Shown here one piece after another: positions 1 to 64,000 of a stretch of DNA of 64,000 nucleotides. The translations under genes were made by a program, and so were the position numbers. The DNA comes from Gallionellaceae bacterium. Lineage in GTDB: Bacteria > Pseudomonadota > Gammaproteobacteria > Burkholderiales > Gallionellaceae. The stretch spans positions 26,536-90,535 of the forward strand of contig WSYA01000001.1 of assembly GCA_009773615.1 (NCBI GenBank), in the 5' to 3' direction. Position 1 is the first letter of the stretch. Each line of letters starts with the position of its first letter. A model generated the notes under the pieces. The model did not search any database. It saw only the letters and a program-made list of their open reading frames with translations, and had not been told where the DNA came from.

Positions 1-1395
1 GACCGGCTTGCGCGCCGGGATCGAACCCATTGCTGCGCCGCGCTCGCGCAGGTATTTCATCTCCTGGCTGTCTTCGGTGGGACGCACGAACGGCAGATGC
101 TGCAACTGCTCATCGGTCACAGGAATATTGAAGCGGTCGCGGAATTTGCGCAGCGCATCCTCGCCCATTTTTTTCTGCTGGTGCGACGGATTCTGCGCTT
201 CGCCCGCTTCGCCCATGCCGTAACCCTTCACCGTCTTGGCGAGGATCACGGTCGGTTGGCCCTTGTGTTTGTTGGCTGCCGCGTAGGCTGCAAACACCTT
301 GTGCGGATCGTGGCCGCCGCGATTTAGACGCCACACTTCATCGTCCGACATGTCGGCGACCAGCGCCAACAGTTCGGGATATTTGCCGAAGAAATGCTGG
401 CGCACATACGCGCCGTCGCGGGATTTGTAGGTCTGGTATTCGCCGTCAACCACTTCTTCCATGCGCTTGAGCAGCAAGCCGGTTTTGTCTTTTGCCAGCA
501 GACGATCCCACTTGCCGCCCCAGATGACTTTGATGACGTTCCAGCCCGCGCCACGGAACACACCTTCCAGTTCCTGAATGATCTTGCCGTTGCCGCGCAC
601 CGGGCCGTCCAGACGTTGCAGGTTGCAGTTGATCACGAAGACCAGATTGTCGAGCTTCTCGCGTCCGGCCATGGAAACAGCACCCAGCGATTCCGGCTCG
701 TCGGTCTCGCCGTCGCCCAAGAATGCCCACACCTTGCGGCCATCGGTCTGCGCGAGTTCGCGGTGTTGCAGATAGCGCATGAAACGCGCCTGATAAATCG
801 CCATCAACGGGCCTAAACCCATCGACACGGTGGGGAACTGCCAGAAGTCCGGCATCAGCCAGGGGTGCGGATAAGAGGACAAGCCGCCCCCGTCAACTTC
901 TTGGCGGAATTTGTAGAGCTGTTCTTCGGAGAGGCGGCCTTCGATATAGGCGCGGGCATACATGCCGGGCGAAGAGTGGCCTTGGAAATACACTAGATCG
1001 CCGCCGTGAGTGTCGGTCTTGCCGTGGAAAAAATGGTTAAATCCCACATCATATAAAGTCGCCGCCGATGCAAAGCTGGCGATGTGTCCACCCAGCTCGG
1101 AAGACTCCTTGTTGGCGTTCATCACGATGGCCATCGCGTTCCAGCGCATCAGCGCGCGGATGCGGTGTTCCAGTTCCATGTTGCCGGTGGAACGCTCTTC
1201 CTTGTCCAGTGGGATGGTGTTGAGGTAGGCCGTGGTAGCGCTGATAGGCATATCGTCGCCAGCACGACGCGCTTGGTCGATCAGCTGGCTGATGAGGAAG
1301 TGCGCGCGGTCAGCGCCTTCGTTATTCAGTACGGAATCGAGCGCGTCCAGCCACTCTTGCGTTTCTTGCGGATCGTAATCGGGTAAATTGGCCAT
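1..1395 (-). CDS. aceE: Pyruvate dehydrogenase E1 component, N-terminal 465 codons (gene continues past the window start)
   Basis: Open minus-strand frame running off the window edge, so it is absent from the ORF track. My translation from the ATG at 1395 reads MANLPDYDPQETQEWLDALDSV...GGHIASFASAATLYDVGFNHFF...GDGETDEPESLGA, which is typical of E1p. Confidence 0.85.
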   Translation of the reverse strand, partial: MANLPDYDPQETQEWLDALDSVLNNEGADRAHFLISQLIDQARRAGDDMPISATTAYLNTIPLDKEERSTGNMELEHRIRALMRWNAMAIVMNANKESSELGGHIASFASAATLYDVGFNHFFHGKTDTHGGDLVYFQGHSSPGMYARAYIEGRLSEEQLYKFRQEVDGGGLSSYPHPWLMPDFWQFPTVSMGLGPLMAIYQARFMRYLQHRELAQTDGRKVWAFLGDGETDEPESLGAVSMAGREKLDNLVFVINCNLQRLDGPVRGNGKIIQELEGVFRGAGWNVIKVIWGGKWDRLLAKDKTGLLLKRMEEVVDGEYQTYKSRDGAYVRQHFFGKYPELLALVADMSDDEVWRLNRGGHDPHKVFAAYAAANKHKGQPTVILAKTVKGYGMGEAGEAQNPSHQQKKMGEDALRKFRDRFNIPVTDEQLQHLPFVRPTEDSQEMKYLRERGAAMGSIPARKPV

Positions 1396-1444
1396 CGTTC
1401 TCTCTACTCTCTATCGATAAAATTATTCGGTTATCTCGGCGTGT

Positions 1445-2035
1445 TTATGTGGCACACCGGATCGTTTCTTGTTCTGTTACCAACCACTGCATCTTGCGGT
1501 CGGTGGCTTCCAGTGGAATATCCTCAACCATCTGTAAAGCAAAAGCCGCAGCAACCAAGACTGGCTGATGTGGCAGCCGCGCGAGCAGCTTGTCATAGAA
1601 CCCGCCGCCATATCCCAGCCGCGCCCCATCGCGCCCGAATGCCACACCCGGCAGCAAAATAAAATCTATGGAGGCTAGCTCGTCCACCTCGGTGCAACGC
1701 TCGACGAGCGGCTCGGGTATGCCCCATAAGCCCGGCGCAACGTCGCACGCCAGATCGGTGATGAAGTACACATCCAGTTGTTTCGTGTCCCGGTTCACCT
1801 TGGGCAGCAACACTCGTTTGCCGTCGCGCAGCGCCTGCCGCACAAAAATCTCCGCCGCAAATTCCGCGCCGAAATTCATATAGGTCAACACTGTTGAGGC
1901 CGTGCGATAGGCTTCCAGTTTGAAAAGACGGGCCGCGATCTGATCGCATAAACGCGCCCGTTCCGTCTCCCCCATATTCGAGCGGGCGGCGATTATACTT
2001 TGCCTGAGGCTTTGCTTCCTAGCTTGAATGCTCAT
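1445..2035 (-). CDS. 5-formyltetrahydrofolate cyclo-ligase
   Basis: ORF 1445..2059. The internal ATG at 2035 forms an ATGA overlap with the upstream stop. Motifs ILLPGVAFGRDGARLGYGGGFYD are characteristic of this family. Confidence 0.8.
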   Translation of the reverse strand: MSIQARKQSLRQSIIAARSNMGETERARLCDQIAARLFKLEAYRTASTVLTYMNFGAEFAAEIFVRQALRDGKRVLLPKVNRDTKQLDVYFITDLACDVAPGLWGIPEPLVERCTEVDELASIDFILLPGVAFGRDGARLGYGGGFYDKLLARLPHQPVLVAAAFALQMVEDIPLEATDRKMQWLVTEQETIRCAT

Positions 2036-2337
2036 TGCTGCGCCGCCTTTCTCGCCCAAAGCGACAAACGTTCGCTATCTTCCAGAATATCGGCAGGAAC
2101 TTCGCGGTAATTCTGCAAAACTTGTTTTTTCGAAGGTGCAAAAACAGCGGCGTGATGTTCCATATATTCAGCGAGAGTGTCGGGATGGGTTTTGAGATAC
2201 AGCCGGCTGTCATACACGATGCCGAAAAATGCTTCGCCGGAATATAAGCCGTAACCGCCGAACATGTGCTTGCAGCGCAGTTCGGGGAGGGCTGCGAGTT
2301 GTTCGAGGACGAAATCACGGAAGGAATCCGCGCTCAC
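2032..2337 (-). CDS. TfoX N-terminal domain protein
   Basis: 101 aa. KHMFGGYGLYSGEAFFGIVYDSRLYLK matches the TfoX_N signature. Confidence 0.6.
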   Translation of the reverse strand: MSADSFRDFVLEQLAALPELRCKHMFGGYGLYSGEAFFGIVYDSRLYLKTHPDTLAEYMEHHAAVFAPSKKQVLQNYREVPADILEDSERLSLWARKAAQQ

Positions 2338-2343
2338 AACGGC

Positions 2344-3861
2344 TTACCCTAAAAACAACTTGTACGCCGGATTGTTGCTCTCATCCCAATACGGATAACC
2401 CAGCGTATCGAGAAAATTCTTCAGCGCTTTTTTATCCTGATGCGGCACTTGCATTCCCACCAGCACGCGGCCGTAGTCCGCGCCGTGGTTGCGGTAGTGA
2501 AACAGGGAAATGTTCCAGTTGTGGTTCATGCTGTTGAGGAAATTCATCAACGCGCCGGGGCGCTCGGGGAACTCGAAGCGGAACATGATTTCGTCACGGG
2601 CTTCCGGTGCGCGTCCGCCGACGAGGTGGCGCAGGTGCAGCTTGGCCATTTCGTTGTCGGTGAGGTCGAGCGTGCGCAGCTTGTGTTTTTCCAGCGTGAT
2701 GAGCAGTTTTTCGGTTTCCGACGGGTCGCGTACTTGCACGCCGAGGAAAACTTGCGCTTCGGTCGGGTCGGCGTAGCGGTAGTTGAATTCGGTGATGTTG
2801 CGGTTGCCGAGCAGGGCGCAGAATTTGCGGAAGCTGCCTGGCGTTTCGGGAATGGTCACGGCCAGAATGGCCTCGCGCTTCTCGCCGATTTCGGCGCGTT
2901 CGGCGACGAAACGCAGGCGGTCGAAGTTCATGTTTGCGCCGCAGGCGATAGGGATGAGGGTCTGGTCTTTGAGCTTTTCGCGCTTGGCATACAGCTTGGC
3001 TCCGGCCACGGCGAGCGCGCCCGCCGGTTCGAGGATGGAGCGCGTGTCCTGAAACACGTCCTTGATCGCGGCGCACACGGCATCGGTGTCCACCAGAATC
3101 ACTTCATCGACATATTTTTGGCACACGCGGAAGGTCTCTTCGCCGACCAGCTTGACGGCGGTGCCGTCGGAGAACAGGCCGACATCGCTGAGCGTGACGC
3201 GCTTCTTCGCTTTGAGCGAGCGGTACATCGCATCGGAGTCGGTAGTCTGCACGCCGATGATTTTGATGTCGGGGCGCACTTGTTTGACGTAAGCCGCCAC
3301 GCCGGAGATCAGCCCGCCGCCGCCGATGGCGCAAAAGATGGCGTGAATGGGAGCCTGATGCTGGCGCAGGATTTCCATCGCGACGGTGCCTTGTCCGGCG
3401 ATGACATCGGGGTCGTCGAACGGGTGCACGAAGGTGAGGTTGTTTTGTTTGCCCAGTGCCAGCGCGAAATCGTAGGCATCGTTGTAGCTGTTGCCATGTA
3501 ACACAATTTCCACTGAACGCTTGCCGAAATGGCGAACTGCGTCGATCTTGACATGCGGCGTGGTGGTGGGCATCACGATGGTGGCCTTGCAGCCGAGGCG
3601 GTGCGCGCTGAGCGCCACGCCCTGCGCATGGTTGCCCGCCGAGGCGGCGATGACACCGCGTTTAAGCTGTTCCGGCGTGAGTTGCGCCATTTTGTTGTAG
3701 GCGCCACGCAGCTTGAACGAGAACACGGGCTGCATGTCTTCGCGTTTGAACAACACGTTATTGCCGATGCGGGCGGACAGGGTGGGGGCGTGCTCCAGCG
3801 GGCTTTCGATGGCCACGTCGTACACGCGGGCGGTGAGGATGCGCTTCAGATAACTTTGCAT
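2344..3861 (-). CDS. ilvA: Biosynthetic threonine dehydratase
   Basis: ORF 2344..3921; likely start is MQSYLKRIL at 3861. It has the PLP-fold motif FKLRGAYN and two C-terminal ACT-like regulatory repeats. Confidence 0.9.
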   Translation of the reverse strand: MQSYLKRILTARVYDVAIESPLEHAPTLSARIGNNVLFKREDMQPVFSFKLRGAYNKMAQLTPEQLKRGVIAASAGNHAQGVALSAHRLGCKATIVMPTTTPHVKIDAVRHFGKRSVEIVLHGNSYNDAYDFALALGKQNNLTFVHPFDDPDVIAGQGTVAMEILRQHQAPIHAIFCAIGGGGLISGVAAYVKQVRPDIKIIGVQTTDSDAMYRSLKAKKRVTLSDVGLFSDGTAVKLVGEETFRVCQKYVDEVILVDTDAVCAAIKDVFQDTRSILEPAGALAVAGAKLYAKREKLKDQTLIPIACGANMNFDRLRFVAERAEIGEKREAILAVTIPETPGSFRKFCALLGNRNITEFNYRYADPTEAQVFLGVQVRDPSETEKLLITLEKHKLRTLDLTDNEMAKLHLRHLVGGRAPEARDEIMFRFEFPERPGALMNFLNSMNHNWNISLFHYRNHGADYGRVLVGMQVPHQDKKALKNFLDTLGYPYWDESNNPAYKLFLG

Positions 3862-3950
3862 GGTGTGTGGTGGGCGTGGAAATTTGCGCGCAAGATTAGC
3901 AGGAATGGGGCGCAATCCCAAAATGTTTTGCGGTTAAAGCGGTGCGGGCT

Positions 3951-5252
3951 TCAGGATTCGAAAAAATGCACCCGGTTGCGCCCGCCCTCTTTGGCTTGGT
4001 ACATCGCCATGTCCGCCCACTTGATGAGGTCGTTTTCGCTGTTTTCGTGGTTGATGAACATAACCACGCCTATGCTCGATGTGCAGCGGTGTTCGACTAT
4101 GGACGGCTCCGTTTCGCCCTCATGCATGACGCTCAGTAGATAGGGTTCGGCCAGAATAGAACGGATCTTTTCGGCCACCACCCCGGCCTGAAAGCGGGAT
4201 GACTCTTTGTCGGCAGTCAATTCGTTCAGCATCACGATGAACTCGTCGCCGCCGAAACGCGCCACGGTGTCCTGCTCGCGCACGCAGTTGCTGATGCGGC
4301 GTGCCACTTCTATCAGCAGCAGATCGCCGACATGATGGCCGTGCGTATCATTGAGCGGCTTGAAATTGTCGAGATCGATAAACATCAGTGCGGCATAACG
4401 CCCGCTGCGCTTGCTGGCCGATCTGACCTGCCCCAAACGGTCGAGCAGCAGGCGGCGGTTGGGCAACCTGGTCAGTGTGTCGTAAAAGGCCAGATTGCGG
4501 ATTTTCCCCTCCTGCCGGCTGAGCGCATCCAGCATCCGGTCCAAATGCCGCGCGAGTACGCCGATTTCGTCTTCGCGCCCGACATCCGAGCGCAACTCCG
4601 CCTGCCCGTGTTCTACTTCGGCTGCGACATGCATCAGATGATTGAGGCCGCGCGTGAGTCTGTGTGCCAGCGCCAGCGCGACTGCCGATACCGTCAATAC
4701 GGCAAACAGCACGAATTCAAGCCACGCCTCGGTGAGATTGGCGAGGTTTTGATTCGCCGAGTCGCGCGACATTTCGACGCGCACCCATCCCAGATGGCGG
4801 CCGCTGGACAAGATAGGGTGCGCGACGGCAAGCTGATTTTTTTGATTTATCAGGATCACGGTATTTCTGGTCGTTGAGGCCAGCATGTTGCGGCTTATCG
4901 CGTCGGTCACAAAAAATCCCGCCTCGGCGGCGTTGGTCGATGCCAGCACTTCTCCGCGCATGTTCAGAAAATAGGCGCGTTGCAGGTCCGGTGTCTTGGC
5001 AAATCCCTGCACCAATTCCTGCAATCCGACCAAGTCGTTGGCCAGTGTCCACGAAGTGCCGCTGATGGTAAGCGCAAGTGCCAGCGAGGTAGCGCGCTCC
5101 TCCGAGGATCGGTACAGCGCGTCGCGTTGTTGTTCGAGCACCAGATAGCCGAATCCCAGCATCAATGCGAGCGAAGCCAGCGCGAAACCGAGGATTAGTT
5201 GTCTTCGTATGGAAACTCGCCACAGCAAGCTGATGTATCGCCCCGGTTTCAT
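3951..5252 (-). CDS. Membrane sensor diguanylate cyclase (two TM segments flanking a periplasmic domain, HAMP-like linker, GGDEF)
   Basis: 433 aa. Contains YDTLTRLPNRRLL and the RFGGDEF active-site motif, with hydrophobic segments near aa 20-40 and 175-197. Confidence 0.85.
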   Translation of the reverse strand: MKPGRYISLLWRVSIRRQLILGFALASLALMLGFGYLVLEQQRDALYRSSEERATSLALALTISGTSWTLANDLVGLQELVQGFAKTPDLQRAYFLNMRGEVLASTNAAEAGFFVTDAISRNMLASTTRNTVILINQKNQLAVAHPILSSGRHLGWVRVEMSRDSANQNLANLTEAWLEFVLFAVLTVSAVALALAHRLTRGLNHLMHVAAEVEHGQAELRSDVGREDEIGVLARHLDRMLDALSRQEGKIRNLAFYDTLTRLPNRRLLLDRLGQVRSASKRSGRYAALMFIDLDNFKPLNDTHGHHVGDLLLIEVARRISNCVREQDTVARFGGDEFIVMLNELTADKESSRFQAGVVAEKIRSILAEPYLLSVMHEGETEPSIVEHRCTSSIGVVMFINHENSENDLIKWADMAMYQAKEGGRNRVHFFES

Positions 5253-5262
5253 AGCATGCCTT

Positions 5263-6156
5263 TCAATATTCGATGTGACGCACGGTCTCGGAAAAAACCT
5301 TCAGGTATTCCTGAACCGGCTGGTATACCTTATCCGTAGCCGCTTCGAATTTGGATATCGGCAGACGCGCGAGCATCTTGCGACCCTCCGCGCTGCTGTT
5401 CAGGCCAAACAACAGCGCGGCGAATTTTGCGGTTAGCTCTGCGGGCACGTCCTTGCGCACCACCCAGCTGTTGTTGGGTAGCGTTCCCGTCTGCCATTTG
5501 ATCTCGAGTTGGTTGGCCATATCTGGATGCTCTTGCGTGAAGGTTATCCAAGGAACGGGCCAAGTCGCGCCCGCCGCTGTATGGCCGCGTAGCACGTTCA
5601 TGATTGCGGACTCCTGCGAGCCGACGTACAGATTTTCAATATCGCGATTGATGTCGATGCCGTGCGTGTGCAGATAGTATTGCGGCATGATGGTCGCAGC
5701 CAGTGCCGAGGGAGCGGGGTAAGCGACCTTTTTGCCTTTGAGATCGCCCACCTTGCTGATGCCGCTATCCTTGCGCACGAGAATGATGCCGCGAAAATTT
5801 TCGTCGTCCCCCATCTTGCCGAACACGCGGTAGCCGTATTTGAGCGAGCGCACCGTCTGGTAGGGGTTGGGCATGGCGAAATCGAAATGGCCGCTGTAGA
5901 GTTTTTTGTCGAACTCTTCGTAGTTGCGCGAGGCTTCCAGTTTCAGACGTGTTCCCGGAATGCCTGCTTCAATGTAGCTTACGATGGGGTCATATACCTC
6001 GAATAAACGTTTGGGATTGTGTAGGGGATGGATGCCGACCACATACTCCTTTACGTTATCCGTTGCCTGTCCGCTGAAACTGGGCTGGAGGTTTTCCTCC
6101 TGTTTTCCGCATCCGGCCAGCAGTAAAATTACCAGTACCAAGCTCAGTCGTTGCAT
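5263..6156 (-). CDS. PhnD-like (phosphate/phosphonate type) ABC substrate-binding lipoprotein
   Basis: ORF 5263..6210; likely start is MQRLSLVLVILLLAGCG (lipobox) at 6156. The fold-level resemblance to PhnD-type binding proteins is a recollection and has not been searched. Confidence 0.65.
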   Translation of the reverse strand: MQRLSLVLVILLLAGCGKQEENLQPSFSGQATDNVKEYVVGIHPLHNPKRLFEVYDPIVSYIEAGIPGTRLKLEASRNYEEFDKKLYSGHFDFAMPNPYQTVRSLKYGYRVFGKMGDDENFRGIILVRKDSGISKVGDLKGKKVAYPAPSALAATIMPQYYLHTHGIDINRDIENLYVGSQESAIMNVLRGHTAAGATWPVPWITFTQEHPDMANQLEIKWQTGTLPNNSWVVRKDVPAELTAKFAALLFGLNSSAEGRKMLARLPISKFEAATDKVYQPVQEYLKVFSETVRHIEY

Positions 6157-6324
6157 CGCGATCTCCCTTGCCGTTCTTGAATCTGCATTTGGCCTGCTTT
6201 CAACGGGCATGCTACTCCTGTGTAGACTGTCACTTCAAGCGAAGGTTTTGCAGGCAAGGTTTCTTAATTCATAAATTCCTGCAATAATCGAAGCACGAAA
6301 CAATATTACTGAATTGGATTGAAC

Positions 6325-6990
6325 ATGGCAATGTCGCAAGATGATTTGAAACGCGCAGTGGCTCAGGCCGCTATTGCATATGTGCCGGCCGACTGCATCG
6401 TTGGCGTGGGTACCGGCTCGACGGCGAATTTTTTCATTGATGAGCTGGCCAAGATCAAACATAAGCTGCGTGGCGCGGTGGCTTCTTCCGAAGCTTCTGC
6501 CAAACGTTTGCAGGGACACGGCATCGAGGTAATTTCGCTGAATGACGCGGGCGAGTTGCCGGTGTACGTGGATGGCGCAGATGAAGTGACGCGTCATTTG
6601 CATATGATGAAAGGCGGCGGGGGTGCGCTAACGCGCGAAAAGATCGTGGCAGCAGCCAGCAAAAAATTTGTGTGCGTGTGCGATGCCAGCAAGCTGGTGG
6701 ATGTGATGGGAAAATTCCCGCTGCCGATCGAGGTGATTCCCATGGCGCGCAGCTATGTGGCGCGCGAAGTGGTCAAGCTGGGCGGACATCCGCAGTTGCG
6801 CGAAGGCTTTATCACGGACAACGGCAACATCATTCTGGATGTGCACGGGCTGCAAATTTTGAACCCGGTCGAGTTGGAGACGGCGTTGAACCATTTGCCC
6901 GGGGTGGTGACTAACGGTCTGTTCGCGCGGCGCGGTGCGGATGTGCTGCTGCTGGGCACGCCGGATGGCGTACAGACGATTATGCTGTAA
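6325..6990 (+). CDS. rpiA: Ribose-5-phosphate isomerase A
   Basis: [16 protein letters not shown] and [12 protein letters not shown] motifs. The first ATG in the ORF, which opens at a TTG at 6319, is at 6325. Confidence 0.9.
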
Positions 6991-7072
6991 TTTCTGGTCG
7001 ATGTAATAAAAGATTCATGGCGTATCGGTAGCATAATCTCCCCGATAGTCAAAACATCATTAAGGAACAGCC

Positions 7073-7780
7073 ATGGTTAATACCGAACATACCTCCAAAC
7101 AGTTTGACGCCGAGCTCGAAGCGGTGCGGGCTCGCGTGTTGCAGATGGGTGGTTTGGTGGAAAGCCAGATTCGCTTGGCGATAGAGTCGCTTATTTCCGG
7201 TGATGTGGAGTTGATGAACCGGGTTATCGAAGACGACCACCGCGTTAACGCTATGGAAGTCGAAATTGACGAGAGCTGCAACCATATTCTTGTGCGCCGC
7301 CAGCCTGCGGCGGGCGATCTACGCATGATTATGACGGTGATCAAGACCATCACCGACCTTGAACGCATCGGCGACGAAGCCGAAAAGATTGCGCGTATGG
7401 CCAAGCTGTTGTCGCAAAAAGAGCGCTTGCGCCATCCGCGTTACCATCAGATCAAGCATGCTTCGGATATTGCGCTCGATATGCTGCGCAAGTCGCTGGA
7501 CTCCTTTGCGCGCCTCGATCTGAGCGCAGCTGCGCAGGTGGTACGTCAGGACGAACAGGTGGACGAAGAATTCCGCTCCATCATGCGTTATCTCATCACC
7601 TTTATGATGGAAGATCCGCGCACTATCTCCACTTCGCTGGAAATATTGTTCGTGGCCAAAGCCATCGAACGTATAGGCGACCACGCCAAAAACATGTGCG
7701 AATATGTCGTCTACATGGTCAAGGGGCGAGATGTGCGTCACGTGACGGTGGAAGAATTCGAGCGCGAAGTCGGGGCATAG
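7073..7780 (+). CDS. phoU: Phosphate signalling complex protein PhoU
   Basis: 235 aa with the duplicated E(R)IGD motif (DLERIGDEAEKIA and AIERIGDHAKNM). Confidence 0.9.
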   Translation: MVNTEHTSKQFDAELEAVRARVLQMGGLVESQIRLAIESLISGDVELMNRVIEDDHRVNAMEVEIDESCNHILVRRQPAAGDLRMIMTVIKTITDLERIGDEAEKIARMAKLLSQKERLRHPRYHQIKHASDIALDMLRKSLDSFARLDLSAAAQVVRQDEQVDEEFRSIMRYLITFMMEDPRTISTSLEILFVAKAIERIGDHAKNMCEYVVYMVKGRDVRHVTVEEFEREVGA

Positions 7781-7788
7781 GGGGAGTA

Positions 7789-9276
7789 GTGCCGCAGCAA
7801 TCCACACTCGCAGCGGTTGACCTCGGTTCAAACAGCTTTCGTTTGCAAGTCGCTCGTGTAGACAACGAGCAAATCTACTTGTTGGACGGCCTGCGCGAGC
7901 CAGTGCGTCTCGCCGCAGGCCTCACCGAAAACAAACTCCTCGATAAAGAATCCCAGCATCGCGCCTTGGCGTGTTTGCAGCGCTTCGGCGAGCGCTTGCG
8001 CGGCTTGCCGCGCGAAGCGGTGCGTGCGGTGGGGACGAATTCTTTGCGCGTAGCCAAGAATGCGCCGGATTTTTTGCCCCAAGCGGAAGCGGCGTTGGGC
8101 TTTCCCATCGAGGTGATCGCGGGACGCGAAGAGGCGCGCCTCATCTATCTCGGTGTGGCACACGGGCTGCCGCATGCGGGCGGCAAGCGTCTGGTGATGG
8201 ACATCGGTGGCGGTTCGACGGAGTTCATCATCGGCAACGGGCTTGAACCGATCAGGCTGGAGAGTTTGTACATGGGCTGCGTGAGCTACAGCCTGCGTTT
8301 TTTCCCCGACGGCAAAATCACCAAAAGCAATCTCAAACAGGCCGAGCTCGCCGCGCGCAGCGAATTGCAGACCATCGTGAGCGCTTATCGCGAGACGGGC
8401 TGGAGTGTCGCGCTGGGTTCGTCCGGCAGCGCGCGCGTGCTGTGCGATATTCTCGAACTAAACGGTTACAGCAAAGCGGGTATCACTCGCGACGGGCTGG
8501 AACAATTGCGTGCCGAATTGATCCGCGTAGGTGACGTGCGCAAGCTCGAATTGCAGGGCTTGAAATCGGATCGTATCGCGGTGCTGCCTGGCGGTTTTGC
8601 CATCATGTGCGCCGCACTGAGCGAGTTGGGTATCGAGCAGATGTTGCCAGCCCTGGGCGCGCTACGCGAGGGCGTGCTGTACGACCTGCTCGGGCGTTTT
8701 CACAATCACGATATGCGCGATGTCACCGTGCAGCAATTCATGCGCCGCTATCATGTGGATAGGCGTCAGGCCGAGCGCGTCGCGCAGCTATCCGGTACTT
8801 TTGCACAGCAGTTCCTGGAAGGTCAGTCGAACGAAGCGGCGCTGGGCCTGCTAGGTTGGGCGGCACGTTTGCATGAGATCGGCATCAGCGTCGCGCACAG
8901 CGGTTTTCACAAACACACTTCTTATATTTTGAAAAACGCCGATATGCCCGGCTTCTCCAAAAAAGAGCAGGAGCGCCTGAGCCTTTTAACACTCGCGCAA
9001 CGCGGCAATCTGGACAAAATGCGCGGACAACTATTCACCACCTTCACTACCGAAGATATTTCATTGGCGATGGCACTGCGCCTCGCCACCGTGTTTTACC
9101 GAAACCGCAGCGATGTGCAATTGCCCGCGATGCAGGGACGTTTCAGCGGCACCAAATTTCATCTCGCCCTGCAAGCGGGCTGGCGTGCGCAAAATCCGCT
9201 TACCGATACCGCGCTACAGGAAGAGGCCAGGCAATGGCGCGAATGGGGTGTGAGCTTGCAAGTGGTAGAAGGATAG
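7789..9276 (+). CDS. ppx: Exopolyphosphatase (Ppx/GppA family)
   Basis: AAVDLGSNSFRL and DIGGGSTEF motifs. The in-frame GTG at 7789, just after the phoU stop, is preferred over the upstream extension to 7696. Confidence 0.85.
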   Translation: MPQQSTLAAVDLGSNSFRLQVARVDNEQIYLLDGLREPVRLAAGLTENKLLDKESQHRALACLQRFGERLRGLPREAVRAVGTNSLRVAKNAPDFLPQAEAALGFPIEVIAGREEARLIYLGVAHGLPHAGGKRLVMDIGGGSTEFIIGNGLEPIRLESLYMGCVSYSLRFFPDGKITKSNLKQAELAARSELQTIVSAYRETGWSVALGSSGSARVLCDILELNGYSKAGITRDGLEQLRAELIRVGDVRKLELQGLKSDRIAVLPGGFAIMCAALSELGIEQMLPALGALREGVLYDLLGRFHNHDMRDVTVQQFMRRYHVDRRQAERVAQLSGTFAQQFLEGQSNEAALGLLGWAARLHEIGISVAHSGFHKHTSYILKNADMPGFSKKEQERLSLLTLAQRGNLDKMRGQLFTTFTTEDISLAMALRLATVFYRNRSDVQLPAMQGRFSGTKFHLALQAGWRAQNPLTDTALQEEARQWREWGVSLQVVEG

Positions 9277-9406
9277 TCACAGTCTCACATCTACGGTGAG
9301 TGTTAGCTTGGAGCGAGCCTTGCCACAAAGCTATCCGTATCGCCAGCAAGCGGGCACCGACAATTCGTTGCCGTTCAATTTCCTAATCTGGGTTAAACTC
9401 CGCGCC

Positions 9407-9754
9407 GAAGCTGGCTAGACAGTCGCCGCGTCCGCAAGGGCGGGGAGGAAAGTCCGGGCTCCGCAGAGCAAGATGCCGGTTAATGGCCGGACGCCGTGAG
9501 GCGATGGAAAGTGCCACAGAAAATACACCGCCTAAGTTCTTTCGGGAAACGGTAAGGTTGAAATGGCGAGGTAAGAGCTCACCGCGCTGATGGCAACATC
9601 AGTGGCAGGGTAAACCCCATCTGGAGCAAGACCAAATAAGCAGGCTATGACGTTGCTCGCGTCGTCTGCGGGTAGGTTGCTTGAGCGTCAGGTAACGAAA
9701 CGCCTAGAGGAATGACTGTCCACGACAGAACCCGGCTTACCGGCTGGCTTCACC
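9407..9754 (+). ncRNA. rnpB: RNase P RNA, bacterial type A
   Basis: GAAGCTGGCTAGACAGTCGCC...GGAGGAAAGTCCGGGCTCC...ACAGAAAA...GGTAAGGTTGAAA...GGTAAACCCCA...GACTGTCCACGACAGAACCCGGCTTACCGGCTGGCTTCACC is nearly colinear with E. coli M1 RNA. The P1 helix closes between 9407-9416 and 9743-9752. Confidence 0.93.
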
Positions 9755-9944
9755 CCTTTTCTTGCCGGACTTTCAGTTTGTTGAGTACCCCCTCTGCTAG
9801 TATCAATTTCTTAAAATATCTAGACCCTTCATAACAAACAACTTTAGCTTGCTTGCGCAATCTATTGCTTTTTAAGTATATTTATTTCATCTTAACTAAT
9901 CGCTCTAACTCATTGTCCCGTAACGAAAAATCCTGTTTTTTGGC

Positions 9945-9973
9945 TTGACCACGCTTATATTTTTCAATATAGT
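9945..9973 (+). promoter_or_regulatory. Sigma70-type promoter of the dcw cluster (Pmra-like)
   Basis: TTGACC (9945-9950), 17-nt spacer, TATAGT (9968-9973), located 57 nt upstream of the mraZ ATG. Confidence 0.6.
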
Positions 9974-10005
9974 GGCGCAGAGTGGTGAAAAGTGGGTTTT
10001 TGTGG
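9972..10005 (+). promoter_or_regulatory. Four GTGG(N) direct repeats at exact 10-bp spacing; putative MraZ operator
   Basis: GTGG occurs at 9972, 9982, 9992 and 10002, overlapping and following the -10 box. E. coli MraZ binds GTGGG-type direct repeats with 5-nt spacers at the equivalent position. Confidence 0.6.
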
Positions 10006-10029
10006 GTAAACCGATTCGGGGCTGGATGA

Positions 10030-10476
10030 ATGTTTCAGGGGGCGGCACAACTTAATCTGGATAGCAAGGGCAGGCTCGCGATACCATCACGGCATCGCGA
10101 TATGTTGCTTGCGCATTGTGCGGGTCAGCTGGTGCTGACCGCCGATGCCGACGGTTGTCTGCTGCTCTATTCTCAGCCCGAGTGGCAGCCTATCCGCGAA
10201 AAACTCATGCAGCTCTCCGCCTTCAATCCGCGCATTCGCGCGTTGCAACGTTTCCTTGTCGGTCATGCAGAAGATGTGGTGATGGATGCCGCAGGTCGCG
10301 TGTTGGTTTCGCCGACTTTGCGCAGCTATGCAGCGCTGGATAAGCGCGTGATGCTGGTCGGGCAGGGCAATAAATTCGAAGTGTGGGACGAAGCGCGCTG
10401 GCAGGGGCAGAACGACAAGATGTCCGGTTTTAGCGAGGGTGATCTTCCGCCCGAGCTGGAGGGATTCACGCTGTGA
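10030..10476 (+). CDS. mraZ: Transcriptional regulator MraZ
   Basis: 148 aa. DSKGRLAIP and a second SpoVT/AbrB-like repeat; first gene of the dcw cluster. Confidence 0.92.
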
Positions 10477-11414
10477 GCGTGGGTTTGTCCCATGACACGG
10501 TGCTGTTGCATGAGGCGGTCGAAGCGTTGCAGGTTGTGCCGGATGGTGTCTACGTGGATGGCACGTTCGGGCGCGGCGGACACAGCCGGCTGATTCTGGA
10601 AAAGCTGGGTGAGCGCGGCAGGTTGATCGCGCTGGATAAGGATCTGCTGGCGATTGCGGCGGCTAGGGAGATAAACGATGGCCGTTTTCAGATCGAACAT
10701 GGCGGGTTCGAGCATTTGAGCGAGGTGCTGCATAGGCTCGGCATCGGCAAGGTGGATGGTGTGCTGCTGGACTTGGGGGTGTCGTCGCCGCAACTGGACG
10801 ACGCGCAACGCGGCTTTAGTTTTCGTTTCGATGCGCCGCTGGATATGCGTATGGATACGAGTCGCGGCGAGACAGCGGCGCAGTGGTTGGCAACGGTAGA
10901 TGAGGCCTTATTGGCGGAGGTAATTAGTGACTACGGCGAAGAGCGGTTTGCTAGGAAGATTGCAAGAGCGCTTGTTGCTTCGCGCAAAGAAAGTCCCATC
11001 CTCTCCACGCGGCAACTCAGTGAAATTGTCGCGCAAAATGTGCACTCCCGCGAGCCCGGGAAAAATCCGGCGACGCGCACCTTTCAGGCTATACGGATTT
11101 ATATCAACCGCGAACTCGAAGAGCTCGAGAGCGTGTTGCCGCAGTGTGTGGACAGTCTAAAGGTGGGCGGAAGAATGGCTGTAATCAGTTTTCATTCTCT
11201 GGAAGACCGCATCGTTAAACGTTTTATGCGCGACATGGCGCAGGGCGACAAACTTCCGCGCAATCTGCCGATCCGCGCCGCCGAGATTCCGCTGGGTAAA
11301 GTGCGTCTGATCGGCAAGGCTATCCATGCCTCGGAGCAGGAGCTGGATGCCAATCCGCGCGCGCGCAGTGCGGTGTTGCGCGTGGCCGAGTACACGGGAG
11401 GGTTGAGTGCTTAG
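10473..11414 (+). CDS. rsmH: 16S rRNA (cytosine1402-N4)-methyltransferase
   Basis: 313 aa. [23 protein letters not shown] and [10 protein letters not shown] motifs. Confidence 0.93.
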
Positions 11415-11685
11415 GCTGAACACAATTTTGCTGGCTCTGCTCATCGTATTTGCGCTGGGAGTGGTGACGTCGCAGCACAAGGCGCGCAAGCATTTTGTCG
11501 AATTGCAGGCCGAGAAAGACCGGGCGCAGCAGATGGAAGTGGAGTGGGGACAGTTGCAGTTGGAGCAAAGCACTCTAGCGTTGCCGGCGCGTGTAGAAAA
11601 AATGGCGCGTCAATTGCAGATGCAGATGCCGCAAGGCAAGCAGATTCAATTTGTGCGCATTGAAACCAACAAGGTGACGCCGTGA
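11407..11685 (+). CDS. ftsL: Cell division protein FtsL
   Basis: 92 aa with a GTG start and a single N-terminal TM followed by a coiled-coil-like region. Canonical position between rsmH and ftsI. Confidence 0.8.
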
Positions 11686-13418
11686 TCCAGCACAGCAACA
11701 GCGTACAAACGAACGGGCAAATGGCGTTGCCGCCGTGGCGTTCGCGCGTTCTGTTCGTGTTGCTGCTTGCGGGCTTGGGTGGCTTGCTGGTGCGCGGAAT
11801 TTATTTGCAGGGCATACACAACGATTTTCTCCAGCAAAAGGGCGCGGCGCGCTACAGCAGGGAAATCGATATCAATGCGCATCGCGGCATGATAAGTGAC
11901 CGCAACGGTGAGCGCCTGGCCATCAGCACGCCCGTCGAATCGATTTGGGTCAGCCCGCAGGATGTCGAAGCGACACCGAAACAGGTGATGCAGTTGGCGC
12001 TGATCCTCGGCATGAATGCCGAGGAATTGAGAAAGCGCATGTTCGATACCTCGCGCGATTTTATTTATTTGAAGCGCCAGTTGCCGCCGGAGCAGGCCGA
12101 AAAAGTTGTCAGGCTGGGGATTTCAGGGGTGTCATTAAAGCGCGAGTATCGCCGCTATTATCCCGGCGGCGAGGTGACTTCGCATTTGCTGGGGTTCACG
12201 GATGTGGACGACAACGGGCAGGAGGGCATCGAGCTTGCCCTGCAGTCAAAGCTGGGCGGAAAAGCGGGTAGCCAGCGTGTCATCAAAGACCGGCGCGGAC
12301 ATATCGTCGAGGATGTGGCCAGCGTGCGCGCTCCCAAAGAAGGCAGCGATATCGCGCTGAGTCTGGATAGCAAAATTCAATTTCTGGCTTTCCGCGAGAT
12401 ACAGCAGGCGGTCGAGCAGCACAAAGCCAAGGCGGGCTCCATCGTGGTGCTGGATGCGAAGAGCGGCGAAGTGCTTGCGCTCGCGAATTGGCCGAGCTAC
12501 AACCCCAACAATCGCGGCAAGCCGAACGTCAATTTGCTGCGCAACCATGCAGTGACCGATTTGTTCGAGCCGGGTTCGACCATGAAGCCGTTCACGGTAG
12601 CGGCGGCGCTTGAGCTGGGCAAGGTCACACCCAATACTATTATCAATACCGAGCACGGCGTGTATGCCGTGGGCGGACGCAAGATACACGACACGCACCC
12701 GGAGGCATCGCTGACGGTGGCGCAAGTGATACAGAAATCCAGCAACGTCGGCGCATCCAAAATCGCGCTGTCCATGAAGCCCGAGCAGTTCTGGCACAGT
12801 CTGAATGAAAACGGTTTCGGCTCGCAGACCGGCTGCGAGTTTCCCGGTGAAGCGGCGGGCAGGTTGCGCGATTTTGCCAAGTGGAGGCCGATCGAGCAGG
12901 CCACCATGTCCTACGGCAATGGCATTTCCGTGAACCTGCTGCAATTGGCGCGCGCTTATACCGTGTTCGCCAACAGCGGAGTAATGAAAACGGTAACGCT
13001 GCTCAAACAGGAAACGCCGACAGTGGGTGTTCAAGTCTATTCGGCTACGACCGCTCACGCCGTGCGCGATATGCTGGAAATGGTGGTGAAGCCGGGTGGT
13101 ACCGCACCGCTTGCGCAAATCACCGGCTACCGTGTTGCAGGCAAAACCGGCACGGCGCATAAACTCGAAGGCGGGCAATACGTAAACAAATACGTCGCCT
13201 CGTTCGTGGGCCTGGCACCGGCATCCAACCCGCGCCTAATCGTTGCGGTGATGATCAACGAACCCGGCGGTGCCGAGTACTACGGCGGGCAAGTCGCGGC
13301 ACCCGCTTTCAGCAACGTGATGGGCGCGTCATTGCGCCTGCTCAATGTGCCGAACGATGCGCCTCTCGACAATGTGATGCAGCCCACACCGGCTGATCTG
13401 ATCGCGGAGGAGGTATGA
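11682..13418 (+). CDS. ftsI: Peptidoglycan D,D-transpeptidase FtsI (PBP3)
   Basis: 578 aa. STMKP, SSN and KTGT penicillin-binding motifs are all present. Confidence 0.93.
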   Translation: MIQHSNSVQTNGQMALPPWRSRVLFVLLLAGLGGLLVRGIYLQGIHNDFLQQKGAARYSREIDINAHRGMISDRNGERLAISTPVESIWVSPQDVEATPKQVMQLALILGMNAEELRKRMFDTSRDFIYLKRQLPPEQAEKVVRLGISGVSLKREYRRYYPGGEVTSHLLGFTDVDDNGQEGIELALQSKLGGKAGSQRVIKDRRGHIVEDVASVRAPKEGSDIALSLDSKIQFLAFREIQQAVEQHKAKAGSIVVLDAKSGEVLALANWPSYNPNNRGKPNVNLLRNHAVTDLFEPGSTMKPFTVAAALELGKVTPNTIINTEHGVYAVGGRKIHDTHPEASLTVAQVIQKSSNVGASKIALSMKPEQFWHSLNENGFGSQTGCEFPGEAAGRLRDFAKWRPIEQATMSYGNGISVNLLQLARAYTVFANSGVMKTVTLLKQETPTVGVQVYSATTAHAVRDMLEMVVKPGGTAPLAQITGYRVAGKTGTAHKLEGGQYVNKYVASFVGLAPASNPRLIVAVMINEPGGAEYYGGQVAAPAFSNVMGASLRLLNVPNDAPLDNVMQPTPADLIAEEV

Positions 13419-14929
13419 ACGCATTTCATCTCGAATCGCTGGATGCGCTGGGCGTGACTATCACTCGCCTGGAAACTGATAGCCGCTTGGTGAAGCCGGG
13501 CGATACCTTCGTGGCTTATCCCGGCGCACAGGCGGATGGTCGCCAGTTCATCGCACAGGCCATCGCCAGCGGAGCGAATGCGGTGATATGGGAAGCAAAG
13601 AATTTTGTGTGGGACGAGTCGTGGCAAGTGCCGAATCTGGCGCTTGCCGAGTTGCGCCAGCAGGCGGGGGCGCTGGCCGAGCATGTCTATGCCTCGCCCT
13701 CCAGAAAATTATGGATGGTGGGCGTGACCGGAACCAACGGCAAAACCACTTGCAGTCACTGGATCGCGCGCGCGCTGAACGAGCTCGGGCGCAAGAGCGC
13801 ATTGATGGGAACTTTGGGTAACGGTTTCCCCGGCGAGTTGCAGCCCACCGTGAACACCACGCCGGATGCGATCAGTGTACATGGCTTGCTAAATGATTAT
13901 GTGCAACAGGGTGCGCAGGCCGCAGCGATGGAAGTGTCCTCGCATGCGCTGGCGCAGGGGCGCGTAAGCGGCGTGCACTACGATGTCGCGCTACTGACCA
14001 ATTTGAGCCGCGATCATCTCGATTATCACGGTGACATGCACAGCTATGCGGCTGCCAAGCGTCGCCTGTTCGACTGGGCGCATCTCAAATATGCCGTGCT
14101 GAATCTGGATGATGCCTTTGGTGCCGAATTGGCCGAGGCTCTGCGCGATGCCGAGGTTGAGGTCGTCGGATATGGATTGAGTGAGGACGCGTTGCATTTG
14201 GCTGAGCGTCTCGGCATACGCATGGTTTTCGGGCGCGATCTGCACATGAATGCGCAGGGTATGGAATTGCATATTCACTCCAGCTGGGGCGGCGCGGAGT
14301 TGAACAGCAAACAGGTCGGGCGTTTCAATGCCGCCAACCTGCTGGGTTCATTGGCTGTGCTGCTGGTCAGCGGTGTGGAGTTGTCCGCTGCGGTGCGGGA
14401 GTTGGAGCAGCAAAAGGCCGTCGCCGGACGGATGCAGACGCTGGGCGGCAAAGACAAGCCGACCATCGTGGTCGATTACGCGCACACGCCGGATGCGCTG
14501 GAAAAAGTATTGCAAGCGCTGCGCGAAGTGACTGCGCCTTCCGGCGGCAGACTCATCTGCGTGTTCGGTTGCGGGGGAGACCGCGACCGCGGCAAGCGCC
14601 CGATGATGGGTACCGTCGCATCGAGGTTGGCCGACGAGTGCATCATCACCAGCGACAATCCGCGCAGCGAAAGTCCCAGGGCCATCATCGACGCGATCCT
14701 GTTCGGTGTTGAGGGGTCATGCCTGATCATCGAAGACCGCGCCCATGCGATCGCGCGCGCGGTCGGTGCCGCACGCGCCGGGGACACCGTGCTGATCGCC
14801 GGTAAAGGTCACGAAGATTATCAGGAGGTCAACGGGATCAAGCATCCTTTTAGCGACAGCGAGCTAGTGCGCCGTGCGCTGAGCGTGTGGGCACCGGTCG
14901 ATCTTAAACGCGAATGGAGTACTACATGA
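13415..14929 (+). CDS. murE: UDP-N-acetylmuramoyl-L-alanyl-D-glutamate--2,6-diaminopimelate ligase
   Basis: 504 aa. GVTGTNGKTT P-loop and a DNPR motif (ITSDNPRSE). Confidence 0.92.
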   Translation: MNAFHLESLDALGVTITRLETDSRLVKPGDTFVAYPGAQADGRQFIAQAIASGANAVIWEAKNFVWDESWQVPNLALAELRQQAGALAEHVYASPSRKLWMVGVTGTNGKTTCSHWIARALNELGRKSALMGTLGNGFPGELQPTVNTTPDAISVHGLLNDYVQQGAQAAAMEVSSHALAQGRVSGVHYDVALLTNLSRDHLDYHGDMHSYAAAKRRLFDWAHLKYAVLNLDDAFGAELAEALRDAEVEVVGYGLSEDALHLAERLGIRMVFGRDLHMNAQGMELHIHSSWGGAELNSKQVGRFNAANLLGSLAVLLVSGVELSAAVRELEQQKAVAGRMQTLGGKDKPTIVVDYAHTPDALEKVLQALREVTAPSGGRLICVFGCGGDRDRGKRPMMGTVASRLADECIITSDNPRSESPRAIIDAILFGVEGSCLIIEDRAHAIARAVGAARAGDTVLIAGKGHEDYQEVNGIKHPFSDSELVRRALSVWAPVDLKREWSTT

Positions 14930-16284
14930 TGCTGCTCTCGCAAGTCGCAGAGATGTTGCAAGCGCGCAGGGATGGTGCAGATGTTGCATTCGATGCCGTC
15001 TCGACCGATACGCGCACGGTCGGCAAGGGCGATCTGTTCATCGCGCTCAAAGGCGAAAATTTTGACGGCGCGGCGTTCGTGGCAAATGCCGTGCAAGCCG
15101 GTGCGGTCGCCGCAGTGGTGAATGCCGACAGCCGCATAGCACACGCTCCCTGCCCGTTGCTGCGCGTAGCGGATACGCGTCTGGCATTGGGCAGTCTTGC
15201 GGCGCATTGGCGCAAACGCTTTGAGATTCCGCTCGTCGCCATCACTGGCAGTAACGGCAAAACCACGGTGAAAGAGATGCTGGCCAGCGTGTTGCGCAGC
15301 TATGCAGGGAATGACGAGGCCGTGTTGGCTACCAAGGGAAATTTGAACAACGACATCGGCATGCCGCTGACCTTGCTCAAGCTGCGCTCTTCGCACCGCT
15401 ACGCGGTCATCGAGATGGGCATGAATCATCCCGGGGAGATCGACTATCTGACACACCTCGCTTGTCCCGACGTGGCGCTGGCGAACAATGCGGCCAGCGC
15501 GCATTTGGCCGGGCTGGGTACGGTAGCTGCGGTGGCGGATGCCAAAGGCGAGATATTTGCCGGGCTGGCGCAAAACGGTGTGGCGGTCATCAATGCGGAT
15601 GACGAATTCGCGCAGAAGTGGCGCACAGCGGCGGGTTCGCATCGCATCGTGGATTTTGGTTTGGATCCGCAGGCCAGCGTTCGCGCCATCTGGCAGACGC
15701 AAAATTTCGGGGCGCAGATGGAGGTGACTACTCCGCAGGGCGATTTTACGGTCGAGCTGCAAGTGCCGGGCGTGCATAACGTGCGCAACGCGCTCGCGGC
15801 GACGGCCGCTGCTATCGCGCTGAACGTGCCGCTGGCGGCCATTGCCAGCGGACTGAAAAATTTCGGGGGCGTAGCCGGGCGTTTGCAACGCAAGGTTGCA
15901 CTGCACGGTGCGGTGTTGATCGACGACACCTACAACGCGAATCCAGCTTCCTTGCGCGCGGCGTTGAAAGTATTGGCGCAGGCGCAAGGCAAAAGAATAT
16001 TGGTGCTGGGCGACATGGGCGAGCTGGGTGCGGACGCGCCGCGTTTTCATGCGGAAATCGGCGCGGAGGCACATGCCTTGGGTATCCAGAAGCTGCTGGC
16101 CTTGGGCGATTTGAGCGCGTACGCGGTGGATGAATTCGGCGCGGGCGGAACGCATTTCAAACGCATCGAAGATATGCTGACCTGTCTGGAGCAGAACCTC
16201 GATGCGGATAGCACGGTGCTGGTGAAGGGTTCGCGGTTTATGAAGATGGAGCGGGTCGTGCAGCACTGCACGGCGCTGCAATAG
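14926..16284 (+). CDS. murF: UDP-N-acetylmuramoyl-tripeptide--D-alanyl-D-alanine ligase
   Basis: ITGSNGKTTVKEM P-loop. The ATG at 14926 forms an ATGA overlap with the murE stop; the ORF also opens at 14914. Confidence 0.9.
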   Translation: MMLLSQVAEMLQARRDGADVAFDAVSTDTRTVGKGDLFIALKGENFDGAAFVANAVQAGAVAAVVNADSRIAHAPCPLLRVADTRLALGSLAAHWRKRFEIPLVAITGSNGKTTVKEMLASVLRSYAGNDEAVLATKGNLNNDIGMPLTLLKLRSSHRYAVIEMGMNHPGEIDYLTHLACPDVALANNAASAHLAGLGTVAAVADAKGEIFAGLAQNGVAVINADDEFAQKWRTAAGSHRIVDFGLDPQASVRAIWQTQNFGAQMEVTTPQGDFTVELQVPGVHNVRNALAATAAAIALNVPLAAIASGLKNFGGVAGRLQRKVALHGAVLIDDTYNANPASLRAALKVLAQAQGKRILVLGDMGELGADAPRFHAEIGAEAHALGIQKLLALGDLSAYAVDEFGAGGTHFKRIEDMLTCLEQNLDADSTVLVKGSRFMKMERVVQHCTALQ

Positions 16285-16292
16285 GAGAAGAA

Positions 16293-16442
16293 ATGAGCAC
16301 CTCAAAAACTTCATTTTTCGGGCGCATCGCGGCGTTGCGCGGTGCTCGCTTCCTCGCCTACCTCAATGGTATGTCTCGTTCGCTGCGCTCCGTACGCCTT
16401 GCGCTGCATCCCGAAAATCTGAATTTTAAGAGGTACTCATAA
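16293..16442 (+). CDS. Candidate 49-codon basic small ORF in the murF-mraY spacer (uncertain)
   Basis: AGGAGAAGAA precedes the ATG at 16293. Translation is [49 protein letters not shown]. Its TAA overlaps the mraY ATG (TAATG). The spacer is also a long imperfect palindrome, so the ORF may be incidental. Confidence 0.3.
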
Positions 16443-17545
16443 TGTTATTGGCACTAGCCCAGTGGTTTTCATCGGACGTCAGAACATTCAGCGTGTTCAA
16501 CTACATCACGCTGCGCGCCGTGCTGGCTGCTATGACGGCGCTGTTCATCTCGTTTATGGTCGGCCCGGCGATGATACGCAAGCTGGCGCAGATGAAGATC
16601 GGACAAGCGGTGCGCAGCGACGGCCCGCAGACGCACCTGATCAAGGCGGGTACGCCGACCATGGGCGGCGCGCTGATACTGACTTCAGTCGCCATCACCA
16701 CCTTGCTGTGGGGGGATTTGAGCAATCCCTATATCTGGGTGGTGTTGCTGACGACATTGGGTGTAGGCGCGATCGGCTGGGTGGATGACTACCGCAAGGT
16801 GGTGCATCGCAACTCTGACGGTCTATCGGCCAAAGCCAAGATGTTCTGGCAATCGCTCATTGCCTTGGCGGTCGGCGCTTATCTGTGGTCGCACGCGACG
16901 CTGCCCGCCCATACCGAACTCATCGTGCCGTTCTTTAAATATGTCGCGATCCCGCTTGGCCTGTTCAGTTTTCTCGTGCTGGTCTATCTGGTCATCGTGG
17001 GAACGAGCAATGCGGTGAACCTTACCGACGGTTTGGATGGCTTGGCCATCATGCCCACAGTGATGGTGAGCAGCGCGTTGGCGATATTCGCCTATGTGGC
17101 AGGACATGCGGTGTTTGCCAAATATCTGGGGGTGCCGCATATCCCCGGTGCCGGCGAGCTGGCGGTGTTCTGTGCCGCGATTGCGGGAGCGGGCTTGGCT
17201 TTCCTGTGGTTTAACGCCTATCCGGCGGAAGTGTTTATGGGCGACGTAGGCGCATTGGCGCTCGGTGCTGCGCTGGGAGTGGTTGCGGTCATCGTGCGGC
17301 AGGAGGTCGTGCTGTTCATCATGGGCGGCGTGTTTGTGGTGGAAGCTGTGTCGGTGATGTTGCAGGTGTCGTATTTCAAATACACCAAGAAAACCACCGG
17401 TATTGGCAAACGCATTTTCCTGATGGCGCCGCTGCACCATCATTTCGAACAAAAAGGCTGGAAAGAGACTCAGGTCGTGGTGAGGTTTTGGATCATCACC
17501 ATGTTGCTGGTGTTATTGGGCTTGGCGACGCTGAAGTTGAGATAA
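16442..17545 (+). CDS. mraY: Phospho-N-acetylmuramoyl-pentapeptide transferase
   Basis: 367 aa polytopic membrane protein with [13 protein letters not shown] and the APLHHHFE motif. Confidence 0.93.
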
Positions 17546-17550
17546 AGAGG

Positions 17551-17636
17551 AGTCGTTAGACGTTAGTCGCTAGTCGTTAGTTAAAGCAAAGTCCGCGCAG
17601 CGGACAAAACCAACTAATAACTAACGTCTAACGACT
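17551..17636. repeat. 86-nt imperfect palindrome in the mraY-murD spacer
   Basis: Perfect 16-bp outer arms AGTCGTTAGACGTTAG (17551-17566) and CTAACGTCTAACGACT (17621-17636). Partially pairing inner arms are built from TCG(T/C)TAG heptads. The central hairpin is GTCCGC-GCA-GCGGAC (17591-17605). Confidence 0.8.
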
Positions 17637-17660
17637 AACAACCGATTTTAAGGAGGTGCA

Positions 17661-19046
17661 ATGAGCAAGTTGGCGGACAAACAAGTGTTGGTGCTCGGTC
17701 TCGGTGAGACCGGGTTGTCGCTCGTGCGCTGGATGCTGGTGCACGGAGCGAAGGTGCGCGTTGCGGATAGCCGCAACGCGCCGCCCGCGCTTGCCGCTTT
17801 GCAGGCCAGCCTTCCCCAAGTCGAAGCGCGTTGCGGAATTTTCCGCAGCGAATTGCTGGACGGCATCGAGCTCGTTGCGATCAGCCCCGGCATCGCTTTG
17901 TCCGAGCCATTCGTACAAAAGGCGGTGGCGCGTGGCATTCCGGTGGTCGGCGATATCGAATTGTTTGCGCGCTCGCTACCGCAAGAAAATCCTCCTCAGG
18001 TCATCGCCATCACCGGCGCGAACGGTAAGACCACGGTCACCAGCATGGTGGGTGCGATGTGTCGCGCTGCCGGATTGGATACTGAAGTGGCGGGCAATAT
18101 TTCACCCGCCGTGCTGGATGTGTTGATCCAGCGCAAGGGAAAACACCCCGATGTGTGGGTGTTGGAGTTATCCAGTTTTCAGCTGGAAACCACGTACAGC
18201 TTGAGTGCGAATGCCGCAACAGTACTGAACATCAGTGAAGATCATCTGGATCGTTACGCCAACATGGCGGCATATATCGCCGCCAAGGCGCGCGTCTTTC
18301 GCTGCGACGGACGCAGCAGTGTGCAGGTGCTGAATCGCGACGATCCGGAAAGCATGGCGATGGGTTTGCGTGATCGCCTGATCCAGACCTTCGGTGTGGA
18401 AACGCCGCCGCTGGGCAAACATGATCTAGGCATCGAGCGCGAAGGCGATGAGATATGGCTGATAGAAGGCTCGCGCCGCCTGATGAATGCAGGAGAGCTG
18501 CAAGTAATCGGTTTGCACAATATCGCCAATGCGCTGGCGGCCATTTCTCTGTGTCGTGCGGTGGGGCTACCCATGCCACCCCTGTTGAATGCGCTGCGCG
18601 ACTTCAAAGGGTTGCCGCATCGCGTCGAAGAGGTGGCAGAGATCAACGGTGTGACTTACTTCGACGACTCCAAAGGCACCAACGTTGGCGCGACGGTGGC
18701 GGCGCTGAACGGCTTGGGTCGTCCGGCCGTGGTGATACTCGGTGGGGATGGCAAGGGACAGGACTTTACTCCGCTGCAAACACCGGTGGCGGCGCATGCA
18801 CGCGTGGCGGTGCTGATCGGCCGCGATGCCGACAAGATCGCCGCCGTGCTGAAAGAGTGTGGCGTGCCCTTGATGCATGCGGCCGATATGCGGGAGGCGG
18901 TGCGCATCAGCGCGGCTGAAGCGCAAGCGGGCGATGCGGTGCTGATGTCCCCGGCGTGCGCCAGTTTCGATATGTTCAGGAATTATGTGCACCGCGCGGA
19001 AGTGTTTGTCGCGGCAGTGCGCGAGCTTGAAGGAGTGTCATCATGA
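17661..19046 (+). CDS. murD: UDP-N-acetylmuramoylalanine--D-glutamate ligase
   Basis: 461 aa. AAGGAGG Shine-Dalgarno and [11 protein letters not shown]-loop. Confidence 0.92.
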
Positions 19047-20206
19047 CGAACGCGACTCTGGGTGCGCCGCGCCGCGTGATGGCGGATCACGACACCGTGC
19101 TGGCCTGGATCATTGCGGCGCTGCTGGCGCTCGGCCTGGTGATGGTGTACTCCGCTTCGATCGCGACGGCGGAGGCGGGCAAATTCACCGGCTATCAACC
19201 GGCCTACTATTTGATACGCCATGCGACTTTCATTCTGGTCGGGCTGCTGGCCGGGATCGTGGTGTTTCAGGTGCCCACGCAAACATGGCAAAAGCTCGCG
19301 CCGTATCTGTTTTTATTCGGCGTCGTGCTGCTGATTCTGGTACTGATCCCCGGTGTGGGGCGCGCGGTCAACGGCAGTCGCCGCTGGCTCTCGTTGTTTG
19401 TCATCAACCTGCAACCGTCCGAGCTGATGAAGCTGTTCGCGGTGTTATATGCGGCCGACTATGCGGTGCGTAAAGGCGCGGTTAAAGACAGTTTGAGCAA
19501 AGCATTCATCCCGATGTTCAGCGTGATGGCGCTGGTAGGAACGTTGCTTCTGCTGGAGCCTGACATGGGTGCGTTCGTGGTGATCTGCGCCATCGCGATG
19601 GGCACGCTGTGGCTGGGCGGGTTCAATCTCAAAATATTCGGCGGCTTGATCATCGCGCTTCCCGTCGCGTTCGCTGCGTTGATTCTATCCTCGCCTTACC
19701 GCATGCAGCGCGTCATCGGTTTCATGGATCCTTGGTCCGATCCATACGGCAAGGGCTATCAGCTCAGCCACGCCTTGATCGCCTTTGGTCGAGGCGAATG
19801 GCTGGGCGTGGGCTTGGGCGCCAGCGTGGAAAAATTGTTTTATCTGCCGGAAGCACATACCGACTTCCTGTTGGCCGTGATTGCCGAAGAGCTGGGCTTC
19901 TTCGGTGTGAGCGCAGTGATCGTGCTGTTCGGCTGGTTGATCGTGCGCGCGTTTTCCATCGGCAGACAGGCTGCGATGGTGGAACGCTTGTTTGCCGCTC
20001 TGGTGGCACAGGGCATCGCCGTCTGGCTGGGCGTGCAGGCGATGATCAACATCGGCGTGAATATGGGCGTGTTGCCGACCAAGGGTCTGACCTTGCCCTT
20101 CCTGAGTTTTGGCGGCAGCGGCGTGGTGGTGAACTGCATCGCCATCGCGGTGCTGTTGAGAATCGATTACGAGAATCGCAGAGTCGCGCGGGGGCTGCCG
20201 ATATGA
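19043..20206 (+). CDS. ftsW: Peptidoglycan glycosyltransferase FtsW (SEDS family)
   Basis: 387 aa polytopic protein. LQPSELMKL and [14 protein letters not shown] motifs. Confidence 0.9.
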
Positions 20207-21264
20207 GCCGCACCATACTCATCATGGCGGGCGGTACCGGAGGACACATCTATCCGGGTTTGGCCGTGGCCGACGCTTTACGCGCGCAGGGCTGGCAAGT
20301 GGTGTGGCTGGGCGCGCCGAACAGCATGGAAGCGGAGCTGGTACCCAAGCAGGGCTATGAAGTTGCGTGGGTGAATTTCTCCGGCGTGCGCGGCAAAGGT
20401 CTGCTGCGCTTGCTGACCCTGCCGTTCACTTTGCTGCGCGCGTTGGGGCAGAGCGCGGATGCGATTTTGCGTCACCGTCCCGACGTGGTGCTGGGCATGG
20501 GCGGTTACATCACCATGCCGGGCGGACTGATGGCTGCGTTCCTGCGTCGCCCCTTGGTCATTCATGAGCAGAACTCCATCGCGGGCATGAGCAATAAAGT
20601 GCTGGCGAAGATTTCCGCGCGCGTGTTGAGCGGCTTCCCCGGCGTGCTGAACAAGACCGAGTGGTGCGGCAATCCGGTGCGCGCGGACATTGCGGCTTTG
20701 CCGGAACCGCAAGTGCGCTACGCCGCACGCAGCGGCAAGTTGAACGTACTGGTGGTGGGCGGCAGTCTGGGTGCGCAGGCGATCAACGAAGCGTTGCCAA
20801 AAGCGCTCGCCATGCTGAGCGAGCAAGAGCGTCCCAACGTATTGCACCAGACGGGCAAGAAGCATTTTGAAGCGGTGCAAAAGCTCTATGAGCAAGCCGG
20901 TGTGAGTGTTGACGTGCGCCCTTTTCTCGACGACATGGCGAACCAGTACGCCAACGCCGATGTGGTGATTTGCCGCGCGGGTGCGTTGACTATTGCCGAG
21001 TTGGCGGCAGCGGGCGTGGCGAGCGTGCTGATCCCGTTCCCGTTCGCGGTGGACGATCACCAGACGCACAACGCGCGTTTCCTGAGTGAACACGGCGCGG
21101 CAGTGCTGTTGCCGCAAAAAGAATTGAGTGCGGAAAAATTGGCGCAACTGCTGTGCGATTTGAAGCGCGAAAAACTGCTGACGATGGCACAAGCCGCGCG
21201 CAGCTTGGCGAAACCGGAAGCCACAGCGCAAGTAGCAAAGGTATGTGCGGAGTTGGCGGAATGA
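20203..21264 (+). CDS. murG: Undecaprenyldiphospho-muramoylpentapeptide beta-N-acetylglucosaminyltransferase
   Basis: [27 protein letters not shown] overlap with the ftsW stop. The ORF-track extension back to 19609 lies inside ftsW in another frame. Confidence 0.92.
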
Positions 21265-21275
21265 TGAAAACAATT

Positions 21276-21395
21276 CACCACAGAGACACAGAGACACAGA
21301 GAACGGCAAAAGCCAAGGCTGCTACTAGCTGCGAATGGCGTGTCTGTGAAAGTAATCGGGGTGGATTTCCTCTGTGTCTCTGTGTCTCTGTGGTG
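21276..21395. repeat. CACAGAGA-type palindromic element, copy 1 (murG-murC spacer)
   Basis: Perfect 26-bp inverted arms CACCACAGAGACACAGAGACACAGAG (21276-21301) and its reverse complement (21370-21395), around a 68-nt centre. Confidence 0.85.
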
Positions 21396-21409
21396 CAGGG
21401 GGTGGCTTT

Positions 21410-22810
21410 ATGAAACACAAGATCAAACACATTCACTTCGTCGGCATCGGCGGCTCCGGCATGAACGGTATCGCCGAGGTGCTGCTCAATCTGGGCTTTC
21501 AGGTGAGTGGCTCCGATCTGGCCGAAAGCGCTGTCACGCAACGTTTGCAGACGCTGGGCGCGACCATCCATTACGGGCACGACACTAAAAATCTGAAAAA
21601 TGCCGATGCGGTGGTGACGTCCACCGCCGTCAAAGCGGACAACCCGGAAGTGGTGGCGGCGCGCGAGCAGCGCATTCCTGTGGTGCCGCGCGCGGTGATG
21701 CTGGCGGAGCTGATGCGTTTGCGCCAGGGCATCGCCGTGGCGGGTACGCACGGCAAGACCACTACCACTTCGCTGGTGACCAGCGTGCTGGCTAAGGGTG
21801 GTTACGATCCGACTTTCGTCATCGGCGGCCGTCTCAACAGCAGCGGCGCGAATGCGCGTCTGGGCACCGGGGAGTTCATCGTGGCCGAGGCGGACGAGTC
21901 CGATGCCTCGTTCCTGTATCTCACGCCCATTTTGGCGGTGGTCACTAATATCGATGCCGACCATATGGAGACGTATGGACACGACTTCGGCAAACTGAAA
22001 CAAGCGTTTGTGGATTTCATCGAGCGCCTGCCTTTTTACGGTCGCGCCATTCTGTGCACTGACGATGTAAACGTGCAGGAAATTTTGCCGCGTATCAGCA
22101 AACCGGTCACGACCTATGGTTTCAACGAAGGCGCGCATATCCGCGCCGTGAACGTTCGCCACGAGGGCGGGCAGATGCGTTTCACCGCGCTGTGCCGTCA
22201 CAACAGCGTGCCGGTCGATCTGGATGTAACGCTCAATCTGGCGGGGTTGCACAACGTGCTCAACTCGTTGGCCGCGATAGCGGTGGCGCTGGAGGTTGGC
22301 GTTGCGGAGGATGCCATCGTGGCCGCACTTGCCGAGTTTCAGGGCGTTGGGCGACGCATGCAGCGCTATGGCGAAGTCCCGCTGGCATCCGGTGGCTCAT
22401 TCACGTTGATCGACGACTACGGCCATCACCCGGTGGAAATGAAAGCCACTCTGGCCGCAGTGCGCGGCGCTTTTCCGGACAAACGTTTGTTGCTGGCTTT
22501 TCAGCCGCACCGTTACACGCGTACCCGTGATCTGTTCGAAGATTTTGTAAAGGTGATGTCGGGTGTCGATGCGCTGGCTCTGTCGGAGATATATGCGGCA
22601 GGCGAAGCGCCTATCATCGCGGCGGACGGTCGCGCATTGATGCATGCGCTGCGTCTGTCCGGGCAAAGCGAAGCGGTGTTCGTTGAAAAGATCGCCGACA
22701 TGCCGCGCACCATTCTGCAAATGGCGCGCGACGGCGATGTGGTGCTGACCATGGGGGCGGGCACTATCGGCGGAGTGCCGAATCTTGTGAAGCAGATGGC
22801 GCAAAAATGA
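21410..22810 (+). CDS. murC: UDP-N-acetylmuramate--L-alanine ligase
   Basis: [25 protein letters not shown] and [10 protein letters not shown]. The start at 21410 was chosen because the upstream part of the ORF is the palindromic element. Confidence 0.92.
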
Positions 22811-23724
22811 ACATGAACGAGCCGACACTTTTTGCAGCACAGGGACTACGGGGCGAATTGAGCTTCGATGTACCCATGAGCCGCCATACGAGTTGGCGCG
22901 CGGGCGGTGCGGCGCAACGCCTGTACCGTCCGGCGGACCTCGCGGATTTGCAGGACTTTTTGGGGCAAGTGCCGGCGCAGGAGCCGCTGTTCGCGGTGGG
23001 GCTGGGCAGCAACCTGCTGGTGCGCGACGGCGGCTTGCGCGGCACGGTGTTGCTGCTGCACGGCGCGTTGAGCGAGTTACGCATGGATGGCGAGATGATC
23101 TACGCGCAGGCGGGAGTGGCGGGTGCGAAGCTGGCGCGCTTTGCAGCGTCAAATAATTTGTGCGGTGCGGAGTTTTTTGCGGGCATTCCGGGAACCTTGG
23201 GCGGCATGCTGGCGATGAATGCCGGCTGTTACGGCAGCGAGACCTGGCAAAAAGTGCAGCGCGTACAGGTGTTGACGCGACGCGGTGAATTGCTGGAACG
23301 CACGCCGCAGGAATACGAGATCGGTTATCGCCATGTGGCACAGCGCGCCGTGAACGAAGAGTTTTTCGTCGGTGCCTGGCTGCATTTCGAGCAGGGCGAT
23401 GCTGAAGCGGCGCGACAGGAGATCAAGGCGTTGATGGAAAAGCGCAGCGCCAGCCAGCCTTTGCAGTTGCCCAATGCCGGTTCGGTGTTCCGCAATCCGC
23501 CGGGCGGGCATGCGGCAAAGCTGATTGAAGATTGCGGGTTGAAAGGCAAGCGTATCGGCGGTGCGCAAGTGTCTGAGAAGCATGCCAACTTCATCGTGAA
23601 TGCGGGCGAGGCGACGGCGGCGGATATCGAGAATTTAATCGAAGAAGTGCGCGCGACAGTGGCGGCCAAGACCGGGGTGGCATTGCATCCCGAAGTGAGA
23701 ATCGTTGGAGAGAAATCGAAGTGA
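22807..23724 (+). CDS. murB: UDP-N-acetylenolpyruvoylglucosamine reductase
   Basis: 305 aa. [10 protein letters not shown], and NAGSVFRNP close to the C-terminal catalytic region. Confidence 0.9.
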
Positions 23725-24629
23725 AAAATTTTGGAAAAGTAGCGGTTTTGTTCGGTGGACGCTCGGCAGAGCGCGAGGTGTCGCTCAAAAGCGGTGGGGC
23801 GGTATTGGCCGCGTTACAGCGCAGCGGTGTGGACGCGCATGCATTCGATCCGGCGCAGCGCGACCTGTCCGAGCTCAAGAAGGAAAAGTTCGAGCGCGTG
23901 TTTATCGCGCTGCACGGACGTTACGGTGAGGACGGCACGGTGCAGGGTGCACTGGAATTGCTGGGCATTCCGTATACAGGTAGCGGCGTGATGGCGTCGG
24001 CGGTGTCGATGGATAAATGGCGTACCAAGCTGGTGTGGAAAGCGGCCGGTTTGCCCATTCCCGATTTTGAATTATTGACTGCGGACAGCGATTGGAACGC
24101 GGTGGTGCAACGCCTGGGATTGCCGCTGTTTGTGAAGCCGGCCAACGAGGGTTCGAGCGTCGGTATCAGCAAGGTGAAGCGCGTGGAAGATTTGCCTGCG
24201 GCGTATGTGGAAGCCGCCAAATACGACAGTCTGGTACTGGTCGAAAGTTTCGTGGACGGACAGGAGGTGCAGTTCCCTATCGTGAACAACCGCGTGTTGC
24301 CTTCGATACGCATCGAGACACCGCACGAGTTCTATGACTACGACGCCAAATATTTGGCCGACGATACGCGTTACACCTGCCCGGGGCTGCAGGAGGAAAT
24401 GGAAAAGCGTTTCGCAGATATCGTGCTGCGCTCGTTCCATGTGTTGGGTTGTAGCGGTTGGGCGCGTGTCGATCTGATCATCGACAAGGGCGGGCAGCCG
24501 TATTTTCTGGAGATGAATACATCGCCGGGCATGACCGATCACAGTCTGGTGCCGATGGGCGCGCGTCAGGCGGGCATCAGTTTTGAGCAACTGGTATTGC
24601 AGATATTGGAGGCGGCGCATGTGGGGTAA
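23721..24629 (+). CDS. ddl: D-alanine--D-alanine ligase
   Basis: 302 aa with a GTG start overlapping the murB stop. [13 protein letters not shown] and EMNTSPGMT motifs. Confidence 0.92.
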
Positions 24630-25356
24630 CGCACCTTTGCTGCGCACTGGCGCCAATCTGCTGTTCGGCATCAGTCTGCTGCTGGTGCTGTACGGCGCGG
24701 CGCGCCATGTGTTGCATCTGCCGGTGTTCCCGCTTAACGCCGTGGAACTGAGTGCGGTGCCGCAGCAGGTGCCGGTCGAGTTGATAGAGCGCGTGGTGCG
24801 CGAGCAGGTACGCGGCAATTTTTTTACGGTGGATATTAATCGTGCACGGGTTGCGTTCGAGCAGTTGCCGTGGGTGCGTAAGGTAAGCGTGCGCAGGAAG
24901 TTTCCGTGGAGTCTGGAGGTCGAGTTGGAAGAGCAGGCGGCGTTGGCGCGCTTGAGCGACTCGACATTGGTGAACACATACGGGGAGGTGTTTTCCGCAG
25001 TGAGCAAGCAAACGCTGCCCTTGTTCATCGGCCAGCCAAACATGTCCGCTCAGATGGCGGGGATGTATGTCGAGCTGAGCAAAGAATTGCTGCCTATGCA
25101 GCAGGAAATTGCGCAGCTGAGTCTGTCGCCGCGCTTCGCATGGCAAGTGCGTTTGAGTAACGGCATGGTGTTGGAGTTGGGGCGCGAGCGGATGCAGCAA
25201 CGTCTGGCGCGCTTCGTTGAGGTGTATCCGTATAGCTTGGCTACGCTGTCGCATGCGGTGATGCATGTCGATTTGCGCTATCGCAACGGTTTTGCCGCCT
25301 ATCTGCCGAACGGGGCAGAGGTGCTGGGTAAACGGACTTCGGGAAACAAGGTTTAG
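24619..25356 (+). CDS. ftsQ: Cell division protein FtsQ
   Basis: The ATG at 24619 overlaps the ddl end. One TM followed by a POTRA-like region ([26 protein letters not shown]). Confidence 0.85.
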
Positions 25357-25368
25357 GGGATAGATACG

Positions 25369-26604
25369 ATGGGTAAAAACAGAGAAATGAAAAACTTGAT
25401 CGTTGGTTTGGATATCGGAACATCGAAGATCGTCACCATTGTCGCCGAGGTCAAGCCGGAAGGGACGCTGGAGGTGATCGGCGTGGGCATGCACGAGTCT
25501 TCCGGCATGAAAAAGGGCATGGTGGTGAACATTGATGCGACTGTGGCGGCGATACAGCGCTCTCTGGAAGAAGCCGAGCTGATGGCGGACTGCAAGATAA
25601 GCGAGGTGTACACCGGTATCGCGGGCGGGCACATACGCAGCTCGAACGCCAATGGCATGGTGAGGATCAAAGATAAAGAAGTGACGCAGCCGGATATCGA
25701 CCGCGTAGTTGAAACGGCTAGCTCGATCAGCCTGCCGGGCGACCAGACGATGCTGCATATCCTCGCGCAGGAATTCAGCATCGACGGGCAGGAAGGTATC
25801 CAAAAACCACTGGGCATGAGCGGCATGCGCCTCGAAGTCGAAGTGCATATCGTGACCGGTGCCGTGGCGGCGGTGCAGAACATTCTCAAGTGCGTGCACC
25901 GTTGCGGCCTGACGGTGGACGAGATGATTTTGCAGCCGCTGGCATCGAGCAAATCGGTGCTGGCTGAAGATGAAAAAGACTTGGGCGTGTGCCTGGTGGA
26001 TATCGGCGGCGGCACTACCGATGTGGCGATCTTTACCGGCGGTGCGATCCGCCACACCGCAGTAATTCCCATCGCGGGCGACCAGATCACCAACGATATC
26101 GCGATGGCGTTGCGCACGCCGACCAAGGATGCGGAGGACATCAAGATTAAATACGGTTGCGCGTTGCGCCAGCTGGCCGACGATGCGCCCATCGAGGTGC
26201 CGGGCGTGGGCGAACGCGATATGCGCACCTTGTCGCGCCAGACTCTGGCGGATGTGATCGAGCCGCGCGTGGAAGAGTTGTATTCGTTGGTGCAGGCCGA
26301 ATTGCGGCGCAGCGGCTTCGAGGACTTGTTGTCGTCAGGCATCGTGCTGACCGGCGGCAGCAGCGCCATGCGCGGCATGGTCGAGCTGGCGGAAGAGGTC
26401 TTTCACCTGCCGGTGCGTATGGGCTTGCCACGTTATGTCGGCGGCTTGTCCGACGTGGTGAAAACCCCTCGCTTTGCCACAGGAGTGGGGCTGCTGTTGT
26501 ACGGCTTGGAGCAGCAACAGAAGCACGAGGTCACACGCATGCAGTCAAGTTCGTTCAAGGATGTCGTGGCGCGGATGAAAGAGTGGTTTCAGGGTAATTT
26601 TTAA
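25369..26604 (+). CDS. ftsA: Cell division protein FtsA
   Basis: 411 aa actin-fold protein. VGLDIGTSKI and VDIGGGTTD motifs. Confidence 0.93.
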   Translation: MGKNREMKNLIVGLDIGTSKIVTIVAEVKPEGTLEVIGVGMHESSGMKKGMVVNIDATVAAIQRSLEEAELMADCKISEVYTGIAGGHIRSSNANGMVRIKDKEVTQPDIDRVVETASSISLPGDQTMLHILAQEFSIDGQEGIQKPLGMSGMRLEVEVHIVTGAVAAVQNILKCVHRCGLTVDEMILQPLASSKSVLAEDEKDLGVCLVDIGGGTTDVAIFTGGAIRHTAVIPIAGDQITNDIAMALRTPTKDAEDIKIKYGCALRQLADDAPIEVPGVGERDMRTLSRQTLADVIEPRVEELYSLVQAELRRSGFEDLLSSGIVLTGGSSAMRGMVELAEEVFHLPVRMGLPRYVGGLSDVVKTPRFATGVGLLLYGLEQQQKHEVTRMQSSSFKDVVARMKEWFQGNF

Positions 26605-26706
26605 GCGCGATTGGGTGAGGCGGCGTTGCCGGGAAAAGTTTTGTAGGGGTTCGGTTTGGGTGTTTGGGTTCAGGGTATTGGTTTGTAATTTAATAAGGAG
26701 AAAACA

Positions 26707-27864
26707 ATGTTTGAGTTAATGGATGCGCAACCACAAGGGGCTGTAATCAAGGTGATTGGTGTGGGCGGCTGCGGCGGTAATGCGGTCGATCACATGATCG
26801 AACAGGGCGTGCAGGGCGTGGAGTTCATCGCCATCAATACCGATGCGCAAGCGCTCAAGCGCAGCAAGGCGCGCATGCAATTGCAGATCGGTTCTGCGCT
26901 GACCAAAGGCTTGGGCGCGGGCGCGAAGCCTGAGGTCGGGCGTGAGGCGGCAGAAGAAGACCGCGAGCGTATTGCCGAGATCATCCGGGGCGCAAACATG
27001 GTCTTCATCACCGCCGGTATGGGTGGCGGCACGGGGACGGGCGCGGCTCCGGTGGTGGCGCAAGTGGCCAAGGAGATGGGCATTCTGACGGTGGCCGTGG
27101 TGACGAAGCCGTTTGTGTTCGAGGGCAAGCGCATGACGCTGGCGCAAAACGGTATTGAAGAGTTGGCGACTTATGTCGATTCGCTCATCATCGTGCCGAA
27201 TGCAAAGTTGATGGAAGTGCTGGGCGGCAAGACCACGCTGCCGGCTGCTTTCAAGGCGGCAAACGGCGTGTTGCAAGGTGCGGTGGCAGGTATCGCCGAA
27301 GTCATCAACGTGCCCGGTATGGTCAACGTGGACTTCGCCGACGTATGCACACTGATGTCGGAGAACGGTATGGCGATGATGGGGGCTGCGACTGCAACCG
27401 GAGAGAACCGCGCCAAGAAGGCGGCCGAGCAGGCGATCGCCAGCCCGTTGCTGGACGATGTGGATCTGTCCGGTGCGCGCGGTGTGTTGGTGAACATCAC
27501 TTCCAGCAGCAGCCTCACTTTGGAAGAGTTGCACGAAGTCATGAATTGCTTCCAGTTCGCCGCATCAGAAGCGACCGTGATCGTGGGTTCCGTGTTCGAC
27601 GAAGCGATGGGCGACGAGCTGCGCGTGACCATCGTGGCGACGGGGCTGGGTTCGATTGCCAATAAGAAGCCCAAACCGATTCTGGTTCCGCAAGTCCAGT
27701 TGCGCACGGGTACGCACGATGTGCCTATGGTCGATTATCGCGAACTGGATATGCCGGCTGTGATGCGCACCGGACGCCACCACGCGGCCACGGTGGAAGC
27801 CATGAAGCAGTCGGGTGTGGAGACGCTGGATATCCCGTCGTTCCTGCGCAAACAGGCAGACTGA
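26707..27864 (+). CDS. ftsZ: Cell division GTPase FtsZ
   Basis: 385 aa. [10 protein letters not shown] tubulin signature and the C-terminal [11 protein letters not shown] peptide. Confidence 0.95.
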
Positions 27865-27961
27865 ACGAAAGCGGCGCAACGTGGGATGCGGCCGGCCGAA
27901 GTGCGAAGACTGGCTGTGTTAAACTGCGCGCCTGATTTGTAGGTATTTACGAAAAGAAGAA

Positions 27962-28873
27962 ATGGTAAAGCAGCGCACGTTAAAAACGACAGTACAGGCG
28001 ACAGGGGTCGGTCTGCATACGGGTGAAAAGGTCTATCTGACTTTGTGCCCCGCACCCGTCAATAGCGGCATCGTATTCCGCCGCGTCGATCTACCGCAGC
28101 CCGTGGATATACGGGCTGAAGCGCATGCGGTTCACGATACGCGGCTTTCAACTTGCTTGGAGGCAAACGGTGCGCGCGTTGCCACAGTCGAGCATCTGAT
28201 GTCCGCGCTGGCAGGGTTGGGTATCGACAATGTCGTCGTGGAGCTGAGCAGTTCCGAGTTGCCTATCATGGACGGCAGCGCGGGAACGTTTGTCTTTCTG
28301 CTGCAATCTGCTGGCATCATCGAGCAAACGGCTGCCAAAAAGTTCATTCGCATCAAAAAGACTGTAGAGGTCAGGGATGGGGATAAGTGGGTGCGTTTCG
28401 ATCCGTTCAACGGCTACAAATTAAATTTCACCATCAATTTCACTCATCCGGTATTCGCCAATAGCAAGCAGAATGTGACGGTCGATCTGGGTGAGCATTC
28501 CTATATCAAGGAAGTGAGCCGCGCGCGCACTTTCGGTTTCATGCAGGATGTCGAATACATGCGTTCCCAGGGGTTGGCGCTAGGCGGCAATCTGGACAAT
28601 GCCATTGTGATGGATGAGTACCGCGTCATCAACCCGGATGGTTTGCGTTTCGAGGACGAGTTCGTCAAGCACAAGGTATTGGACGCCATCGGCGATCTGT
28701 ATCTGCTGGGGCATCCGCTGATCGGCGCGTTCTCCGGTTTTAAATCCGGCCATGCGCTGAACAATGCGCTGCTGCGCGCTATGCTGGCAGACGAGTCTGC
28801 ATGGGAGTTTGTTACTTTCGACAAGCACGAAGAAGCGCCGGATTTTCTGCGTTTGCAACTGCAATCCGTATAG
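27962..28873 (+). CDS. lpxC: UDP-3-O-acyl-N-acetylglucosamine deacetylase
   Basis: 303 aa. MVKQRTLK...[10 protein letters not shown], and the [10 protein letters not shown] motif. Confidence 0.93.
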
Positions 28874-28893
28874 CAGGACAGGAAGGGCGGCAC

Positions 28894-29094
28894 ATGCTGG
28901 TACTGCGCTTGTTGATGATATTGCTGGCGTTAGTTATCGTCCTGTCGGGCGGTATGTATCTGTTTACCCGCCAGCAGCGCTATTTGCGTTTCGTGTGGCA
29001 GGTCGTGCGCTTCGGCGTTCTCATGCTGCTGGTGTTCGGCGTATTGTTTTTGTTGGAACGCTACGTGCTGATCGGCTGGCGGATGCTGCTTTAA
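28894..29094 (+). CDS. Small hydrophobic protein, 66 aa (hypothetical)
   Basis: Internal ATG of ORF 28801..29094, located after the lpxC stop. MLVLRLLMILLALVIVLSGG... suggests two predicted TM helices. No recognisable family. Confidence 0.4.
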   Translation: MLVLRLLMILLALVIVLSGGMYLFTRQQRYLRFVWQVVRFGVLMLLVFGVLFLLERYVLIGWRMLL

Positions 29095-29510
29095 TCGCGA
29101 TGCGTCAGGCGGTTCAGCGCGTTCTTTAACGGCGAGTCAGGCAATTTTTCGGCGAATTTGGCGAGTTGGTTTTTTCCGGATTGGCTCAGGGACAGCGCCT
29201 TGGGGGGCTGAGGGATGGGCGGGGCGCTTACTTGCACCTGTACTTGAATTACAGTAACCTCGACACCCCTTTGCTGGAGTTGGGCGGCTAGCTCTGTGGC
29301 CATCTGACGCAATTTGGCTGCGATTGCGCCGTTATCGGCGGCAACAGTCAGCGTTTGTCGCTCAAGATGCATCACGCGGCAACCTCGTTTCAGCGATAGA
29401 GGAACGACGAGCTCGAAATGTTGTTGCAGCGTCATAAGCTCTCGCGCTTTTTGCGTAAGCAGGCCGAGTTCGCGGCTGGAAGCAAGAAAAGTGTTCAGGC
29501 GGTGTGGCAC
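29091..29510 (-). CDS. DUF721 (DciA-like) protein
   Basis: 139 aa. The position between lpxC and the M23 peptidase/secA is usual in betaproteobacteria. LTVAADNGAIAAKLRQMATELAAQL resembles DUF721. Family assignment is from memory. Confidence 0.55.
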   Translation of the reverse strand: MPHRLNTFLASSRELGLLTQKARELMTLQQHFELVVPLSLKRGCRVMHLERQTLTVAADNGAIAAKLRQMATELAAQLQQRGVEVTVIQVQVQVSAPPIPQPPKALSLSQSGKNQLAKFAEKLPDSPLKNALNRLTHRD

Positions 29511-29543
29511 GGCGGAGAAGGTTAAACATATGAAAGGGGAGGC

Positions 29544-30467
29544 ATGAATATTATTCTAGTTTCCAGTCGGTTGGCAAAAGCTCGTAGCGTTACGCTCACG
29601 AGAACGCATTTAATGGCGGTGGTGACCTTGCTTATGGTGCTGTTCGTCGGGTGTGTGCTGACGGCGCAATACGTTATCGTGCGACTGCAGCCCGGTAGTA
29701 TAAGCAACGAACTGCGCACATGGCTTGCCAGTGCACAGGAAGACGAACAACAAAAGCAGCAGGCCTATCTGCATGAGAGCATGGATACGATGGCCAAGCG
29801 ACTCGGTCAGATGCAGGCGCGGTTGTTGCGTCTGGATACTTTGGGCGCGCGTCTGGCTAAGATGACAGGTATGAAGCCCCAAGAATTCTCTTTCGATCAG
29901 TTGCCTGCGCAAGGCGGTCCGTATAACCCCGTTGCGCAGCAGGCGGACGTGACTTTGGATGCCATGGATCAACAGCTCGCAAGTCTTTCCACATTGTTGA
30001 GCGATCGCAGCGATAAGCTGCTCGCGCTGGAGACGTTGCTAATGCAAGACAGCTTGAGTAAAAGGATGTTGCCTTCGGTGGCGCCGATCACAGAAGGCTG
30101 GTACTCATCCAACTTCGGATGGCGCATCGACCCGTTCACCGGGAAAAATGCCATGCATGAAGGGGTGGACTACATGGTGCAGGCAGGTACGCCGATCTAC
30201 GCTTCGGCCGGCGGGGTGGTGGTGTATGCGGACTATCATTCGCAGTACGGCAATATGGTAGAGATCGATCACGGCAACGATATCATCACGCGCTATGCGC
30301 ATGCGTCGAAATTGTTGACCAAAGTGGGAGCAGTGGTGCGGCGCGGGCAAGAAATCGCCAAGGTCGGTAGCACTGGGCGCTCCACGGGAAATCACCTGCA
30401 TTTTGAAGTGAGATATAAAGGCCTCGCGCAAAATCCGGTACGCTTCCTGCAAAAAGCCGCAAGTTGA
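29544..30467 (+). CDS. M23 family metallopeptidase
   Basis: 307 aa. N-terminal TM, coiled-coil region, and HEGVDY...GSTGRSTGNHLHFEV zinc-site motifs. Confidence 0.88.
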   Translation: MNIILVSSRLAKARSVTLTRTHLMAVVTLLMVLFVGCVLTAQYVIVRLQPGSISNELRTWLASAQEDEQQKQQAYLHESMDTMAKRLGQMQARLLRLDTLGARLAKMTGMKPQEFSFDQLPAQGGPYNPVAQQADVTLDAMDQQLASLSTLLSDRSDKLLALETLLMQDSLSKRMLPSVAPITEGWYSSNFGWRIDPFTGKNAMHEGVDYMVQAGTPIYASAGGVVVYADYHSQYGNMVEIDHGNDIITRYAHASKLLTKVGAVVRRGQEIAKVGSTGRSTGNHLHFEVRYKGLAQNPVRFLQKAAS

Positions 30468-30487
30468 AACGAGTTGTCCATGCAATA

Positions 30488-30517
30488 AGGGCGAGGGCTT
30501 GTGCCTCACCCTTTTTT
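30488..30517 (+). terminator. Intrinsic terminator after the M23 peptidase gene
   Basis: AGGGCGAGG-CTTGTG-CCTCACCCT (9-bp stem with one mismatch) followed by TTTTTT. Confidence 0.6.
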
Positions 30518-30555
30518 ATTATTCAGTCGCAGTAGTTACAGAGTAAATTAAGAAC

Positions 30556-33270
<2,715 letters not shown>

Positions 33271-33301
33271 AACCACCACTACTGTTACGGGGAGATAACG
33301 A

Positions 33302-33799
33302 ATGGTAACGAACGAATTGGTCATCAACGCACTGCGCAATTCCACATTGTCGGAGGAGCTGCGCGATTCGGAGATCGAGCTGCTGGCAAGTTTGATCTCG
33401 GTGCGCAATTACAAGGCGGGGGAGAGCATTCTCAAGCCGGGCGATGGCGAGCTGAAAGATGCGCTGCTGATTCTGGGCAGCGGCGACGTGGAAGCGACCG
33501 CAGCCACGGGCGGCGAGCATATGACGCTGCATATGCTGCAAGCTGGCGATCTGGCCGGAATCATCGGTTTCGTCGGCGGCAATGTGATGCAAATTAGCGC
33601 GACTATCGTTGCCAAGACAGACAGCAAAGTGCTGGTGTTAGAGCGCTCACGCTTCGAGTCTCTGCTGAACTCTCAGCCCGCCATCGTGTATTACGTGATG
33701 CGCGGCATCGTGCGCCATGTGCACGGCATCGTGCGCCGCATGAATACGCAGTCGGTCGAGATGAGCAACTACATCCACCACACCCATGGCCGTTATTAA
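33302..33799 (+). CDS. Stand-alone cyclic-nucleotide-binding domain protein
   Basis: 165 aa. The pattern GESILKPGD...LLILGSGDVE...GDLAGIIGFVGG resembles a cNMP-binding beta-barrel. No output domain is present. Confidence 0.6.
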   Translation: MVTNELVINALRNSTLSEELRDSEIELLASLISVRNYKAGESILKPGDGELKDALLILGSGDVEATAATGGEHMTLHMLQAGDLAGIIGFVGGNVMQISATIVAKTDSKVLVLERSRFESLLNSQPAIVYYVMRGIVRHVHGIVRRMNTQSVEMSNYIHHTHGRY

Positions 33800-33814
33800 T
33801 TTAGAAAGAATTCC

Positions 33815-35032
33815 ATGCCGGTGAATCTTTTAGCGCCCGTCGCGGCACAACTGTTGCCCGTTGCGGGCATTTCTTTGGGTATCGCGGAGGCGGGCATTAA
33901 GCGCGCCGACCGCAAAGACCTGCTGGTCATCAAGCTGGATGAAGGCGCGACGGTCGCGGGGGTGTTTACCACCAACCGTTTCTGCGCCGCCCCCGTCATC
34001 GTGGCGCGCAAACATCTTGCCGCAGGCAAGGGTATCCGTGCGCTGGTAATCAACACCGGCAACGCCAACGCGGGAACCGGCGAACAAGGCTTGAGCGCCG
34101 CGCGCAGCACTTGCGAGGCGCTGGCCAAGCTGCTGGGCTGTGCGCCCGAGCAAGTGCTGCCGTATTCCACCGGCGTTATCATGGAGCCGCTGCCGGTCGA
34201 TAAAATTATCGCAGGCATGCCGCAAGCCATCGCCAATCTGAAGGCCGACAATTGGTTCGACGCCGCGCAAGCCATCATGACCACCGACATCGTCGCCAAG
34301 GCCGTGTCGCGTCAGGTGCAGATCAATGGCAAGACCGTCACTGTCACCGGCATGTCCAAAGGCTCCGGCATGATCCATCCCAACATGGCCACTATGCTGG
34401 GTTACATCGCCACCGATGCCGCCATCGCAACTCCGCTGTTGCAACAGATCGTGTCCGAGGCGGCCAACCGTTCGTTCAACTGCATTACGGTTGATGGAGA
34501 TACTTCCACCAACGACGCGCTGATGCTCATCGCCAGCGGCAAGAGCGGTGTAACGATTGATGCCGCGAACTGTGCCGCATTGCAAGCCGTTGTCACCGAA
34601 GTCGCCACCGCGCTGGCGCAAGCCATCGTGCGCGACGGCGAAGGTGCGACCAAGTTCATCACCATCCAGATCGAAGGCGGCCGCGACGAAGCCGAATGCA
34701 AAAAGATCGGCTACGCCATCGCGCATTCGCCGTTGGTCAAGACCGCGTTCTTCGCCTCCGACCCCAACCTTGGTCGCATCCTCGCGGCCATCGGCTACGC
34801 GGGCGTGAGCGACCTCAATGTCGAAACTTTGAAGCTGTACCTCGACGATGTGCTGGTGGCAGAGAAAGGCGGACGCGCCGCGAGCTATCAGGAAGCCGAC
34901 GGCCAGCGCGTGATGCAGCAAAGCGACATCACCATCTGCGTGGTGCTGAATCGCGGCGCGGTGAACGCCACGCTGTGGACATGCGACTTCTCTTACGACT
35001 ACGTGAAGATCAACGCGAGTTACAGAAGCTAA
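33815..35032 (+). CDS. argJ: Bifunctional ornithine acetyltransferase / N-acetylglutamate synthase
   Basis: 405 aa. The autoprocessing site region [12 protein letters not shown] (ATML-type) and the C-terminal NASYRS. Confidence 0.92.
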
Positions 35033-35036
35033 ATAT

Positions 35037-35124
35037 CACCACAGAGACACAGAGAGCACAGAGGAAAAACAAATCTGGCGCGGCTGTGTCTTTTGCTTTT
35101 GATCTTCTCGGTGTCTCTGTGGTG
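35037..35124. repeat. CACAGAGA-type palindromic element, copy 2 (degenerate)
   Basis: The left arm CACCACAGAGACACAGAGAGCACAGAG (35037-35063) pairs with the shorter right arm CTCGGTGTCTCTGTGGTG (35107-35124). The internal TGGCGCGGCTGTG resembles the TGGCGTGTCTGTG of copy 1. Confidence 0.75.
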
Positions 35125-35133
35125 AACCTTCTT

Positions 35134-36000
35134 ATGGATAAACTCGATCACTTTCTCACTCGCGCCGAAGGCCTGCTCGCCCGTCTGGAAAACATCTTGC
35201 CCGGCGCTCAGCCGCAGGCTCCCGATTGGCAAGCCGCTGCCGCCTTCCGCTGGGATCACCAGCTGCGCACCCTGCATCCCGTACCCAACTTCCAGCGCAT
35301 CGCGCTCGCCGACCTGCTCGGCATTGACGACCAGAAGCAGCGCATCCAGCAGAACACCCTGCAATTCGTGTGCGGCGGTACCGCGAACAACGTGTTGCTC
35401 TCCGGCGCACGCGGCACGGGCAAGTCGTCGTTGGTCAAAGCCCTGTTGAACGAACATGCCGCGCAAGGCCTGCGCGTGATCCAGATCGACAAGCAGGGCC
35501 TGATCGACCTGTCGCACATCGTCGGCCTCGTGCAAGGTCGCGCCGAGCGTTTCATCCTGTATTGCGACGACCTCTCCTTCAACGATGCAGATCCCGGTTA
35601 TCAATCTCTCAAAGCCGCGCTGGATGGTGATCTGGTGGCGTTCTCCGACAACCTGCTGATCTACGCGACATCGAATCGCCGCCATTTGATGCCGGACTAC
35701 ATGCAGGACAACCTCGCCACCAAGCACGTTGGCGACGAAGTGCATCCGGCGGAAAGCGTGGAAGAAAAGGTGTCGCTGTCCGAGCGCTTCGGGCTGTGGA
35801 TTTCGTTTTATCCGTTTGCACAGGATGAGTATCTCGCGGTGGCGGGGCATTGGCTGGCGCATCACGGGTGGGGGCAGGGTATGACGGATGAAGTGCGCAC
35901 GGCGGCGTTGCAGTGGTCGTTGATGCGGGGTTCGCGCAGCGGGAGAGTGGCGGGGCAGTTTGCGAAGGATTGGTGCGGACGCTCGTCATTCCGGGCTTGA
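35134..36000 (+). CDS. DUF815-type P-loop ATPase
   Basis: MDKLDHFL... start at 35134, after the repeat. Walker A is LLSGARGTGKSSLVKAL. The ORF-track extension to 34696 overlaps argJ and the repeat. Confidence 0.75.
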   Translation: MDKLDHFLTRAEGLLARLENILPGAQPQAPDWQAAAAFRWDHQLRTLHPVPNFQRIALADLLGIDDQKQRIQQNTLQFVCGGTANNVLLSGARGTGKSSLVKALLNEHAAQGLRVIQIDKQGLIDLSHIVGLVQGRAERFILYCDDLSFNDADPGYQSLKAALDGDLVAFSDNLLIYATSNRRHLMPDYMQDNLATKHVGDEVHPAESVEEKVSLSERFGLWISFYPFAQDEYLAVAGHWLAHHGWGQGMTDEVRTAALQWSLMRGSRSGRVAGQFAKDWCGRSSFRA

Positions 36001-36008
36001 CCCGGAAT
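35988..36008. repeat. REP-like hairpin ATTCCGGG-CTTGA-CCCGGAAT overlapping the stop codon of the DUF815 gene
   Basis: Perfect 8-bp stem. The TGA at 35998-36000 lies in the loop. Confidence 0.7.
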
Positions 36009-36101
36009 CCAGTTAAATACAAAAGGCAGTAGCTCGTGAACACTCCTTTTAGACATCTCAAATGAGATACTGTGGGCCGATTTTCTGAATGGAAAATAGT
36101 G

Positions 36102-36329
36102 ATGACTACCTCAACAATGATTCATGTGCGCGTTGATAATGAAGTTAACACGCAAGCAGCGGAAGTACTAGAAGCGATAGGTCTATCAGTTTCGGATGCG
36201 GTAAGGCTTTTTCTGAAACGCGTGGTGGCAGAGCAGGGTTTGCCCATCGAGCTCAAAGTGCCGAACGTTGAAACTCGTGCCGCAATGGAAGAGTCGCGTG
36301 CCATGATTCGCGCGCGCCGCGCCCGCTAA
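36102..36329 (+). CDS. RelB/DinJ-family antitoxin-like protein, no adjacent toxin, possibly 3'-truncated
   Basis: MTTSTMIHVRVDNEVNTQAAEVLEAIGLSVSDAVRLFLKRVVAEQGLPIELKVPN is the DinJ/RelB ribbon-helix-helix pattern. The stop codon TAA (36327-36329) is the first three bases of the flanking inverted repeat. Confidence 0.7.
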   Translation: MTTSTMIHVRVDNEVNTQAAEVLEAIGLSVSDAVRLFLKRVVAEQGLPIELKVPNVETRAAMEESRAMIRARRAR

Positions 36330-36659
36330 ACCGTTCGTCCTGACTAGACGTAGCCGTATAGAAGGATGGGCGAAGCCCGCTGGTTTGTTTATTCAAAGTC
36401 AACATCGTCGGGGGTAGCCCGACAGCTAGTCACTTTCTTTTGCTTCGCCAAAAAGAAAGTAACCCAAGAAAAGGCGACCCCGGTTTGCCGCCCCTTCGGG
36501 GTTCCCTCGATCATTCGCAAACAAGCGGGGCTGCGGAACTCGCGCTACGCGCTCAGACAGTCCTCGCCTAAACCTCCGCTTGTTTGCGAATGATCGAGGC
36601 GGCGCACAGGGGAGGGAAAATCAAATTCAAAATCTAAGAGTGGGCACTTTGTGCCCACT
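36327..36659 (+). repeat. Structured repeat unit, left copy (IR-L, 333 bp)
   Basis: It shares long identical blocks with the reverse complement of 37889..38263, for example CGTCGGGGGTAGCCCGACAGCTAGTCACTTTCTTTTGCTTCGCCAAAAAGAAAGTAACC. It contains at least five hairpins. Confidence 0.85.
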
Positions 36660-36746
36660 TGACTAAGCGTGATGCGCGTAGTCAAAACAACTCTATTCCG
36701 GTACATTCTATTCTTCTTGCCCAACTTAACTTAGCCAATATTGATT

Positions 36747-37880
36747 ATGTATAACTTCGACTACATTACATCAAAAGAATTTCGAAACTCATTAGAGGCT
36801 GACTATACCGAAATGCATAGCTGTGCCGATGTGAAGGCTTGGAAAAGCGTGCAGGTGCTAGCAGGTAGCATCATTGAAACTTTGCTAATTGACTATTTGT
36901 CCGCAACGAAAAATACTGAAAGGCCATCCAAGGATCCCCTAAAGTTAGATTTGGCAGAAGCTATTTCAATATGCAGAAAAGAGAAGGTTTTGTCTGATAG
37001 AACGGCTGATTTATGTAGCGTTATTAAATCCTATCGGAATTTGATTCATCCTGGTCGTATGCTGCGCCTAGGTGAACAAGCACCAGATCAAGGAAGTGCA
37101 ACAATTGCAACTGCCTTAATTGAAATGATCACAAATGAGCTTGCTGAAACTATGCGTGCATCGGTCGGCCTCACTGCTGAGCAGATACTTTCAAAAATTC
37201 AGCGCGACGCAAATTCATTGAATATTTTGAAACATCTATTGGTAGAGGTTTCGGAGCATGAAAAAATACGTCTGTTACTGGAGTTAATACCATCTGCTCA
37301 TCAAGAGGTTATTGAAGATGATTCAATAGTTGAATTTGATGAGTTTGTTAAACGAAAAAAGCACCTTGAGTTGGCTTACCAAGTCATCCTTGATTCAGTA
37401 AGCGATGAAGCTAGGAAACGCATAGCATCAGAATATGTTCGTGTACTTAGAGAAGAGGATGGGCAAACGGTGCAGCGCTATGGAAAGGCATTTTTTAAGC
37501 CACGTGATATGAAATTCTTATCTGGATCATCTAAATTGATGGTGAGCGAGCATTTGCTTGGAAATATGCCTCCGGTTTTTAATTCGGAGTCCTCTTTTAA
37601 TGTAGCTACAGGTCTTGCTGGTTATCTTGATTCATCGTTAATTTCAAAATGGCTAGACCCGTTTGTACGCACACTTGTTTCCTCGCTTGATGATTCTATT
37701 AAGACAAGATGTCGAGCTACGTTAATTATGGAAACGTGGTTAATAGGCAATGAAAATTTACAAGCATTATTGAAGCGATTGGACACATATATCAGCATCT
37801 ATAAATCAAATAATGACTCTGTTAAAAGTGAATTGATCCAGTCAATAAGAAATGAAATTGAAATAGATAACACAATTTAG
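36747..37880 (+). CDS. Hypothetical protein, 377 aa, AT-rich; N-terminal HEPN-like helical domain (tentative) and C-terminal helical-repeat region
   Basis: Long intact ORF (TTG at 36741, first ATG at 36747) in a region where spot-counted lines are 25-45% GC against about 63% in the flanks. The motif SVIKSYRNLIHPGRMLR resembles the HEPN R-x(4-6)-H motif but is one residue short. No obvious Shine-Dalgarno. Confidence 0.7.
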   Translation: MYNFDYITSKEFRNSLEADYTEMHSCADVKAWKSVQVLAGSIIETLLIDYLSATKNTERPSKDPLKLDLAEAISICRKEKVLSDRTADLCSVIKSYRNLIHPGRMLRLGEQAPDQGSATIATALIEMITNELAETMRASVGLTAEQILSKIQRDANSLNILKHLLVEVSEHEKIRLLLELIPSAHQEVIEDDSIVEFDEFVKRKKHLELAYQVILDSVSDEARKRIASEYVRVLREEDGQTVQRYGKAFFKPRDMKFLSGSSKLMVSEHLLGNMPPVFNSESSFNVATGLAGYLDSSLISKWLDPFVRTLVSSLDDSIKTRCRATLIMETWLIGNENLQALLKRLDTYISIYKSNNDSVKSELIQSIRNEIEIDNTI

Positions 37881-37888
37881 CAAAGAAT

Positions 37889-37926
37889 GATGGGCACGAA
37901 GTGCCCATCGTGTGGTTTTGGGTTTT
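37889..37926 (+). terminator. Intrinsic terminator 9 nt after the orphan ORF (also the inner hairpin of IR-R)
   Basis: GATGGGCAC-GAA-GTGCCCATC followed by GTGTGGTTTTGGGTTTTG. Confidence 0.65.
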
Positions 37927-38263
37927 GACTCTCTATCCCCTGTGCGCCGCCGAGTAGCGCAGGCTGGTCAGGGGATTTCGGCGAGGACTGTCTGAGCGCG
38001 AAGCGCGAGTTCCGCAGCCGCCTGACCAGTCGAGCAACGCAGGGAACCCACGAAGTGGGCGGTAAACCGGGGTCGCCTTTTCTTTGGTTACTTTCTTTTT
38101 GGCGAAGCAAAAGAAAGTGACTAGCTGTCGGGCTACCCCCGACGGTTTTGCATTTGATTTAAATTGTTGGGTTACGCTGCGCTAACCCAACCTACAAAAC
38201 CGGCGGGCTTCGCCCATCCTTCGATACACCGCGCTATGCGCGGCACTCAGGACGAACGGTTTA
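37889..38263 (-). repeat. Structured repeat unit, right copy (IR-R, 375 bp, inverted)
   Basis: Its reverse complement aligns module by module with IR-L. It carries an extra hairpin TTGGGTTACGCTGCGCTAACCCAA (38167-38190). Confidence 0.85.
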
Positions 38264-38264
38264 C

Positions 38265-39269
38265 GTGAAATTAAAAATTAGAGATGCCGCTTTGAATACA
38301 CAAACCGAAAAGATAGTAGAAGTCTCCGCTGCCGTTCTGCAACGCCCCGACGGCTCCTTCCTCCTCGCGCAACGTCCCGCCGATAAAATCTGGGCCGGCT
38401 ATTGGGAATTCCCCGGCGGCAAAATCGAGCCGGGCGAAACAGCGCATCACGCTTTGGTGCGCGAACTGCGCGAAGAGTTGGGCATCGAAGTGCAAACTGC
38501 CTATCCGTGGCTTACGCGAGTGTTCACTTATCCGCATGCCACGGTGCGTCTGAGTTTCTTTCGCGTGACAGAGTGGAGCGGGGAGATGCATCCGCATGAA
38601 GGGCAGGAGTTTGCTTGGCAAGAGCCCCTCTCCCTAACCCTCACTCAGGGAGAGGAGAGAGGACGGTTATCGGTTGATCCTATCCTCCCCGCCAACGCCC
38701 CCATCCTGCGCGCGCTGGAATTGTCCTCCTTATATGCCATCAGCAATGCCGCCGAGCTGGGCGTGGAGCCGTTTCTGGAAAGGCTGAAAGCCAAGCTGGA
38801 TATGGGTTTGCGGCTGGTGCAGTTGCGCGAAAAGAATCTCTCCCGCGACGAGTTGCGCGCGCTGGCGCGTCGCGTCGTGGCATTGGCTCATGCACGCGGT
38901 GCGAAGGTGCTGCTCAACGGCGATGTGGCGCTGGCGCAGGAGGTGGGTGCGGATGGCGTGCAGCTGACCGCCACGCAGCTTGCGGAGCTAACTGAACGCC
39001 CCGTTCTGGATTGGTGTGCGGCGTCCTGCCACAACGCGGAGGAGTTGCGCCGTGCGGAAGTATTGGGTTGCGATTTCGCGCTGTTGAGTCCTGTGTTGCC
39101 GACTAAATCACATCCGGGTGCACCGCATCTGGGCTGGGATAACTTCGCCTCGATTGCGGCGGGTTCGTCTATTCCGGTGTATGCGCTGGGCGGTTTGACT
39201 AGCGACGATATGCAAAGCGCATGGCAGCGCGGCGCACACGGTATCGCCTTATTGCGTCAGGCTTGGTGA
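38265..39269 (+). CDS. NUDIX (MutT-like) hydrolase fused to a ThiE/TENI-like domain
   Basis: 334 aa. The Nudix box is [24 protein letters not shown]. The C-terminal half (LVQLREK...GADGVQL...YALGG) resembles a thiamine-phosphate synthase fold. The GTG start lies 2 nt after IR-R; a TTG at about 38292 is an alternative. Confidence 0.8.
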
Positions 39270-39448
39270 TCTGTTTCCGGTAGTTCTTTTTCGCGCACTT
39301 CGACGCGATATTCCTCGTTTGCCCACTTGCCCAGATCGATCATTTTGCAGCGCTCGCTGCAAAATGGGCGGTAGCGGCTGGAGGCGTCCCAGACGTGTTC
39401 TTTGCCGCATTGCGGGCAGGCAACGATGAGTGGTTTTTGTGTAGACAT
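39257..39448 (-). CDS. yacG: DNA gyrase inhibitor YacG (zinc ribbon)
   Basis: [47 protein letters not shown]. The internal ATG of ORF 39257..39574 overlaps the zapD stop (TAATG). Confidence 0.88.
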
Positions 39449-40203
39449 TACAGGGAGCAGAAGGTCAGGTCGAAAGGAACATCCTGATCGTAGGGGGTGG
39501 TCTTGGCGGCGTAGTTGGCCGTGACGAAACGAATGTTCAATGCATATTTGTTGGCGCTGACTTCGGGGATGCACGGCAATGCTTGCTCAAGGTGAATGCG
39601 CAACATCTGTGCGACCTTGCCACCCTGCATCTGCTGGAAATTGCCCTGGATGGCGGTGAAGTGATGCACTTTGTCGCTCTCGCGCAGCAGCTTGAGAATG
39701 ATGGTCAGGCTTTCGCGCAGCGGCAGCATGGGGTTGAGCCAGGACAGCAAATGCTCGCGCCGGGTTTCGACACTCTGGTGCTGCCAGTAATGGTAGGAGG
39801 GCAGGTCGAATTCGCATACGCCGCCGGGAATGCAGGCGCGCTGCTTGATGCCCATCAGCCATTCGTTGTCGCGCAGGTGCTGGCCGATTTTCCCGTTCAT
39901 CGCCAGCAAATCCATGCTGGCATTTTCTATTTCGTTCAGGATGGCTTCCAGTGCGGCTTCGGAAATTGCCGGGTTGCTGTGCAGTGCGGAAAGAATTTTT
40001 TTCTGGCGTTCGAGTTCTTGCAGCAGATCGGACTTGAGGTCGGCGCGTGCCGCCACTTCGAGGATTTCAAACAGGACGCCGAGCGCGGCGTGGTGGTCGA
40101 TGCTGTCGTTGCGCACGATAAATAATTCTACCCGATAGAAGAGATCCTCCAGGCGCAACATGGTGCGCACACGTTCATTCAGAGGAAACTCGTAGTCAAT
40201 CAT
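39448..40203 (-). CDS. zapD: Cell division protein ZapD
   Basis: 251 aa. [22 protein letters not shown] is a typical ZapD N-terminus. Conserved coaE-zapD-yacG order. Confidence 0.85.
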
Positions 40204-40265
40204 CGTGGAGAATCTAGATGCCGGTTAGGATTGGTTCGGAACGATATATAAAGCGCCGCATGTCG

Positions 40266-40898
40266 TCAATCGCTTCCCGCTGTTATCGTCAAATAGCGCT
40301 TATGCAGCTGTGCGACCTGCTCCGTTAGCGCAGACAGATCCGCGTCGTTATGGATGACGTCGTCGGCCAGTTGCAGACGTTGCGGGCGGGGCGTTTGTTG
40401 CGCCATGATGGCTTGCACCTCGGGCTTGGAAAGCCCGCTGCGCTGCATGGTGCGGGCTATCTGGGTGTCTTCGGGGCAGTCGACTGCGAGTGTGAGTTGC
40501 AGCCAGTCTCGATAACCGCTGATTTGGAACAGCAAGGGAATGACCGCAACGGTGTAAGGCGCAGCGGTGGGGTTGGCGGCTAGGCGCTTTACCTGTTCGA
40601 GGATGGCCGGATGCAGGATGGCCTCCAGCCGTGCTTTTTCCGCCGGGTTGGAAAACACCCGTGCGCGCATCTTGCTCCGGTCGAGCGCGCCTGAGGCATC
40701 GATATATTCCGCGCCAAACGCCGCGCGAATCGCCGCAATGGCCGCGCCGCCGGATTGGGTGAGGTTGCGCGATAGTTCATCGGTGTCGATGATGCGCACG
40801 CCCAGCTGTGCAAACAAGGCGGCAACCGTGCTTTTGCCGCTGCCGATGCCGCCGGTCAGCCCGATCAACAGGTGTGTGCGTGCGGCATCTGTGCTCAT
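40266..40898 (-). CDS. coaE: Dephospho-CoA kinase
   Basis: LIGLTGGIGSGKSTVA P-loop. The ATG at 40898 overlaps the pilD stop (ATGA). The upstream ORF extension is inside pilD. Confidence 0.9.
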   Translation of the reverse strand: MSTDAARTHLLIGLTGGIGSGKSTVAALFAQLGVRIIDTDELSRNLTQSGGAAIAAIRAAFGAEYIDASGALDRSKMRARVFSNPAEKARLEAILHPAILEQVKRLAANPTAAPYTVAVIPLLFQISGYRDWLQLTLAVDCPEDTQIARTMQRSGLSKPEVQAIMAQQTPRPQRLQLADDVIHNDADLSALTEQVAQLHKRYLTITAGSD

Positions 40899-41764
40899 GG
40901 TGCCGCGATGAATTGCAGATAACTCTGCGTCAACGGCGCGCCCCAGAACATGGCGATCAAGCCGCCGCCCGCGAGGTAGGGGCCGAACGGGATGGGCACG
41001 TTGCGCCCGTGTTTGACTGCAACGATCAGTGTGATGCCGACCACGGCGCCGACCACCGACGACAGCAAAATGACCAGCGGCAGCATCTGCCAGCCCAGCC
41101 ATGCGCCAATGGCCGCGAGCAATTTGAAATCGCCATAGCCCATGCCTTCTTTGCCCGTGGTGAGTTTGAACATCCAATACACCGACCACAGTGTCAGATA
41201 ACCCGCGACAGCGCCGACTAGCGCATTGGGCAACGAGGTGAATACGCCGTTGAGGTTGAGCAGTAACCCCAGCCAAAGCAGCGGTAGGGTGATGTCGTCG
41301 GGCAACAGCTGTGTGTCGAGATCAATGCAGGTGAGCGCGATGAGCGCCCAGACGAAAATGATCGCGCCGACTCCGGCCAGACCGAAGCCGAAATGCCATG
41401 CGGCGTAGGCGCTGAACAGGCCGCTGAGGGCTTCCACGATAGGGTAACGCATGGAGATGGGGGTCTGACAGGCTTTGCATTTGCCGCGTAAAAGCAGGTA
41501 GCTGATGACCGGGATATTTTCCAGCGCACCGATCTTGTGGCCGCATTGCGGGCAAGCCGAACGCGGTGTTGAAAGATTATAGGCGGCCTCTTCCTTCGCT
41601 TCCGTGCCCGACAGTTCGGCGCACTGCGCGCGCCAATCGCGCTCCATCATTTTGGGCAGGCGGTGGATGACGACATTCAGGAAGCTACCGACCAGCAGGC
41701 CGATGATGCCGACCATAGCGATGAACAGGGGAGGGTAGGTTTGCAGGACTTGAAGGAAGGTCAT
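40895..41764 (-). CDS. pilD: Prepilin peptidase / N-methyltransferase (A24 family)
   Basis: 289 aa. GSFLNVVIHRLP, CPQCGHKI...CKAC zinc cluster, GMGYGDFKLLAAIGAWLG. Confidence 0.92.
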   Translation of the reverse strand: MTFLQVLQTYPPLFIAMVGIIGLLVGSFLNVVIHRLPKMMERDWRAQCAELSGTEAKEEAAYNLSTPRSACPQCGHKIGALENIPVISYLLLRGKCKACQTPISMRYPIVEALSGLFSAYAAWHFGFGLAGVGAIIFVWALIALTCIDLDTQLLPDDITLPLLWLGLLLNLNGVFTSLPNALVGAVAGYLTLWSVYWMFKLTTGKEGMGYGDFKLLAAIGAWLGWQMLPLVILLSSVVGAVVGITLIVAVKHGRNVPIPFGPYLAGGGLIAMFWGAPLTQSYLQFIAAP

Positions 41765-41785
41765 TGCGGTATCAGTTTGGTTTGT

Positions 41786-41813
41786 AAAAAAGGCGCACCC
41801 AACTTGGCGCGCC
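41786..41813 (-). terminator. Intrinsic terminator-like hairpin 22 nt upstream of the pilD start codon
   Basis: The minus strand reads GGCGCGCC-AAGTTG-GGTGCGCC (8-bp stem with one G-U) followed by TTTTTT. Confidence 0.6.
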
Positions 41814-42067
41814 TGTGGCTCTATTTAAAAGCTAGTGAAAAACGTCGCGAGCAATGGTAGAACAAGGCGCGAAAGGGCGAAAAAGTGCCGCACTGACACG
41901 GTGGGGTGTAACCCTCTGGTGTGGGAAGTGCGTCCTGCATCCGCTCCCGCAAACGGCTGGCTTCACCAGTAACGTGTCGCGGATGCGATTTACATTTGAG
42001 TCTGCTACTTCGCGACCTCGCATTATTGAGTCCTTGAGCAACGCAGTTATATCGAGCGCAGCAGTTT

Positions 42068-43306
42068 TTATCCGACGGCCTGACCCATCTTGAAGATCGG
42101 TAAATACATCGCCACCACCATGCCGCCGATGAGCGTGCCCAGCACCACCATGATGACAGGTTCCATCAGGCTGGAAAGAGCCTCGACCGCATCGTCCACT
42201 TCGGCCTCGAAGAAGTCCGCCACCTTGGAAAGCATGCTGTCGATGGAGCCGGACTCTTCGCCGATGGCGACCATCTGCAACACCATGCTGGGGAACACGT
42301 TGGTGTTTTGCATGGCGACCGTCAGGCTGCTACCCGACATGACTTCGCGTTGAATGGCTTTGGTCGCATCGGAGTAGACCGCGTTACCCGCAGCACCTGC
42401 AACGGAATCGAAAGCCTCAACCAGGGGCACACCTGCCGCAAACATGGTGGATAGGGTGCGAGTCCAGCGGGCGATGGTGGCTTTGCGCACCAGCGGGCCG
42501 AACACCGGGATTTTTAGCATCAGCTTGTCCATGGCACGCTGCATAGCCTTGCTGCGCTTCCATGTGTAAAAGAACCAATAGCCGCCACCGCCAATGGCAC
42601 CGAAAATCGCCCACCACCAGGTAACGAAAAAGTCTGACATCGCCATGACTATCAGCGTCGGGGCGGGCAGATCCGCACCGAAATTTTTGAACATTTCTTT
42701 AAATGCGGGAATAACGAAGATCATGATCACCGCTGTGATGAGGAAGGCGATGACGATGATGGAAACGGGGTAGAACAGAGCCGATTTGATCTTGCTCTTG
42801 ATGGCTTGGATCTTCTCTTTGTAAGTTGCCAATCGATCAAGCAGGCTGTCCAGAATACCGGCTTGCTCACCTGCGCCGATCAGATTGCAAAACAGGTCGT
42901 CGAAATACAACGGGAATTTACGGAAGGCCTGCTCCAGACTGCTGCCGGTTTCCACATCTGTTTTGAGATCGAGCAGCAAGCGTGCGACGGCGGGATTGTC
43001 GTGGCCTTTGCCCACGATGTCGAAGGCCTGCAACAGTGGCACGCCGGATTTGAGCATGGTGGCGAGCTGGCGTGTGAACAGCGTGACATCCTTCTCGGTT
43101 ACGCTTCCTCCCTTGCGAGCACTTTTTTTGATCTTGGTGACGGTAATGCCTTGGCGGCGCAGCTGTGCAGAGGCACTCGCCTCGCCGATAGCGCGTATAT
43201 CACCCTTGGCGATTTTTCCGCTTTTATCTTTGCCTTCCCAGCTGTATTGAATCTCTTTCGATTTTGCCGGCTTATTTGCGGTCGCCATATTTTTTCCCCG
43301 ACTCAA
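42068..43306 (-). CDS. pilC: Type IV pilus assembly platform protein PilC (GspF family)
   Basis: 412 aa with duplicated GspF domains and three TM segments. The start may be the second ATG at 43288 (MATANKPAK). Confidence 0.9.
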   Translation of the reverse strand: MSRGKNMATANKPAKSKEIQYSWEGKDKSGKIAKGDIRAIGEASASAQLRRQGITVTKIKKSARKGGSVTEKDVTLFTRQLATMLKSGVPLLQAFDIVGKGHDNPAVARLLLDLKTDVETGSSLEQAFRKFPLYFDDLFCNLIGAGEQAGILDSLLDRLATYKEKIQAIKSKIKSALFYPVSIIVIAFLITAVIMIFVIPAFKEMFKNFGADLPAPTLIVMAMSDFFVTWWWAIFGAIGGGGYWFFYTWKRSKAMQRAMDKLMLKIPVFGPLVRKATIARWTRTLSTMFAAGVPLVEAFDSVAGAAGNAVYSDATKAIQREVMSGSSLTVAMQNTNVFPSMVLQMVAIGEESGSIDSMLSKVADFFEAEVDDAVEALSSLMEPVIMVVLGTLIGGMVVAMYLPIFKMGQAVG

Positions 43307-43406
43307 GAATTACAATAAACAAGTTATTAAAACTATTAGTAAATCTCACCAATTGGCGGGATTATAAAGGTTTTTTGTATCTTTGCTTGGCATAGCCAGC
43401 TTTGTA

Positions 43407-44693
43407 CTAGGGAGCATCCGGCTTGCGTGCGGGTGCGACGAAAATCCGCGCAACTTTCACCACACGGTCTTGGGTCTGCATGATCTCGATCGGATAGCCG
43501 CTGATCTTCAAGCTGGTGCCCGCCTCGGGAATATCTTCGAGATGTTCCAGGATCAGGCCGTTCAACGTCTTTGCTCCATCCAGAGGGAAGTGCAGACCCA
43601 TCTTGCGGTTGAGGTCGCGCAGTAACGTACTGCCCTCGATAAATAGACTGCCGTCTTCCTGGCGGAAGTATTTGCCGGTCTGCGCGGGCGACTGGGTGGT
43701 GAAGTCGCCGACGATCTCCTCCAGAATATTCTCCAGCGTGACCAGTCCCAGCAACTCGCCGTATTCGTCCACGATCAATCCCAGACGCAGATGGCGTTCC
43801 TGAAAGTGCTGGAGTTGCGTGAGCAGCGTGGTGTCGGAGGGAATGAAATACGGCTCCTGCAGCAAAGCGCGCAACTCTTCGCCGCTGAAGGCTTCGCTTT
43901 GCAACAGAGCGAGCGTCTTGCGCACATGCAATATTCCGACGATATTGTCCAAAGCGTTTTCATACACGGGCAGCAGCGTGTGGTGGCAGGTCGCCAATTG
44001 CTGTTTCAAGATTTGCGCACCGGCACTGATGTCGAGCGCCTCGATCTGGTTGCGTGGAACCATCACGTCGTCGACCACGACGCGTTCCAGATCGACCAGA
44101 TTGAGCAACATCTTTTGATGCTTGTGCGGCAGAAACTGCTCGGCTTCCAGAACCAGCATACGCACCTCTTCCAGGCTCACTTTCTGTTTGCTCTGGTCGG
44201 TTTGCACCTTGATGCGCAATAGTGACAGAAAGCTTTTGACGAGGGCACTGGCAACCGAGACGACCGGATGAAAAAGCGTGATTAGCGGTGCGAGAAAGTA
44301 GCTGGAAGGCAGCGCGACACGTTCAGGATAGCTTGCGGCGATGACCTTGGGCATGATCTCGCTGAATACCAGCAACACAAAGGTAATCAGCAGCGTGCCC
44401 AGCAGCAGGGCTAATTCACTGGCTCCGAACAGGCGCAGAATGACGATGTTGGTGATGGCCGCTGCCGCCACATTCAGCAGCGTATTGCCGAACAGAATCG
44501 AGCCGAGCAGTCTGTCCACTTTGGAGAGCAATCGTCCGGTCAACTTCGCGCTGCGGTTGCCTTTGCGTATCAGATGATTCAGGCGATGGCGGTTGATCGC
44601 CATCATGCTGGTTTCTGCTGCCGAAAACCACGCGCCGAACACCAGCAGTAATAGCAGGATGCCGAGCAGGGCGTTTAATGAAAAATTGTCCAA
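43407..44693 (-). CDS. CNNM/DUF21-CBS-CorC_HlyC family transporter
   Basis: 428 aa. N-terminal four-TM DUF21, a CBS pair (VMVPRNQIEALD...), and a C-terminal CorC_HlyC domain. Confidence 0.85.
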   Translation of the reverse strand: MDNFSLNALLGILLLLLVFGAWFSAAETSMMAINRHRLNHLIRKGNRSAKLTGRLLSKVDRLLGSILFGNTLLNVAAAAITNIVILRLFGASELALLLGTLLITFVLLVFSEIMPKVIAASYPERVALPSSYFLAPLITLFHPVVSVASALVKSFLSLLRIKVQTDQSKQKVSLEEVRMLVLEAEQFLPHKHQKMLLNLVDLERVVVDDVMVPRNQIEALDISAGAQILKQQLATCHHTLLPVYENALDNIVGILHVRKTLALLQSEAFSGEELRALLQEPYFIPSDTTLLTQLQHFQERHLRLGLIVDEYGELLGLVTLENILEEIVGDFTTQSPAQTGKYFRQEDGSLFIEGSTLLRDLNRKMGLHFPLDGAKTLNGLILEHLEDIPEAGTSLKISGYPIEIMQTQDRVVKVARIFVAPARKPDAP

Positions 44694-44749
44694 AGTGGGC
44701 GATTATCCTGAATGAAACGGGCGCATGTTGGGTGAGCGCAGTAGCGCTG

Positions 44750-45535
44750 TCAAGCCTTGCGGCGGTAGCTGTACAGCATTAGCGCGCCCCCTGCCAATAC
44801 CATAGGCAGGCTCAGCCACTGACCCATGCTGACACCCCAGGTCATCAGGCCGAAGATGCCGTCATCCGGTGTGCGCGTGAATTCGCCGAGAAAGCGGAAG
44901 CAGCCGTAGGCGGCTATTGACAAGCCGAGCACGGCGCCGGCCGGACGCGGTTTGCGCGAATACAGCCAGAGCAGCGCGAACAGCGCGACACCCTCCAGCG
45001 CGAATTCATACAACTGAGAGGGGTGGCGCGGCAGGTCGTCCACCTGCGGGAACGCCATGCCCCACGGCATATCGGTCGGGCGTCCCCACAGTTCGCCGTT
45101 GATGAAGTTGCCGATGCGCCCGAACGCCAGCCCCGGCGGTGTCAGTGGCGCGATGAAATCCATCAATGCCAGCCACTGGATATTGCGCGCGCGCGCGAAC
45201 AGTGCCATCGCGATCAGCACGCCGAGGAAGCCACCGTGGAATGACATGCCGCCTTCCCATACCGCGAGGATCTTGGCCGGATGTGCAAAATAAAAGCCGG
45301 GGTTGTAGAACAACACTTCGCCCAAACGTCCGCCCAGCACCACGCCGAGCACACCGTAGAACAATAAGTCATCGAGAAATTTGTCGTCCCAGCCTGTACG
45401 GTTCAGCGTGCGCAGGCGTTTTTTGCCCAGCCAGATGAAACAGGCGAAGCCGAGCAGATACATCAGCCCATACCAGTGGATGCCGAAGGAGCCGAGATGG
45501 ATGGCGACGGGGTCGAATTGCGGATGAACTAGCAT
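44750..45535 (-). CDS. lgt: Prolipoprotein diacylglyceryl transferase
   Basis: 261 aa. [22 protein letters not shown] and [14 protein letters not shown] motifs. Confidence 0.93.
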
Positions 45536-45598
45536 AGGGCGAATCGGTTAGAATTGGTTTTCGAATTATACGTGCTTCAATTTTTTAAGAGGGACATC

Positions 45599-47449
45599 AT
45601 GCCGCAATACCGTTCACGCACTTCCACCCATGGCCGCAATATGGCCGGAGCCCGCTCCCTGTGGCGCGCCACAGGCATGACCGATAGCGACTTCGGCAAG
45701 CCCATTATCGCCATTGCCAACTCTTTCACGCAGTTCGTGCCCGGCCACGTCCACCTCAAGGACATGGGGCAGCTGGTGGCGCGCGAGATCGAGAAGGCGG
45801 GCGGCATCGCGAAGGAGTTCAACACCATCGCGGTGGATGACGGCATCGCCATGGGGCACGACGGCATGCTGTATTCGTTGCCTTCGCGCGACCTGATCGC
45901 CGACTCGGTGGAATACATGGTCAACGCGCACTGTGCCGATGCGCTGGTGTGCATCTCCAACTGCGACAAGATCACGCCCGGCATGCTGATGGCCGCGATG
46001 CGCCTGAATATTCCGGTGGTATTCGTGTCCGGCGGGCCGATGGAAGCGGGCAAAGTGAACTGGCAGGGCAAGATCAAAGGGCTGGATTTGGTGGATGCGA
46101 TGGTCGCGGCGGCGGACAGCCATTGCAGCGACGAGGAAGTGGATGCTATCGAGCGTTCCGCCTGCCCGACTTGCGGTTCCTGCTCTGGCATGTTCACCGC
46201 CAACTCGATGAACTGCCTGACCGAGGCGCTGGGCCTGTCGCTGCCCGGCAACGGTTCGCTTGTGGCCACGCACGCCGAACGCAAGCAGTTGTTCCTGCGC
46301 GCCGGACGCACGGTTGTCGAATTGTGCAAGCGCTACTACGAGCAGGACGATACCTCGGTATTGCCGCGCAGCATCGCGACTTTCAATGCCTTCGAGAACG
46401 CCATGACGCTGGACATTGCCATGGGCGGCTCGACCAATACCGTGCTGCATTTGCTTGCCATCGCGTACGAGGCGGGCGTGGACTTCACTATGAAAGATAT
46501 GGATAGGCTGTCGCTGCATGTGCCGACCTTGTGCAAGGTCGCGCCATCGTCCGAGTACCACATGGAGGACGTGCATCGCGCGGGCGGTGTCGCCGCAATA
46601 TTGGGCGAGCTGGATAGAGCCGGTCTGCTACATGCCGACGCGGGAACGGTGCACAGCAAGACCCTGCGCGACGGCCTCAAACAGTGGGACATCGTGCAGA
46701 ACAAGGACGAGGCGGTGCAGAAATTCTTTCGCGCCGCACCCGGCGGCATCGTCACCACCATCGCGTTTTCGCAGTCCATGCTGTACCCGGACGTGGACGC
46801 GGATCGCGCCAATGGTTGCATTCGCGACAAGGCGCACGCCTACTCCAAGGACGGCGGGCTGGCGGTGCTGCACGGCAACATCGCGCTGGACGGCTGCATC
46901 GTGAAGACGGCGGGCGTGGATGAGAGCATCCTGAAATTCAGCGGACGCGCGCGCGTGTTCGAGAGTCAGGACGCGGCGACGGCGGGTATCCTTGCCGACC
47001 AGATCGTCGCGGGCGATGTGGTGGTGATCCGTTACGAAGGGCCGCGCGGCGGGCCGGGCATGCAGGAGATGCTGTATCCGACCGCGTACCTGAAATCGAA
47101 AGGTCTGGGCAAAGCGTGCGCGCTGCTCACCGACGGGCGCTTTTCCGGCGGTACCTCGGGCTTGAGCATCGGCCATGTCTCGCCGGAGGCTGCGAGCGGC
47201 GGCGCGATAGGCTTGGTGATGGAAGGCGACAGCATCGAAATCGACATTCCGAATCGCAGTATCCGTCTGGTGATCAGCGATGCCGAGTTGACGCAGCGCC
47301 GTGCGGTGATGGAAGCCAAGGGTAAGCAAGCTTGGAAGCCCGCAGCCGAACGTCAGCGCAAAGTATCGGTGGCGTTGCGCGCTTATGCGGCGATGGTGAC
47401 GAGCGCCGACAAGGGCGCGGTGCGCGATGTGTCGCAGGTTGAAAAGTAA
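45599..47449 (+). CDS. ilvD: Dihydroxy-acid dehydratase
   Basis: [38 protein letters not shown], and [11 protein letters not shown] near the C-terminus. Confidence 0.95.
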
Positions 47450-47462
47450 AACGGCAAATATT

Positions 47463-47606
47463 TTAGCCGCAGATGAACAAGGATGTTTACGGATGAAAAT
47501 CAAGCCATGAAGGTTTTGTCCGTGTTAATCTGCACCCGCAAGAGGTGGGTCGGGGATAGCAAGCCGCTGAAGCGGCGACAACCACGCTCTGTTCATCCGT
47601 GGCTAA
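47463..47606. repeat. REP-like element with imperfect terminal inverted repeats downstream of ilvD
   Basis: TTAGCCGCAGATGAAC (47463-47478) against the reverse complement of GTTCATCCGTGGCTAA (47591-47606), matching at 14 of 16 positions. There are extra internal copies of the GGATGAA / GTTAATCTGC motif. Confidence 0.55.
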
Positions 47607-47635
47607 TTGTAGTTTCATAGGTAACAGGAGGATCC

Positions 47636-48250
47636 ATGCAGACCATATTGATAGCCAATCCCAAAGGTGGTAGCGGCAAGACTACGCTGAGCACCAACGT
47701 CGCGGGTTATCTGGCCTCGACGGGGAGGCATGTGGCGATGCTCGATCTGGATCGGCAGAAGTCGGCCAATCTTTGGCTGGCTCAGCGCGATAGCAGTTTG
47801 CCGATCATCTGGCCGATGCAGGATGAGCGTAAAAATGTCGAAAAAGCCGATGTGATGGTGATCGATTCCCCGGCGGGGTTGCATGGCAAGAACTTGGATC
47901 ATGCGATCAAATTGGTGGAAAAGATTATTGTGCCGATCGCTCCGTCATTGTTCGACATTCAGGCCAGTTACGATTTCTTGCAGGTATTGAGCGCAGTAAA
48001 AGCCGCGCGCAAAGGTCATGTGCAGATCGGCGTGGTGGGCATGCGCATGGCTCCGCGCACGCGCGCTGCGGTGACGCTGGAGCAGTTTCTGGAGCAGCTC
48101 GACCTGCCGGTCTTGGCCTATTTGCGCGAGGCGCAGGTGTATGTGAACGCCGCGTTTGAAGGCAAGAGCATCTTTGACGTTGCGCCGCATCTCGCTGAAC
48201 AGGATTTGGAGCAATGGGCGGACTTGATTAAATGGCTGGAACAGCCATGA
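47636..48250 (+). CDS. ParA/MinD-family P-loop ATPase (orphan, no adjacent parB)
   Basis: 204 aa. Deviant Walker A NPKGGSGKTT. Confidence 0.8.
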   Translation: MQTILIANPKGGSGKTTLSTNVAGYLASTGRHVAMLDLDRQKSANLWLAQRDSSLPIIWPMQDERKNVEKADVMVIDSPAGLHGKNLDHAIKLVEKIIVPIAPSLFDIQASYDFLQVLSAVKAARKGHVQIGVVGMRMAPRTRAAVTLEQFLEQLDLPVLAYLREAQVYVNAAFEGKSIFDVAPHLAEQDLEQWADLIKWLEQP

Positions 48251-48388
48251 AGTGTCAACCGTTCTAGCAAGCTAGGCGTTAATACCCAGTCTTTGCAAAG
48301 CGGGTTTGCAAAGTCGATGGAGTTGTTTAGAATGCGCGCGGGGAAATAAGTCCCAAATTTTTTGATGTTCAATTTACAGGGAGAGAAT

Positions 48389-48712
48389 ATGAAATCTATT
48401 TTGGTTAGCATGATCGCTGCTGCAGGTCTGTTGGTTGCTGGTTCCGCAATGGCAACAGATATGCCAGCAGTGGCTAAAAAGCTGAATTGCACAGCTTGCC
48501 ACGCAATCGACAAAAAGGTTGTCGGACCGGCTTGGCAAGCGGTTGCTGACAAGTACAAGGGTCAAGACATGGAAGCCAAGCTGATCACCAAGGTTTCCAA
48601 GGGTGGTTCCGGCGTGTGGGGTTCTATGCCTATGCCGGCAAACGATGCAGCTGGCACTAAGCAAGCTGAGATCAAAGAAGTTGTGAAGTTCATTCTGGGT
48701 CTGGCTAAGTAA
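48389..48712 (+). CDS. Small soluble c-type cytochrome (c551/c8-like)
   Basis: Signal peptide MKSILVSMIAAAGLLVAGSAMA, CTACH heme motif, distal Met in GSMPMP. Confidence 0.88.
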   Translation: MKSILVSMIAAAGLLVAGSAMATDMPAVAKKLNCTACHAIDKKVVGPAWQAVADKYKGQDMEAKLITKVSKGGSGVWGSMPMPANDAAGTKQAEIKEVVKFILGLAK

Positions 48713-48727
48713 TTAGCTCTTGCTCTT

Positions 48728-48753
48728 AAAAGCCGGCGCAAGCCGGCTTTTTT
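48728..48753 (+). terminator. Intrinsic terminator after the cytochrome c gene
   Basis: AAAAGCCGGC-GCAA-GCCGGCTTTTTT. Confidence 0.8.
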
Positions 48754-48764
48754 ATTGCCCAAAA

Positions 48765-48793
48765 TTGACAAGCTCTAGGGGGCTACGCATAAT
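48765..48793 (+). promoter_or_regulatory. Sigma70-type promoter of the liv operon
   Basis: TTGACA (48765-48770), 17-nt spacer, CATAAT (48788-48793), 33 nt upstream of the livK ATG. Confidence 0.55.
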
Positions 48794-48825
48794 CCCGCCG
48801 TCTTTTTGTCCAGCGAATTCACATT

Positions 48826-50016
48826 ATGTCCTTCAATAAAATTTCCCCTCTTCTGGTATTGCTGGTTGCGGTTATTTCAGCCGGTTGTGGCAAGACTGAA
48901 ACGCAAGTGGTGCAGCCTAAAGATACCGACGAACTGGTGGTGAAAATAGGCGCTTCCGCGCCGCTCACCGGCCCGCAGGCGCATATCGGCAAAGACAACG
49001 AGAACGGCACGCGCATGGCGATAGACGATGCGAATGCGAAGGGCGTGACCATAGCCGGTAAGAAAGTGCGCTTCGAACTGTTGAGCGAAGATGACCAGAC
49101 CGACCCCAAGGCCGCGACCATCGTGGCGCAAAAGCTGGTGGATGCCAAAGTGAACGGTGTCATCGGACATCTCAATTCCGGCACGACCATCCCAGCTTCG
49201 CGCATCTACAGCGACAACGGCATTCCGCAAATTTCCCCTTCAGCTACGGCCGTGGCCTACACCGCACAGGGCTATAAAACCGCGTTCCGCGTGATGGCAA
49301 ACGACGCGCAACAGGGCAAAGTGCTGGGTGAATATGCGACGAAAAATCTGGGCGCAAAAAAGATCGCGGTGCTGGATGACCGCACGGCTTACGGCCAAGG
49401 TATCGCGGACGAGTTCGTGAAAGCGGCGCAGGCCAGCGGCGCAGAGATTGTTTCGCGCCAATACACCACCGACAAGGCGATTGATTTCGCATCCGTGCTG
49501 ACCTCGATCAAAGGCAAGCACCCCGACCTCGTATTCTTCGGCGGCATGGATCCGCAGGGCGCGCCTATGGTTAAGCAATTGCGCGCACTGGGTATGAAGA
49601 CGCAGTTCTTAATGGGCGATGGCGGCTACACGCCGAAGCTGATTGAGAACGCAGGTGCGGCCGCCGAAGGCACGTATGCTTCTTTGCCCGGCGTGCCTTT
49701 GGACAAGATGCAGGGAGGCCGCGATTTTTCCACCCGCTATGAAGCGCAGTTCAAGCAGCCCATCCAGTTGTATGCCCCGTATTGCTACGACGCAGTGAAC
49801 GTGATGATCGCCGCGATGCAGCAAGCTGGTTCGGCCGAGCCGGCCAAATATCTGCCGTTGCTGGGTAAGGTGGTGCACGACGGCGTGACAGCCAAGATCG
49901 CCTTCGATGAAAAAGGCGACCTCAAGGGCGGCGCGATCACCATGTATCAGGTGCGTCAGGGAAAATGGCAAGCGGTTGAGACGATGGGCGGCACCGCGCC
50001 GGTCGCCGCGCATTGA
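48826..50016 (+). CDS. livK: Branched-chain amino acid ABC transporter substrate-binding lipoprotein
   Basis: 396 aa. Lipobox VISAGCG. The LivK/LivJ-type periplasmic binding fold is inferred from context with livHMGF. Confidence 0.85.
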   Translation: MSFNKISPLLVLLVAVISAGCGKTETQVVQPKDTDELVVKIGASAPLTGPQAHIGKDNENGTRMAIDDANAKGVTIAGKKVRFELLSEDDQTDPKAATIVAQKLVDAKVNGVIGHLNSGTTIPASRIYSDNGIPQISPSATAVAYTAQGYKTAFRVMANDAQQGKVLGEYATKNLGAKKIAVLDDRTAYGQGIADEFVKAAQASGAEIVSRQYTTDKAIDFASVLTSIKGKHPDLVFFGGMDPQGAPMVKQLRALGMKTQFLMGDGGYTPKLIENAGAAAEGTYASLPGVPLDKMQGGRDFSTRYEAQFKQPIQLYAPYCYDAVNVMIAAMQQAGSAEPAKYLPLLGKVVHDGVTAKIAFDEKGDLKGGAITMYQVRQGKWQAVETMGGTAPVAAH

Positions 50017-50036
50017 TGCGTGCAATGGTTAATTCA

Positions 50037-50061
50037 AGCGACACCTTGCGTGTCGCTTTTT
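50037..50061 (+). terminator. Hairpin with T-run between livK and livH (attenuating terminator)
   Basis: AGCGACAC-CTTGC-GTGTCGCT followed by TTTT. Confidence 0.6.
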
Positions 50062-50072
50062 ATTTGTAAGCC

Positions 50073-50996
50073 GTGGACATCCTCTTTCAGCAAATCGTTA
50101 ATGGCCTGGTGCAGGGCAGCGTGTATGCGCTGGTCGCGCTCGGCTACACCATGGTCTACGGCATTCTCGGCCTGATCAATTTCGCGCATGGCGAAGTGGT
50201 GATGGTCGGTGCCATGGTGGCACTCACCGTGTTGCAAATTTTGCTGGCGGCGGCGCTCTCTTCGGTGCTGGCCGTATTGTGCAGCTTGATGGTGGCCGTC
50301 GCCGCGTGTATGGCGCTGGGCTACGGCATAGAACGCGTCGCCTACCGCCCGCTGCGCAATGCGCCGCGTCTCGCTCCTTTGATCACCGCCATCGGTGTTT
50401 CCATCGTGCTGCAAAATCTGGCGATGATGATCTGGGGGCGCGAATATCACGCTTTCCCTATGCCGTTTAGCAATGGTCTGCATGAGCTGGGCGGCGCGAT
50501 TATCACCGATGTGCAGATCGCCATCGTGTTGATCGCATTGCTCATGATGGCGGGCTTGATGTTGCTGATCCATCGCAGCCGCTTCGGTCGCTCGATGCGC
50601 GCGGTCGCCGAGAATCCCTCTGCTGCTGCGCTGATGGGCGTGGATATCAATCGCGTAATCTCCGCGACTTTCATGCTGGGCTCGGCGTTGGCTGCCGTGG
50701 CGGGCTTTATGGTTAGCGCCAACTACGGCATCGTGCATTACTACATGGGCTTTATGCTCGGGTTAAAAGCCTTTACTGCTGCGGTGCTGGGCGGCATCGG
50801 CAATCTGCGCGGGGCGATGCTGGGCGGCGTGGTGCTGGGTCTGATCGAGAGTTTGGGTGCGGGCTACATCGGCGACCTGAGCGGCGGTTTCTTCGGCAGC
50901 AACTATCAGGACGTGTTCGCGTTCTTTGTGCTGATCGCGGTGCTGGTGTTTAGACCCTCCGGCTTGCTGGGCGAACGTGTGGCGGAGCGCGCATGA
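50073..50996 (+). CDS. livH: Branched-chain amino acid ABC permease LivH
   Basis: 307 aa, GTG start. MDILFQQIVNGLVQGSVYALVALGYTMVYG is typical of LivH. Confidence 0.9.
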   Translation: MDILFQQIVNGLVQGSVYALVALGYTMVYGILGLINFAHGEVVMVGAMVALTVLQILLAAALSSVLAVLCSLMVAVAACMALGYGIERVAYRPLRNAPRLAPLITAIGVSIVLQNLAMMIWGREYHAFPMPFSNGLHELGGAIITDVQIAIVLIALLMMAGLMLLIHRSRFGRSMRAVAENPSAAALMGVDINRVISATFMLGSALAAVAGFMVSANYGIVHYYMGFMLGLKAFTAAVLGGIGNLRGAMLGGVVLGLIESLGAGYIGDLSGGFFGSNYQDVFAFFVLIAVLVFRPSGLLGERVAERA

Positions 50997-52093
50997 AGTT
51001 CAATCATCAATCCAAGCCGATGCTCGCGGCGTTTGCCGCCGCGTTGCTGGTGTTGCCGTTCATCATCGACTCGCTTCTCGGCCACGGCTGGGTGCGCATC
51101 GCCGACTTCGCCTTGCTCTACATCATGCTCGCGCTGGGGCTGAACATCGTGGTCGGCTATGCGGGCTTGCTCGATTTGGGTTACATCGCGTTCTTCGCGG
51201 TGGGCGCCTACACCTATGCGCTGCTCGGCTCGCCGCAGTTCGGTCTGCACTGGCCGATCTGGGCGGTGTTACCGCTGGGCGCGCTGCTCGCTTGTTTCTT
51301 CGGCGTGCTGCTCGGTGCGCCCACCTTGCGTCTGCGCGGCGATTACCTCGCCATCGTCACGCTGGGCTTCGGCGAGATCATCCGCATTTTCATGAACAAC
51401 TTGAATGCGCCGGTCAACATCACCAACGGCCCTCAGGGCATTAGCAGCATCGATCCGCTGAGTATGGGCGGCTTTTCCTTCAGCAAGACGCACGAGCTGT
51501 TCGGTGTGGATTTCACGGCAGTGCATTTGCATTACTACCTGTTTCTCGGCTTCACTTTGCTGGTGATCTTCGTCTCGCTACGTTTGCAGCATTCGCGTAT
51601 CGGTCGCGCGTGGATGGCGATACGCGAAGACGAAGTGGCGGCGAATGCGATGGGCATCAACACGCGCAACATCAAGCTGCTCGCGTTCGCCATGGGAGCA
51701 ACGTTCGGCGGCATTTCCGGCGGATTGTTCGCGGGCTTTCAGGGCTTTGTCAGCCCCGAGAGTTTCAGCCTGATGGAGTCGGTGATGATCCTGTGCATGG
51801 TGGTGCTGGGCGGCATGGGCAACATCGCGGGTGTGGTCTTGGGTGGTGTGTTGCTGGTGATACTGCCCGAAGCCTTCCGCCACGGCGCGGGCCCGCTACA
51901 GCAGGCCTTGTTCGGCAAGATCGTGGTCGATCCCGAAAGCTTGCGCATGCTGATGTTTGGCTTGGCGCTGATTCTGGTAATGCTGTGGCGTCCCGCCGGA
52001 TTGTGGCCTTCCACCCAGCGCCGCCGCGAACTGATGCCGGATGAAACCGTAGCACAGCAAGAACAGGATACGGTGTATGACGCAGCCAAGTGA
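50993..52093 (+). CDS. livM: Branched-chain amino acid ABC permease LivM
   Basis: 366 aa polytopic protein. GYAGLLDLGYIAFFAVGAY motif. Confidence 0.9.
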   Translation: MKFNHQSKPMLAAFAAALLVLPFIIDSLLGHGWVRIADFALLYIMLALGLNIVVGYAGLLDLGYIAFFAVGAYTYALLGSPQFGLHWPIWAVLPLGALLACFFGVLLGAPTLRLRGDYLAIVTLGFGEIIRIFMNNLNAPVNITNGPQGISSIDPLSMGGFSFSKTHELFGVDFTAVHLHYYLFLGFTLLVIFVSLRLQHSRIGRAWMAIREDEVAANAMGINTRNIKLLAFAMGATFGGISGGLFAGFQGFVSPESFSLMESVMILCMVVLGGMGNIAGVVLGGVLLVILPEAFRHGAGPLQQALFGKIVVDPESLRMLMFGLALILVMLWRPAGLWPSTQRRRELMPDETVAQQEQDTVYDAAK

Positions 52094-52853
52094 AACTTTG
52101 CTGGAGCTGTCAGGGGTGTGCAAACACTTCGGCGGATTGGCCGCGCTGTCCGCTGTGTCGCTGCATATTAAGCGCGGAGAAATCTACGGACTCATCGGGC
52201 CGAACGGCGCGGGAAAGACCACGCTGTTCAATGTGATCACCGGACTGTATCAGCTCGACGAGGGCACGTTTAGCTTTGATGCTAACTCTTATGCCTGTTG
52301 CAAGCCGCATCTGCTGGCGCAGGCAGGTATCGCGCGCACCTTTCAGAACATTCGCCTGTTCGCCAACATGACGGCGCTGGAGAACGTTATGGTCGGACGG
52401 CATGTGCGCACGCACTCCGGCATCTGGGGAGCGCTTACACACAACCGTGCCACCTGCGCGGAAGAGCGCGCCATCGCTGGACGCGCGCACGAATTGCTGC
52501 GTTACGTCGGCATTCATCGGCCTTCAAATACGCTGGCGAAAAATCTTTCCTATGGTGAGCAGCGCAGGCTGGAGATTGCCCGCGCGTTGGCCACGGAACC
52601 CAAGCTGCTGGCGCTGGACGAGCCGGTCGCGGGAATGAATGCGACCGAAACCGAAAGCCTGAAGGCTTTGCTGCAATCCATACGCAATGACGGCGTTACC
52701 GTGTTGCTTATCGAGCACGACGTGAAGCTCATTATGGGGTTGTGCGATCGCGTGGCGGTGTTGGACTATGGCAAGAAAATCGCCGAAGGAAAACCGGAAG
52801 ACGTGCGCCGCGATCCGGCAGTGATAGCGGCTTATCTGGGAGGCGAAGCATGA
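52077..52853 (+). CDS. livG: Branched-chain amino acid ABC ATP-binding protein LivG
   Basis: GPNGAGKTT Walker A and LSYGEQRRLEIARAL signature. Confidence 0.92.
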   Translation: MTQPSETLLELSGVCKHFGGLAALSAVSLHIKRGEIYGLIGPNGAGKTTLFNVITGLYQLDEGTFSFDANSYACCKPHLLAQAGIARTFQNIRLFANMTALENVMVGRHVRTHSGIWGALTHNRATCAEERAIAGRAHELLRYVGIHRPSNTLAKNLSYGEQRRLEIARALATEPKLLALDEPVAGMNATETESLKALLQSIRNDGVTVLLIEHDVKLIMGLCDRVAVLDYGKKIAEGKPEDVRRDPAVIAAYLGGEA

Positions 52854-53572
52854 AGCCGCAACTTCCATTACTCGAAGTGAATGACCTTAAAGTTTCCTAC
52901 GGCGGCATTCATGCGCTGAAGGGAATCGACTTGCACATCGCGCCCGGCGAGCTGGTTGCGCTCATCGGCAGCAACGGTGCGGGCAAGACCACCACGCTCA
53001 AAGCGCTGGCAGGTCTGTTGCACTGTACTGCCGGAAAAATGCACTACGACGGTAGCCCGTTGCATCACGTTCCCTCGCATCAGCGCGTGAGTGCGGGCTT
53101 GGCGCTGGTGCCGGAGGGGCGCGGAATTTTCGCGCGTCTCAGCGTGGCGGAAAATCTGCAAATGGGCGCTTACACGCGCAGTGATGACGGGCAGATCAGC
53201 GCCGATCTCGAACGCATGTACGCGTTGTTTCCGCGCCTGGCCGAACGCCGTGCGCAACTCGCGGGCACGCTGTCCGGCGGTGAGCAGCAGATGGTCGCCA
53301 TCGCGCGCGCGCTGATGAGTCACCCGCAATTGTTGATGTTGGATGAACCCAGTATGGGACTTGCGCCGATGATGGTGGCGAAGATATTTGAAACGATCCG
53401 CGAGGTTTCCGCGCAGGGCGTTTCTATTCTGCTCGTCGAGCAAAACGCCAAGCTTGCACTCGAAGCCGCGCAGCGCGGCTACGTGCTGGAGAGCGGTGCG
53501 ATCACGTTGTCGGGTGAGGCGAGCGAATTGCTCGGCAGCGATGCGGTGCAGCGTGCTTATCTCGGCGCTTGA
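52850..53572 (+). CDS. livF: Branched-chain amino acid ABC ATP-binding protein LivF
   Basis: The ATG at 52850 overlaps the livG stop (ATGA). GSNGAGKTT and LSGGEQQMVAIARAL motifs. Confidence 0.92.
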   Translation: MKPQLPLLEVNDLKVSYGGIHALKGIDLHIAPGELVALIGSNGAGKTTTLKALAGLLHCTAGKMHYDGSPLHHVPSHQRVSAGLALVPEGRGIFARLSVAENLQMGAYTRSDDGQISADLERMYALFPRLAERRAQLAGTLSGGEQQMVAIARALMSHPQLLMLDEPSMGLAPMMVAKIFETIREVSAQGVSILLVEQNAKLALEAAQRGYVLESGAITLSGEASELLGSDAVQRAYLGA

Positions 53573-53573
53573 T

Positions 53574-54194
53574 TCAGCGCGGCGGAAAAAGTCGTTTAGC
53601 TGCCATTGAGGCGCCGCGTTTGATCAGCACCGCAAGCGCGTAGACAGATACCCAAGGGTCGAGCAAATAGTCCCACAGGTTGTTCGATTCATACCAGCCG
53701 ACACTCCATGCCAGCACGGCCAACGACAGACCCAGCGCAATCAGCGTGTACTGCCGAATCCATGTGGCCGACGCCATGAATAACAGCCCCGCGATAAACC
53801 ACAGATTGCCGAAACCCAGACGGTACGGGTCGAACATGCCGATGCCCAGCGCCATCGGATAGAGTGCAACGGCCGCGCAGGCGAGCAAGAGCAGGGTTAA
53901 ATTAAATTCGGATAAAATTTTGGCGCGGGATGGCGCTTGTCCGTTTGTGCGGGGAAGCACAAGGGGCGGCAGCAATAGCGCCAGCGTTGCTATGCTCAAG
54001 TCTCCCGTGATGCCGCGCACATATTCCGCCCCGGACATTCCTCCGAACGGAATCGCCAGTGCAACGAGAATCGCACTGGCCAGCCATGCTTGCAGCCCAG
54101 ACTGCAAACGCGCCGCGACGGGCAAGCGCAACACGAGTGCCGTGACGGCGAGCGCGATGCCGGCCAGTCCGGTGATGTCAGTGAGGGGCATCAT
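53574..54194 (-). CDS. Polytopic membrane protein, hypothetical (last gene of the glycosylation operon)
   Basis: 206 aa with 5-6 hydrophobic helices. Its start overlaps the stop of the upstream BNR gene by 17 nt. No family recognised. Confidence 0.6.
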   Translation of the reverse strand: MMPLTDITGLAGIALAVTALVLRLPVAARLQSGLQAWLASAILVALAIPFGGMSGAEYVRGITGDLSIATLALLLPPLVLPRTNGQAPSRAKILSEFNLTLLLLACAAVALYPMALGIGMFDPYRLGFGNLWFIAGLLFMASATWIRQYTLIALGLSLAVLAWSVGWYESNNLWDYLLDPWVSVYALAVLIKRGASMAAKRLFPPR

Positions 54195-55500
54195 TTGCAG
54201 ACTCTTTCAGGCGCTGATCCAACCAGGCTTGGTTGAACCATAGGTGTTTGATGAATGTCCGGTTCCATGTGTAAACGAGATGGAAATCGCCGCGCTGCAT
54301 TTGGATCAAATAGGGATAGGAGAATTCGTAACGGCATCTTCCTTCTTTGCACACAGTGCGCTTGGTCGATTCGACATAGTCTGCAAGATGCTCTGCTGTC
54401 GCCGCGTCGCTTTGTTGAATGAGTGTTTGCGCATTGCCGAGATAGCGCGCCTCGTCTGCCTGTGCGCTGGCGGCTTGCTGGTCTTCCAGTTGTTGCAGCA
54501 TGCGCCATGTGCTGCCGCCATCCGTTGAAAGCATGAGGGACAGCGTATCGCGTCCCTGTTCCTGATCGTTCAGCACCGCCAGCATGCGTTCGTCCGGCAG
54601 GGTGACTCCTGTCACGGCGGCATCGGGATTGCGCAAGGCCGACTTCGTCGGTGGCGACCAGTGCTGTCCCGCATCCTGCGTTGAAACGGTGACGACGCGA
54701 TGCGGTGCCGCCGCGCCGGAATAGCGCATCAGCACCTGTGCGGCTTGTGCGTTCTGTATCAGCACAACGGGTTGCAGGGTGCCTTGTCCTCCTGCGGCCC
54801 AACGCTGCTTGTCCAGCACGATGCCGTCTTGGTTTACCCGCAACAGCTCGGCGAATTTGCTGATGAACTCGTGATACACCGGCAAGCCTATCGTGCCGTC
54901 GCTGTAAAGAAACGGCGCGCCTTTAACCAAGGTGCTGATGTTGATGAAGGGGGAGGTGATCATGCGTCGCGCTTCGCTCCAGGTTGCGCCCTCGTCGCGG
55001 GAGGTCAGCGTGGTGATCGAGCTTCCCGCCCATCCGCCCAGCGATACGGTGACGTAGAACATGCGCAATGTGCCATCCGCCATGCGCCCCACGACGGGGT
55101 TGCCGAGTTTGGCGACGTAGCGATGCAGCGCTTGCTGAATCTGTTCCCGCGACACCACGATATTTTCGCCACCCCACTGCGATGTTGCCGGGTCGAACAC
55201 GGCGCTGTGGATGGCAACATCTTTTGCGCCTTCGCGGCTGCCCGAAAACCAGAAGGCGCGAATGCCTCCGTCTTTCAGTTCGATGCCGGATGCGGCATGT
55301 ACCTGGGCAAACAATTTGGATGATGCGAAATGGGTTTCAAAACGCGGGGCGGATTGATTCGACACCACGGATGCCGGGGGCAGAAACTTTGCAGAGGCGG
55401 GTGAATGCGACGTTTTGTAAAAAGCACTGCCGAACGCAATGAGGATCAAGCCCGGAATGATGAGCCGGTGCAGGGTTTGTTTGCCCGGCATCAGCGACAC
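54178..55500 (-). CDS. BNR/Asp-box repeat (sialidase-fold) protein with an N-terminal anchor
   Basis: 440 aa. Three Asp-boxes: SRDEGATWS, STQDAGQHWS and STDGGSTWR. Confidence 0.8.
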   Translation of the reverse strand: MSLMPGKQTLHRLIIPGLILIAFGSAFYKTSHSPASAKFLPPASVVSNQSAPRFETHFASSKLFAQVHAASGIELKDGGIRAFWFSGSREGAKDVAIHSAVFDPATSQWGGENIVVSREQIQQALHRYVAKLGNPVVGRMADGTLRMFYVTVSLGGWAGSSITTLTSRDEGATWSEARRMITSPFINISTLVKGAPFLYSDGTIGLPVYHEFISKFAELLRVNQDGIVLDKQRWAAGGQGTLQPVVLIQNAQAAQVLMRYSGAAAPHRVVTVSTQDAGQHWSPPTKSALRNPDAAVTGVTLPDERMLAVLNDQEQGRDTLSLMLSTDGGSTWRMLQQLEDQQAASAQADEARYLGNAQTLIQQSDAATAEHLADYVESTKRTVCKEGRCRYEFSYPYLIQMQRGDFHLVYTWNRTFIKHLWFNQAWLDQRLKESANDAPH

Positions 55501-57221
55501 CCTTCTGCGAGCGGCAGCGCGGGCGTAGCCTGCGGTGCTTCGATCAACAGCTCTTTGGTAAACAGCTGCTGGAATACCTCGCCGTGCAATATTTGCTTGA
55601 TCTGTTCCGGGCTATGCCGGCTGCGTATCTCCAAGCGTTGGCCGATGATTTTGCAGCCCTCGCACTTTTCCTGTAACGGCATTTGCACTGCGAACAGCGC
55701 ATATTTGGCAGACAGCTCGGCGACGCTTTGCGCGGGCTCTGAAAAATATCCATGCACTTGTGCGCCCGGAAGCAGGAAGCGATAGCCCTCATCCACCGCC
55801 CTGAAGTTGCACGGTGTCCATACCTCTTTGCCTTGGGCATAGCGCTGTGCGTCCGCGCTGAAGTTTCCCTGTGCACCGTCGAGCGGACGCAGAAATGCGG
55901 CCAGCATGAGCAACACCAGCAGCGCTACCACGTTGACCAACATTCGGGTGTGGCGGCTCCAGAATATCGCCAGCAGCGTGAGCACGCCGGTAACCGACAG
56001 CAGCAGCCAATACCCCGGGCTATACAAATCAGCGCCGGGCATTTCGTGCTGCAAACGCCACGATAGGAACGCGATCAGCGCCAACACGCTGCCTGCAAAC
56101 AATAAGCTCGCTACAAAGGCCAGTCGGCTGATGCGCTGCCAGTTGAGTGCGCACAGCACAGCCAGCCCCGGCATCGCCTCCAGCAGATAGCGCGCCGTGC
56201 GCTGGCTGGGGATGCTGAACACGATGAATAAAACAGCCATCCATATCCACAACATTTTTTCTGCATCGCTCAGCACTGCACGGCGCCGGTAGGTGCTCCA
56301 AAAAACCGCTATAACGGGGAACGCCAGCAAGCCGGCATTCATCGGATAGCCGACTAGCAGCGCCCATATGCTGCTGCCGCCCCACAAAAAATTGCCGAGA
56401 TAACTGCCGCTGCGCGGATCGAATTTGCCCGCGTTTTCCCCCACGACGAATTCGCGCCATACCGCCCCCGGGTCGGGGTCGAACACAAACCACAGGCTGA
56501 ATAAAGCCAGAGACACCGCAACGGTAATGGCGATTTTCCATGAGTCTTTGCGCAGGAATGCGCTCAACCGATAATCGCGTTGGTGCAAATACCACCAGGA
56601 CAGCGCGAACGCCACCGGCGCGACCAGGGCGAAAGATTTATACAGCAGGCCGATACCTACCTCGACGCCCAGCAGCAGCGGCACGATCAAGCGCGAATCG
56701 AATGCGCTGGAGCGCCAATACAGTAGCGTGAAGAATGGCAGGAAGAACCAGAACACTTCGGCGGGATTGACCAGAAAAGGCCGACCGAAACGGTAGGTGC
56801 TGAAGAAGGCCAGAAAAGTCAGCGCCGCGATGAAGCCGGTTTCCAGTGCATCGTCCGGTGCGCCGCCCTGATTTCGAACCAGCCGTTGTGCCAATAAAAA
56901 AACCAGCAGCGCGGTCAGCAGCGTGTAGATCACGCTCGGGTAACGCAGATTGAACCAGGTCCATTCCTGCCCCCAGTGCGTGGAGGCGATGCCTTGCCAG
57001 AACAGCAGCGGCGGCTTGGTGTTGCGCATGTCGTGCAGTTGCGATTGCAGCGGCAGCAGATGCCCGCTGTCGGCGGTCAGACGCGTGATGTGCGCGTAGG
57101 GGAACTCGTCGCCGTTCTTGGGGATGTGCGGACTATCCAGTCCGTAGAAATACGTAAATGCCGCCAGCAGAATTGCCAGCACGTAAAAAACAAAACGCGA
57201 GATGGTTACATTAGGGAGCAT
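55491..57221 (-). CDS. ArnT/PMT-like (GT39/GT83-type) membrane glycosyltransferase
   Basis: 576 aa with more than 10 TM segments. The N-terminal loop GDEFPYAHI resembles the DE-motif of lipid-linked-sugar-dependent glycosyltransferases. Confidence 0.75.
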   Translation of the reverse strand: MLPNVTISRFVFYVLAILLAAFTYFYGLDSPHIPKNGDEFPYAHITRLTADSGHLLPLQSQLHDMRNTKPPLLFWQGIASTHWGQEWTWFNLRYPSVIYTLLTALLVFLLAQRLVRNQGGAPDDALETGFIAALTFLAFFSTYRFGRPFLVNPAEVFWFFLPFFTLLYWRSSAFDSRLIVPLLLGVEVGIGLLYKSFALVAPVAFALSWWYLHQRDYRLSAFLRKDSWKIAITVAVSLALFSLWFVFDPDPGAVWREFVVGENAGKFDPRSGSYLGNFLWGGSSIWALLVGYPMNAGLLAFPVIAVFWSTYRRRAVLSDAEKMLWIWMAVLFIVFSIPSQRTARYLLEAMPGLAVLCALNWQRISRLAFVASLLFAGSVLALIAFLSWRLQHEMPGADLYSPGYWLLLSVTGVLTLLAIFWSRHTRMLVNVVALLVLLMLAAFLRPLDGAQGNFSADAQRYAQGKEVWTPCNFRAVDEGYRFLLPGAQVHGYFSEPAQSVAELSAKYALFAVQMPLQEKCEGCKIIGQRLEIRSRHSPEQIKQILHGEVFQQLFTKELLIEAPQATPALPLAEGCR

Positions 57222-57720
57222 CGTCGCCGGGTTTCGCGTGCGTCTGAGATGAGGGCAATAGTTTCAACCGGCCGAATGTCCAGATGTCGTTCAACACGAA
57301 ATTCAGCACGCTGGTCAAAACGATAGCAATCAGGTTGGCATACTGATAATAGACATGGGGCGCAAGCAAATTGGTGAACACGAGCTGCAATGCAATGCTC
57401 AGCCAGCATGCCAGCGTGTATTGCCCGAACTGCGACAACCAGGGGCGATGGTGATGCTCCGTGCGATCAGACCAAGTCCACAGACGGTTCCAGAAAAAGT
57501 TGTTCAGCGTAGCCAGAAAAATCGCCAACACCAGCGACAGATTGAGCTTGAGTTCCGTCTGTTGCACCGTGTTGAAAATATGTTCTTGCGCGAAATACAG
57601 CACGCCGATGTTGACCACCGTGCCGGATGCGCCGACCGTGCCGAATTTTAAAAAGCGCCGCGACAAAATGCGGCGCAGCAGCGAGGAGAATTTCATGCGG
57701 AGACCGAAACCGGTTTTCAT
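57211..57720 (-). CDS. GtrA-family membrane protein
   Basis: RFLKFGTVGASGTVVNIGVLYF is the GtrA N-terminal signature. The ATG at 57720 overlaps the upstream stop (ATGA); the ATG at 57696 is an alternative. Confidence 0.75.
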   Translation of the reverse strand: MKTGFGLRMKFSSLLRRILSRRFLKFGTVGASGTVVNIGVLYFAQEHIFNTVQQTELKLNLSLVLAIFLATLNNFFWNRLWTWSDRTEHHHRPWLSQFGQYTLACWLSIALQLVFTNLLAPHVYYQYANLIAIVLTSVLNFVLNDIWTFGRLKLLPSSQTHAKPGDDAP

Positions 57721-58949
57721 GCGGAGTGTTCCGCGTTCAGCAATTCGCGTGCTTTGCCCAGCACTTGCTCCGGCGTGATCTGTTTCAGGCATTGGTTGTC
57801 GCCGTCGCATGGCGACTTGCGGTGATTGTAGGCCGTGAGGCACGGCGAACAGGACAGCGACGTATACAGACAATGGATGTTGGGCGCCAGCGGGCTATAC
57901 AGTGCGGGCGTTTCCGGCCCGAAGAATACCAGCGTGGGCAAGCGCGTCAACGCGGAGAATTGTCCCGGCCCGCCGTCGTTGGTAATCAGCAGACTCGCGT
58001 GATTGAAGATCGCCAGCAGGTGACGCACCGATTTGGTGTAGCCGGTAAGGTCGATGCAGTGCGCATGCGCGCAATGATTCACAATTTCCTGCGCCAGCGG
58101 CTTGGCGTCCGGCAGGCCGATCAGGGCGACGGCATAGCCGTCTTGCAGCAGTGCCGCGCACAACTGTTTGTAGTATGCGGGAGGCCATGCGCGGATCGGC
58201 AAGATGCCGCCGTCGGGGTAGGCCAGCACCAGCTTTTTGCCTGCCAGCACGGGAAAGTCCGCATGCAGCTTGTCGCCGACTTGTTGCAGCTCGCCTTCGG
58301 CAAACTGCAACAGCGGCGGTGCGGATAGTTCGGCTGCCGCCGCTTTGGCGATAGGCGTGCCGCTGGATTCGATGGCCGCGACCATGGTCAGGAATTGCTG
58401 CGACAAGTGGCGGTAGGGGTTGTACATCACCGGACGCGTGATGAAGGAGCCGCGATACAACCCCTCCTGTGTATGCGGGTGAAAACCCACGCGAATCGGC
58501 GCGGCGGAAAGATAGGCGAAGATGCTGCTCACGCGCGAGAACAATTCGCAGTCGATCACCGCATCGAATTTGAGTGCGCGCATGGTGCTCAGCGCGCTTA
58601 GCATGTCCGACACCAGTCCGCCCAGCGATTTGTCGCTGATCGTGATCACATGCTCACGCGGCATCACGCCGAGCAGATCAAGCACTTCGCGGTTTTTGGC
58701 GAACATCAGAATATGCAACTCTGCATCGGGATATTGCTGTTTGAGTTTGGCGAACATCGGTTGCGCCAACACTAGGCTGCCCATCTCCGATAGCAGGATG
58801 ATGAGTATGCGTTTGGGTGGGGTGGCAAGGACGGGAGAGCCGAACAAGAAATTGCGGAAGCGTTCGGTCAGGGAGAGCAGTGCGCAAATCGGCACACCCG
58901 CAATACGATCAACCGCACGTTGGAAATCAATGTTCAATGCTTCGTCCAA
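57717..58949 (-). CDS. Glycosyltransferase family 9 (heptosyltransferase-like)
   Basis: 410 aa. The ILIILLSEMGSLVLAQPMF N-terminus and LITNDGGPGQFSA motif are typical of GT9. Confidence 0.78.
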   Translation of the reverse strand: MDEALNIDFQRAVDRIAGVPICALLSLTERFRNFLFGSPVLATPPKRILIILLSEMGSLVLAQPMFAKLKQQYPDAELHILMFAKNREVLDLLGVMPREHVITISDKSLGGLVSDMLSALSTMRALKFDAVIDCELFSRVSSIFAYLSAAPIRVGFHPHTQEGLYRGSFITRPVMYNPYRHLSQQFLTMVAAIESSGTPIAKAAAAELSAPPLLQFAEGELQQVGDKLHADFPVLAGKKLVLAYPDGGILPIRAWPPAYYKQLCAALLQDGYAVALIGLPDAKPLAQEIVNHCAHAHCIDLTGYTKSVRHLLAIFNHASLLITNDGGPGQFSALTRLPTLVFFGPETPALYSPLAPNIHCLYTSLSCSPCLTAYNHRKSPCDGDNQCLKQITPEQVLGKARELLNAEHSA

Positions 58950-59074
58950 TCACTAAGATAACTTGGGCACGTTGCCCGGCATCCAAGCCCGTAATATGGG
59001 GTGCCTAGAGCTGCGGCATTATCGGTTAAAGCGCGGGAATCAACAAGCACAGAGGGAGGACGGATGAGCCGGTA

Positions 59075-59971
59075 TCAGCCTCTGGGGTGATGTTTCGCAT
59101 GCAGCGCTTTGAGTCTTTCGCGCGCCACATGGGTGTAGATTTGCGTCGTGGAAATATCCGAATGCCCCAATAGCATCTGTACCACGCGCAGATCCGCACC
59201 GTGGTTGAGCAAATGCGTGGCAAACGCGTGGCGCAGCGTGTGCGGAGACATCGGTTTGATCAGCCCGCCTTGTTTCGCGTGCCTCTTGATGAGATACCAG
59301 AACATCTGTCGCGTCATACCCGCGCCGCGCTGGGTGACGAACATCGCGTCGCTCAGTTGGCCGGACAGCAGCAGCGGACGCATCTCGCGCAAATAGCGCT
59401 GCAACCAATCCTGCGCTTCTTCCCCCAGTGGTACCAGACGTTCTTTGCTGCCTTTGCCCATCACGCGCACCACACCCATGTCAAGACTCACCTGCGCCAC
59501 GCTCAAGCCCACCAATTCGGACACGCGCAGGCCGGTGGCATACAGCACCTCGAACATGGTGCGGTCGCGCATTCCCAGCGGCGTGGCCACATCCGGCGCG
59601 TTCAGTAGCAATTCGACATCCTCTTCGGTGAGGCTCTTGGGTAGGCTGCGCGGCAATTTTGGCGTGGCGATCTGCAATGCGGGATCGACGCTGATTTTGT
59701 TCTGCCGCAGCAGGTAGCGGAACAAACGCTTGAGGCTGGAAATGGCGCGGCTGGTGCTGGTGGCTTTGGCTTTTTGCTGCGTAAACAGATGTGCGAGAAA
59801 GCCCTGCAAATCGGCGTGCGTAGTTTCCAGCAGCGTGATGCCGCGCTGCATCTGTAGCCAGTCGGCGAATTTCTGCAAATCGCGCCGGTAGCTTTCCAGC
59901 GTGTTGCGTGACAGTCCGTCCTCCAGCCACAGCGCATCGCAGAATTCGTCGAGCAGATCGGTGTCGTTCAT
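59075..59971 (-). CDS. xerD: Tyrosine recombinase XerD
   Basis: 298 aa. ATGLRVSELVGL, HTLRHAFATHLL, LGHSDISTTQIYTHV. Confidence 0.9.
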   Translation of the reverse strand: MNDTDLLDEFCDALWLEDGLSRNTLESYRRDLQKFADWLQMQRGITLLETTHADLQGFLAHLFTQQKAKATSTSRAISSLKRLFRYLLRQNKISVDPALQIATPKLPRSLPKSLTEEDVELLLNAPDVATPLGMRDRTMFEVLYATGLRVSELVGLSVAQVSLDMGVVRVMGKGSKERLVPLGEEAQDWLQRYLREMRPLLLSGQLSDAMFVTQRGAGMTRQMFWYLIKRHAKQGGLIKPMSPHTLRHAFATHLLNHGADLRVVQMLLGHSDISTTQIYTHVARERLKALHAKHHPRG

Positions 59972-60498
59972 CTATTAACCGTTCGTGGTGAGCCTGTCGA
60001 ACCACAGTTTTTAACGGGTGCCGAACGTTCGCCTTCATGTCCCAATAACCATCGCTTAATGTCCAGCGCTCCATCATCTGCACGATGCATAAATCCGCCC
60101 AAGCCCGCCTTGCTCACCACGCGGTGGCAGGGAATCACAACCGGAATCGGATTGCTGCCGCAAGCCTGCCCCACTGCGCGCGGGCTGGATTGCAACAACG
60201 CAGCAAGCTCGCCATAAGTCCGCACTTGCCCGCACGGAATATTACGAATGGCTTGCCACACTTTGCGCTGATGTTCCGTCCCTTCTAGTTTCAGCGGCAA
60301 GTCGAATTGAAAATCGGCGTCGGCGAAATACGCCGTTAACTGCGCGCAAACTTCGCGTGAAAATGCATCGCGAGGCGGCAACGCTGCACTGTCCGGCGCA
60401 AGAAAAGTGATGCCTATTAGCGTGTCATCCGCGCAATGGACACCCAGCACACCAAAGGGGGTACGTAGTTGAGATTGATAAGGGGGAGGAGGTTTCAT
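59968..60498 (-). CDS. ogt: Methylated-DNA--protein-cysteine methyltransferase
   Basis: 176 aa. Active-site IPCHRVV. Confidence 0.88.
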   Translation of the reverse strand: MKPPPPYQSQLRTPFGVLGVHCADDTLIGITFLAPDSAALPPRDAFSREVCAQLTAYFADADFQFDLPLKLEGTEHQRKVWQAIRNIPCGQVRTYGELAALLQSSPRAVGQACGSNPIPVVIPCHRVVSKAGLGGFMHRADDGALDIKRWLLGHEGERSAPVKNCGSTGSPRTVNR

Positions 60499-60582
60499 TT
60501 TAACGGCAGTACAAGACGCTAATTACAAAGTGACATGAAAATTTCAGCGTCCTCTGCATCGCCGGGTTAGACCCGGCGGCAG

Positions 60583-61185
60583 CTATGCGTATGACTTCTT
60601 TACCCATTCGCATAGCCATATGCCCCCCGAGCTCTTACGCTTAATGCACCGAAGTTTTTCTAGGTCATCAATGATCGAGATATATGCCTGTTGATCGAGA
60701 GTGGGCCAGCCATTTAGTTGGAACAAGACCTCACTTTTCTCAATAGCATCGGTTTCTAACAGCATGTTGTCTTTGTCTCTCCCGTGCCACATTGCATACA
60801 AGACCGTCGCATGTTCTCTTGATAGCTCGATAGATGAGTGAGCCCAAATCTTGTTCCAAATGCTTAGTGCTGCCAGCGGGATCAGTCTCGGTTCTGCTAC
60901 TGTGCCAGCCACGGTTAGGCTCATATCTCCAAACTCACCGACAAACTTTCGCCAGTTCAACCAAAGATTTCCCAGCTTTCGGGAATTTCCTCCTCCCGCC
61001 CCTTGCGAGTTGATTGTGATGAGCTCCCTGAACACTGGCGCATCACGCGGTGGTGTCAATGCGCAGAAAGAGTCCACCAAGCGCTCAGCTAACTTGGCAT
61101 CACGGGGATCAAGAACCGAGGCGGCAATTTGAATTAGTTCCGTGCGTTTTGCAAGCAGGCCTTCGTTGTCGTCTTCATATTCCAT
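60583..61185 (-). CDS. Hypothetical protein, 200 aa, in a low-GC islet
   Basis: Intact ORF, visibly lower in GC than its neighbours. No motif recognised. The C-terminus (YISIIDDLEKLRCIKRKSSGGIWLCEWV) could be a winged-helix-like fold. Confidence 0.6.
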   Translation of the reverse strand: MEYEDDNEGLLAKRTELIQIAASVLDPRDAKLAERLVDSFCALTPPRDAPVFRELITINSQGAGGGNSRKLGNLWLNWRKFVGEFGDMSLTVAGTVAEPRLIPLAALSIWNKIWAHSSIELSREHATVLYAMWHGRDKDNMLLETDAIEKSEVLFQLNGWPTLDQQAYISIIDDLEKLRCIKRKSSGGIWLCEWVKKSYA

Positions 61186-61345
61186 ATCGTTCCATTTCGT
61201 GCTGAAAGGGTCTACGTTAATTAGACGGACACGCTGGTCTGTACTATTAAAAGTAGCGTGGCATGCAGATTTACAATAAATAATTGATTCATTTTCACCA
61301 AAAGCTCCCGTGTAAGGTCAGGCTTGGTTTACTTAATTCACTCAC

Positions 61346-61768
61346 TCAAGCAAGCGCGATATGCAAATGTCGTCCCAGCGCTTCAACTGCTTCGGCAATA
61401 CGAGGGAGCTTTGTGCCGTGCCCAGCATCCAGCATTCTGCGGACTTCTTTTTCATCAATGCCTAGCTTGCGGGCAAGCTCTACCTTGGAGATGCCTGCTT
61501 CGCGCATTGCATCATAAAGCGCGCCCTTTGCTGCCGTGGCGGCAGGCGGAGAAATTATGACCTCCCCTCGGCGCTGCTTGCTGGCGATAGGCAATGGTTC
61601 GTTATCGCGGATACGTGACTCAAGCGCGGCTTGCAAGCAGCCTTCCGCAATTTCAATCCGATCTTCTCCTGCCTCGGCCTGAGAAATCGCTTCGGCAAGG
61701 TCGCGGCAAGTAATCACCCATCCGTCGCCTTCTTTGGTAAAGCGAAATGCGTAGTCGTAAGTTTTCAT
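61346..61768 (-). CDS. hicB: HicB-family antitoxin with a C-terminal HTH
   Basis: 140 aa. The N-terminal YAFRFTKEGDGWVITCRDL matches the HicB fold. The C-terminal ISKVELARKLGIDEKEVRRMLD is an HTH. Confidence 0.8.
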   Translation of the reverse strand: MKTYDYAFRFTKEGDGWVITCRDLAEAISQAEAGEDRIEIAEGCLQAALESRIRDNEPLPIASKQRRGEVIISPPAATAAKGALYDAMREAGISKVELARKLGIDEKEVRRMLDAGHGTKLPRIAEAVEALGRHLHIALA

Positions 61769-61777
61769 GATGCCTCT

Positions 61778-61996
61778 CTATTTGTGCAGGTCATTTTCTT
61801 TGATGCCCAGTTGTTTGAGCATGGCGTGAAAGGTTCCCGTTTTTAACTCGTCTTTCAAATTGCACACGATGGTTTTCTGGCCGTTTACGTAAAGTGCACC
61901 GTGACTACCCTTGCCTTCATCGGGACGCCACTCGTAAGCCCAGCCCTTGCGCTCGGCAAGTGCTTTGAGCTTCTTTATAAATTAGTTGCCTTTCAT
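61778..61996 (-). pseudogene. hicA: hicA toxin gene with an in-frame TAA at codon 5
   Basis: My minus-strand translation reads MKGN*FIKKLKALAERKGWAYEWRPDEGKGSHGALYVNGQKTIVCNLKDELKTGTFHAMLKQLGIKENDLHK*. The stop is at 61982-61984. The reading frame is continuous with the ATG at 61996, and its stop lies 9 nt before the hicB ATG. Confidence 0.7.
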
Positions 61997-62057
61997 GGTG
62001 TACATCGTCGGTCATATTTGTCCGCATGTCAATCGTCATTGCTGGCCGGATGTGGAA

Positions 62058-62099
62058 CGTGCCTTGCACGCGATAGAGCCCGTTCGCGTGCAAGGCACG
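62058..62099. repeat. Perfect 16-bp-stem hairpin between the rplS terminator and hicA
   Basis: CGTGCCTTGCACGCGA - 10-nt loop - TCGCGTGCAAGGCACG. Confidence 0.8.
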
Positions 62100-62128
62100 C
62101 TTCTACAACACCTCGAACAGGAAATGAC

Positions 62129-62153
62129 AAAGGGGAGCCGAAGCTCCCCTTTG
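62129..62153 (-). terminator. Intrinsic terminator of the rpsP-rimM-trmD-rplS operon (bidirectional shape)
   Basis: AAAGGGGAGC-CGAA-GCTCCCCTTTG, located 22 nt after the rplS stop. Confidence 0.8.
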
Positions 62154-62174
62154 TTTAACCACGCGCTTGCAGAC

Positions 62175-62552
62175 TTAAGCCGTAGCCACAACCTTGCGTG
62201 GTGCCAGCTTTTCTTTGATACGTGCAGACTTGCCGGAGCGATCGCGCAAGTAGTACAGCTTGGCACGGCGTACGTCGCCGCGACGCTTCACTTCGATGCT
62301 TTCGATCGCAGGTGAATAAGTTTGAAAAGTACGTTCGACACCTTCACCGGCTGCGATTTTACGCACGATGAAGCTGGAGTTCAGTCCTTTGTTGCGCTTG
62401 GCAATGACCACGCCTTCGTAAGCCTGGGTACGCTTGCGCTCGCCTTCAATCACGTTGACGTTAACGATCACTGTGTCGCCTGGTGCGAATGCCGGAATAG
62501 TCTTATTCAGACGGGCGATTTCTTCTTTCTCTAGTATTGCGATCAGATTCAT
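62175..62552 (-). CDS. rplS: 50S ribosomal protein L19
   Basis: 125 aa. [30 protein letters not shown]. Confidence 0.96.
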
Positions 62553-63325
62553 TTTGATTCCTCTTGTTGTGCGGGCGCTTGTTCCTGCTGGTACTCTGCC
62601 AGTAGCCGAGCTTCCTGTTTTGTAAACTGGCGTACTGCCAGCAAATCCGGACGACGTTCCGCAGTTCTACCTAAGGACTGCTTCAGTCGCCACTTCTCTA
62701 TTTCGGCGTGGTGTCCCGACATCAATACATCGGGAATGCCCTCGCCTCCATAAACTTCCGGGCGCGTGTAGTGCGGACAATCCAGCAGGCCGTTTACAAA
62801 CGAGTCCTGCTGCGCCGATTCGGCATCACCCAAAACTCCGGGGAGCTGCCGTACCAAGCTGTCTATCAACACCATTGCTGCCAACTCGCCACCGGACAAC
62901 ACATAATCCCCGATGGAAAGCTCTTCATCCACATACTGCCGAATCAGGCGCTCATCCACCCCCTCGTACCGACTCGCCAGCAAAATCAATCCTTCGTCGC
63001 GCGCCAGTAATTCCTTCACCACTTCATGGGTGAGCTGCCGGCCTTGCGGCGACAGATGAATCACGCGACTTTTAGTTACCTCGCTTGCGGCCTGCGCTGC
63101 TTTCGCTGCGCTGATCGCCTGAGCCAGCGGTTCCACCAGCATCACCATTCCGGGGCCGCCGCCGTAGGGGCGGTCATCCACCGTGCGGTGATTGTCGGTC
63201 GTGAATTCGCGCGGATTCCACGTTTGCAACTGAAACCTTTGTTGCTCCGCTGCGCGCCGCGTCACGCCATACCGCGTGATTGCGTCGAACATTTCGGGAA
63301 ACAGCGTAACCACATCGAAACGCAT
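62549..63325 (-). CDS. trmD: tRNA (guanine37-N1)-methyltransferase
   Basis: 258 aa. [38 protein letters not shown]-like motif. Confidence 0.95.
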
Positions 63326-63326
63326 C

Positions 63327-63824
63327 TCAGTAATCCGCTTGCCAATCCACGCGTATCACTCTTTCTTCCAAGCTGACCTGCTGAATGACGCTGGCGAGAA
63401 AAGGAATGAGCCTTTCTTTTCCTTCAGCATCGCGCACGCTCAGCACGTCGTTCGCGCCGGTCTCCAGCAGGGTATCCACTGTGCCCAGCGCTTCACCGGC
63501 AAGGTTTATCACCTGCATGCCGATCAAGTCAGACCAAAAATATTCTCCGGGTTCTTGTTTGGGCAAGCTGTCGCGGTGTACCGCGACTAACAGGCCTTTG
63601 CATTGCTCGGCCGCAGTGCGGTCGACGATGCCGGGCAGTTTGACCACTAAAACCTTGCCGTGGACATTGGCCTCCAGCACTTCAACCTTGCGCCACGGCT
63701 GCTTGTCGTTGCCCAGATACCACTCATCGTAGTCGAGCAGGCCATCCAAATGCTCGGTAAAAGTCTGCACCTTCACCCAGCCGAGAATTCCCTGCGCGCT
63801 AACGATACGCCCCATGACGACCAT
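63327..63824 (-). CDS. rimM: 16S rRNA processing protein RimM
   Basis: [24 protein letters not shown]. The ATG at 63824 is preferred because the ORF-track start at 63857 would overlap the rpsP end by 20 nt. Confidence 0.88.
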
Positions 63825-63837
63825 GGGGGCGGAAGCA

Positions 63838-64000
63838 TCAGGCTTTTGCTGCTGCACCAGCGCGCTTAACCAGCTTAGCTACGGAGTCGCTCAATTGCGC
63901 GCCCTTTTCTTGCCAATAAGTAACGCGGCCTAGTTCCAGACGCAAACCTTCTTGACCTTCAGCGGCCAAAGGATTGTAGAAACCCACGCGTTCAATGAAA
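63838..64000 (-). CDS. rpsP: 30S ribosomal protein S16, C-terminal 53 codons (gene continues past the window end)
   Basis: Open frame to the window edge. My translation reads [53 protein letters not shown]. Confidence 0.88.

Follow-up and report, generated by a model that had tools for sequence, protein, structure and literature searches.

The segment at positions 36327-38263 of the window, the 64,000-nt stretch of DNA analysed here, features a single low-GC gene framed by two long, structured repeat arms in inverted orientation. On balance, the segment appears to belong, as a 'loaded' member, to a widespread family of REP/BIME/REPIN-type intergenic repeats that are long, modular and palindromic. 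The arms are taken, with slightly better than even confidence, to be dimers of resident BIME/REPIN-like repeats, which would give foreign genes an insulated place to land and be exchanged. Arms of this kind frame dozens of different single accessory genes, many of them for phage defence, in related bacteria that oxidise iron and sulfur. The findings point to an undescribed way for common intergenic repeats to carry gene cassettes that can be swapped.

Locus architecture

The gene between the arms, referred to here as the cargo, has a GC content of ~0.39 compared to ~0.58 in the flanks; the GC profile is 0.38-0.42 over 36600-37950 and 0.55-0.64 in the adjacent genes. The cargo lies inside the window's sole arm pair, and no other gene of the region is strongly low in GC. 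Together with the repeat blocks (Table 1), this confirms the central claim of the first-pass annotation, two inverted structured units enclosing a low-GC ORF. The assembly agrees with an ENA contig of identical sequence and with 9 Logan unitigs.

Table 1. Positions of the element, its repeat modules and the neighbouring genes in the window.
Feature	Position	Strand	Remarks
REP-A, palindromic, dRS3-like	35985-36012	.	GTCATTCCGGGCTTGACCCGGAATCCAG; gives the last codons and TGA stop of the DUF815 ATPase
Solitary RelB/DinJ-family antitoxin gene	36102-36329	+	75 aa from ATG; outside the left arm
Left arm, composite repeat unit	36327-36659	+	modules listed from outside to inside
Left arm, outer REP-type module	36331-36343; 36367-36379		terminus motif; hairpin
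Left arm, CGTC hairpin	36406-36423		CGTCGGGGGTAGCCCGAC
Left arm, fold-back triplex motif	36433-36474	+	right-arm copy 38076-38117
Left arm, multi-stem module	36473-36613		24-bp variable stem 36504-36528/36576-36599; conserved loop 36529-36568
Left arm, inner hairpin	36641-36657		
Cargo gene	36747-37880	+	377 aa; ATG 36747, TAG 37880; GC ~0.39
Right arm	37889-38263	-	left arm's module order in reverse complement
Right arm, inner hairpin; closing motif	37891-37907; 37936-37951		
Right arm, variable stem	37964-37972/38021-38029		around loop 37980-38019
Right arm, CGTC hairpin	38127-38144		CGTCGGGGGTAGCCCGAC
GTAG-tagged REP	38166-38195		GTAGGTTGGGTTAGCGCAGCGTAACCCAAC; right arm only
Right arm, outer module	38204-38216; 38247-38259		hairpin; terminus motif
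Inverted block	36327-36343 / 38247-38263		17 nt, 100%
Inverted block	36356-36386 / 38197-38227		31 nt, 94%
Inverted block	36388-36493 / 38057-38162		106 nt, 92% complementary
Inverted block	36529-36577 / 37971-38019		49 nt, 92%
Inverted block	36598-36632 / 37917-37951		35 nt, 80%
Terminator-like outward hairpins read by the cargo transcript	37887-37911; 38057-38078; 38123-38147	+	span 37887-38147
Mirror-image terminator-like hairpins, left arm	36659-36639; 36483-36464	-	
mutT-thiE fusion gene (Nudix + TMP-TENI)	38265-39269	+	adjoins the right arm

The extra DNA between the DUF815 ATPase gene and mutT-thiE amounts to ~2.27 kb, close to the earlier estimate of about 2.2 kb, and includes REP-A over the DUF815 stop and a relB-like gene. 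REP-A is also present at the same position in a relative (L139), and related ATTCCC..GGGAAT forms occur in two others (L144 and L210). The RelB/DinJ-like gene matches Pfam RelB (1.4e-16) and NCBIfam RelB_DinJ (3.8e-20) above cut-off, the match spanning only profile positions 1-67 of 85. It fails the test for a type II pair, as no toxin partner (RelE/YafQ-type ORF) follows it, and 0 of 80 relatives carry a homologue at the orthologous site; it is probably the leftover of an earlier toxin-antitoxin insertion at a hot spot. As had been proposed, its stop codon (TAA, 36327-36329) is supplied by the first 3 nt of the left arm terminus. The right terminus does adjoin mutT-thiE, the gap before its GTG being a single nucleotide (C at 38264) and not the two described. 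The 5' leader and N-terminus of mutT-thiE (xLKxRDxxLN) are remodelled in a locus-specific form that is common to relatives with REPs at the junction.

No transposase or integrase is found within ~10 kb of the element and no RAYT gene in the 21 kb around it, and the description of a cassette-like arrangement without a recombinase stands. Rfam at gathering thresholds returns only RNase P in the window, away from the element; in the element region no family is found at E up to 10, and the few sub-threshold matches are at chance level.

Structure of the arms

The inverted repeats, searched over 35800-38800, form collinear blocks, and other inverted repeats longer than 31 nt or extra arm copies are absent from the 64-kb window. 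The terminal 17-mer has exactly 2 copies in the window, where 0.13 are expected (≤3 mismatches). The identity of the 17-nt termini was noted before; their suggested role as terminal inverted repeats does not hold, the termini being the start of a recurrent REP module that occurs separately. The left and right arms have 81% column identity in a gapped alignment and differ in module-sized steps. The stem of ~24 bp around the conserved 40-nt loop (36529-36568 / 37980-38019) differs between the arms, the replacement stem still pairing. The arms are heterodimers: 16 arms found in other genomes resemble the left arm more closely than the right arm does.

Arms of this family are generally ~210-375 nt long and consist of a fixed chain of a CGTC/CGCC-tagged hairpin, a hairpin with a mirror purine tract, a closed multi-stem module in which one stem is swappable, and a terminal GC hairpin, often capped by other REP modules such as the CCGTTCGTCCTGA module and GTAG REPs. 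The CGTC- and GTAG-tagged hairpins of the window arms fit the definition of REPs as GC-rich imperfect palindromes of 20-40 nt with a GTAG or CGTC tag at one end. The stem of the CGTC hairpin covaries between T-A and C-G (58 arms), compensatory changes occur in 11 of 30 predicted pairs, and conserved loops sit within variable stems. Folding z-scores are -7.0 for the left arm as ssDNA and -4.2 for the right arm as + strand RNA.

Functions of the arms as terminators and triplexes are sequence predictions. Terminator-like sites number 10 in 35900-38400 compared to 3.1 ± 1.9 in shuffles, and 47% of 151 arms have an outward T-run after the CGTC hairpin, versus 4.6% of controls. Promoter prediction in the arms gave no convincing candidate.

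The triplex motif of the left arm reads CTTTCTTTT (loop GCTTCGCCA, 9 nt) AAAAGAAAG (TAACC) CAAGAAAAGG, with one pyrimidine stem followed by a purine stem and then a purine tract in mirror repeat, and its third tract reads (C/A)AAGAAAAG across both copies. In both arms the motif falls within the ITxF-type sequence definition (stems ≥8 nt, ≤1 mismatch). The hairpin and mirror purine tract could fold into an intramolecular triplex; as DNA, an A/T-rich purine-motif triplex would be weak, and the outward-reading (complementary) strand has a Y*R-Y / U*A-U triple-helix design. Three-way covariation favors the mirror relation in 38 of 52 informative variants and the direct relation in 14, with only 4-5 independent variant classes carrying the mirror covariation. 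The mirror relation is retained in the classes AAGAAAAAG with AAAAAGAAGG, AAGAAAAG with AAAAGAAGG, and AAAGAAAAG with AAAAGAAAGG.

The cargo protein

The cargo is not the orphan it had been called: 306 homologues are present in Gallionella, Burkholderia, Paraburkholderia and Caballeronia, the majority of which lack these arms, and an identical protein is encoded in 9 independent Logan assemblies. Of the HMM and structure searches recommended earlier, Pfam, NCBIfam and PADLOC found nothing at E up to 0.1 and a PDB profile search by sequence gave no match, while structural comparison of the N-domain gave weak HEPN matches. The protein is modelled as all-helical (AF2 pLDDT 93.8) with an ARM/HEAT-like solenoid in its C-terminal part. 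The whole-protein fold search returned only generic ARM/HEAT solenoids, and the N-terminal domain (~1-145) was therefore modelled alone (pLDDT 88.6); HEPN proteins make up 17 of its 18 top PDB matches, at E values of only 0.07-0.6 and TM scores of 0.4-0.58. The domain contains an invariant S-x-R-N-L-I-H-P-x-R at 95-104, in which R97-N-L-I-H101 is an Rx3H motif, the HEPN superfamily motif being Rx4-6H, and 14 of 58 homologues have weak DUF4145 matches. The model suggests that the domain is HEPN-like.

Cargo homologues elsewhere occupy integrase islands without arms, so the arms are not the cargo's private vehicle. In another host, homologues are flanked by a different inverted REP family, near RAYT-like genes. 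Arms frame this protein family only in the window and, in part, in a Gallionella locus (L013), where a homologue lies beside a partial arm at a different genomic position.

The arm family in other genomes

A genome scan seeded with the core pattern located the arm core at a minimum of 119 loci, with Gallionella, Sideroxydans, Ferrigenium, Thiobacillus, Variovorax and Silvimonas among the genera represented. The set used for the pair statistics has 205 cores in 144 loci. These figures count loci across genomes, and most loci are MAG contigs, where repeats can produce misassembly. Among neighbouring core pairs within 6 kb, 55 of 59 are convergent and 4 are arranged otherwise. The convergent pairs enclose a short spacer in 28 cases and a low-GC segment with one or two ORFs in 27, and in all 27 of the latter the inner GC is below that of the flanks (mean difference -0.157). 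The inverted pairing around a gene is no accident but the rule for this repeat family, and generic REP clusters lacking a preferred inverted pairing around genes, which the first-pass annotation had named as the outcome that would overturn it, are not what was found. Elements formed by arm pairs span 0.5-4 kb. Their arms have the hallmarks of REP/BIME repeats, as they are extragenic, multi-copy mosaics with inverted partners whose modules vary between loci.

Outer boundaries and module sets vary from pair to pair, and many pairs begin at a shared CAAAATCAACA-CGYCGGGGG end. The outer module motif CCGTTCG[TC][CG]CTGA lies ~95-180 nt outside the core in more than 30 arms, has 51 copies in the 1.49 Mb of fetched loci, and belongs to a module that can form small dimers alone. 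TM_ECO-type GGGAGAGGG repeats are the outer modules of some arms (L072, L084, L133), and a degenerate repeat of this type lies inside the window's mutT-thiE gene. BLAST of both arms against plasmids matched only the core hairpin of ~50 nt, in Variovorax and Ilyobacter; the first 'empty' palindrome was recognised through this match. Three exact-pattern scans of viral contigs (terminus, hairpin and loop) gave no match.

The cargo of the family is diverse, nearly every locus having a different one, and is often related to defence. No shared cargo was found among 26 inner segments compared from genome-collection pairs, and the only match in the inner-segment comparison is that of the window ORF with its L013 homologue. 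Pfam matches include RelA_SpoT, Mrr, FRG, NTP_transf_2, DUF2971, DUF5677, DUF4747, HdeA and HigB/HTH. PADLOC matches are strong for 4 of 10 cargo proteins tested (PDC-S33 at 3e-104, PDC-M05A at 1e-82, PDC-S15, and Mrr/mREase_IV), and most cargo across loci has no Pfam or PADLOC assignment. About 11 cargo genes are on the minus strand and 10 on the plus strand.

The orthologous junction in relatives

The DUF815 and mutT-thiE genes overlap or are ≤13 bp apart in at least 24 of 80 relatives, which bears out the proposed insertion into a tight junction. The junction is found empty, filled with REPs only (for example L139, L144 and L146), or occupied by an arm pair with other cargo. Of the two outcomes that the earlier recommendation to examine the syntenic locus aimed at, empty junctions exist; no target-site duplication or direct repeat was found at the junctions, either in the window element or in 50 other pairs. 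In the 13 loaded orthologous loci the cargo is different throughout, apart from one duplicate pair. The leader AGAGAT..CGTTGAA is confined to the mutT-thiE junction, which indicates that the repeat-colonised state is vertical; the GTAG REP and leader are shared vertically and the cargo is not. The repeat-colonised junction is inherited vertically in a Gallionellaceae clade, and its cargo differs by lineage. The relatives at the orthologous site are all ≥13% diverged in mutT-thiE, so the cargo turnover could also be several independent insertions.

Other insertions are also found at this junction in relatives, including IS30, a REPtron and toxin-antitoxin genes. L168 has a HigB and HTH pair in the gap between ArgJ and mutT-thiE, L210 has a RAYT gene with its own different GTAGGGTGCAT REPs that truncates an arm, and synteny upstream of the arms is disrupted in L172 and L153.

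Proposed mechanism and alternatives

Capture is inferred, no capture or exchange event having been directly observed. In the favored reading the arms would be resident host repeats and not the ends of one transposon. Their hairpin or triplex structures may stall replication and break, upon which DNA would be gained, swapped or lost between partner hairpins; in an alternative step, donor and recipient arms may recombine, acting as portable homology. The REP-only fills named above have the look of products of collapse, or of precursors, with the join at the CGTC hairpin. Towards its outer end, each arm would offer successive terminator-like hairpins and possibly a triple-helix element for the 3' end, which may insulate the neighbouring operon from cargo transcription and stabilise the cargo mRNA, both in either cargo orientation. 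Against a landing site, the fixed distance between terminus and core and the partial arm in L013 fit an element that moves as a unit.

A stronger version, which is put forward only tentatively, makes the arms a dedicated, recombinase-poor capture platform (a 'REP-framed cassette'). Facing arms would form a programmed fragile or recombinogenic centre, or the substrate of an unlinked HUH/RAYT-like enzyme; single defence genes would be acquired, swapped across loci and genomes, and lost again; and outward terminators with a bacterial triple-helix 3'-end stabiliser would provide transcriptional insulation. If true, the platform would be integron-like in function but assembled from host repeats, with a distribution that takes in Gallionellaceae, Thiobacillus and Comamonadaceae.

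It is rather unlikely, and a little more so than the platform, that the segment is a non-autonomous transposon, either a mobile insertion cassette or a giant MITE/REPIN with a passenger, moved in trans by a RAYT/IS200-like HUH or other transposase that recognises the hairpin ends, the empty palindromes being deletion derivatives. The fixed spacing of the outer motif, the shared start of many pairs, the cargo family beside a partial arm at L013 and the clean empty junctions would all suit such an element, as would the RAYT gene at the same hot spot in L210; HUH transposition produces no target duplication, and its absence is compatible as well. However, no transposase is encoded within ~10 kb, boundaries and module sets vary in addition to the missing duplication, and arm partners are usually not mutual closest relatives. 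The L210 RAYT has a different REP family and truncates an arm, other cargo homologues have no arms, and the GTAG REP and leader are vertical at mutT-thiE while the cargo changes. For CGTC REPs no dedicated transposase is known (PMC3733652).

The compensatory changes, strong fold z-scores and conserved loops in variable stems would also be expected if the arms encoded structured RNAs, be they sRNAs, antisense RNAs or cis-regulatory ones, and these kept a toxic cargo under control much as RNA antitoxins do, with the inverted layout representing sense and antisense copies, and a HEPN-type cargo is potentially toxic. This explanation is improbable: 28 short pairs have no cargo, unrelated cargo occurs in both orientations, the Rfam and promoter searches were negative for the arms, and the covariation fits ssDNA hairpins equally.

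Chance placement of a horizontally acquired gene between two ordinary REP clusters of a REP-rich genome is judged a shade less probable again. In its favor, the REP types that make up the modules are generic and recur in many contexts, and unrelated insertions land at the same junction. Such a coincidence does not account for the convergent bias, the lower GC inside every long pair, the single arm pair of the window bracketing its only strongly low-GC gene, or the module order mirrored on both sides.

The least probable alternative is an invertible, phase-variable segment, in which the 106-nt blocks, 92% identical, would undergo homologous recombination that turns the cargo around and switches its expression. 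Long inverted repeats ~1.2 kb apart and the occurrence of both cargo orientations across loci are suited to inversion, but there is no invertase, and both arms have outward terminators, so that either cargo orientation looks equivalent. The 9 independent unitigs and the ENA contig all have one arrangement, a weak test because the unitigs end inside the arms. A recent fold-back inverted duplication is argued against by the heterodimer arms, and reading of the sequences revealed no features that support dif/Xer sites, attC, a retron ncRNA or Tn7-like ends.

Significance

REPs and triplex repeats are abundant and their roles are debated. Many defence islets lie at 'hot spots' without mobility genes, and their route of arrival is an open question. 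Here, in several genera and at numerous loci, one repeat family shows a strong and quantifiable tie between facing arms, low-GC DNA of foreign origin and single genes of defence type. Three ideas become directly testable: repeat dimers may provide landing pads or portable homology when genes are exchanged, they may insulate the gene between them, and bacteria may select for a fold-back triple helix, the relevant observation being the three-way covariation. The arms can also be used as a search handle for uncharacterised accessory or defence genes.

Comparison with known systems

The segment failed the class tests for IS elements and MITEs, integron cassettes and REPtrons, in agreement with the first-pass annotation. 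Its further statement that no described element type fits holds for the whole architecture, for which a literature search of limited coverage found no name, and not for the building blocks, which are described (PMC3733652, PMC4666352).

MICs and MITE-bounded composites also have a passenger gene within inverted repeats and no internal transposase. MICs match a known IS family and feature short IS-derived TIRs and target-site duplications. The element lacks a target duplication, and no end related to an IS was recognised. The present arms are hundreds of nucleotides long and non-identical, with variable boundaries and commonly empty pairs. Integrons/CALINs and Acinetobacter pdif modules share single promoter-poor accessory genes, structured repeats resembling recombination sites and diverse cargo. 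However, each integron cassette carries a single 3' attC and is arrayed head-to-tail with IntI, and pdif modules have 28-bp XerC/D sites, whereas the element consists of one gene between two inverted arms, with no integrase encoded within ~10 kb; no attC array or dif-like sites were noticed on reading, and arm pairs also occur empty.

Neisseria minimal mobile elements and NIME/dRS3 repeats are likewise betaproteobacterial repeat mosaics with alternative cargo between conserved flanks and no encoded recombinase, exchanged presumably by homologous recombination, and the dRS3-like ATTCC..GGAAT palindrome at 35985-36012 adds to the likeness. The Neisseria elements are defined by conserved flanking genes, in contrast to the facing structured arms seen here, and the arm family and architecture differ.

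CGTC- and GTAG-tagged REPs are a described class (Di Nocera et al. 2013, PMC3733652), with S. lithotrophicus (the abbreviation being read as Sideroxydans lithotrophicus) among the CGTC-positive species and with mention of REP dimers that have DNA inserted between the partners. The arms resemble REP/BIME repeats in their short GC-rich tagged hairpins, their extragenic, multi-copy, modular mosaics with inverted partners that are often 'heterodimers', and the lack of a dedicated transposase for CGTC REPs. They differ in being fixed-order chains of 210-375 nt and not single hairpins of 20-40 nt, and in spacers of up to 0.7-3.5 kb, regularly with a foreign gene, compared to the usual 20-100 bp; a systematic link to low-GC, defence-like cargo is absent from PMC3733652. 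REPINs (Bertels & Rainey 2011, PMC3116915) and REPtrons share the inverted pairing, but they form ~100-nt hairpins with a cognate RAYT that has the same REPs, and the element fails this test by its span of 0.5-4 kb, the absence of a RAYT in 21 kb and the different REP family of the L210 RAYT.

Intrastrand triplex repeats (TM_ECO, ITxF catalogue) were described by Holder et al. (2015, PMC4666352), who found that inverted pairs mark hypervariable loci without mobility genes; cargo between pairs is not reported there. The likeness extends to the order of pyrimidine stem, loop, purine stem, short loop and mirror purine stem, to frequent inverted pairs of two subtypes, and to strain-hypervariable loci with no mobility genes nearby. 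In contrast to the G/C-rich repeats, the motif here is A/T-rich (CTTTCTTTT / AAAAGAAAG / AAAGAAAAG), is set within a larger conserved arm and displays three-way covariation.

Anatomy of the window element

The element at the mutT-thiE junction consists of two composite structured repeats, the arms, which face each other across a cargo gene for a 377-aa protein. A repeat search aligned the two arms as collinear inverted-repeat blocks of 106 nt (92% identity), 49 nt (92%), 35 nt (80%) and 31 nt (94%) with a perfect 17-nt terminus, which bears out the inverted units with shared 17-nt ends described in the first-pass annotation; a gapped alignment of the arms gave 81% identity. In the 64-kb window the 17-nt terminus occurs in two places only, both at unit ends, and no further copy of the unit or other long inverted repeat was found. 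The differences between the arms are module-sized: the GTAG-tagged hairpin is present in the right arm only, and the long stem around a conserved 40-nt loop is swapped, with the replacement stem still pairing. Both units fold much more stably than shuffled sequences, with z = -7.0 for the left unit as ssDNA and -4.2 for the right unit as RNA. The GC content is ~0.39 in the enclosed ORF versus ~0.58 outside. The ENA contig k139_866231 is identical to the window, and the ORF with the inner arm ends was found again in nine independent Logan assemblies.

Two further claims, that the neighbours are remodelled and that no recombinase lies nearby, also hold. A solitary, probably truncated relB/dinJ gene, recognized by family match and located 3' of a dRS3-like REP, takes its stop codon from the left arm, a single nucleotide separates the right arm from the GTG start of mutT-thiE, and no transposase or integrase was called within ~10 kb of the element. 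Palindromes of the dRS3 type, which is known from Neisseria (ATTCC(C)-N8-10-(G)GGAAT), lie at the 3' ends of DUF815 or argJ in Gallionellaceae. Within mutT-thiE, the linker between the Nudix and ThiE domains contains an in-frame, degenerate repeat of the TM_ECO type (CCCCTCTCCCTAACCCTCACTCAGGGAGAGGAGAGAGG), which encodes a 13-residue stretch. At this position the comparison loci L172 and L153 have another insert (…QPPFCKGG…), taken to be REP-like as judged from its translation, and from these inserts the linker seems to tolerate repeated intragenic REP insertions.

Coordinates of the features discussed in the text (L-numbers are comparison loci from other genomes and metagenomes)
Feature	Locus	Position	Strand	Remark
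dRS3-like REP	window	35985-36012		contains DUF815 stop codon
Left arm	window	36327-36659	+	
Triplex motif, left arm	window	36433-36474		
Cargo ORF	window	36747-37880	+	
Right arm	window	37889-38263	-	
Triplex motif, right arm	window	38076-38117		
mutT-thiE	window	38265-39269	+	
TM_ECO-type repeat	window	38625-38662		
Triplex motifs	L011	2990-3040, 3610-3660		
(CTACCAG)n array	L013	7319-7421		perfect tandem, ~15 copies
Inverted REPs and RAYT/IS200-type gene ends around the cargo homologue	L017	100-130, 1440-1960		
dRS3-type palindrome	L144	543-568		
Arms and cargo	L153	1600-5990		upstream RlpA and phospholipase A1
Arms and cargo	L172	2400-5980		upstream LytS/LytTR two-component pair
dRS3-type palindrome	L210	1790-1816		
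REPtron	L210	2128-2673		
REPs flanking RAYT-like gene	L210	2040-2125, 2676-2700		GTAGGGTGCAT..ATGCACC

Structure of the arms

The arm anatomy was derived from an alignment of 58 arm cores. The element order is fixed: a CG(T/C)CGGG..CCCG(A/G)C hairpin, a pyrimidine/purine hairpin with a purine tract behind it, then GGCGACCCC, a helix GCCGCC..GGCGGC that closes a module with a variable stem around a conserved loop, CAGGGGA, and an A-rich stretch with a terminal GC hairpin. The variable stem has at least three unrelated versions, and the enclosed loop is of type A or type B. The loop base of the CGTC hairpin covaries with a downstream base (TAGC..GCTA, TTGC..GCAA, TGGC..GCCA, CAGC..GCTG), and RNAalifold predicts 30 pairs, 11 of which have compensatory double changes.

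The hairpin purine-strand variants AAAAGAAAG, AAGAAAAAG, AAGAAAAG and AAAGAAAAG are followed by the mirrored tracts AAAGAAAAGG, AAAAAGAAGG, AAAAGAAGG and AAAAGAAAGG, respectively. The pyrimidine strand, the purine strand and the following purine tract vary jointly and the third tract stays the mirror of the second; the mirror relation is better in 38 of 52 informative variants, and the direct relation in 14. This mirror covariation is the signature of a predicted fold-back intramolecular triplex, which on the unit strand would be R*R-Y and on the complementary strand would have the classical Y*R-Y or U*A-U design. The complementary strand is the one read outward from the cargo, and a U*A-U/C+*G-C triple helix would be located on it directly upstream of a terminator hairpin. 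The motif is a possible bacterial 3'-end triple-helix element. The window region features 10 terminator-like hairpins versus 3.1 ± 1.9 expected (three times more), most arm hairpins of this kind face away from the centre, and an outward T-run lies 3' of the CGTC hairpin in 47% of arms versus 4.6% of controls.

Distribution of the arm family

The arms are structured, modular REP-type repeats that face each other around single foreign low-GC genes. A short match in a Variovorax chromid proved to be the same unit type, there arranged as an inverted pair that encloses no gene. An exact scan of a species-representative genome collection with the core pattern (GAAAGTAACCNAAGAAAAGGCGACCCC) revealed at least 119 loci, and the hosts among the matches listed are Gallionella, Sideroxydans, Ferrigenium, Thiobacillus, other Nitrosomonadales/Hydrogenophilales MAGs and Variovorax, as well as Silvimonas, Rhizobacter, Ottowia, one Neisseriaceae isolate and a few gammaproteobacterial MAGs. 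When the window units were mapped onto all fetched loci, 205 cores were found in 144 loci. Neighbouring cores less than 6 kb apart are convergent (+ then -), like those of the window, in 55 of 59 pairs, of which 28 are short (<900 bp between cores) and 27 are long. The inner DNA is lower in GC than the flanks in all 27 long pairs (mean difference -0.157), and it holds one ORF, rarely two or three, of 140-520 aa on either strand.

Comparison of the genome-collection pairs revealed no cargo common to their inner segments, the only match being that of the window ORF to L013. Pfam matches in the long pairs include RelA/SpoT, Mrr, FRG, nucleotidyltransferase and PD40 propeller, and many cargo ORFs have no Pfam family assignment. 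PADLOC gave strong matches for 4 of 10 cargo proteins tested (PDC-S33, PDC-M05A, PDC-S15 and Mrr/type IV restriction).

The ~50-nt triplex/hairpin core (GTTACTTTCTTTGCTTGCCCAAAGAAAGTAACCAAAGAAAAGGCACCCC) also turns up at a great distance from the betaproteobacterial hosts, with 85-98% identity: at six places on the megaplasmid of the fusobacterium Ilyobacter polytropus (L012), and in gammaproteobacteria (a Rheinheimera MAG, L053). This suggests horizontal spread or strong constraint on that module alone.

The cargo protein

The ORF had been described as an orphan, which is refuted by 306 same-length homologues in Gallionella, Burkholderia, Paraburkholderia and Caballeronia; a public copy is named as from a Gallionellaceae MAG. 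No significant match was found in family libraries, and a weak contact with DUF4145 was seen in 14 of 58 homologues. The AlphaFold model built with the family alignment is all-helical and confident (pLDDT 93.8), and the whole chain gives generic ARM/HEAT solenoid matches only. When the N-terminal 147 residues are modelled by themselves (pLDDT 88.6), they match almost exclusively HEPN proteins, with weak yet consistent E-values and a TM of up to 0.58, including YutE, TT1696, ST0689, sacsin HEPN, HepT-type toxins, Csm6' and AbiV. This domain features an invariant S-x-R-N-L-I-H-P-x-R motif at the HEPN active-site location, but with Rx3H instead of Rx4-6H spacing. The cargo is probably a HEPN-like protein of defence or toxin type.

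Homologues elsewhere are located in integrase/prophage-like islands or other contexts without window-type repeats, with two exceptions. In L013, a different locus of a Gallionella sp., a partial arm lies upstream of the homologue and the innermost module downstream; there a (CTACCAG)n array separates the degraded right arm from a RelE/ParE-type gene ('addiction module killer'). In L015-L017 the homologue (57% identical) lies between inverted copies of a different REP family (GGGGACACCTTACTTAATTCA, also as TGAATTAAGTAAGGTGTCCCCAGAAT), adjoins 3' and 5' gene ends of the RAYT/IS200 type, and is directly upstream of a C-terminal YoeB-type toxin remnant. Members of one cargo family thus also land between inverted REPs, of another kind, in another host.

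The mutT-thiE junction in relatives

The state of this junction ranges from empty to loaded with differing cargo across 80 loci with mutT-thiE orthologues (70-86% aa identity) from JGI metagenomes. DUF815 and mutT-thiE overlap or lie at most 13 bp apart in at least 24 of the 80 (...GGACGG CATGTCGCAAAAT...), which is the ancestral junction and confirms that the window carries extra DNA between these genes. Some loci are without DUF815 altogether. REP-only fills of 96-320 bp (L139, L146, L187, L144, L152) look like the window element minus everything between the two CGTC hairpins, with one merged hairpin left. Other loci have arm pairs with cargo. The cargo recorded at this junction includes proteins of DUF2971, DUF5677 and DUF4747, others that are DUF4145-like or HdeA-like, a toxin-antitoxin pair (HigB/HTH), a protease-like gene with a frameshift, an IS30 transposase and a REPtron. 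The 13 loaded loci share no cargo except for one duplicate contig pair.

A leader (AGAGAT..CGTTGAA) and a remodelled N-terminus of MutT are common to the REP-bearing lineages, in most cases right after a GTAG REP. The leader was found nowhere outside the mutT-thiE locus in the loci compared, which argues that the colonised junction is vertically inherited in a clade and its content varies. In L172 and L153 arms and cargo abut mutT-thiE and the upstream genes are not argJ-DUF815, so that arms coincide with synteny breaks.

The L210 locus features a canonical REPtron in the same argJ|mutT-thiE hot spot, with a 181-aa RAYT-like Y1 transposase (HUH 'HLH', Y in 'DYIHFNPVKHG') between its own REPs; a + arm is truncated by it. 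In L160, L176, L183, L155 and L196 a lone + arm separates argJ from DUF815 (argJ - arm(+) - DUF815 - mutT-thiE), and some of these loci have an HdeA-like small ORF in a 400-540 bp DUF815|mutT-thiE gap. Other relatives have argJ and mutT-thiE without DUF815 between them, so this 'conserved' gene is itself variably present at the hot spot.

Origin of the arms and proposed mechanism

The 17-nt ends had been read as terminal inverted repeats, a reading that did not survive comparison. The terminus opens a distinct outer module (CCGTTCG[TC][CG]CTGA...hairpin), of which the 1.49 Mb of loci contain 51 copies; most have the same orientation as a core and lie 95-180 nt outside it. On its own the module also forms small dimers centred on one CGCC hairpin, as at ArgJ|mutT-thiE in L144 and L152. 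Other pairs end in GTAG REPs, GTCATTGCGAGCGAAGCGAAGCAAT, TM_ECO-type CCCTCTCCC repeats or the CGTC hairpin itself. No target-site duplication was found for the window element and other pairs or at the orthologous site. The closest relative of an arm is its own partner in only 3 of 13 pairs, and 16 arms of other genomes are closer to the window left arm than its own right arm.

The main rival explanation, that arms and cargo move as one non-autonomous element, draws on the recurrent termini and on the cargo homologue with a partial arm at a different locus in L013; we consider it unlikely. The separate nature of the terminus module, the varying pair ends, the lack of a target-site duplication in the pairs compared and the partners that are mostly not closest speak against a single transposon with its own terminal inverted repeats and against a recent local inverted duplication.

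We infer instead that the arms may serve as a capture or exchange site and as insulators. Arms made of resident repeats would create a recombination-prone, insertion-tolerant site. Stalling or breaking at hairpin or triplex structures, as proposed for triplex repeats, is a possible route; alternatively, the arms could provide donor and recipient with portable homology. Gain or loss of the inner part would take place at the CGTC hairpins as joints, and the outward terminators with the possible triple-helix 3' element would insulate the neighbouring genes and stabilise the cargo mRNA regardless of its orientation.

Comparison with known systems

The first-pass annotation did not recognise a described element type here, a point that stands, within the literature searched, for the whole architecture and not for its components. 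In a literature search of incomplete coverage, no prior description was found of long fixed-order arms, of near-obligate facing arms around single low-GC, often defence-type genes in several betaproteobacterial families, or of three-way covariation in the triplex motif. The components belong to known classes, and the nearest concepts are REP/BIME dimers, triplex repeats, MICs, Neisseria minimal mobile elements and NIMEs. Triplex repeats of the same class were catalogued by Holder et al. 2015, as inverted pairs at hypervariable loci without mobility genes (PMC4666352). The CGTC and GTAG hairpins of the window arms are REP super-families of Di Nocera et al. 2013, who found no transposase for CGTC REPs, include one species abbreviated S. 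lithotrophicus among the CGTC-positive ones, and noted heterodimeric REP dimers and DNA inserted between partners (PMC3733652).

What the first reader, a model, noticed from the sequence alone, without database searches (positions are those of the whole stretch)
36491..36659. Compensatory base changes between the two repeat copies point to a selected secondary structure (ncRNA or structured ssDNA)
Aligning IR-L with the reverse complement of IR-R shows that several helices keep their pairing while their sequence differs. (a) The nearly identical 40-nt core GGCTGCGGAACTCGCGCT(A/T)CGCGCTCAGACAGTCCTCGCC is enclosed by a perfect 24-bp stem in IR-L (36505-36528 with 36576-36599). In IR-R it is enclosed by an unrelated perfect 9-bp stem (37964-37972 with 38021-38029). 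(b) The hairpin CCCC-TTCG-GGGG (36491-36501) becomes CCCAC-TTC-GTGGG in IR-R (38047-38059). (c) The inner hairpin AGTGGGCAC/GTGCCCACT (36639-36659) becomes GATGGGCAC/GTGCCCATC (37889-37909), which is two adjacent compensated base pairs. Conserved pairing over divergent sequence indicates selection on the fold. The units may therefore act as RNAs (guide, antitoxin or regulator) or as folded single-stranded recombination substrates.
Basis: seen in the sequence. Interest (0 to 1): 0.7.

Follow-up and report, generated by a model that had tools for sequence, protein, structure and literature searches.

The report
Structured repeat arms flanking defence-gene cassette
The flagged stretch is one arm of a pair of highly structured, roughly 270-base inverted repeats whose fold is kept by many compensatory changes and which, in iron-oxidising bacteria, bracket swappable single-gene "defence" cassettes at fixed chromosomal sites; this repeat family is in no searched library or paper.

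Summary
With 75 or more homologous units from other genomes, the fold is strongly supported by covariation: 95.8% of cells paired against 89.5% in shuffles, and 19 pairs with changes on both sides, 0 of 500 shuffles reaching either value. The region is the left arm of a 1.9-kb element at 36327-38263. Two inverted copies of a roughly 270-nt unit flank a 39% GC gene for a DUF4145/HEPN-like protein, which has its own conserved promoter-like motif and a terminator hairpin.

The same architecture recurs in Gallionellaceae and relatives. Adjacent units are convergent in 49 of 57 cases. Orthologous sites carry different cargos or none.

The unit contains:
- a variable stem around an almost invariant internal loop, which also occurs circularly permuted in Coriobacteriia;
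- a long-range helix;
- a candidate pseudoknot;
- a pyrimidine/purine/purine segment whose three strands covary as a mirror repeat, which suggests a triplex.

The strand read outward from the cassette folds better, and only on that strand do the two end hairpins carry T-tracts.

My best reading (confidence 0.45) is outward-facing RNA terminator, insulator and stabiliser modules that also serve as homology arms for cassette exchange. A folded ssDNA substrate and a new catalytic or protein-binding RNA are not excluded. Nothing matched in Rfam, papers, phages, plasmids or E. coli.

The parts
36327..36392 (.). Outer inverted-repeat module, left. It runs TAAACCGTTCGTCCTGA ... GGATGGGCGAAGCCCGC and is a separate repeat family nested outside the unit. 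The TAA stop codon of relB lies in its first bases.
   Evidence: Inverted repeats I4 and I7 and alignment A1. Only 7-13 of the other loci share this part (coverage profile).
36393..36660 (-). Left copy of the structured repeat unit (IR-L). The strand that folds best is the minus strand, i.e. the one read outward from the cassette.
   Evidence: covariation; strand.
36407..36428 (-). Hairpin H1 (GTCGGG 36407-36412 with CCCGAC 36418-36423). Its loop TAG (36415-36417) covaries with CTA (36426-36428), giving a candidate H-type pseudoknot. Read outward, H1 is followed by a T-rich tail.
   Evidence: Pair 3/17: UA 41, CG 34. Pair 11/22: AU 39, UA 33, other 3. At least 5 T in the 10 nt after H1 in 68/78 units read outward and 0/78 read inward.
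36432..36474 (-). Three-strand segment. X (ACTTTCTTTTG, 36432-36442) pairs with Y (36450-36460). Z (36465-36474) is a mirror repeat of Y. This is a candidate intramolecular triplex; on the outward strand it reads 5'-Hoogsteen pyrimidines, loop, Watson-Crick pyrimidines, GCGAAGC loop, purines-3'.
   Evidence: The Y/Z mirror match is 8/8 in 13 of the 17 distinct variants parsed and 7/8 in the other 4, against 2-6 of 8 at other offsets. Five distinct purine patterns were scored there, and three shorter ones read from the alignment also keep X/Y pairing and the mirror relation.
36478..36492 (-). 5' half of the long-range helix (CCCCGGTTTGCCGCC). It pairs with 36598-36612.
   Evidence: RNAalifold pairs 73-76/259-262 and 81-87/247-254. 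CCCT<->AGGG double change in 6 units; the GGTGC variants make the helix continuous.
36491..36501 (-). Hairpin H3 (CCCC TTCG GGGG). Other copies have CCGC-TNC-GCGG or CCCAC-TTC-GTGGG. On the outward strand the loop reads C(GNA)G.
   Evidence: Variants listed.
36505..36528 (-). 5' strand of helix P1, long version (24 bp, pairs with 36576-36599).
   Evidence: The same version is in L088, L101 and L108. Across 67 units P1 has 26 distinct sequence pairs with 668 Watson-Crick, 53 A.C and 2 G.T cells.
36529..36568 (-). Core: helix P1b (GGCTGCGGA / TCCTCGCC), a conserved asymmetric internal loop (AACTC / TCAGACAG) and the small hairpin P2 (GCGC-TAC-GCGC).
   Evidence: Only AACTCGC and GCTC[AG][AG]ACA are invariant. 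P1b covaries (G-C to C-G, G-C to T-A). The Coriobacteriia form is circularly permuted.
36576..36599 (-). 3' strand of helix P1, long version.
36598..36612 (-). 3' half of the long-range helix (GGCGGCGCACAGGGG).
36639..36659 (-). Hairpin H5, left (AGTGGGCAC TTT GTGCCCACT). On the minus strand it is followed by CTTAGATTTT, which is terminator-like for transcripts leaving the cassette leftward.
   Evidence: Terminator scan. H5 is followed by at least 5 T in 32/62 units read outward and 6/62 read inward.
36679..36707 (+). Conserved promoter-like motif: TAGTCA (36679-36684), 17 nt, TACATT (36702-36707), upstream of the cargo start.
   Evidence: The same motif (TAG[GCT]CA, 17 nt, TACATT) lies between H5 and the cargo start in other cassettes. 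14 of 15 occurrences of CCGGTACATT-like decamers lie just inside a unit, and the median distance to the start codon is 35 nt. Promoter function is inferred; the consensus scan did not flag it.
36747..37880 (+). Cargo gene, 377 aa, 39% GC in a 58% GC genome. DUF4145/HEPN-like (RNLIHPG motif).
   Evidence: 306 homologues, some named DUF4145 by their sources, and a 100% match to a Gallionellaceae MAG protein.
37889..37909 (+). Hairpin H5, right (GATGGGCAC GAA GTGCCCATC), 8 nt after the cargo stop codon and followed by GTGTGGTTTTGGGTTTTGAC. This is the cargo terminator.
37910..38165 (+). Right copy of the structured unit (IR-R, the commonest type). The plus strand is the outward strand. H1 with its T-tract lies at 38123-38157.
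38166..38263 (.). Outer inverted-repeat module, right. It carries an extra REP-like hairpin (GTTGGGTTACGCTGCGCTAACCCAAC) that the left copy lacks.

Best explanation
The flagged stretch is the body of the left arm of a palindromic cassette element (36327-38263). Each arm is one copy of a roughly 270-nt repeat unit that folds, as a single strand, into a fixed set of helices. These are a hairpin next to the cargo (H5), a long-range helix enclosing H3 and a variable stem (P1) that carries a near-invariant internal loop plus a small hairpin (P2), a three-strand pyrimidine/purine segment, and an end hairpin (H1) with a possible pseudoknot. I think the units work mainly at the RNA level, on the strand transcribed outward from the centre. 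On that strand H5 and H1 are intrinsic-terminator-like hairpins, and the structured domain between them, ending in a triplex plus hairpin, gives read-through transcripts a compact 3' end that should resist exonucleases. A pair of units therefore stops and stabilises transcripts in both directions. This insulates the neighbouring genes (relB, NUDIX-ThiE) from a foreign, possibly toxic gene that is expressed from a promoter belonging to the platform. Because the arms are long, very conserved and present at many sites, they also serve as homology arms, so cargos can be exchanged or lost by recombination. Their inverted orientation means that arm-to-arm recombination inverts the cargo rather than deleting it. 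Shown: the fold and its covariation, the strand bias, the oriented T-tracts, the cassette architecture, and different cargos at the same sites. Inferred: transcription of the units, termination, stabilisation, triplex formation, and exchange by recombination. The role of the invariant internal loop is unexplained.
For: Fold. In 46 pairs, 95.8% of cells are paired against 89.5% in shuffles. 19 pairs and 202 cells have changes on both sides (0/500 shuffles reach these values). Slid controls give 35-48% paired. P1 has 26 distinct sequence pairs, and P1b shows extra covariation.

Strand. A.C mismatches in the inward strand, which are G.U in the outward strand, outnumber G.T 53 to 2 in P1. The outward strand is more stable in 75/78 units, by a mean of -8.1 kcal/mol. 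The window's right arm has z = -2.2 outward and -1.3 inward.

Transcription-type features oriented outward. At least 5 T follow H1 in 68/78 units read outward and 0/78 read inward; for H5 the figures are 32/62 and 6/62. The window region has 10 terminator-like sites against 3.1 expected. H5 follows the cargo stop codon within 0-30 nt.

Cassette. Adjacent units are convergent in 49 of 57 cases. 24 pairs enclose a 38-50% GC gene (one, an IS insertion, is 60% GC), and 25 have an inner gap of only about 60-235 nt. The promoter-like motif is conserved. Cargos are defence-like: Mrr, DUF2971, DUF4145, RelA_SpoT, Schlafen/AlbA_2 and KilA-N.

Platform. Orthologous sites hold different cargos or are empty. 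Units are 86-93% identical while flanking genes are 71-77% identical.

Placement. Flanking genes point toward the element 97 times and away 47 times; 19 sites are convergent and 3 divergent. The Coriobacteriia copies lie between convergent genes.
Against: There are no expression data of any kind. If H5 terminates well, the domain behind it would rarely be transcribed, so RNA-level selection on it would be weak, and I found no promoter between H5 and the domain (and inspection). Hairpin loops on the outward strand are almost all C(GNA)G triloops, including GCGAAGC, which from my own knowledge are best known as exceptionally stable DNA loops rather than RNA loops. One common wobble in the long-range helix (T81.G254) favours the opposite strand. 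A terminator or stabiliser role does not explain why AACTCGC / GCTCARACA is invariant and reappears permuted in another phylum. The z-scores are modest. Most sequences are MAGs, and many copies are related, so cell counts overstate the number of independent events.
Confidence: 0.45

Rival explanations
1. The units are folded single-stranded DNA substrates, comparable to integron attC sites or REP/REPIN hairpins. An unlinked recombinase or HUH/tyrosine transposase recognises the conserved internal loop in the folded strand and inserts, excises or exchanges the cassette.
For: The architecture is structure-conserved and sequence-variable, with an invariant loop and a variable terminal hairpin. 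C(GNA)G triloops and GCGAAGC occur on the better-folding strand (their DNA stability is from my own knowledge). Single-gene cassettes have sharp boundaries: conservation stops 3-4 nt after TACATT on one side and near the stop codon on the other, and 13 of 24 cargos end in TAG. Cargos turn over at fixed sites. The triplex-compatible segment would also form in DNA.
Against: No recombinase or transposase is associated with the units. Among 24 cargos the only transposase is an IS4-type insertion, and tblastn found no RAYT in 0.9 Mb of loci (a weak test with a query recalled from memory). The two arms would need opposite strands to fold. I saw no attC R''/R' consensus and no cassette arrays. The elements are site-stable over speciation rather than scattered. 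The oriented T-tracts have no role in this model. The unit is absent from plasmids, phages and IMG/VR.
Confidence: 0.2
2. The conserved core, alone or with the rest of the unit, is a new functional RNA in its own right: a self-cleaving ribozyme or the binding site of a universal protein. It would process or mark the 3' region of transcripts. The repeats would then be carriers of this motif rather than mere terminators.
For: The pattern resembles that of small ribozymes and protein-binding motifs. About 15 invariant nucleotides sit in an asymmetric internal loop between helices that covary freely. P2 varies from 3 nt to about 40 nt of hairpin. The circularly permuted form in Olsenella/Atopobiaceae keeps the second half-site, which was not part of the search pattern. 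The motif occurs in Beta- and Gammaproteobacteria, Nitrospirales, Coriobacteriia and Polyangia. Tandem G.A plus a U.G/C-G pair next to P2 is possible only on the outward strand (from the sequence).
Against: Nothing matched in Rfam at permissive thresholds. By eye there is no match to the hammerhead, hairpin ribozyme or k-turn rules. The cross-phylum identity is partly an ascertainment effect of searching with an exact 20-mer. B- and C-type cores show that much of the sequence can change. Cleavage or binding cannot be tested here.
Confidence: 0.15
3. The units are a selfish, non-autonomous mobile repeat (a MITE/REPIN-like foldback element). Their hairpins persist only because transposition needs them, and cargo genes are occasional passengers (a mobile insertion cassette).
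For: The units are multi-copy, extragenic and arranged as inverted doublets, with many empty doublets. Some units are decayed or interrupted (L061, L113). Metagenome assemblies break inside the units.
Against: The same sites are occupied in genomes whose flanking genes are only 71-77% identical, while the units stay 86-93% identical. I saw no target-site duplication and no related transposase. A conserved promoter and terminator frame the cargo. The strand-asymmetric fold and the oriented T-tracts are not expected of transposase end sequences.
Confidence: 0.15
4. The compensated differences between IR-L and IR-R are chance or simple palindrome turnover without selection on any fold.
For: With only two copies, items (b) and (c) involve only two or three changes each, and item (a) is a wholesale replacement.
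Against: The 75-unit statistics and the slid controls, the 26 distinct P1 stems, and the three-way covariation.
Confidence: 0.02

Closest known systems
REP / BIME / REPIN elements (repetitive extragenic palindromes and their inverted doublets; PMC3116915, PMC2817692)
   Same: Both are extragenic, multi-copy and palindromic, and are arranged as inverted doublets. Both are placed preferentially at gene 3' ends and between convergent genes. Both plausibly act as terminators or mRNA stabilisers. The hairpin next to the cargo (GTAGGGTGGGCA...TGCCCACC in several loci) looks like a classical REP.
   Different: The unit is about 270 nt with at least seven helices, a long-range helix, and candidate pseudoknot and triplex, whereas a REP is a 20-40-nt hairpin. 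No RAYT was found nearby. The core is shared across phyla, whereas REPs are lineage-specific. Doublets enclose promoter-ORF-terminator cassettes, and the sites are conserved across species.
Integron gene cassettes and attC sites (PMC8352920, PMC8618304)
   Same: Both involve single-gene, often defence-type cassettes that turn over at a fixed platform. Both have sites conserved in structure more than in sequence, with a variable terminal hairpin. In both, stop codons tend to sit at the cassette boundary.
   Different: There is no integrase gene, no attC R''/R' consensus and no arrays. The flanking sites are inverted rather than direct. Each cassette has a platform promoter immediately upstream, and there are many dispersed one-cassette platforms instead of one array.
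Mobile insertion cassettes / MITEs carrying passenger genes (review PMC10969869) and Acinetobacter pdif modules (the latter from my own knowledge)
   Same: A non-transposase gene sits between inverted repeats. Empty versions coexist with filled ones.
   Different: The arms are about 270 nt of structured sequence, not 15-40-bp transposase or 28-bp Xer binding sites. There is no cognate IS and I saw no target duplications. The elements are chromosomal and site-stable, and absent from plasmids.
ENE / MALAT1-type 3'-end RNA triple helices (PMC7583470, PMC13541005)
   Same: On the outward strand, two U-rich tracts and a downstream A-rich tract could form 7-8 stacked U.A-U triples with one C+.G-C, close to a transcript 3' end. 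This suggests protection from 3' exonucleases.
   Different: The three strands are contiguous (Hoogsteen strand, loop, Watson-Crick strand, loop, purine strand) rather than a U-rich internal loop clamping a distant tail. The element is bacterial and repeat-borne. In the 2026 review, the passages I searched for bacteria and prokaryotes name only riboswitches and a group II intron as bacterial triple helices. Triplex formation here is inferred from covariation only.
Neisseria minimal mobile elements (from my own knowledge)
   Same: Different gene cassettes occur between the same conserved flanks in related genomes, presumably exchanged by transformation and homologous recombination.
   Different: Here the homology is provided by portable structured repeats present at many sites, not by the flanking housekeeping genes.

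Membership tests
Any Rfam 15 RNA family | Covariance-model match at or near the family's gathering score | tested here: not met
   The only window hit is RNase P at 9407-9755. Permissive scans of 36200-38400, of 37880-38170 and of the Coriobacteriia hairpin give only sub-threshold miRNA-like hairpin hits.
REP/REPIN | Extragenic, multi-copy, imperfect palindromes in inverted doublets | tested here: met
   More than 119 loci were found, with convergent doublets in 49/57 adjacent pairs. There is a 3'-end placement bias.
REP/REPIN | Short unit (about 20-40 nt) with a conserved GTAG head | tested here: not met
   The unit is about 270 nt with a fixed multi-helix order. Only the peripheral H5 hairpin of some copies has a GTAGGGTGGGCA head.
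REP/REPIN | A cognate RAYT (Y1 transposase) gene flanked by the repeats | tested here: inconclusive
   tblastn with an E. coli RAYT sequence recalled from memory found nothing in 0.9 Mb of loci. Whole genomes were not searched.
MITE / mobile insertion cassette | Terminal inverted repeats matching an IS, target-site duplication, and variable insertion sites | tested here: not met
   No related transposase was found. I saw no duplication at 36327/38263 or 36393/38165 (by eye). Sites are shared between genomes with 71-77% identical flanks.
Integron cassette / attC | R'' RYYYAAC and R' GTTRRRY boxes, direct orientation in arrays, and intI nearby | tested here: not met
   No such boxes occur in the core or H5 (by eye). 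Units are inverted and there is one cargo per element. No integrase is in the window region.
Intrinsic (Rho-independent) terminator | G+C-rich hairpin followed by a T-tract on the transcribed strand | tested here: met
   H5 and H1 are flagged on the outward strands. T-tracts are oriented in 68/78 (H1) and 32/62 (H5) units. Actual termination was not tested.
RNA/DNA intramolecular triplex (pyrimidine motif) | Homopurine strand, Watson-Crick pyrimidine strand and a third pyrimidine strand parallel to the purines (mirror repeat), kept by three-way covariation | tested here: met
   The mirror match is 8/8 in 13 of 17 distinct variants and 7/8 in the other 4, with five purine patterns scored there and three shorter ones seen in the alignment. 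Other offsets give 2-6 of 8. Physical formation was not tested.
Known small self-cleaving ribozymes (hammerhead, hairpin, twister, pistol, hatchet) | Family-specific conserved core | tested here: not met
   No Rfam hit. By eye, CUGUCUGA/GAGU does not fit CUGANGA/GAAA, and the arms pair with each other.

The most novel reading that the evidence does not exclude
The unit is a previously undescribed class of structured bacterial RNA. Its near-invariant internal loop, tolerant of circular permutation and shared across phyla, is catalytic or binds a universal factor. Its 3' domain forms a multi-layer U.A-U triple helix. Pairs of these RNAs define a dispersed, integrase-free platform on which single defence genes are exchanged.
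Probability: 0.3. Interest if true: 0.9.

Novelty: new variant of a known kind. Interest (0 to 1): 0.72.

Why it matters
If the reading holds, it matters for four reasons:
- It would describe a large, strongly covarying structured element that is absent from Rfam and that has features rare or unreported in bacteria: a long triple helix near a transcript 3' end, and a permutable conserved loop.
- It would describe a way of holding and swapping single defence-type genes that needs no integrase, through many small promoter-plus-terminator platforms bracketed by portable structured arms.
- It would explain assembly breaks around these genes in Gallionellaceae metagenomes.
- It would give a handle for finding new accessory or defence genes, simply by looking between such arms.

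Tried and rejected
Database and literature searches that found nothing:
- Rfam, both at gathering and at permissive thresholds.
- tRNA/tmRNA scan.
- Full-text search for the core strings, and three topical literature searches that returned no description of this family.
- IMG/VR viral contigs, PLSDB plasmids, GenBank phages and E. coli genomes, none of which carries the unit.
- Pfam and PADLOC on the window cargo. The DUF4145 label comes from source names of homologues.

Readings rejected:
- Protein-coding reading of the arms (ORFs 36366-36593 and 37877-38110). I rejected it because copies differ by 1-2-nt indels and the variation is pairwise compensatory.
- RAYT association. tblastn found none, but this is a weak test.
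- Hammerhead, hairpin-ribozyme loop A, k-turn, sarcin-ricin, attC and Xer/dif readings of the core. I checked these by eye against consensus rules recalled from memory, and none fits.

Ambiguous or unsupported lines:
- An alternative local hairpin, CCTGCGC...GCGCACAGG, appears in the single-sequence MFE in place of the long-range helix. It is not supported, because the frequent G-to-C change in its 5' strand is uncompensated.
- The wobble-based strand test is not unanimous: P1 and the core favour the outward strand, while one pair of the long-range helix favours the inward strand.
- CTGTCTGA in the core matches an 8-mer of one Neisseria DNA-uptake-sequence dialect (from memory). I treated this as probable coincidence and did not pursue it.

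The single metagenome scan was not used.
Full report
**1. What is at the coordinates.**

- The core at 36529-36568 is enclosed by a perfect 24-bp stem (36505-36528 with 36576-36599).
- Its inverted copy at 37980-38019 is enclosed by CTGGTCAGG/CCTGACCAG (37964-37972 with 38021-38029).
- The hairpins at 36491-36501 and 38047-38059, and at 36639-36659 and 37889-37909, differ by compensated changes.
- The core pattern occurs twice in the 64-kb window against 0.00 expected.

The two arms (about 36327-36660 and 37889-38263) align at 81% column identity, as conserved blocks separated by variable palindromes. Between them lies a 377-aa ORF (36747-37880) of 39% GC in a roughly 58% GC genome. The flanks are a DUF815 ATPase and a RelB antitoxin on the left and a NUDIX-ThiE fusion on the right. 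The best protein match places the window in a Gallionellaceae MAG.

**2. The arms belong to a large family.**

- Most hits are Gallionella, Sideroxydans, Sulfuricella and other Nitrosomonadales.
- Others are Gammaproteobacteria, Nitrospirales, Polyangia and Coriobacteriia.
- Isolates are included (Sulfuricella sp. T08, Thauera, Aromatoleum, Uliginosibacterium, Chitiniphilus, Olsenella sp. An293).

The partner half-site GGCTGCGGAACTCGCG was not in the search pattern, yet it is present next to the 20-mer in most of the hits. In Olsenella/Atopobiaceae the two halves are in the opposite order. The long stem there closes what is the small hairpin in proteobacteria, which makes it a circular permutation. 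The cross-phylum identity of the 20-mer itself is an ascertainment effect of the exact search.

BLAST with the window arms shows that a unit of about 250-270 nt is conserved as a whole. The outermost 65-100 nt of the window's arms are a separate repeat shared by few loci.

**3. The fold.**

I aligned 75 units (A2).

| Element | Observation |
|---|---|
| H1 | UA 41 / CG 34 at one pair |
| X/Y hairpin | recovered by RNAalifold |
| Long-range helix CCCC(G)GTGCGCCGCC with GGCGGCGCAC(A)GGGG | CCCT<->AGGG double change in six units |
| P2 | recovered by RNAalifold |

On a hand-specified structure of 46 pairs:

| Measure | Observed | Shuffled | Shuffles reaching observed |
|---|---|---|---|
| Cells paired | 95.8% | 89.5 +/- 0.2% | 0/500 |
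| Pairs with changes on both sides | 19 | 11.9 +/- 1.7 | 0/500 |
| Cells with changes on both sides | 202 | 53.5 | 0/500 |
| Covariation score | 0.180 | 0.070 | 0/500 |

Sliding the partners by 1-3 columns drops pairing to 35-48%.

The long IR-L version recurs in other genomes. Cores of other types extend the covariation into P1b: G-C to C-G, G-C to T-A, and a fully Watson-Crick CUGCGC/GCGCAG version. Only AACTCGC and GCTC[AG][AG]ACA remain invariant.

Two further relations are unusual.
- **Candidate pseudoknot.** The H1 loop (TAG/TTG) covaries with CTA/CAA downstream: AU 39, UA 33, other 3. By my own reasoning on loop lengths, this is a sterically reasonable H-type pseudoknot only on the outward strand.
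- **Candidate triplex.** The purine tract Z is a mirror repeat of Y, which pairs with X. The mirror match is 8/8 in 13 of the 17 distinct variants parsed and 7/8 in the other 4, against 2-6 of 8 at other offsets. Five distinct purine patterns were scored that way, and three shorter ones seen in the alignment behave the same. A direct repeat, expected for an alternative Watson-Crick partner, does not fit. A mirror repeat is what a third strand parallel to the purine strand requires. On the outward strand this would be seven or eight U.A-U (T.A-T) triples with one C+.G-C.

**4. Which strand.**

Several observations favour the strand read outward from the cassette.
- In P1 there are 53 A.C cells against 2 G.T in the inward orientation, that is, G.U on the outward strand. 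They are spread over several distinct stems.
- The outward strand is more stable in 75 of 78 units, by a mean of -8.1 kcal/mol with RNA parameters and -3.6 with DNA parameters.
- The window's right arm has z = -2.2 outward and -1.3 inward.
- The position next to P2 alternates U.G/C-G only on that strand.

One common wobble in the long-range helix points the other way, so the evidence is good but not unanimous.

**5. RNA or DNA.**

For RNA:
- H1 is followed by at least 5 T in 10 nt in 68/78 units read outward and 0/78 read inward.
- H5 shows the same in 32/62 units read outward and 6/62 read inward.
- The scan finds 10 terminator-like sites in the region against 3.1 expected, including both H5 copies and the right H1, all on the outward strand.
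- H5 sits 0-30 nt after the cargo stop codon.

For DNA:
- The loops on the outward strand are nearly all C(GNA)G, including GCGAAGC. From my own knowledge these are best known as hyper-stable DNA loops.
- A good H5 terminator would starve the domain of transcription.

I cannot settle this without expression data.

**6. The larger architecture.**

Adjacent units are convergent in 49 of 57 cases.
- In 25 pairs the gap between the units is only about 60-235 nt.
- In 24 pairs the units enclose one ORF of varied sequence and either orientation. The enclosed DNA is 38-50% GC in 23 of them; the exception (L007, 60% GC) is the IS insertion.

Cargos include Mrr-type nucleases, DUF2971, DUF4145, RelA_SpoT, Schlafen/AlbA_2, KilA-N and many proteins with no Pfam hit. 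One is an IS4-type transposase, which I read as an insertion. The window cargo has 306 homologues, some named DUF4145 by their sources, and an RNLIHPG (Rx4H) motif. A Paraburkholderia homologue sits among HEPN_AbiU2, Arc and integrase genes.

A conserved motif, TAG[GCT]CA, 17 nt, TACATT, lies between H5 and the cargo start (in the window at 36679-36707). Conservation stops 3-4 nt after it. So the platform seems to supply a promoter and a terminator, and only the 5' UTR plus ORF varies. 13 of 24 cargos end in TAG.

By a separate core-motif pairing, closely spaced pairs (core motifs less than 650 nt apart) are never two A-type cores (0/22), whereas 12 of 21 wider pairs are. From my own knowledge, this fits the known instability of long near-perfect palindromes. 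It also explains why the two arms of an element differ in P1.

**7. Site stability and cargo turnover.**

| Site | Loci and state |
|---|---|
| Upstream of the NUDIX-ThiE gene (the window's site) | Unit present in L009 (different 288-aa cargo; the DUF815 flank also matches), L046, L117 and L016; empty A+B doublet in L076 |
| Next to mutY | Four different cargos (L028, L056, L035, L058); L028 and L058 share both flanks |
| L061 site | L061 filled; L089 and L068 empty; both flanks shared |

Units are 86-93% identical between these genomes, while the adjacent genes are 71-77% identical. Non-orthologous units are as similar as orthologous ones. This points to strong constraint or homogenisation.

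A 61%-identical homologue of the window cargo sits in another Gallionella, between units, at a different site. Short metagenome contigs carrying the window cargo break inside the units.

**8. Placement.**

Flanking genes point toward the element 97 times and away 47 times. 19 sites are convergent and 3 divergent. The Coriobacteriia hairpins lie between convergent genes. This is the placement typical of terminator or REP-type elements.

**9. Interpretation.**

I favour outward-facing RNA modules (confidence 0.45).
- Two leaky terminators bracket a compact domain whose 3' part (triplex, pseudoknot/hairpin) should resist 3' exonucleases.
- A doublet therefore terminates and stabilises transcripts from either direction and insulates the neighbours from a foreign gene.
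- The long conserved inverted arms allow cargo exchange by homologous recombination without loss by arm-to-arm deletion.

The invariant loop is not explained by this model. That keeps two rivals alive: a folded-ssDNA recombination substrate (0.2) and an autonomous catalytic or protein-binding RNA (0.15). A purely selfish MITE/REPIN (0.15) fits poorly with site stability and with the oriented T-tracts.

**10. Comparison and novelty.**

The nearest known kinds are REP/BIME/REPIN elements, integron cassettes, mobile insertion cassettes and pdif modules, and ENE-type triple helices. Each shares some features and fails at least one defining feature (see the membership table).

Nothing matched in Rfam, in 8 million papers searched for the core strings, or in phages, plasmids, viral contigs and E. 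coli. In a 2026 review of RNA triple helices, the passages I searched for bacteria and prokaryotes name only riboswitches and a group II intron as bacterial examples.

I file it as a new variant of the extragenic structured-repeat kind. There is a real chance (about 0.3) that it is something categorically new.

**Caveats.**
- Most sequences are MAGs.
- Copies are related, so cell counts are not independent events.
- The alignment was partly hand-anchored.
- All functional statements are inferences from sequence.

Noticed in passing
window 36072-36329: This is a RelB-family antitoxin gene (Pfam RelB, E = 2e-16) with no toxin gene next to it. Its TAA stop codon lies inside the first bases of the outer inverted repeat (36327-36343).
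   Followed up: no
window 9407-9755 (+): This is a bacterial RNase P class A RNA (313 bits). It is the only Rfam family reaching threshold in the window.
   Followed up: no
window 36327-36392 and 38166-38263: A second inverted repeat is nested outside the units. It contains TAAACCGTTCGTCCTGA, whose reverse strand reads ...LRTNG and resembles a repeat I recall from many phyla, plus a GGGCGAAGCCC hairpin. The right copy carries an extra REP-like hairpin, GTTGGGTTACGCTGCGCTAACCCAAC. So palindromic elements are nested inside one another here.
   Followed up: partly
loci L032, L042, L076, L089 and others: Closely spaced doublets are never made of two A-type cores (0 of 22), whereas 12 of 21 wider, cargo-holding pairs are. 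This suggests selection against long near-perfect palindromes.
   Followed up: partly
24 cargo ORFs, e.g. window 37878-37880, L112, L056, L087: 13 of 24 cargo genes end in TAG, often directly abutting the H5 hairpin. This is unexpected for low-GC genes and may mark a fixed cassette boundary.
   Followed up: partly
core, window 36553-36560 (TCAGACAG; CTGTCTGA on the minus strand) and 37988-37995 (CTGTCTGA on the plus strand): Read outward, the invariant loop contains CTGTCTGA. This 8-mer is identical to part of one Neisseriaceae DNA-uptake-sequence dialect as I recall it. It may be coincidence, but it would be relevant if cassettes are exchanged by transformation.
   Followed up: no
L007 1692-3651: One doublet encloses an IS4-type DDE transposase of host-like GC content (60%). 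This looks like an IS insertion into the centre of an element rather than a cargo.
   Followed up: partly
L113 5999-6294 and L061 3870-4080: Some units carry an insertion (about 90 nt between H1 and X in L113). Others have lost P1 and the core while keeping H1 and the triplex segment (L061). The modules can therefore decay independently.
   Followed up: partly
L019, L078, L091, L099 (Nitrospirales): The Nitrospirales copies keep the overall unit plan (a stem around the core, then a T-rich/A-rich hairpin preceded by GGTTTTGG). Their P2 is reduced to almost nothing and their third strand is shorter.
   Followed up: partly

Follow-up and report, generated by a model that had tools for sequence, protein, structure and literature searches.

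A HEPN–solenoid protein, candidate phage- or mobile-element-triggered RNase, carried as one cargo of a foldback slot in a Gallionellaceae genome

The described systems closest to the protein analyzed here are HEPN-domain proteins. DARNA (formerly PD-T7-3) of E. coli is a single-protein abortive-infection RNase of 456 aa, with an N-terminal HEPN domain (aa 1–159) bearing the motif R117x4H122 and, at its C-terminus, an ssDNA-binding Pds5/HEAT-like domain; the dodecameric enzyme cleaves tRNA and defends by abortive infection (bioRxiv 10.64898/2026.02.22.705581). BxaP, a monogenic system that acts against T4/T7 by abortive infection, has an N-terminal DUF4145 domain and a HEAT-like C-terminus. In RAZR (PD-T7-4), a DUF4145 domain is the catalytic RNase, with the residues R146 and H154 at a spacing of x7. 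Ishtar proteins are also monogenic, with an N-terminal DUF4145/DUF3644 HEPN domain, and clear plasmid RP4 (bioRxiv 10.64898/2026.07.06.735840). DUF4145 belongs to the HEPN clan (PMC3710099).

Here, we analyzed a gene of a Gallionellaceae bacterium within a window (i.e., the whole stretch of DNA that was analyzed) of 64,000 nucleotides. The modeled product of this gene shares with DARNA/PD-T7-3 and BxaP, compared by their descriptions, a two-domain layout of HEPN followed by HEAT-like helices. By analogy with these proteins, the reading toward which we lean, with slightly more belief than doubt, is that the gene encodes an RNase that is set off by phages or MGEs and forms the load of an exchangeable defense cassette.

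The open frame spans 36741/36747 to 37880 on the + strand. The ATG at 36747, which gives a protein of 377 aa, is backed by the conservation of residues 4–22 among homologues, while the public gene call begins later, at M23, and gives 355 aa. The GC content of the ORF is 0.384 (0.38–0.42 in 300-bp windows), compared with 0.577 for the rest of the window. The original prediction of an AT-rich ORF of 377 aa, made from the sequence alone, is thus borne out, although the ~63% GC that it gave for the flanks was an overestimate, the measured value being about 0.58. The coordinates of all features are collected in Table 1.

Table 1. Features of the HEPN–solenoid locus, with positions in the window
Feature	Position	Strand	Basis or remark
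HEPN + α-solenoid protein, CDS (cargo gene)	36747..37880	+	ORF call, homologue conservation, AF2 model
Predicted N-terminal HEPN-fold domain, DUF4145-like, residues 1–142	36747..37172	+	Domain model and Foldseek, sub-threshold DUF4145
Motif S91–R107, SVIKSYRNLIHPGRMLR	37017..37067	+	R97 = nt 37035–37037; H101 = nt 37047–37049
Predicted C-terminal all-α solenoid, ARM/HEAT-like, residues 143–377	37173..37877	+	AF2 model, Foldseek
Left inverted-repeat arm	36327..36657	.	Repeat pairs, arm–arm BLAST; outer 17 nt TAAACCGTTCGTCCTGA overlap the relB stop codon
Right inverted-repeat arm	37891..38263	.	Repeat pairs, arm–arm BLAST; stops 1 nt short of the NUDIX/ThiE GTG start codon
Inner hairpin, left arm	36639..36659	-	Terminator-like for leftward transcription, minus-strand T-run; terminator scan
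Inner hairpin, right arm	37887..37911	+	Intrinsic-terminator-like, 9 nt past the stop codon; terminator scan
Conserved inner motif GTAGTCAAAACAACTCTATTCCGGTACATTC	36678..36708	+	Putative promoter/5′ adapter for the cargo

The full-length AlphaFold2 model is entirely α-helical (pLDDT 94), and its top Foldseek matches (PDB, BFVD) are armadillo/HEAT-repeat proteins, all weak (E ≥ 8e-3, TM 0.25–0.37). As these matches swamped the search and left it uninformative on the N-terminal domain, residues 1–142 were modeled alone (AF2, pLDDT 88.7). HEPN proteins make up most of the top 50 PDB matches of this domain model, with TM scores of 0.4–0.64, probabilities up to 1.0, and weak E-values of 0.04–1.2; they include YutE (1ylm), TT1696, AF_0298 (2hsb, TM 0.64), the sacsin HEPN domain (3o10), HepT toxins, and Csm6′. 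DUF4145 (PF13643) is the only recurrent Pfam family, matched at E ≤ 0.1 by 14 of 55 homologues (best 0.0066), in all cases below threshold, and UniRef labels the homologues P0040 and P0047 “DUF4145 domain-containing”. The window protein itself scores 13.1 bits (E 0.11, residues 22–99) against a gathering cut-off of 23.1 bits and does not reach DUF4145 membership by score; no curated model matches above threshold. The domain model and these recurrent sub-threshold matches support a HEPN fold for the N-terminal ~140 residues, in line with the HEPN-like motif of the original prediction.

The R/H motif of this domain does not vary across phyla. In 55 homologues, with identity down to ~35%, residues S95, R97, L99, I100, H101, P102, R104, and R107 are invariant, as is E110, and P113 is nearly so; the stretch SYRNLIHPGR, including N98 beside R97, is strictly conserved across phyla. 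The spacing of R97 and H101 is x3 (R-N-x2-H), one residue below the canonical RNxxxH and outside the defining Rx4-6H, which agrees with the one-residue-short HEPN-like motif noticed earlier. An alternative pair, R94-x6-H101, fits the spacing, with position 94 being R in >90% of homologues and K in the window protein. By analogy with described HEPN enzymes, the domain would be an RNase.

A rival reading takes the HEPN-fold domain as non-catalytic, like those of sacsin, MtlR, and the KNTase_C-type nucleotide-binding domains, so that the protein would be an adaptor, regulator, or ligand-binder, perhaps still in a conflict system. The x3 spacing and the lysine at position 94 fit this reading, as do the non-catalytic HEPN proteins found among the structural matches of the domain (sacsin 3o10, MtlR 6kcr, and HI0074). 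However, strict conservation across phyla at ~35% identity argues against it, with N98 providing a catalytic-type “RN”, and so does RAZR, which is DUF4145-type with a non-standard R…H spacing, and catalytic; it differs from the window protein in that a zinc finger lies at its N-terminus and the HEPN domain at its C-terminus. We regard a non-catalytic domain as unlikely.

Residues 143–377 form an ARM/HEAT-like solenoid in the all-α model, in line with the helical N-terminus and helical-repeat remainder first predicted; by analogy, the solenoid is presumably the sensor or regulatory part. DARNA resembles the window protein in being one stand-alone chain with an N-terminal HEPN domain followed by an all-α HEAT/Pds5-like domain and, like the window family, is not restricted to defense islands. 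It differs in length (456 versus 377 aa) and in its canonical R117-x4-H122 motif, in place of R-N-x2-H. BxaP is similar in its N-terminal DUF4145-type HEPN domain, its C-terminal HEAT-like helices, and its monogenic nature; its motif pattern, R-x-x-x-(x)-H-P … A-P, is close to that of the window family, and its P121, whose mutation lowers defense, corresponds to P113 of the window protein when aligned by eye. Unlike the window family, which is mostly solitary, the BxaP family is set in BREX or type I RM loci, and its members are about 500 aa long. At E ≤ 10, neither the window protein nor any of three homologues is hit by the PADLOC PD-T7-3 HMM, which does match BxaP at 1.4e-4. Homology to BxaP is not significant by single-sequence or profile–profile comparison; set against the alignment of the BxaP family (A5) with hhalign, A1 and A2 reach probabilities of 1.3% and 0.2%, respectively. 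At the sequence level, the window family has no detectable relation to DARNA or BxaP. The original suggestion of a candidate stand-alone defense gene gains from the comparison, as DARNA/PD-T7-3 and BxaP, which have the same architecture, were shown by experiment to be abortive-infection RNases encoded by a single gene.

The target could also be another one. The protein may act on plasmids or other mobile elements and not on phages, or serve as an addiction or stabilization factor of its cassette, as the clearance of RP4 by the monogenic Ishtar proteins and the presence of some homologues inside integrase-bearing elements would allow. By their description, Ishtar proteins resemble the window family in being monogenic and patchily distributed, with an N-terminal HEPN domain, but their C-terminus is a β-sheet/α-helix fold, not a solenoid. 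The helical-repeat C-terminus of the window protein is nearer to DARNA and BxaP than to this α/β C-terminus, and we find a target other than phages rather improbable.

The window protein is not the orphan it was taken for. At E ≤ 1e-3, it has 306 homologue clusters, nearly all full-length (365–390 aa), spread over eight phyla or more; with the N-terminal domain alone as a profile, 2,941 representative clusters are reached. The family is large (thousands of clusters, at least eight phyla) and unannotated. For the window protein, PADLOC, NCBIfam, and PHROGs give no significant family assignment, and PDB sequence searches with the full-length and N-domain profiles return only a chance match to tubulin. 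The nearest relative outside the source MAG is only 61% identical. Homologues at 32 genome loci come from Proteobacteria, Acidobacteriota, Chloroflexota, Gemmatimonadota, Bacteroidota, Planctomycetota, Actinomycetota, and Binatia. The homologue is AT-richer than its host flanks in all 30 of 30 loci (median GC difference about −0.10, host GC 0.45–0.70), which upholds the proposed acquisition by transfer of a horizontally spread gene.

The homologue loci, when compared, share no conserved neighbor gene, consistent with the stand-alone gene first envisaged. Some loci have mobile or defense company (e.g., integrases, HEPN_AbiU2, type I RM with a retron, IS91), and several sit amid housekeeping or core metabolic genes, without mobile-element markers. 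The survey of homologue neighborhoods that had been suggested as a check found known defense genes within three ORFs in a few of 149 cases, an enrichment that is modest at most. The defense-islet context of the original prediction is thus not well supported by the homologues: some loci are mobile- or defense-associated, but the classical defense-island setting is only weakly seen.

A repeat search revealed a feature absent from the original prediction: a pair of ~330-bp imperfect inverted repeats that bracket the ORF. Compared by BLAST, the two arms are 80% identical over 271 nt and 79% over a further 68 nt, and a family core 21-mer, GGCGAGGACTGTCTGAGCGCG, lies within the right arm at 37980–38000. 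The inner hairpin of the left arm has a centroid energy of −15.5 kcal/mol (z-score −4.1), and that of the right arm, an 11-bp GC-rich stem followed by a T-run, −17.9 kcal/mol (z-score −3.3). The strong terminator that had been placed right after the gene thus exists as a hairpin with a T-run, but it is the inner hairpin of the repeat, mirrored in the left arm. Of the 14 elements that bear the core of the conserved inner motif, TCCGGTACATT (≤2 mismatches), 13 have it upstream of the called cargo ORF and in the same orientation, usually 20–50 nt off. The inner motif may be a promoter or a 5′ adapter; it is not called by a generic sigma-70 scan. More generally, we infer promoter and terminator roles for the modules of the arms. 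An Rfam search over 35900–38400 gives no match.

The arms also bear on the relationship with the upstream gene (36072–36329), which encodes a RelB/DinJ antitoxin (Pfam 2.2e-16, TIGR02384 5.9e-20). The antitoxin-like neighbor of the original prediction is therefore real, but neither its adjacency nor its functional partnership with the ORF stands up: the two are separated by a 417-bp gap that holds the whole left arm with its hairpin, and, as the relB stop codon sits at the outer edge of the arm, relB lies outside the cassette. A type II toxin–antitoxin pair, with the protein as toxin and this RelB/DinJ-like gene product as antitoxin, would fit the position of relB upstream on the same strand, as well as the small XRE-type HTH gene found 20–50 nt upstream of the homologue in two loci (L014 and L034). 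Yet RelB is found beside the homologue at none of the about 40 loci examined, the orthologous slot in L096/L120 comes directly after argJ, without relB, and the HEPN toxins characterized to date pair with MNT antitoxins, not RelB. We consider this pairing very unlikely, and RelB was rejected as a partner.

The arms belong to a dispersed repeat family, the core 21-mer of which is present in at least 120 metagenome loci. In 119 metagenome loci, we found 55 inward-facing (−,+) arm pairs and only one pair otherwise oriented, (+,−). The inner gaps of the 55 pairs are bimodal, with 25 empty and 30 loaded, and the loaded pairs hold 28 distinct cargos that are AT-rich and mutually unrelated. Cargo families include Abi_alpha, Mrr, two TIR types, RelA_SpoT, DUF2971, and MUG113 in Pfam, and PDC-S02/31/33/35/45/47/67, mREase_IV, and PycTIR in PADLOC; about one third of the 28 cargos match PADLOC or defense-type Pfam families. 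Others look non-defensive, such as an LprI-like secreted protein and several TM proteins. None of the 28 belongs to an integrase or transposase Pfam family. The HEPN–solenoid protein was also considered as the element's own transposase and rejected in this role, since the cargos of other elements are unrelated and include no recombinase.

None of the 120 arm-bearing metagenome loci encodes a homologue of the HEPN–solenoid protein, which rejects an arm repeat specific to this gene. Comparable inverted repeats flank neither the 36 other homologue loci nor the two closest short contigs, which rejects the arms as a trait of the whole gene family; the present locus is the only one where they accompany it, apart from a degenerate version in one Gallionella MAG (L002/L013). 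PLSDB plasmids contain no arm copies.

The cargo differs at orthologous sites. For instance, the slot upstream of mutT/thiE, which the HEPN–HEAT gene occupies here, carries Abi_alpha in L061; L122 has two TM ORFs at this site, and L124 an ORF of 164 aa. The position in this slot is the strongest contextual evidence for reading the gene as defensive, the other cargos being largely known or candidate defense genes. An ordinary housekeeping or lineage-specific protein, with a low GC due to amino-acid composition and not to transfer, could account for the homologues amid core metabolic genes and the weak defense-gene enrichment, but is scarcely tenable given the patchy spread over at least eight phyla without conserved synteny, the mere 61% identity of the nearest relative beyond the source MAG, the unrelated genes occupying the same chromosomal slot in sister genomes, and the lowered GC in 30 of 30 hosts.

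Several described platforms resemble the slot, namely integron cassettes, mobile insertion cassettes (MICs)/MITEs, Neisseria minimal mobile elements (MMEs), and P2/P4 prophage defense hotspots, all of which exchange small, usually single-gene, highly diverse, and often defense-related cargos at a fixed position. (i) Integron cassettes differ in having direct attC sites and a direct orientation, whereas the flanks of the slot are inverted, about 270–330 bp long, and present as isolated pairs; the slot does not match the definition of an integron cassette (ORF plus attC, direct orientation). (ii) Like the foldback element, MICs/MITEs occur in multiple copies, end in inverted repeats, and enclose no transposase, but they have 15–40-bp IS ends compared with arms of about 270–330 bp. 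(iii) In Neisseria MMEs and prophage hotspots, as proposed for the slot, cargo is swapped between conserved flanks. The slot differs from all of these in that its conserved flanks are themselves a repeat dispersed at many sites.

Keyword and sequence-string searches of the literature found no published description of such a foldback element. A broader proposal, to which we give a little less than even credence, is that the slot represents an undescribed kind of gene-cassette platform: a foldback slot with arms of about 270–330 bp, terminator hairpins, and a promoter-like motif, present at many chromosomal sites in Gallionellaceae-like bacteria and holding one AT-rich, usually defense-type gene at a time, exchanged between genomes probably by arm recombination. 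The HEPN–solenoid gene would then be one cargo and would also represent a so far undescribed sequence family among DARNA-like immune RNases, one with a shortened R-N-x2-H catalytic motif.

In the reading we favor, that of a triggered RNase in an exchangeable cassette, the mechanism can be rationalized by analogy with DARNA (PD-T7-3) and BxaP as templates. HEPN domains would dimerize to build a composite RNase site with R97, H101, and R/K94. Binding of an infection-specific ligand to the solenoid would activate the otherwise idle enzyme, which would then cut cellular RNA (tRNA being the precedent), leading to growth arrest and thus to an abortive-infection or anti-MGE response. In this genome, the gene is the cargo of a symmetric foldback slot, in which each arm is capped on the inside by a putative terminator hairpin and the conserved motif precedes the cargo. 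The arms keep to conserved sites in the chromosome, whereas the single gene between them differs among related genomes, with exchange probably occurring through homologous recombination via the highly similar arms.

If the protein is active, the definition of a catalytic HEPN domain would widen to include a motif shorter than the textbook one, and a widespread single-gene immune system would be added to those described. The context may outweigh the protein, as the foldback slot gathers known and candidate single-gene defense systems. With about one third of its 28 cargos of defense type, the slot could be mined for new defense genes, comparable to the past use of defense islands, integrons, and prophage hotspots. 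Moreover, the slot hints at a simple means by which bacteria could shuffle immune genes without a recombinase.

Two further observations concern the arms. Examined for a target-site duplication, their outer ends read TA(A)…(T)TA, a pattern indistinguishable from the palindrome, and the outer limits differ among copies. The inner hairpins covary between copies of the element, with the stem being preserved.

The AT-rich ORF singled out by the original prediction is present on the + strand and encodes 377 amino acids. It ends at 37880 and has a GC content of 0.384 versus 0.577 for the remainder of the window, so the figure of about 63% first given for its flanks was an overestimate. A 300-bp GC profile holds at 0.38–0.42 exactly across 36600-37950 and at 0.55–0.64 on either side. 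Between the two possible starts, TTG 36741 and ATG 36747, we assign the ATG because residues 4-22 of the 377-aa form are conserved in homologues, with F4, D5, I7, R13, L16, D19, and E22 nearly invariant. The public protein call for the same MAG (P0001; L168:6001-7068) starts at M23, is 355 aa long, and leaves out window positions 36747-36812; this annotation is probably too short at the N-terminus, since the 22 residues upstream of M23 are conserved in homologues. Behind the stop codon lies a GC-rich 11-bp hairpin followed by a T-run (centroid energy −17.9 kcal/mol, z-score −3.3): the ‘strong terminator’ noticed earlier exists as a structure, but it is one of two inner hairpins of the inverted repeats that bracket the gene.

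The full-length AlphaFold2 model (55 homologues) is all-alpha, with a pLDDT of 94 and a pTM of 0.82. A search with the whole model yields nothing beyond weak armadillo/HEAT-repeat matches (E ≥ 8e-3, TM 0.25–0.37), which pertain to the C-terminal 235 residues and agree with the helical repeats foreseen there. Residues 1-142, modeled separately (pLDDT 88.7), draw matches that are nearly all HEPN proteins: YutE/DUF86 (1ylm), TT1696 (1ufb), AF_0298 (2hsb, TM 0.64), sacsin HEPN (3o10), HepT toxins (7bxo, 5yep, 6m6u, 7ae*), Csm6' (8pe3), and MtlR. Despite weak Foldseek E-values (0.04–1.2), the HEPN fold suspected from the sequence is supported by how consistent this list is and by probabilities reaching 1.0. 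The predicted models, on which the structural evidence wholly rests and whose Foldseek E-values are modest, show an N-domain of HEPN fold, in which the R/H motif is invariant, joined to a helical-repeat C-domain.

DUF4145 is the sole recurring Pfam family, sub-threshold every time: the window protein scores 13.1 bits (cut-off 23.1) over residues 22-99, and 14 of the 55 homologues match at E ≤ 0.1. DUF4145 belongs to the HEPN clan (PMC3710099), and in RAZR (PD-T7-4) it is a demonstrated catalytic RNase with R146 and H154 (PMC13017515). The motif SVIKSYRNLIHPGRMLR occupies residues 91-107, and the R-to-H spacing, R97-N98-x-x-H101, is indeed, as noticed earlier, one residue short of the usual RNxxxH; the Pfam alignment ends at residue 99, where this shortening falls. 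Absolute conservation in the family alignment extends over S95-Y-R97-N-L99-I100-H101-P102-G-R104-x-x-R107-x-x-E110 and, in helix 2, W32, K33, G40, S41, and E44. Position 94, K in the window protein, is R in >90% of members, which would make R-x6-H.

Two experimentally characterized proteins have the same two-domain plan, DARNA (bioRxiv 10.64898/2026.02.22.705581) and BxaP (PMC10799925). DARNA, formerly PD-T7-3, has 456 aa, with an N-terminal HEPN domain (aa 1-159) carrying R117x4H122 and a C-terminal helical domain similar to Pds5, a HEAT protein; HEPN dimers build up its dodecamer, and its C-terminal domains bind ssDNA exposed by phage SSB, upon which tRNA anticodon loops are cut and infection is aborted (bioRxiv 10.64898/2026.02.22.705581). 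BxaP joins an N-terminal DUF4145 (HHpred probability 98.5%) to a C-terminal eEF3/Gcn1-like HEAT domain and gives E. coli ~1,000-fold protection from T4 through an abortive-infection-like mechanism; the P121A substitution lowers protection (PMC10799925). Membership of the window protein in either sequence family is not demonstrable: the PADLOC PD-T7-3 model, which finds BxaP at 1.4e-4, matches neither it nor three homologues at E ≤ 10, and comparing the family profiles with a 28-sequence BxaP alignment in hhalign yields probabilities of 0.2–1.3%. The best, non-significant hhalign alignment pairs R97/H101/P102/A-P113 with BxaP R110/H115/P116/A-P121 across a one-residue gap. The architecture is the same, whereas the family is separate in sequence, shorter, and non-canonical in its motif; it is also absent from PADLOC-DB v2. 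What is new is a distinct sequence family, its motif being R-N-x2-H, within the known HEPN-HEAT single-gene Abi architecture. By analogy, the protein plausibly works in the same way: its HEPN domains would dimerize into a composite RNase site, held inactive until the solenoid domain bound an infection-derived ligand, and the activated protein would degrade RNA and arrest growth, as in DARNA, BxaP, and RAZR. An immune RNase function is slightly favored.

Aligned with each other, the arms that bracket the gene share 80% identity across 271 nt and 79% across 68 nt, with perfect complementarity in the outer 17 nt. The left outer end takes in the TAA stop of relB as its first three bases, and the right outer end stops 1 nt short of the GTG that starts the NUDIX/ThiE gene; at its inner end each arm has a stable hairpin, then a T-run in the outward direction.

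Features around the HEPN-solenoid gene, and contents of the slot preceding the NUDIX/ThiE gene in the window and in related genomes
Feature	Location	Strand	Remarks
RelB/DinJ antitoxin gene, solitary	36072-36329	+	Pfam 2.2e-16, TIGR02384 5.9e-20
Left inverted arm	36327-36657		imperfect inverted repeat of right arm
TCCGGTACATT motif	36697-36707		40 nt ahead of ATG
Right inverted arm	37891-38263		imperfect inverted repeat of left arm
NUDIX/ThiE slot cargo	window		HEPN-solenoid
NUDIX/ThiE slot cargo	L061		Abi_alpha; flanking gene 84% identical over 775 bp
NUDIX/ThiE slot cargo	L122		two membrane ORFs; flank 73% over 1.9 kb
NUDIX/ThiE slot cargo	L124		164-aa ORF; flank 74% over 2.2 kb

A core 21-mer, GGCGAGGACTGTCTGAGCGCG, occurs within the window only in the two arms and in at least 120 metagenome contigs, a collection seeded on this one exact 21-mer and hence biased to one arm subfamily. 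Among the contigs listed, the arms form 55 inverted (-,+) pairs, arranged as in the window, one (+,-) pair, and one same-orientation pair. The inner gaps of the 55 are strictly bimodal, with 25 empty slots (82–272 bp), 30 loaded with cargo (723–1859 bp), and none between. Single arms number 61; in 32 the contig ends on the would-be partner side. The other 29 (e.g., L053, L078, L082, L088, L098, L136, and L161) have at least 1.5 kb of inner sequence and no detected partner, and may be solo arms, pairs with highly diverged partners, or slots with cargos >3 kb. The arm consensus is ~270 bp, its central 200 bp conserved at >85–90%, to which the window arms add a less widely shared outer extension. 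In empty elements, the two hairpins stand back to back. Because hairpin sequences covary while stems persist (GGTGGGCA/TGCCCACC, GGAGGGCA/TGCCCTCC, GGCGGGCA/TGCCCGCC, and GTGCGC/GCGCAC), their pattern argues for a functional structure. A total of 14 elements also have the motif (..CAAAACAATTCGAC)TCCGGTACATT(G); in 13 of them it precedes the called cargo ORF in the same orientation, usually by 20–50 nt. One reading of this motif is TAGnCA-N17-TACATT, a putative weak sigma-70-like promoter, and a generic promoter scan did not call it. Empty palindromic foldbacks, ~80% self-complementary, were also seen in Caballeronia (L012:4922-5469, ~550 bp) and a Lysobacteraceae MAG (L027:154-626, ~470 bp). 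These have in common with the window arms only a GTNACTTTCTTT...AAAGAAAGTNAC hairpin module, a distant relation that suggests a much wider superfamily in Proteobacteria.

GC is low in all 30 loaded slots (0.39–0.48 vs 0.52–0.63 outside), and nearly all have one dominant ORF of 150–380 aa by mechanical calling, three having two ORFs of similar size (L090, L122, and L139). The 28 distinct cargo proteins are mutually unrelated and include no HEPN-solenoid homologue and no transposase or integrase Pfam family. Pfam matches comprise Abi_alpha (1.4e-35), Mrr_cat plus Mrr_N, CAP12/Pycsar-type TIR, TIR_2, RelA_SpoT, DUF2971, NA-iREase1, Trypsin_2, MUG113, nucleoside deoxyribosyltransferase, LprI, DUF2569, and MauJ; PADLOC adds PDC-S33 (1.8e-122), PDC-S67, PDC-S47, PDC-S02, PDC-S45, PDC-S35, PDC-S31, a type IV methyl-directed REase, TIR effectors, and PycTIR. 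From these matches, roughly one third of the 28 count as known or candidate single-gene defense systems, a share far exceeding that around homologues of the HEPN gene. By eye, two more cargos have candidate HEPN-like motifs: L128:677-1711 (= L151), with a CxxC...CxxC zinc-ribbon and IRHTLMH (R-x4-H) reminiscent of RAZR, and L146:2099-2806, with FRDNYAAH (R-x5-H).

Flank comparison finds that related genomes conserve a slot ahead of the NUDIX/ThiE gene, with differing contents. L096 and L120, whose flanks match each other at 92% identity and the window argJ at 81%, also differ in cargo, as do L146/L147/L100 and L093/L086/L072 at their respective sites. These differences at orthologous sites indicate that the arms are resident and the center is exchanged. 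In a Gallionella MAG (L002/L013), a homologue with 61% identity lies at a different site, after lnt. Its left arm is 70% identical, and of the right arm 19 nt remain; units of arm plus cargo are therefore also able to move elsewhere or to last for long periods. Downstream of this homologue, a perfect (GCTACCA)n array of ~15 copies (L002:9310-9420) splits the right-arm remnant and is followed by a HigB/RelE-like ORF.

The gene thus sits in an inverted-repeat slot whose sister copies hold mostly defense-type genes and whose cargo turns over at orthologous sites, and we hold this structural and contextual description with high confidence. The arm hairpins would insulate the slot from transcription in both directions, the inner TCCGGTACATT motif would drive cargo expression, and the highly similar arms could serve as portable homology through which incoming arm-cargo-arm DNA replaces the resident cargo in either orientation. 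Among the loci examined, no target-site duplication, recombinase, or arm-less empty pre-insertion site was identified. No description of the slot was found in open-access literature, Rfam, or PLSDB (subscription literature and repeat databases were outside scope), which is weak evidence of novelty; that the slot is a previously undescribed exchange platform is a tentative reading.

The antitoxin-like neighbor is, as proposed, a RelB/DinJ gene, with no toxin gene adjacent and a local GC of about 0.47, below that of the genome. As a partner it is rejected, judging by the 417 bp to the ORF, which hold the whole left arm and hairpin, by the lack of RelB at every homologue locus examined, and by L096 and L120, where the slot directly follows argJ with neither relB nor the DUF815 gene. 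The mechanical DUF815 AAA-ATPase ORF (34696-36000, 434 aa) overlaps argJ by ~340 nt; the public call (L168:4169-5188) has 339 aa and the Pfam match begins at residue 180; the extended N-terminus of the mechanical ORF is probably untranslated.

The protein is far from an orphan: at E ≤ 1e-3, 306 homologue clusters match it; in the best 120, nearly all are 365–390 aa long, with 93–100% query coverage and 41–61% identity, and the sole 100% match is ‘Gallionellaceae bacterium FD173’. The profile of residues 1-142 (A2), run against 1.84 billion representatives, collects 2,941 clusters at E ≤ 1e-3 (1,411 at E ≤ 1e-10 and 346 at E ≤ 1e-30), and nearly all of the best 150 have the same length and architecture. 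A survey of one genome per species found 32 loci in Beta- and Gammaproteobacteria, Acidobacteriota, Chloroflexota, Gemmatimonadota, Bacteroidota, Planctomycetota, Actinomycetota, and Binatia. At 30/30 loci the GC content of the gene is below that of distant flanks (median difference about −0.10, host GC 0.45 to 0.70). The gene is stand-alone and horizontally spread, and the family does not depend on the foldback vehicle, since the closest other homologues (L169 and L170) and 36 further loci have no arms.

Defense genes accompany the homologues at some loci, with enrichment at best modest over 149 neighboring ORFs. Clearly mobile or defensive settings are Paraburkholderia (two integrases, HEPN_AbiU2, and an antirepressor), Burkholderia lata (type I RM, a resolvase, and a type II-A retron), one locus with an integrase and IS91, one with an integrase, and one with a PIN/MazE pair; other loci lie among housekeeping genes. 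No neighbor is conserved among the three nearest ORFs per side at 31 loci, and across the 149 ORFs Pfam finds no dominant family and PADLOC hits are limited to a single retron, a single type II RM, and a few candidate families.

Individual neighborhoods offer further, anecdotal observations. An XRE-type HTH gene lies 20–50 nt upstream of the homologue in L014 and L034, and an EVE-domain gene neighbors it in L022. In a Phycisphaeraceae MAG (L043:8190-9983), a single case, an RtcB RNA ligase ends 15 nt upstream on the same strand; RtcB mends 2',3'-cyclic-phosphate RNA ends, the type that HEPN RNases produce. Ribonucleotide reductase is directly upstream in one betaproteobacterial MAG, where it carries an intein, and in three Lysobacteraceae MAGs, where a TSCPD-domain ORF accompanies it (L015:5810-9991; L023, L024, and L027); this position may be a recurrent insertion site or coincidence. 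Finally, REP-like repeats, GGGAATTCTGGGGACACCTTACTTAATTC (L004/L005:117-142 and 1441-1524), a repeat vehicle distinct from the foldback arms, lie on both sides of a homologue with 57% identity, which is adjoined by a REP-associated tyrosine transposase-like ORF (L005:~1960-2123).
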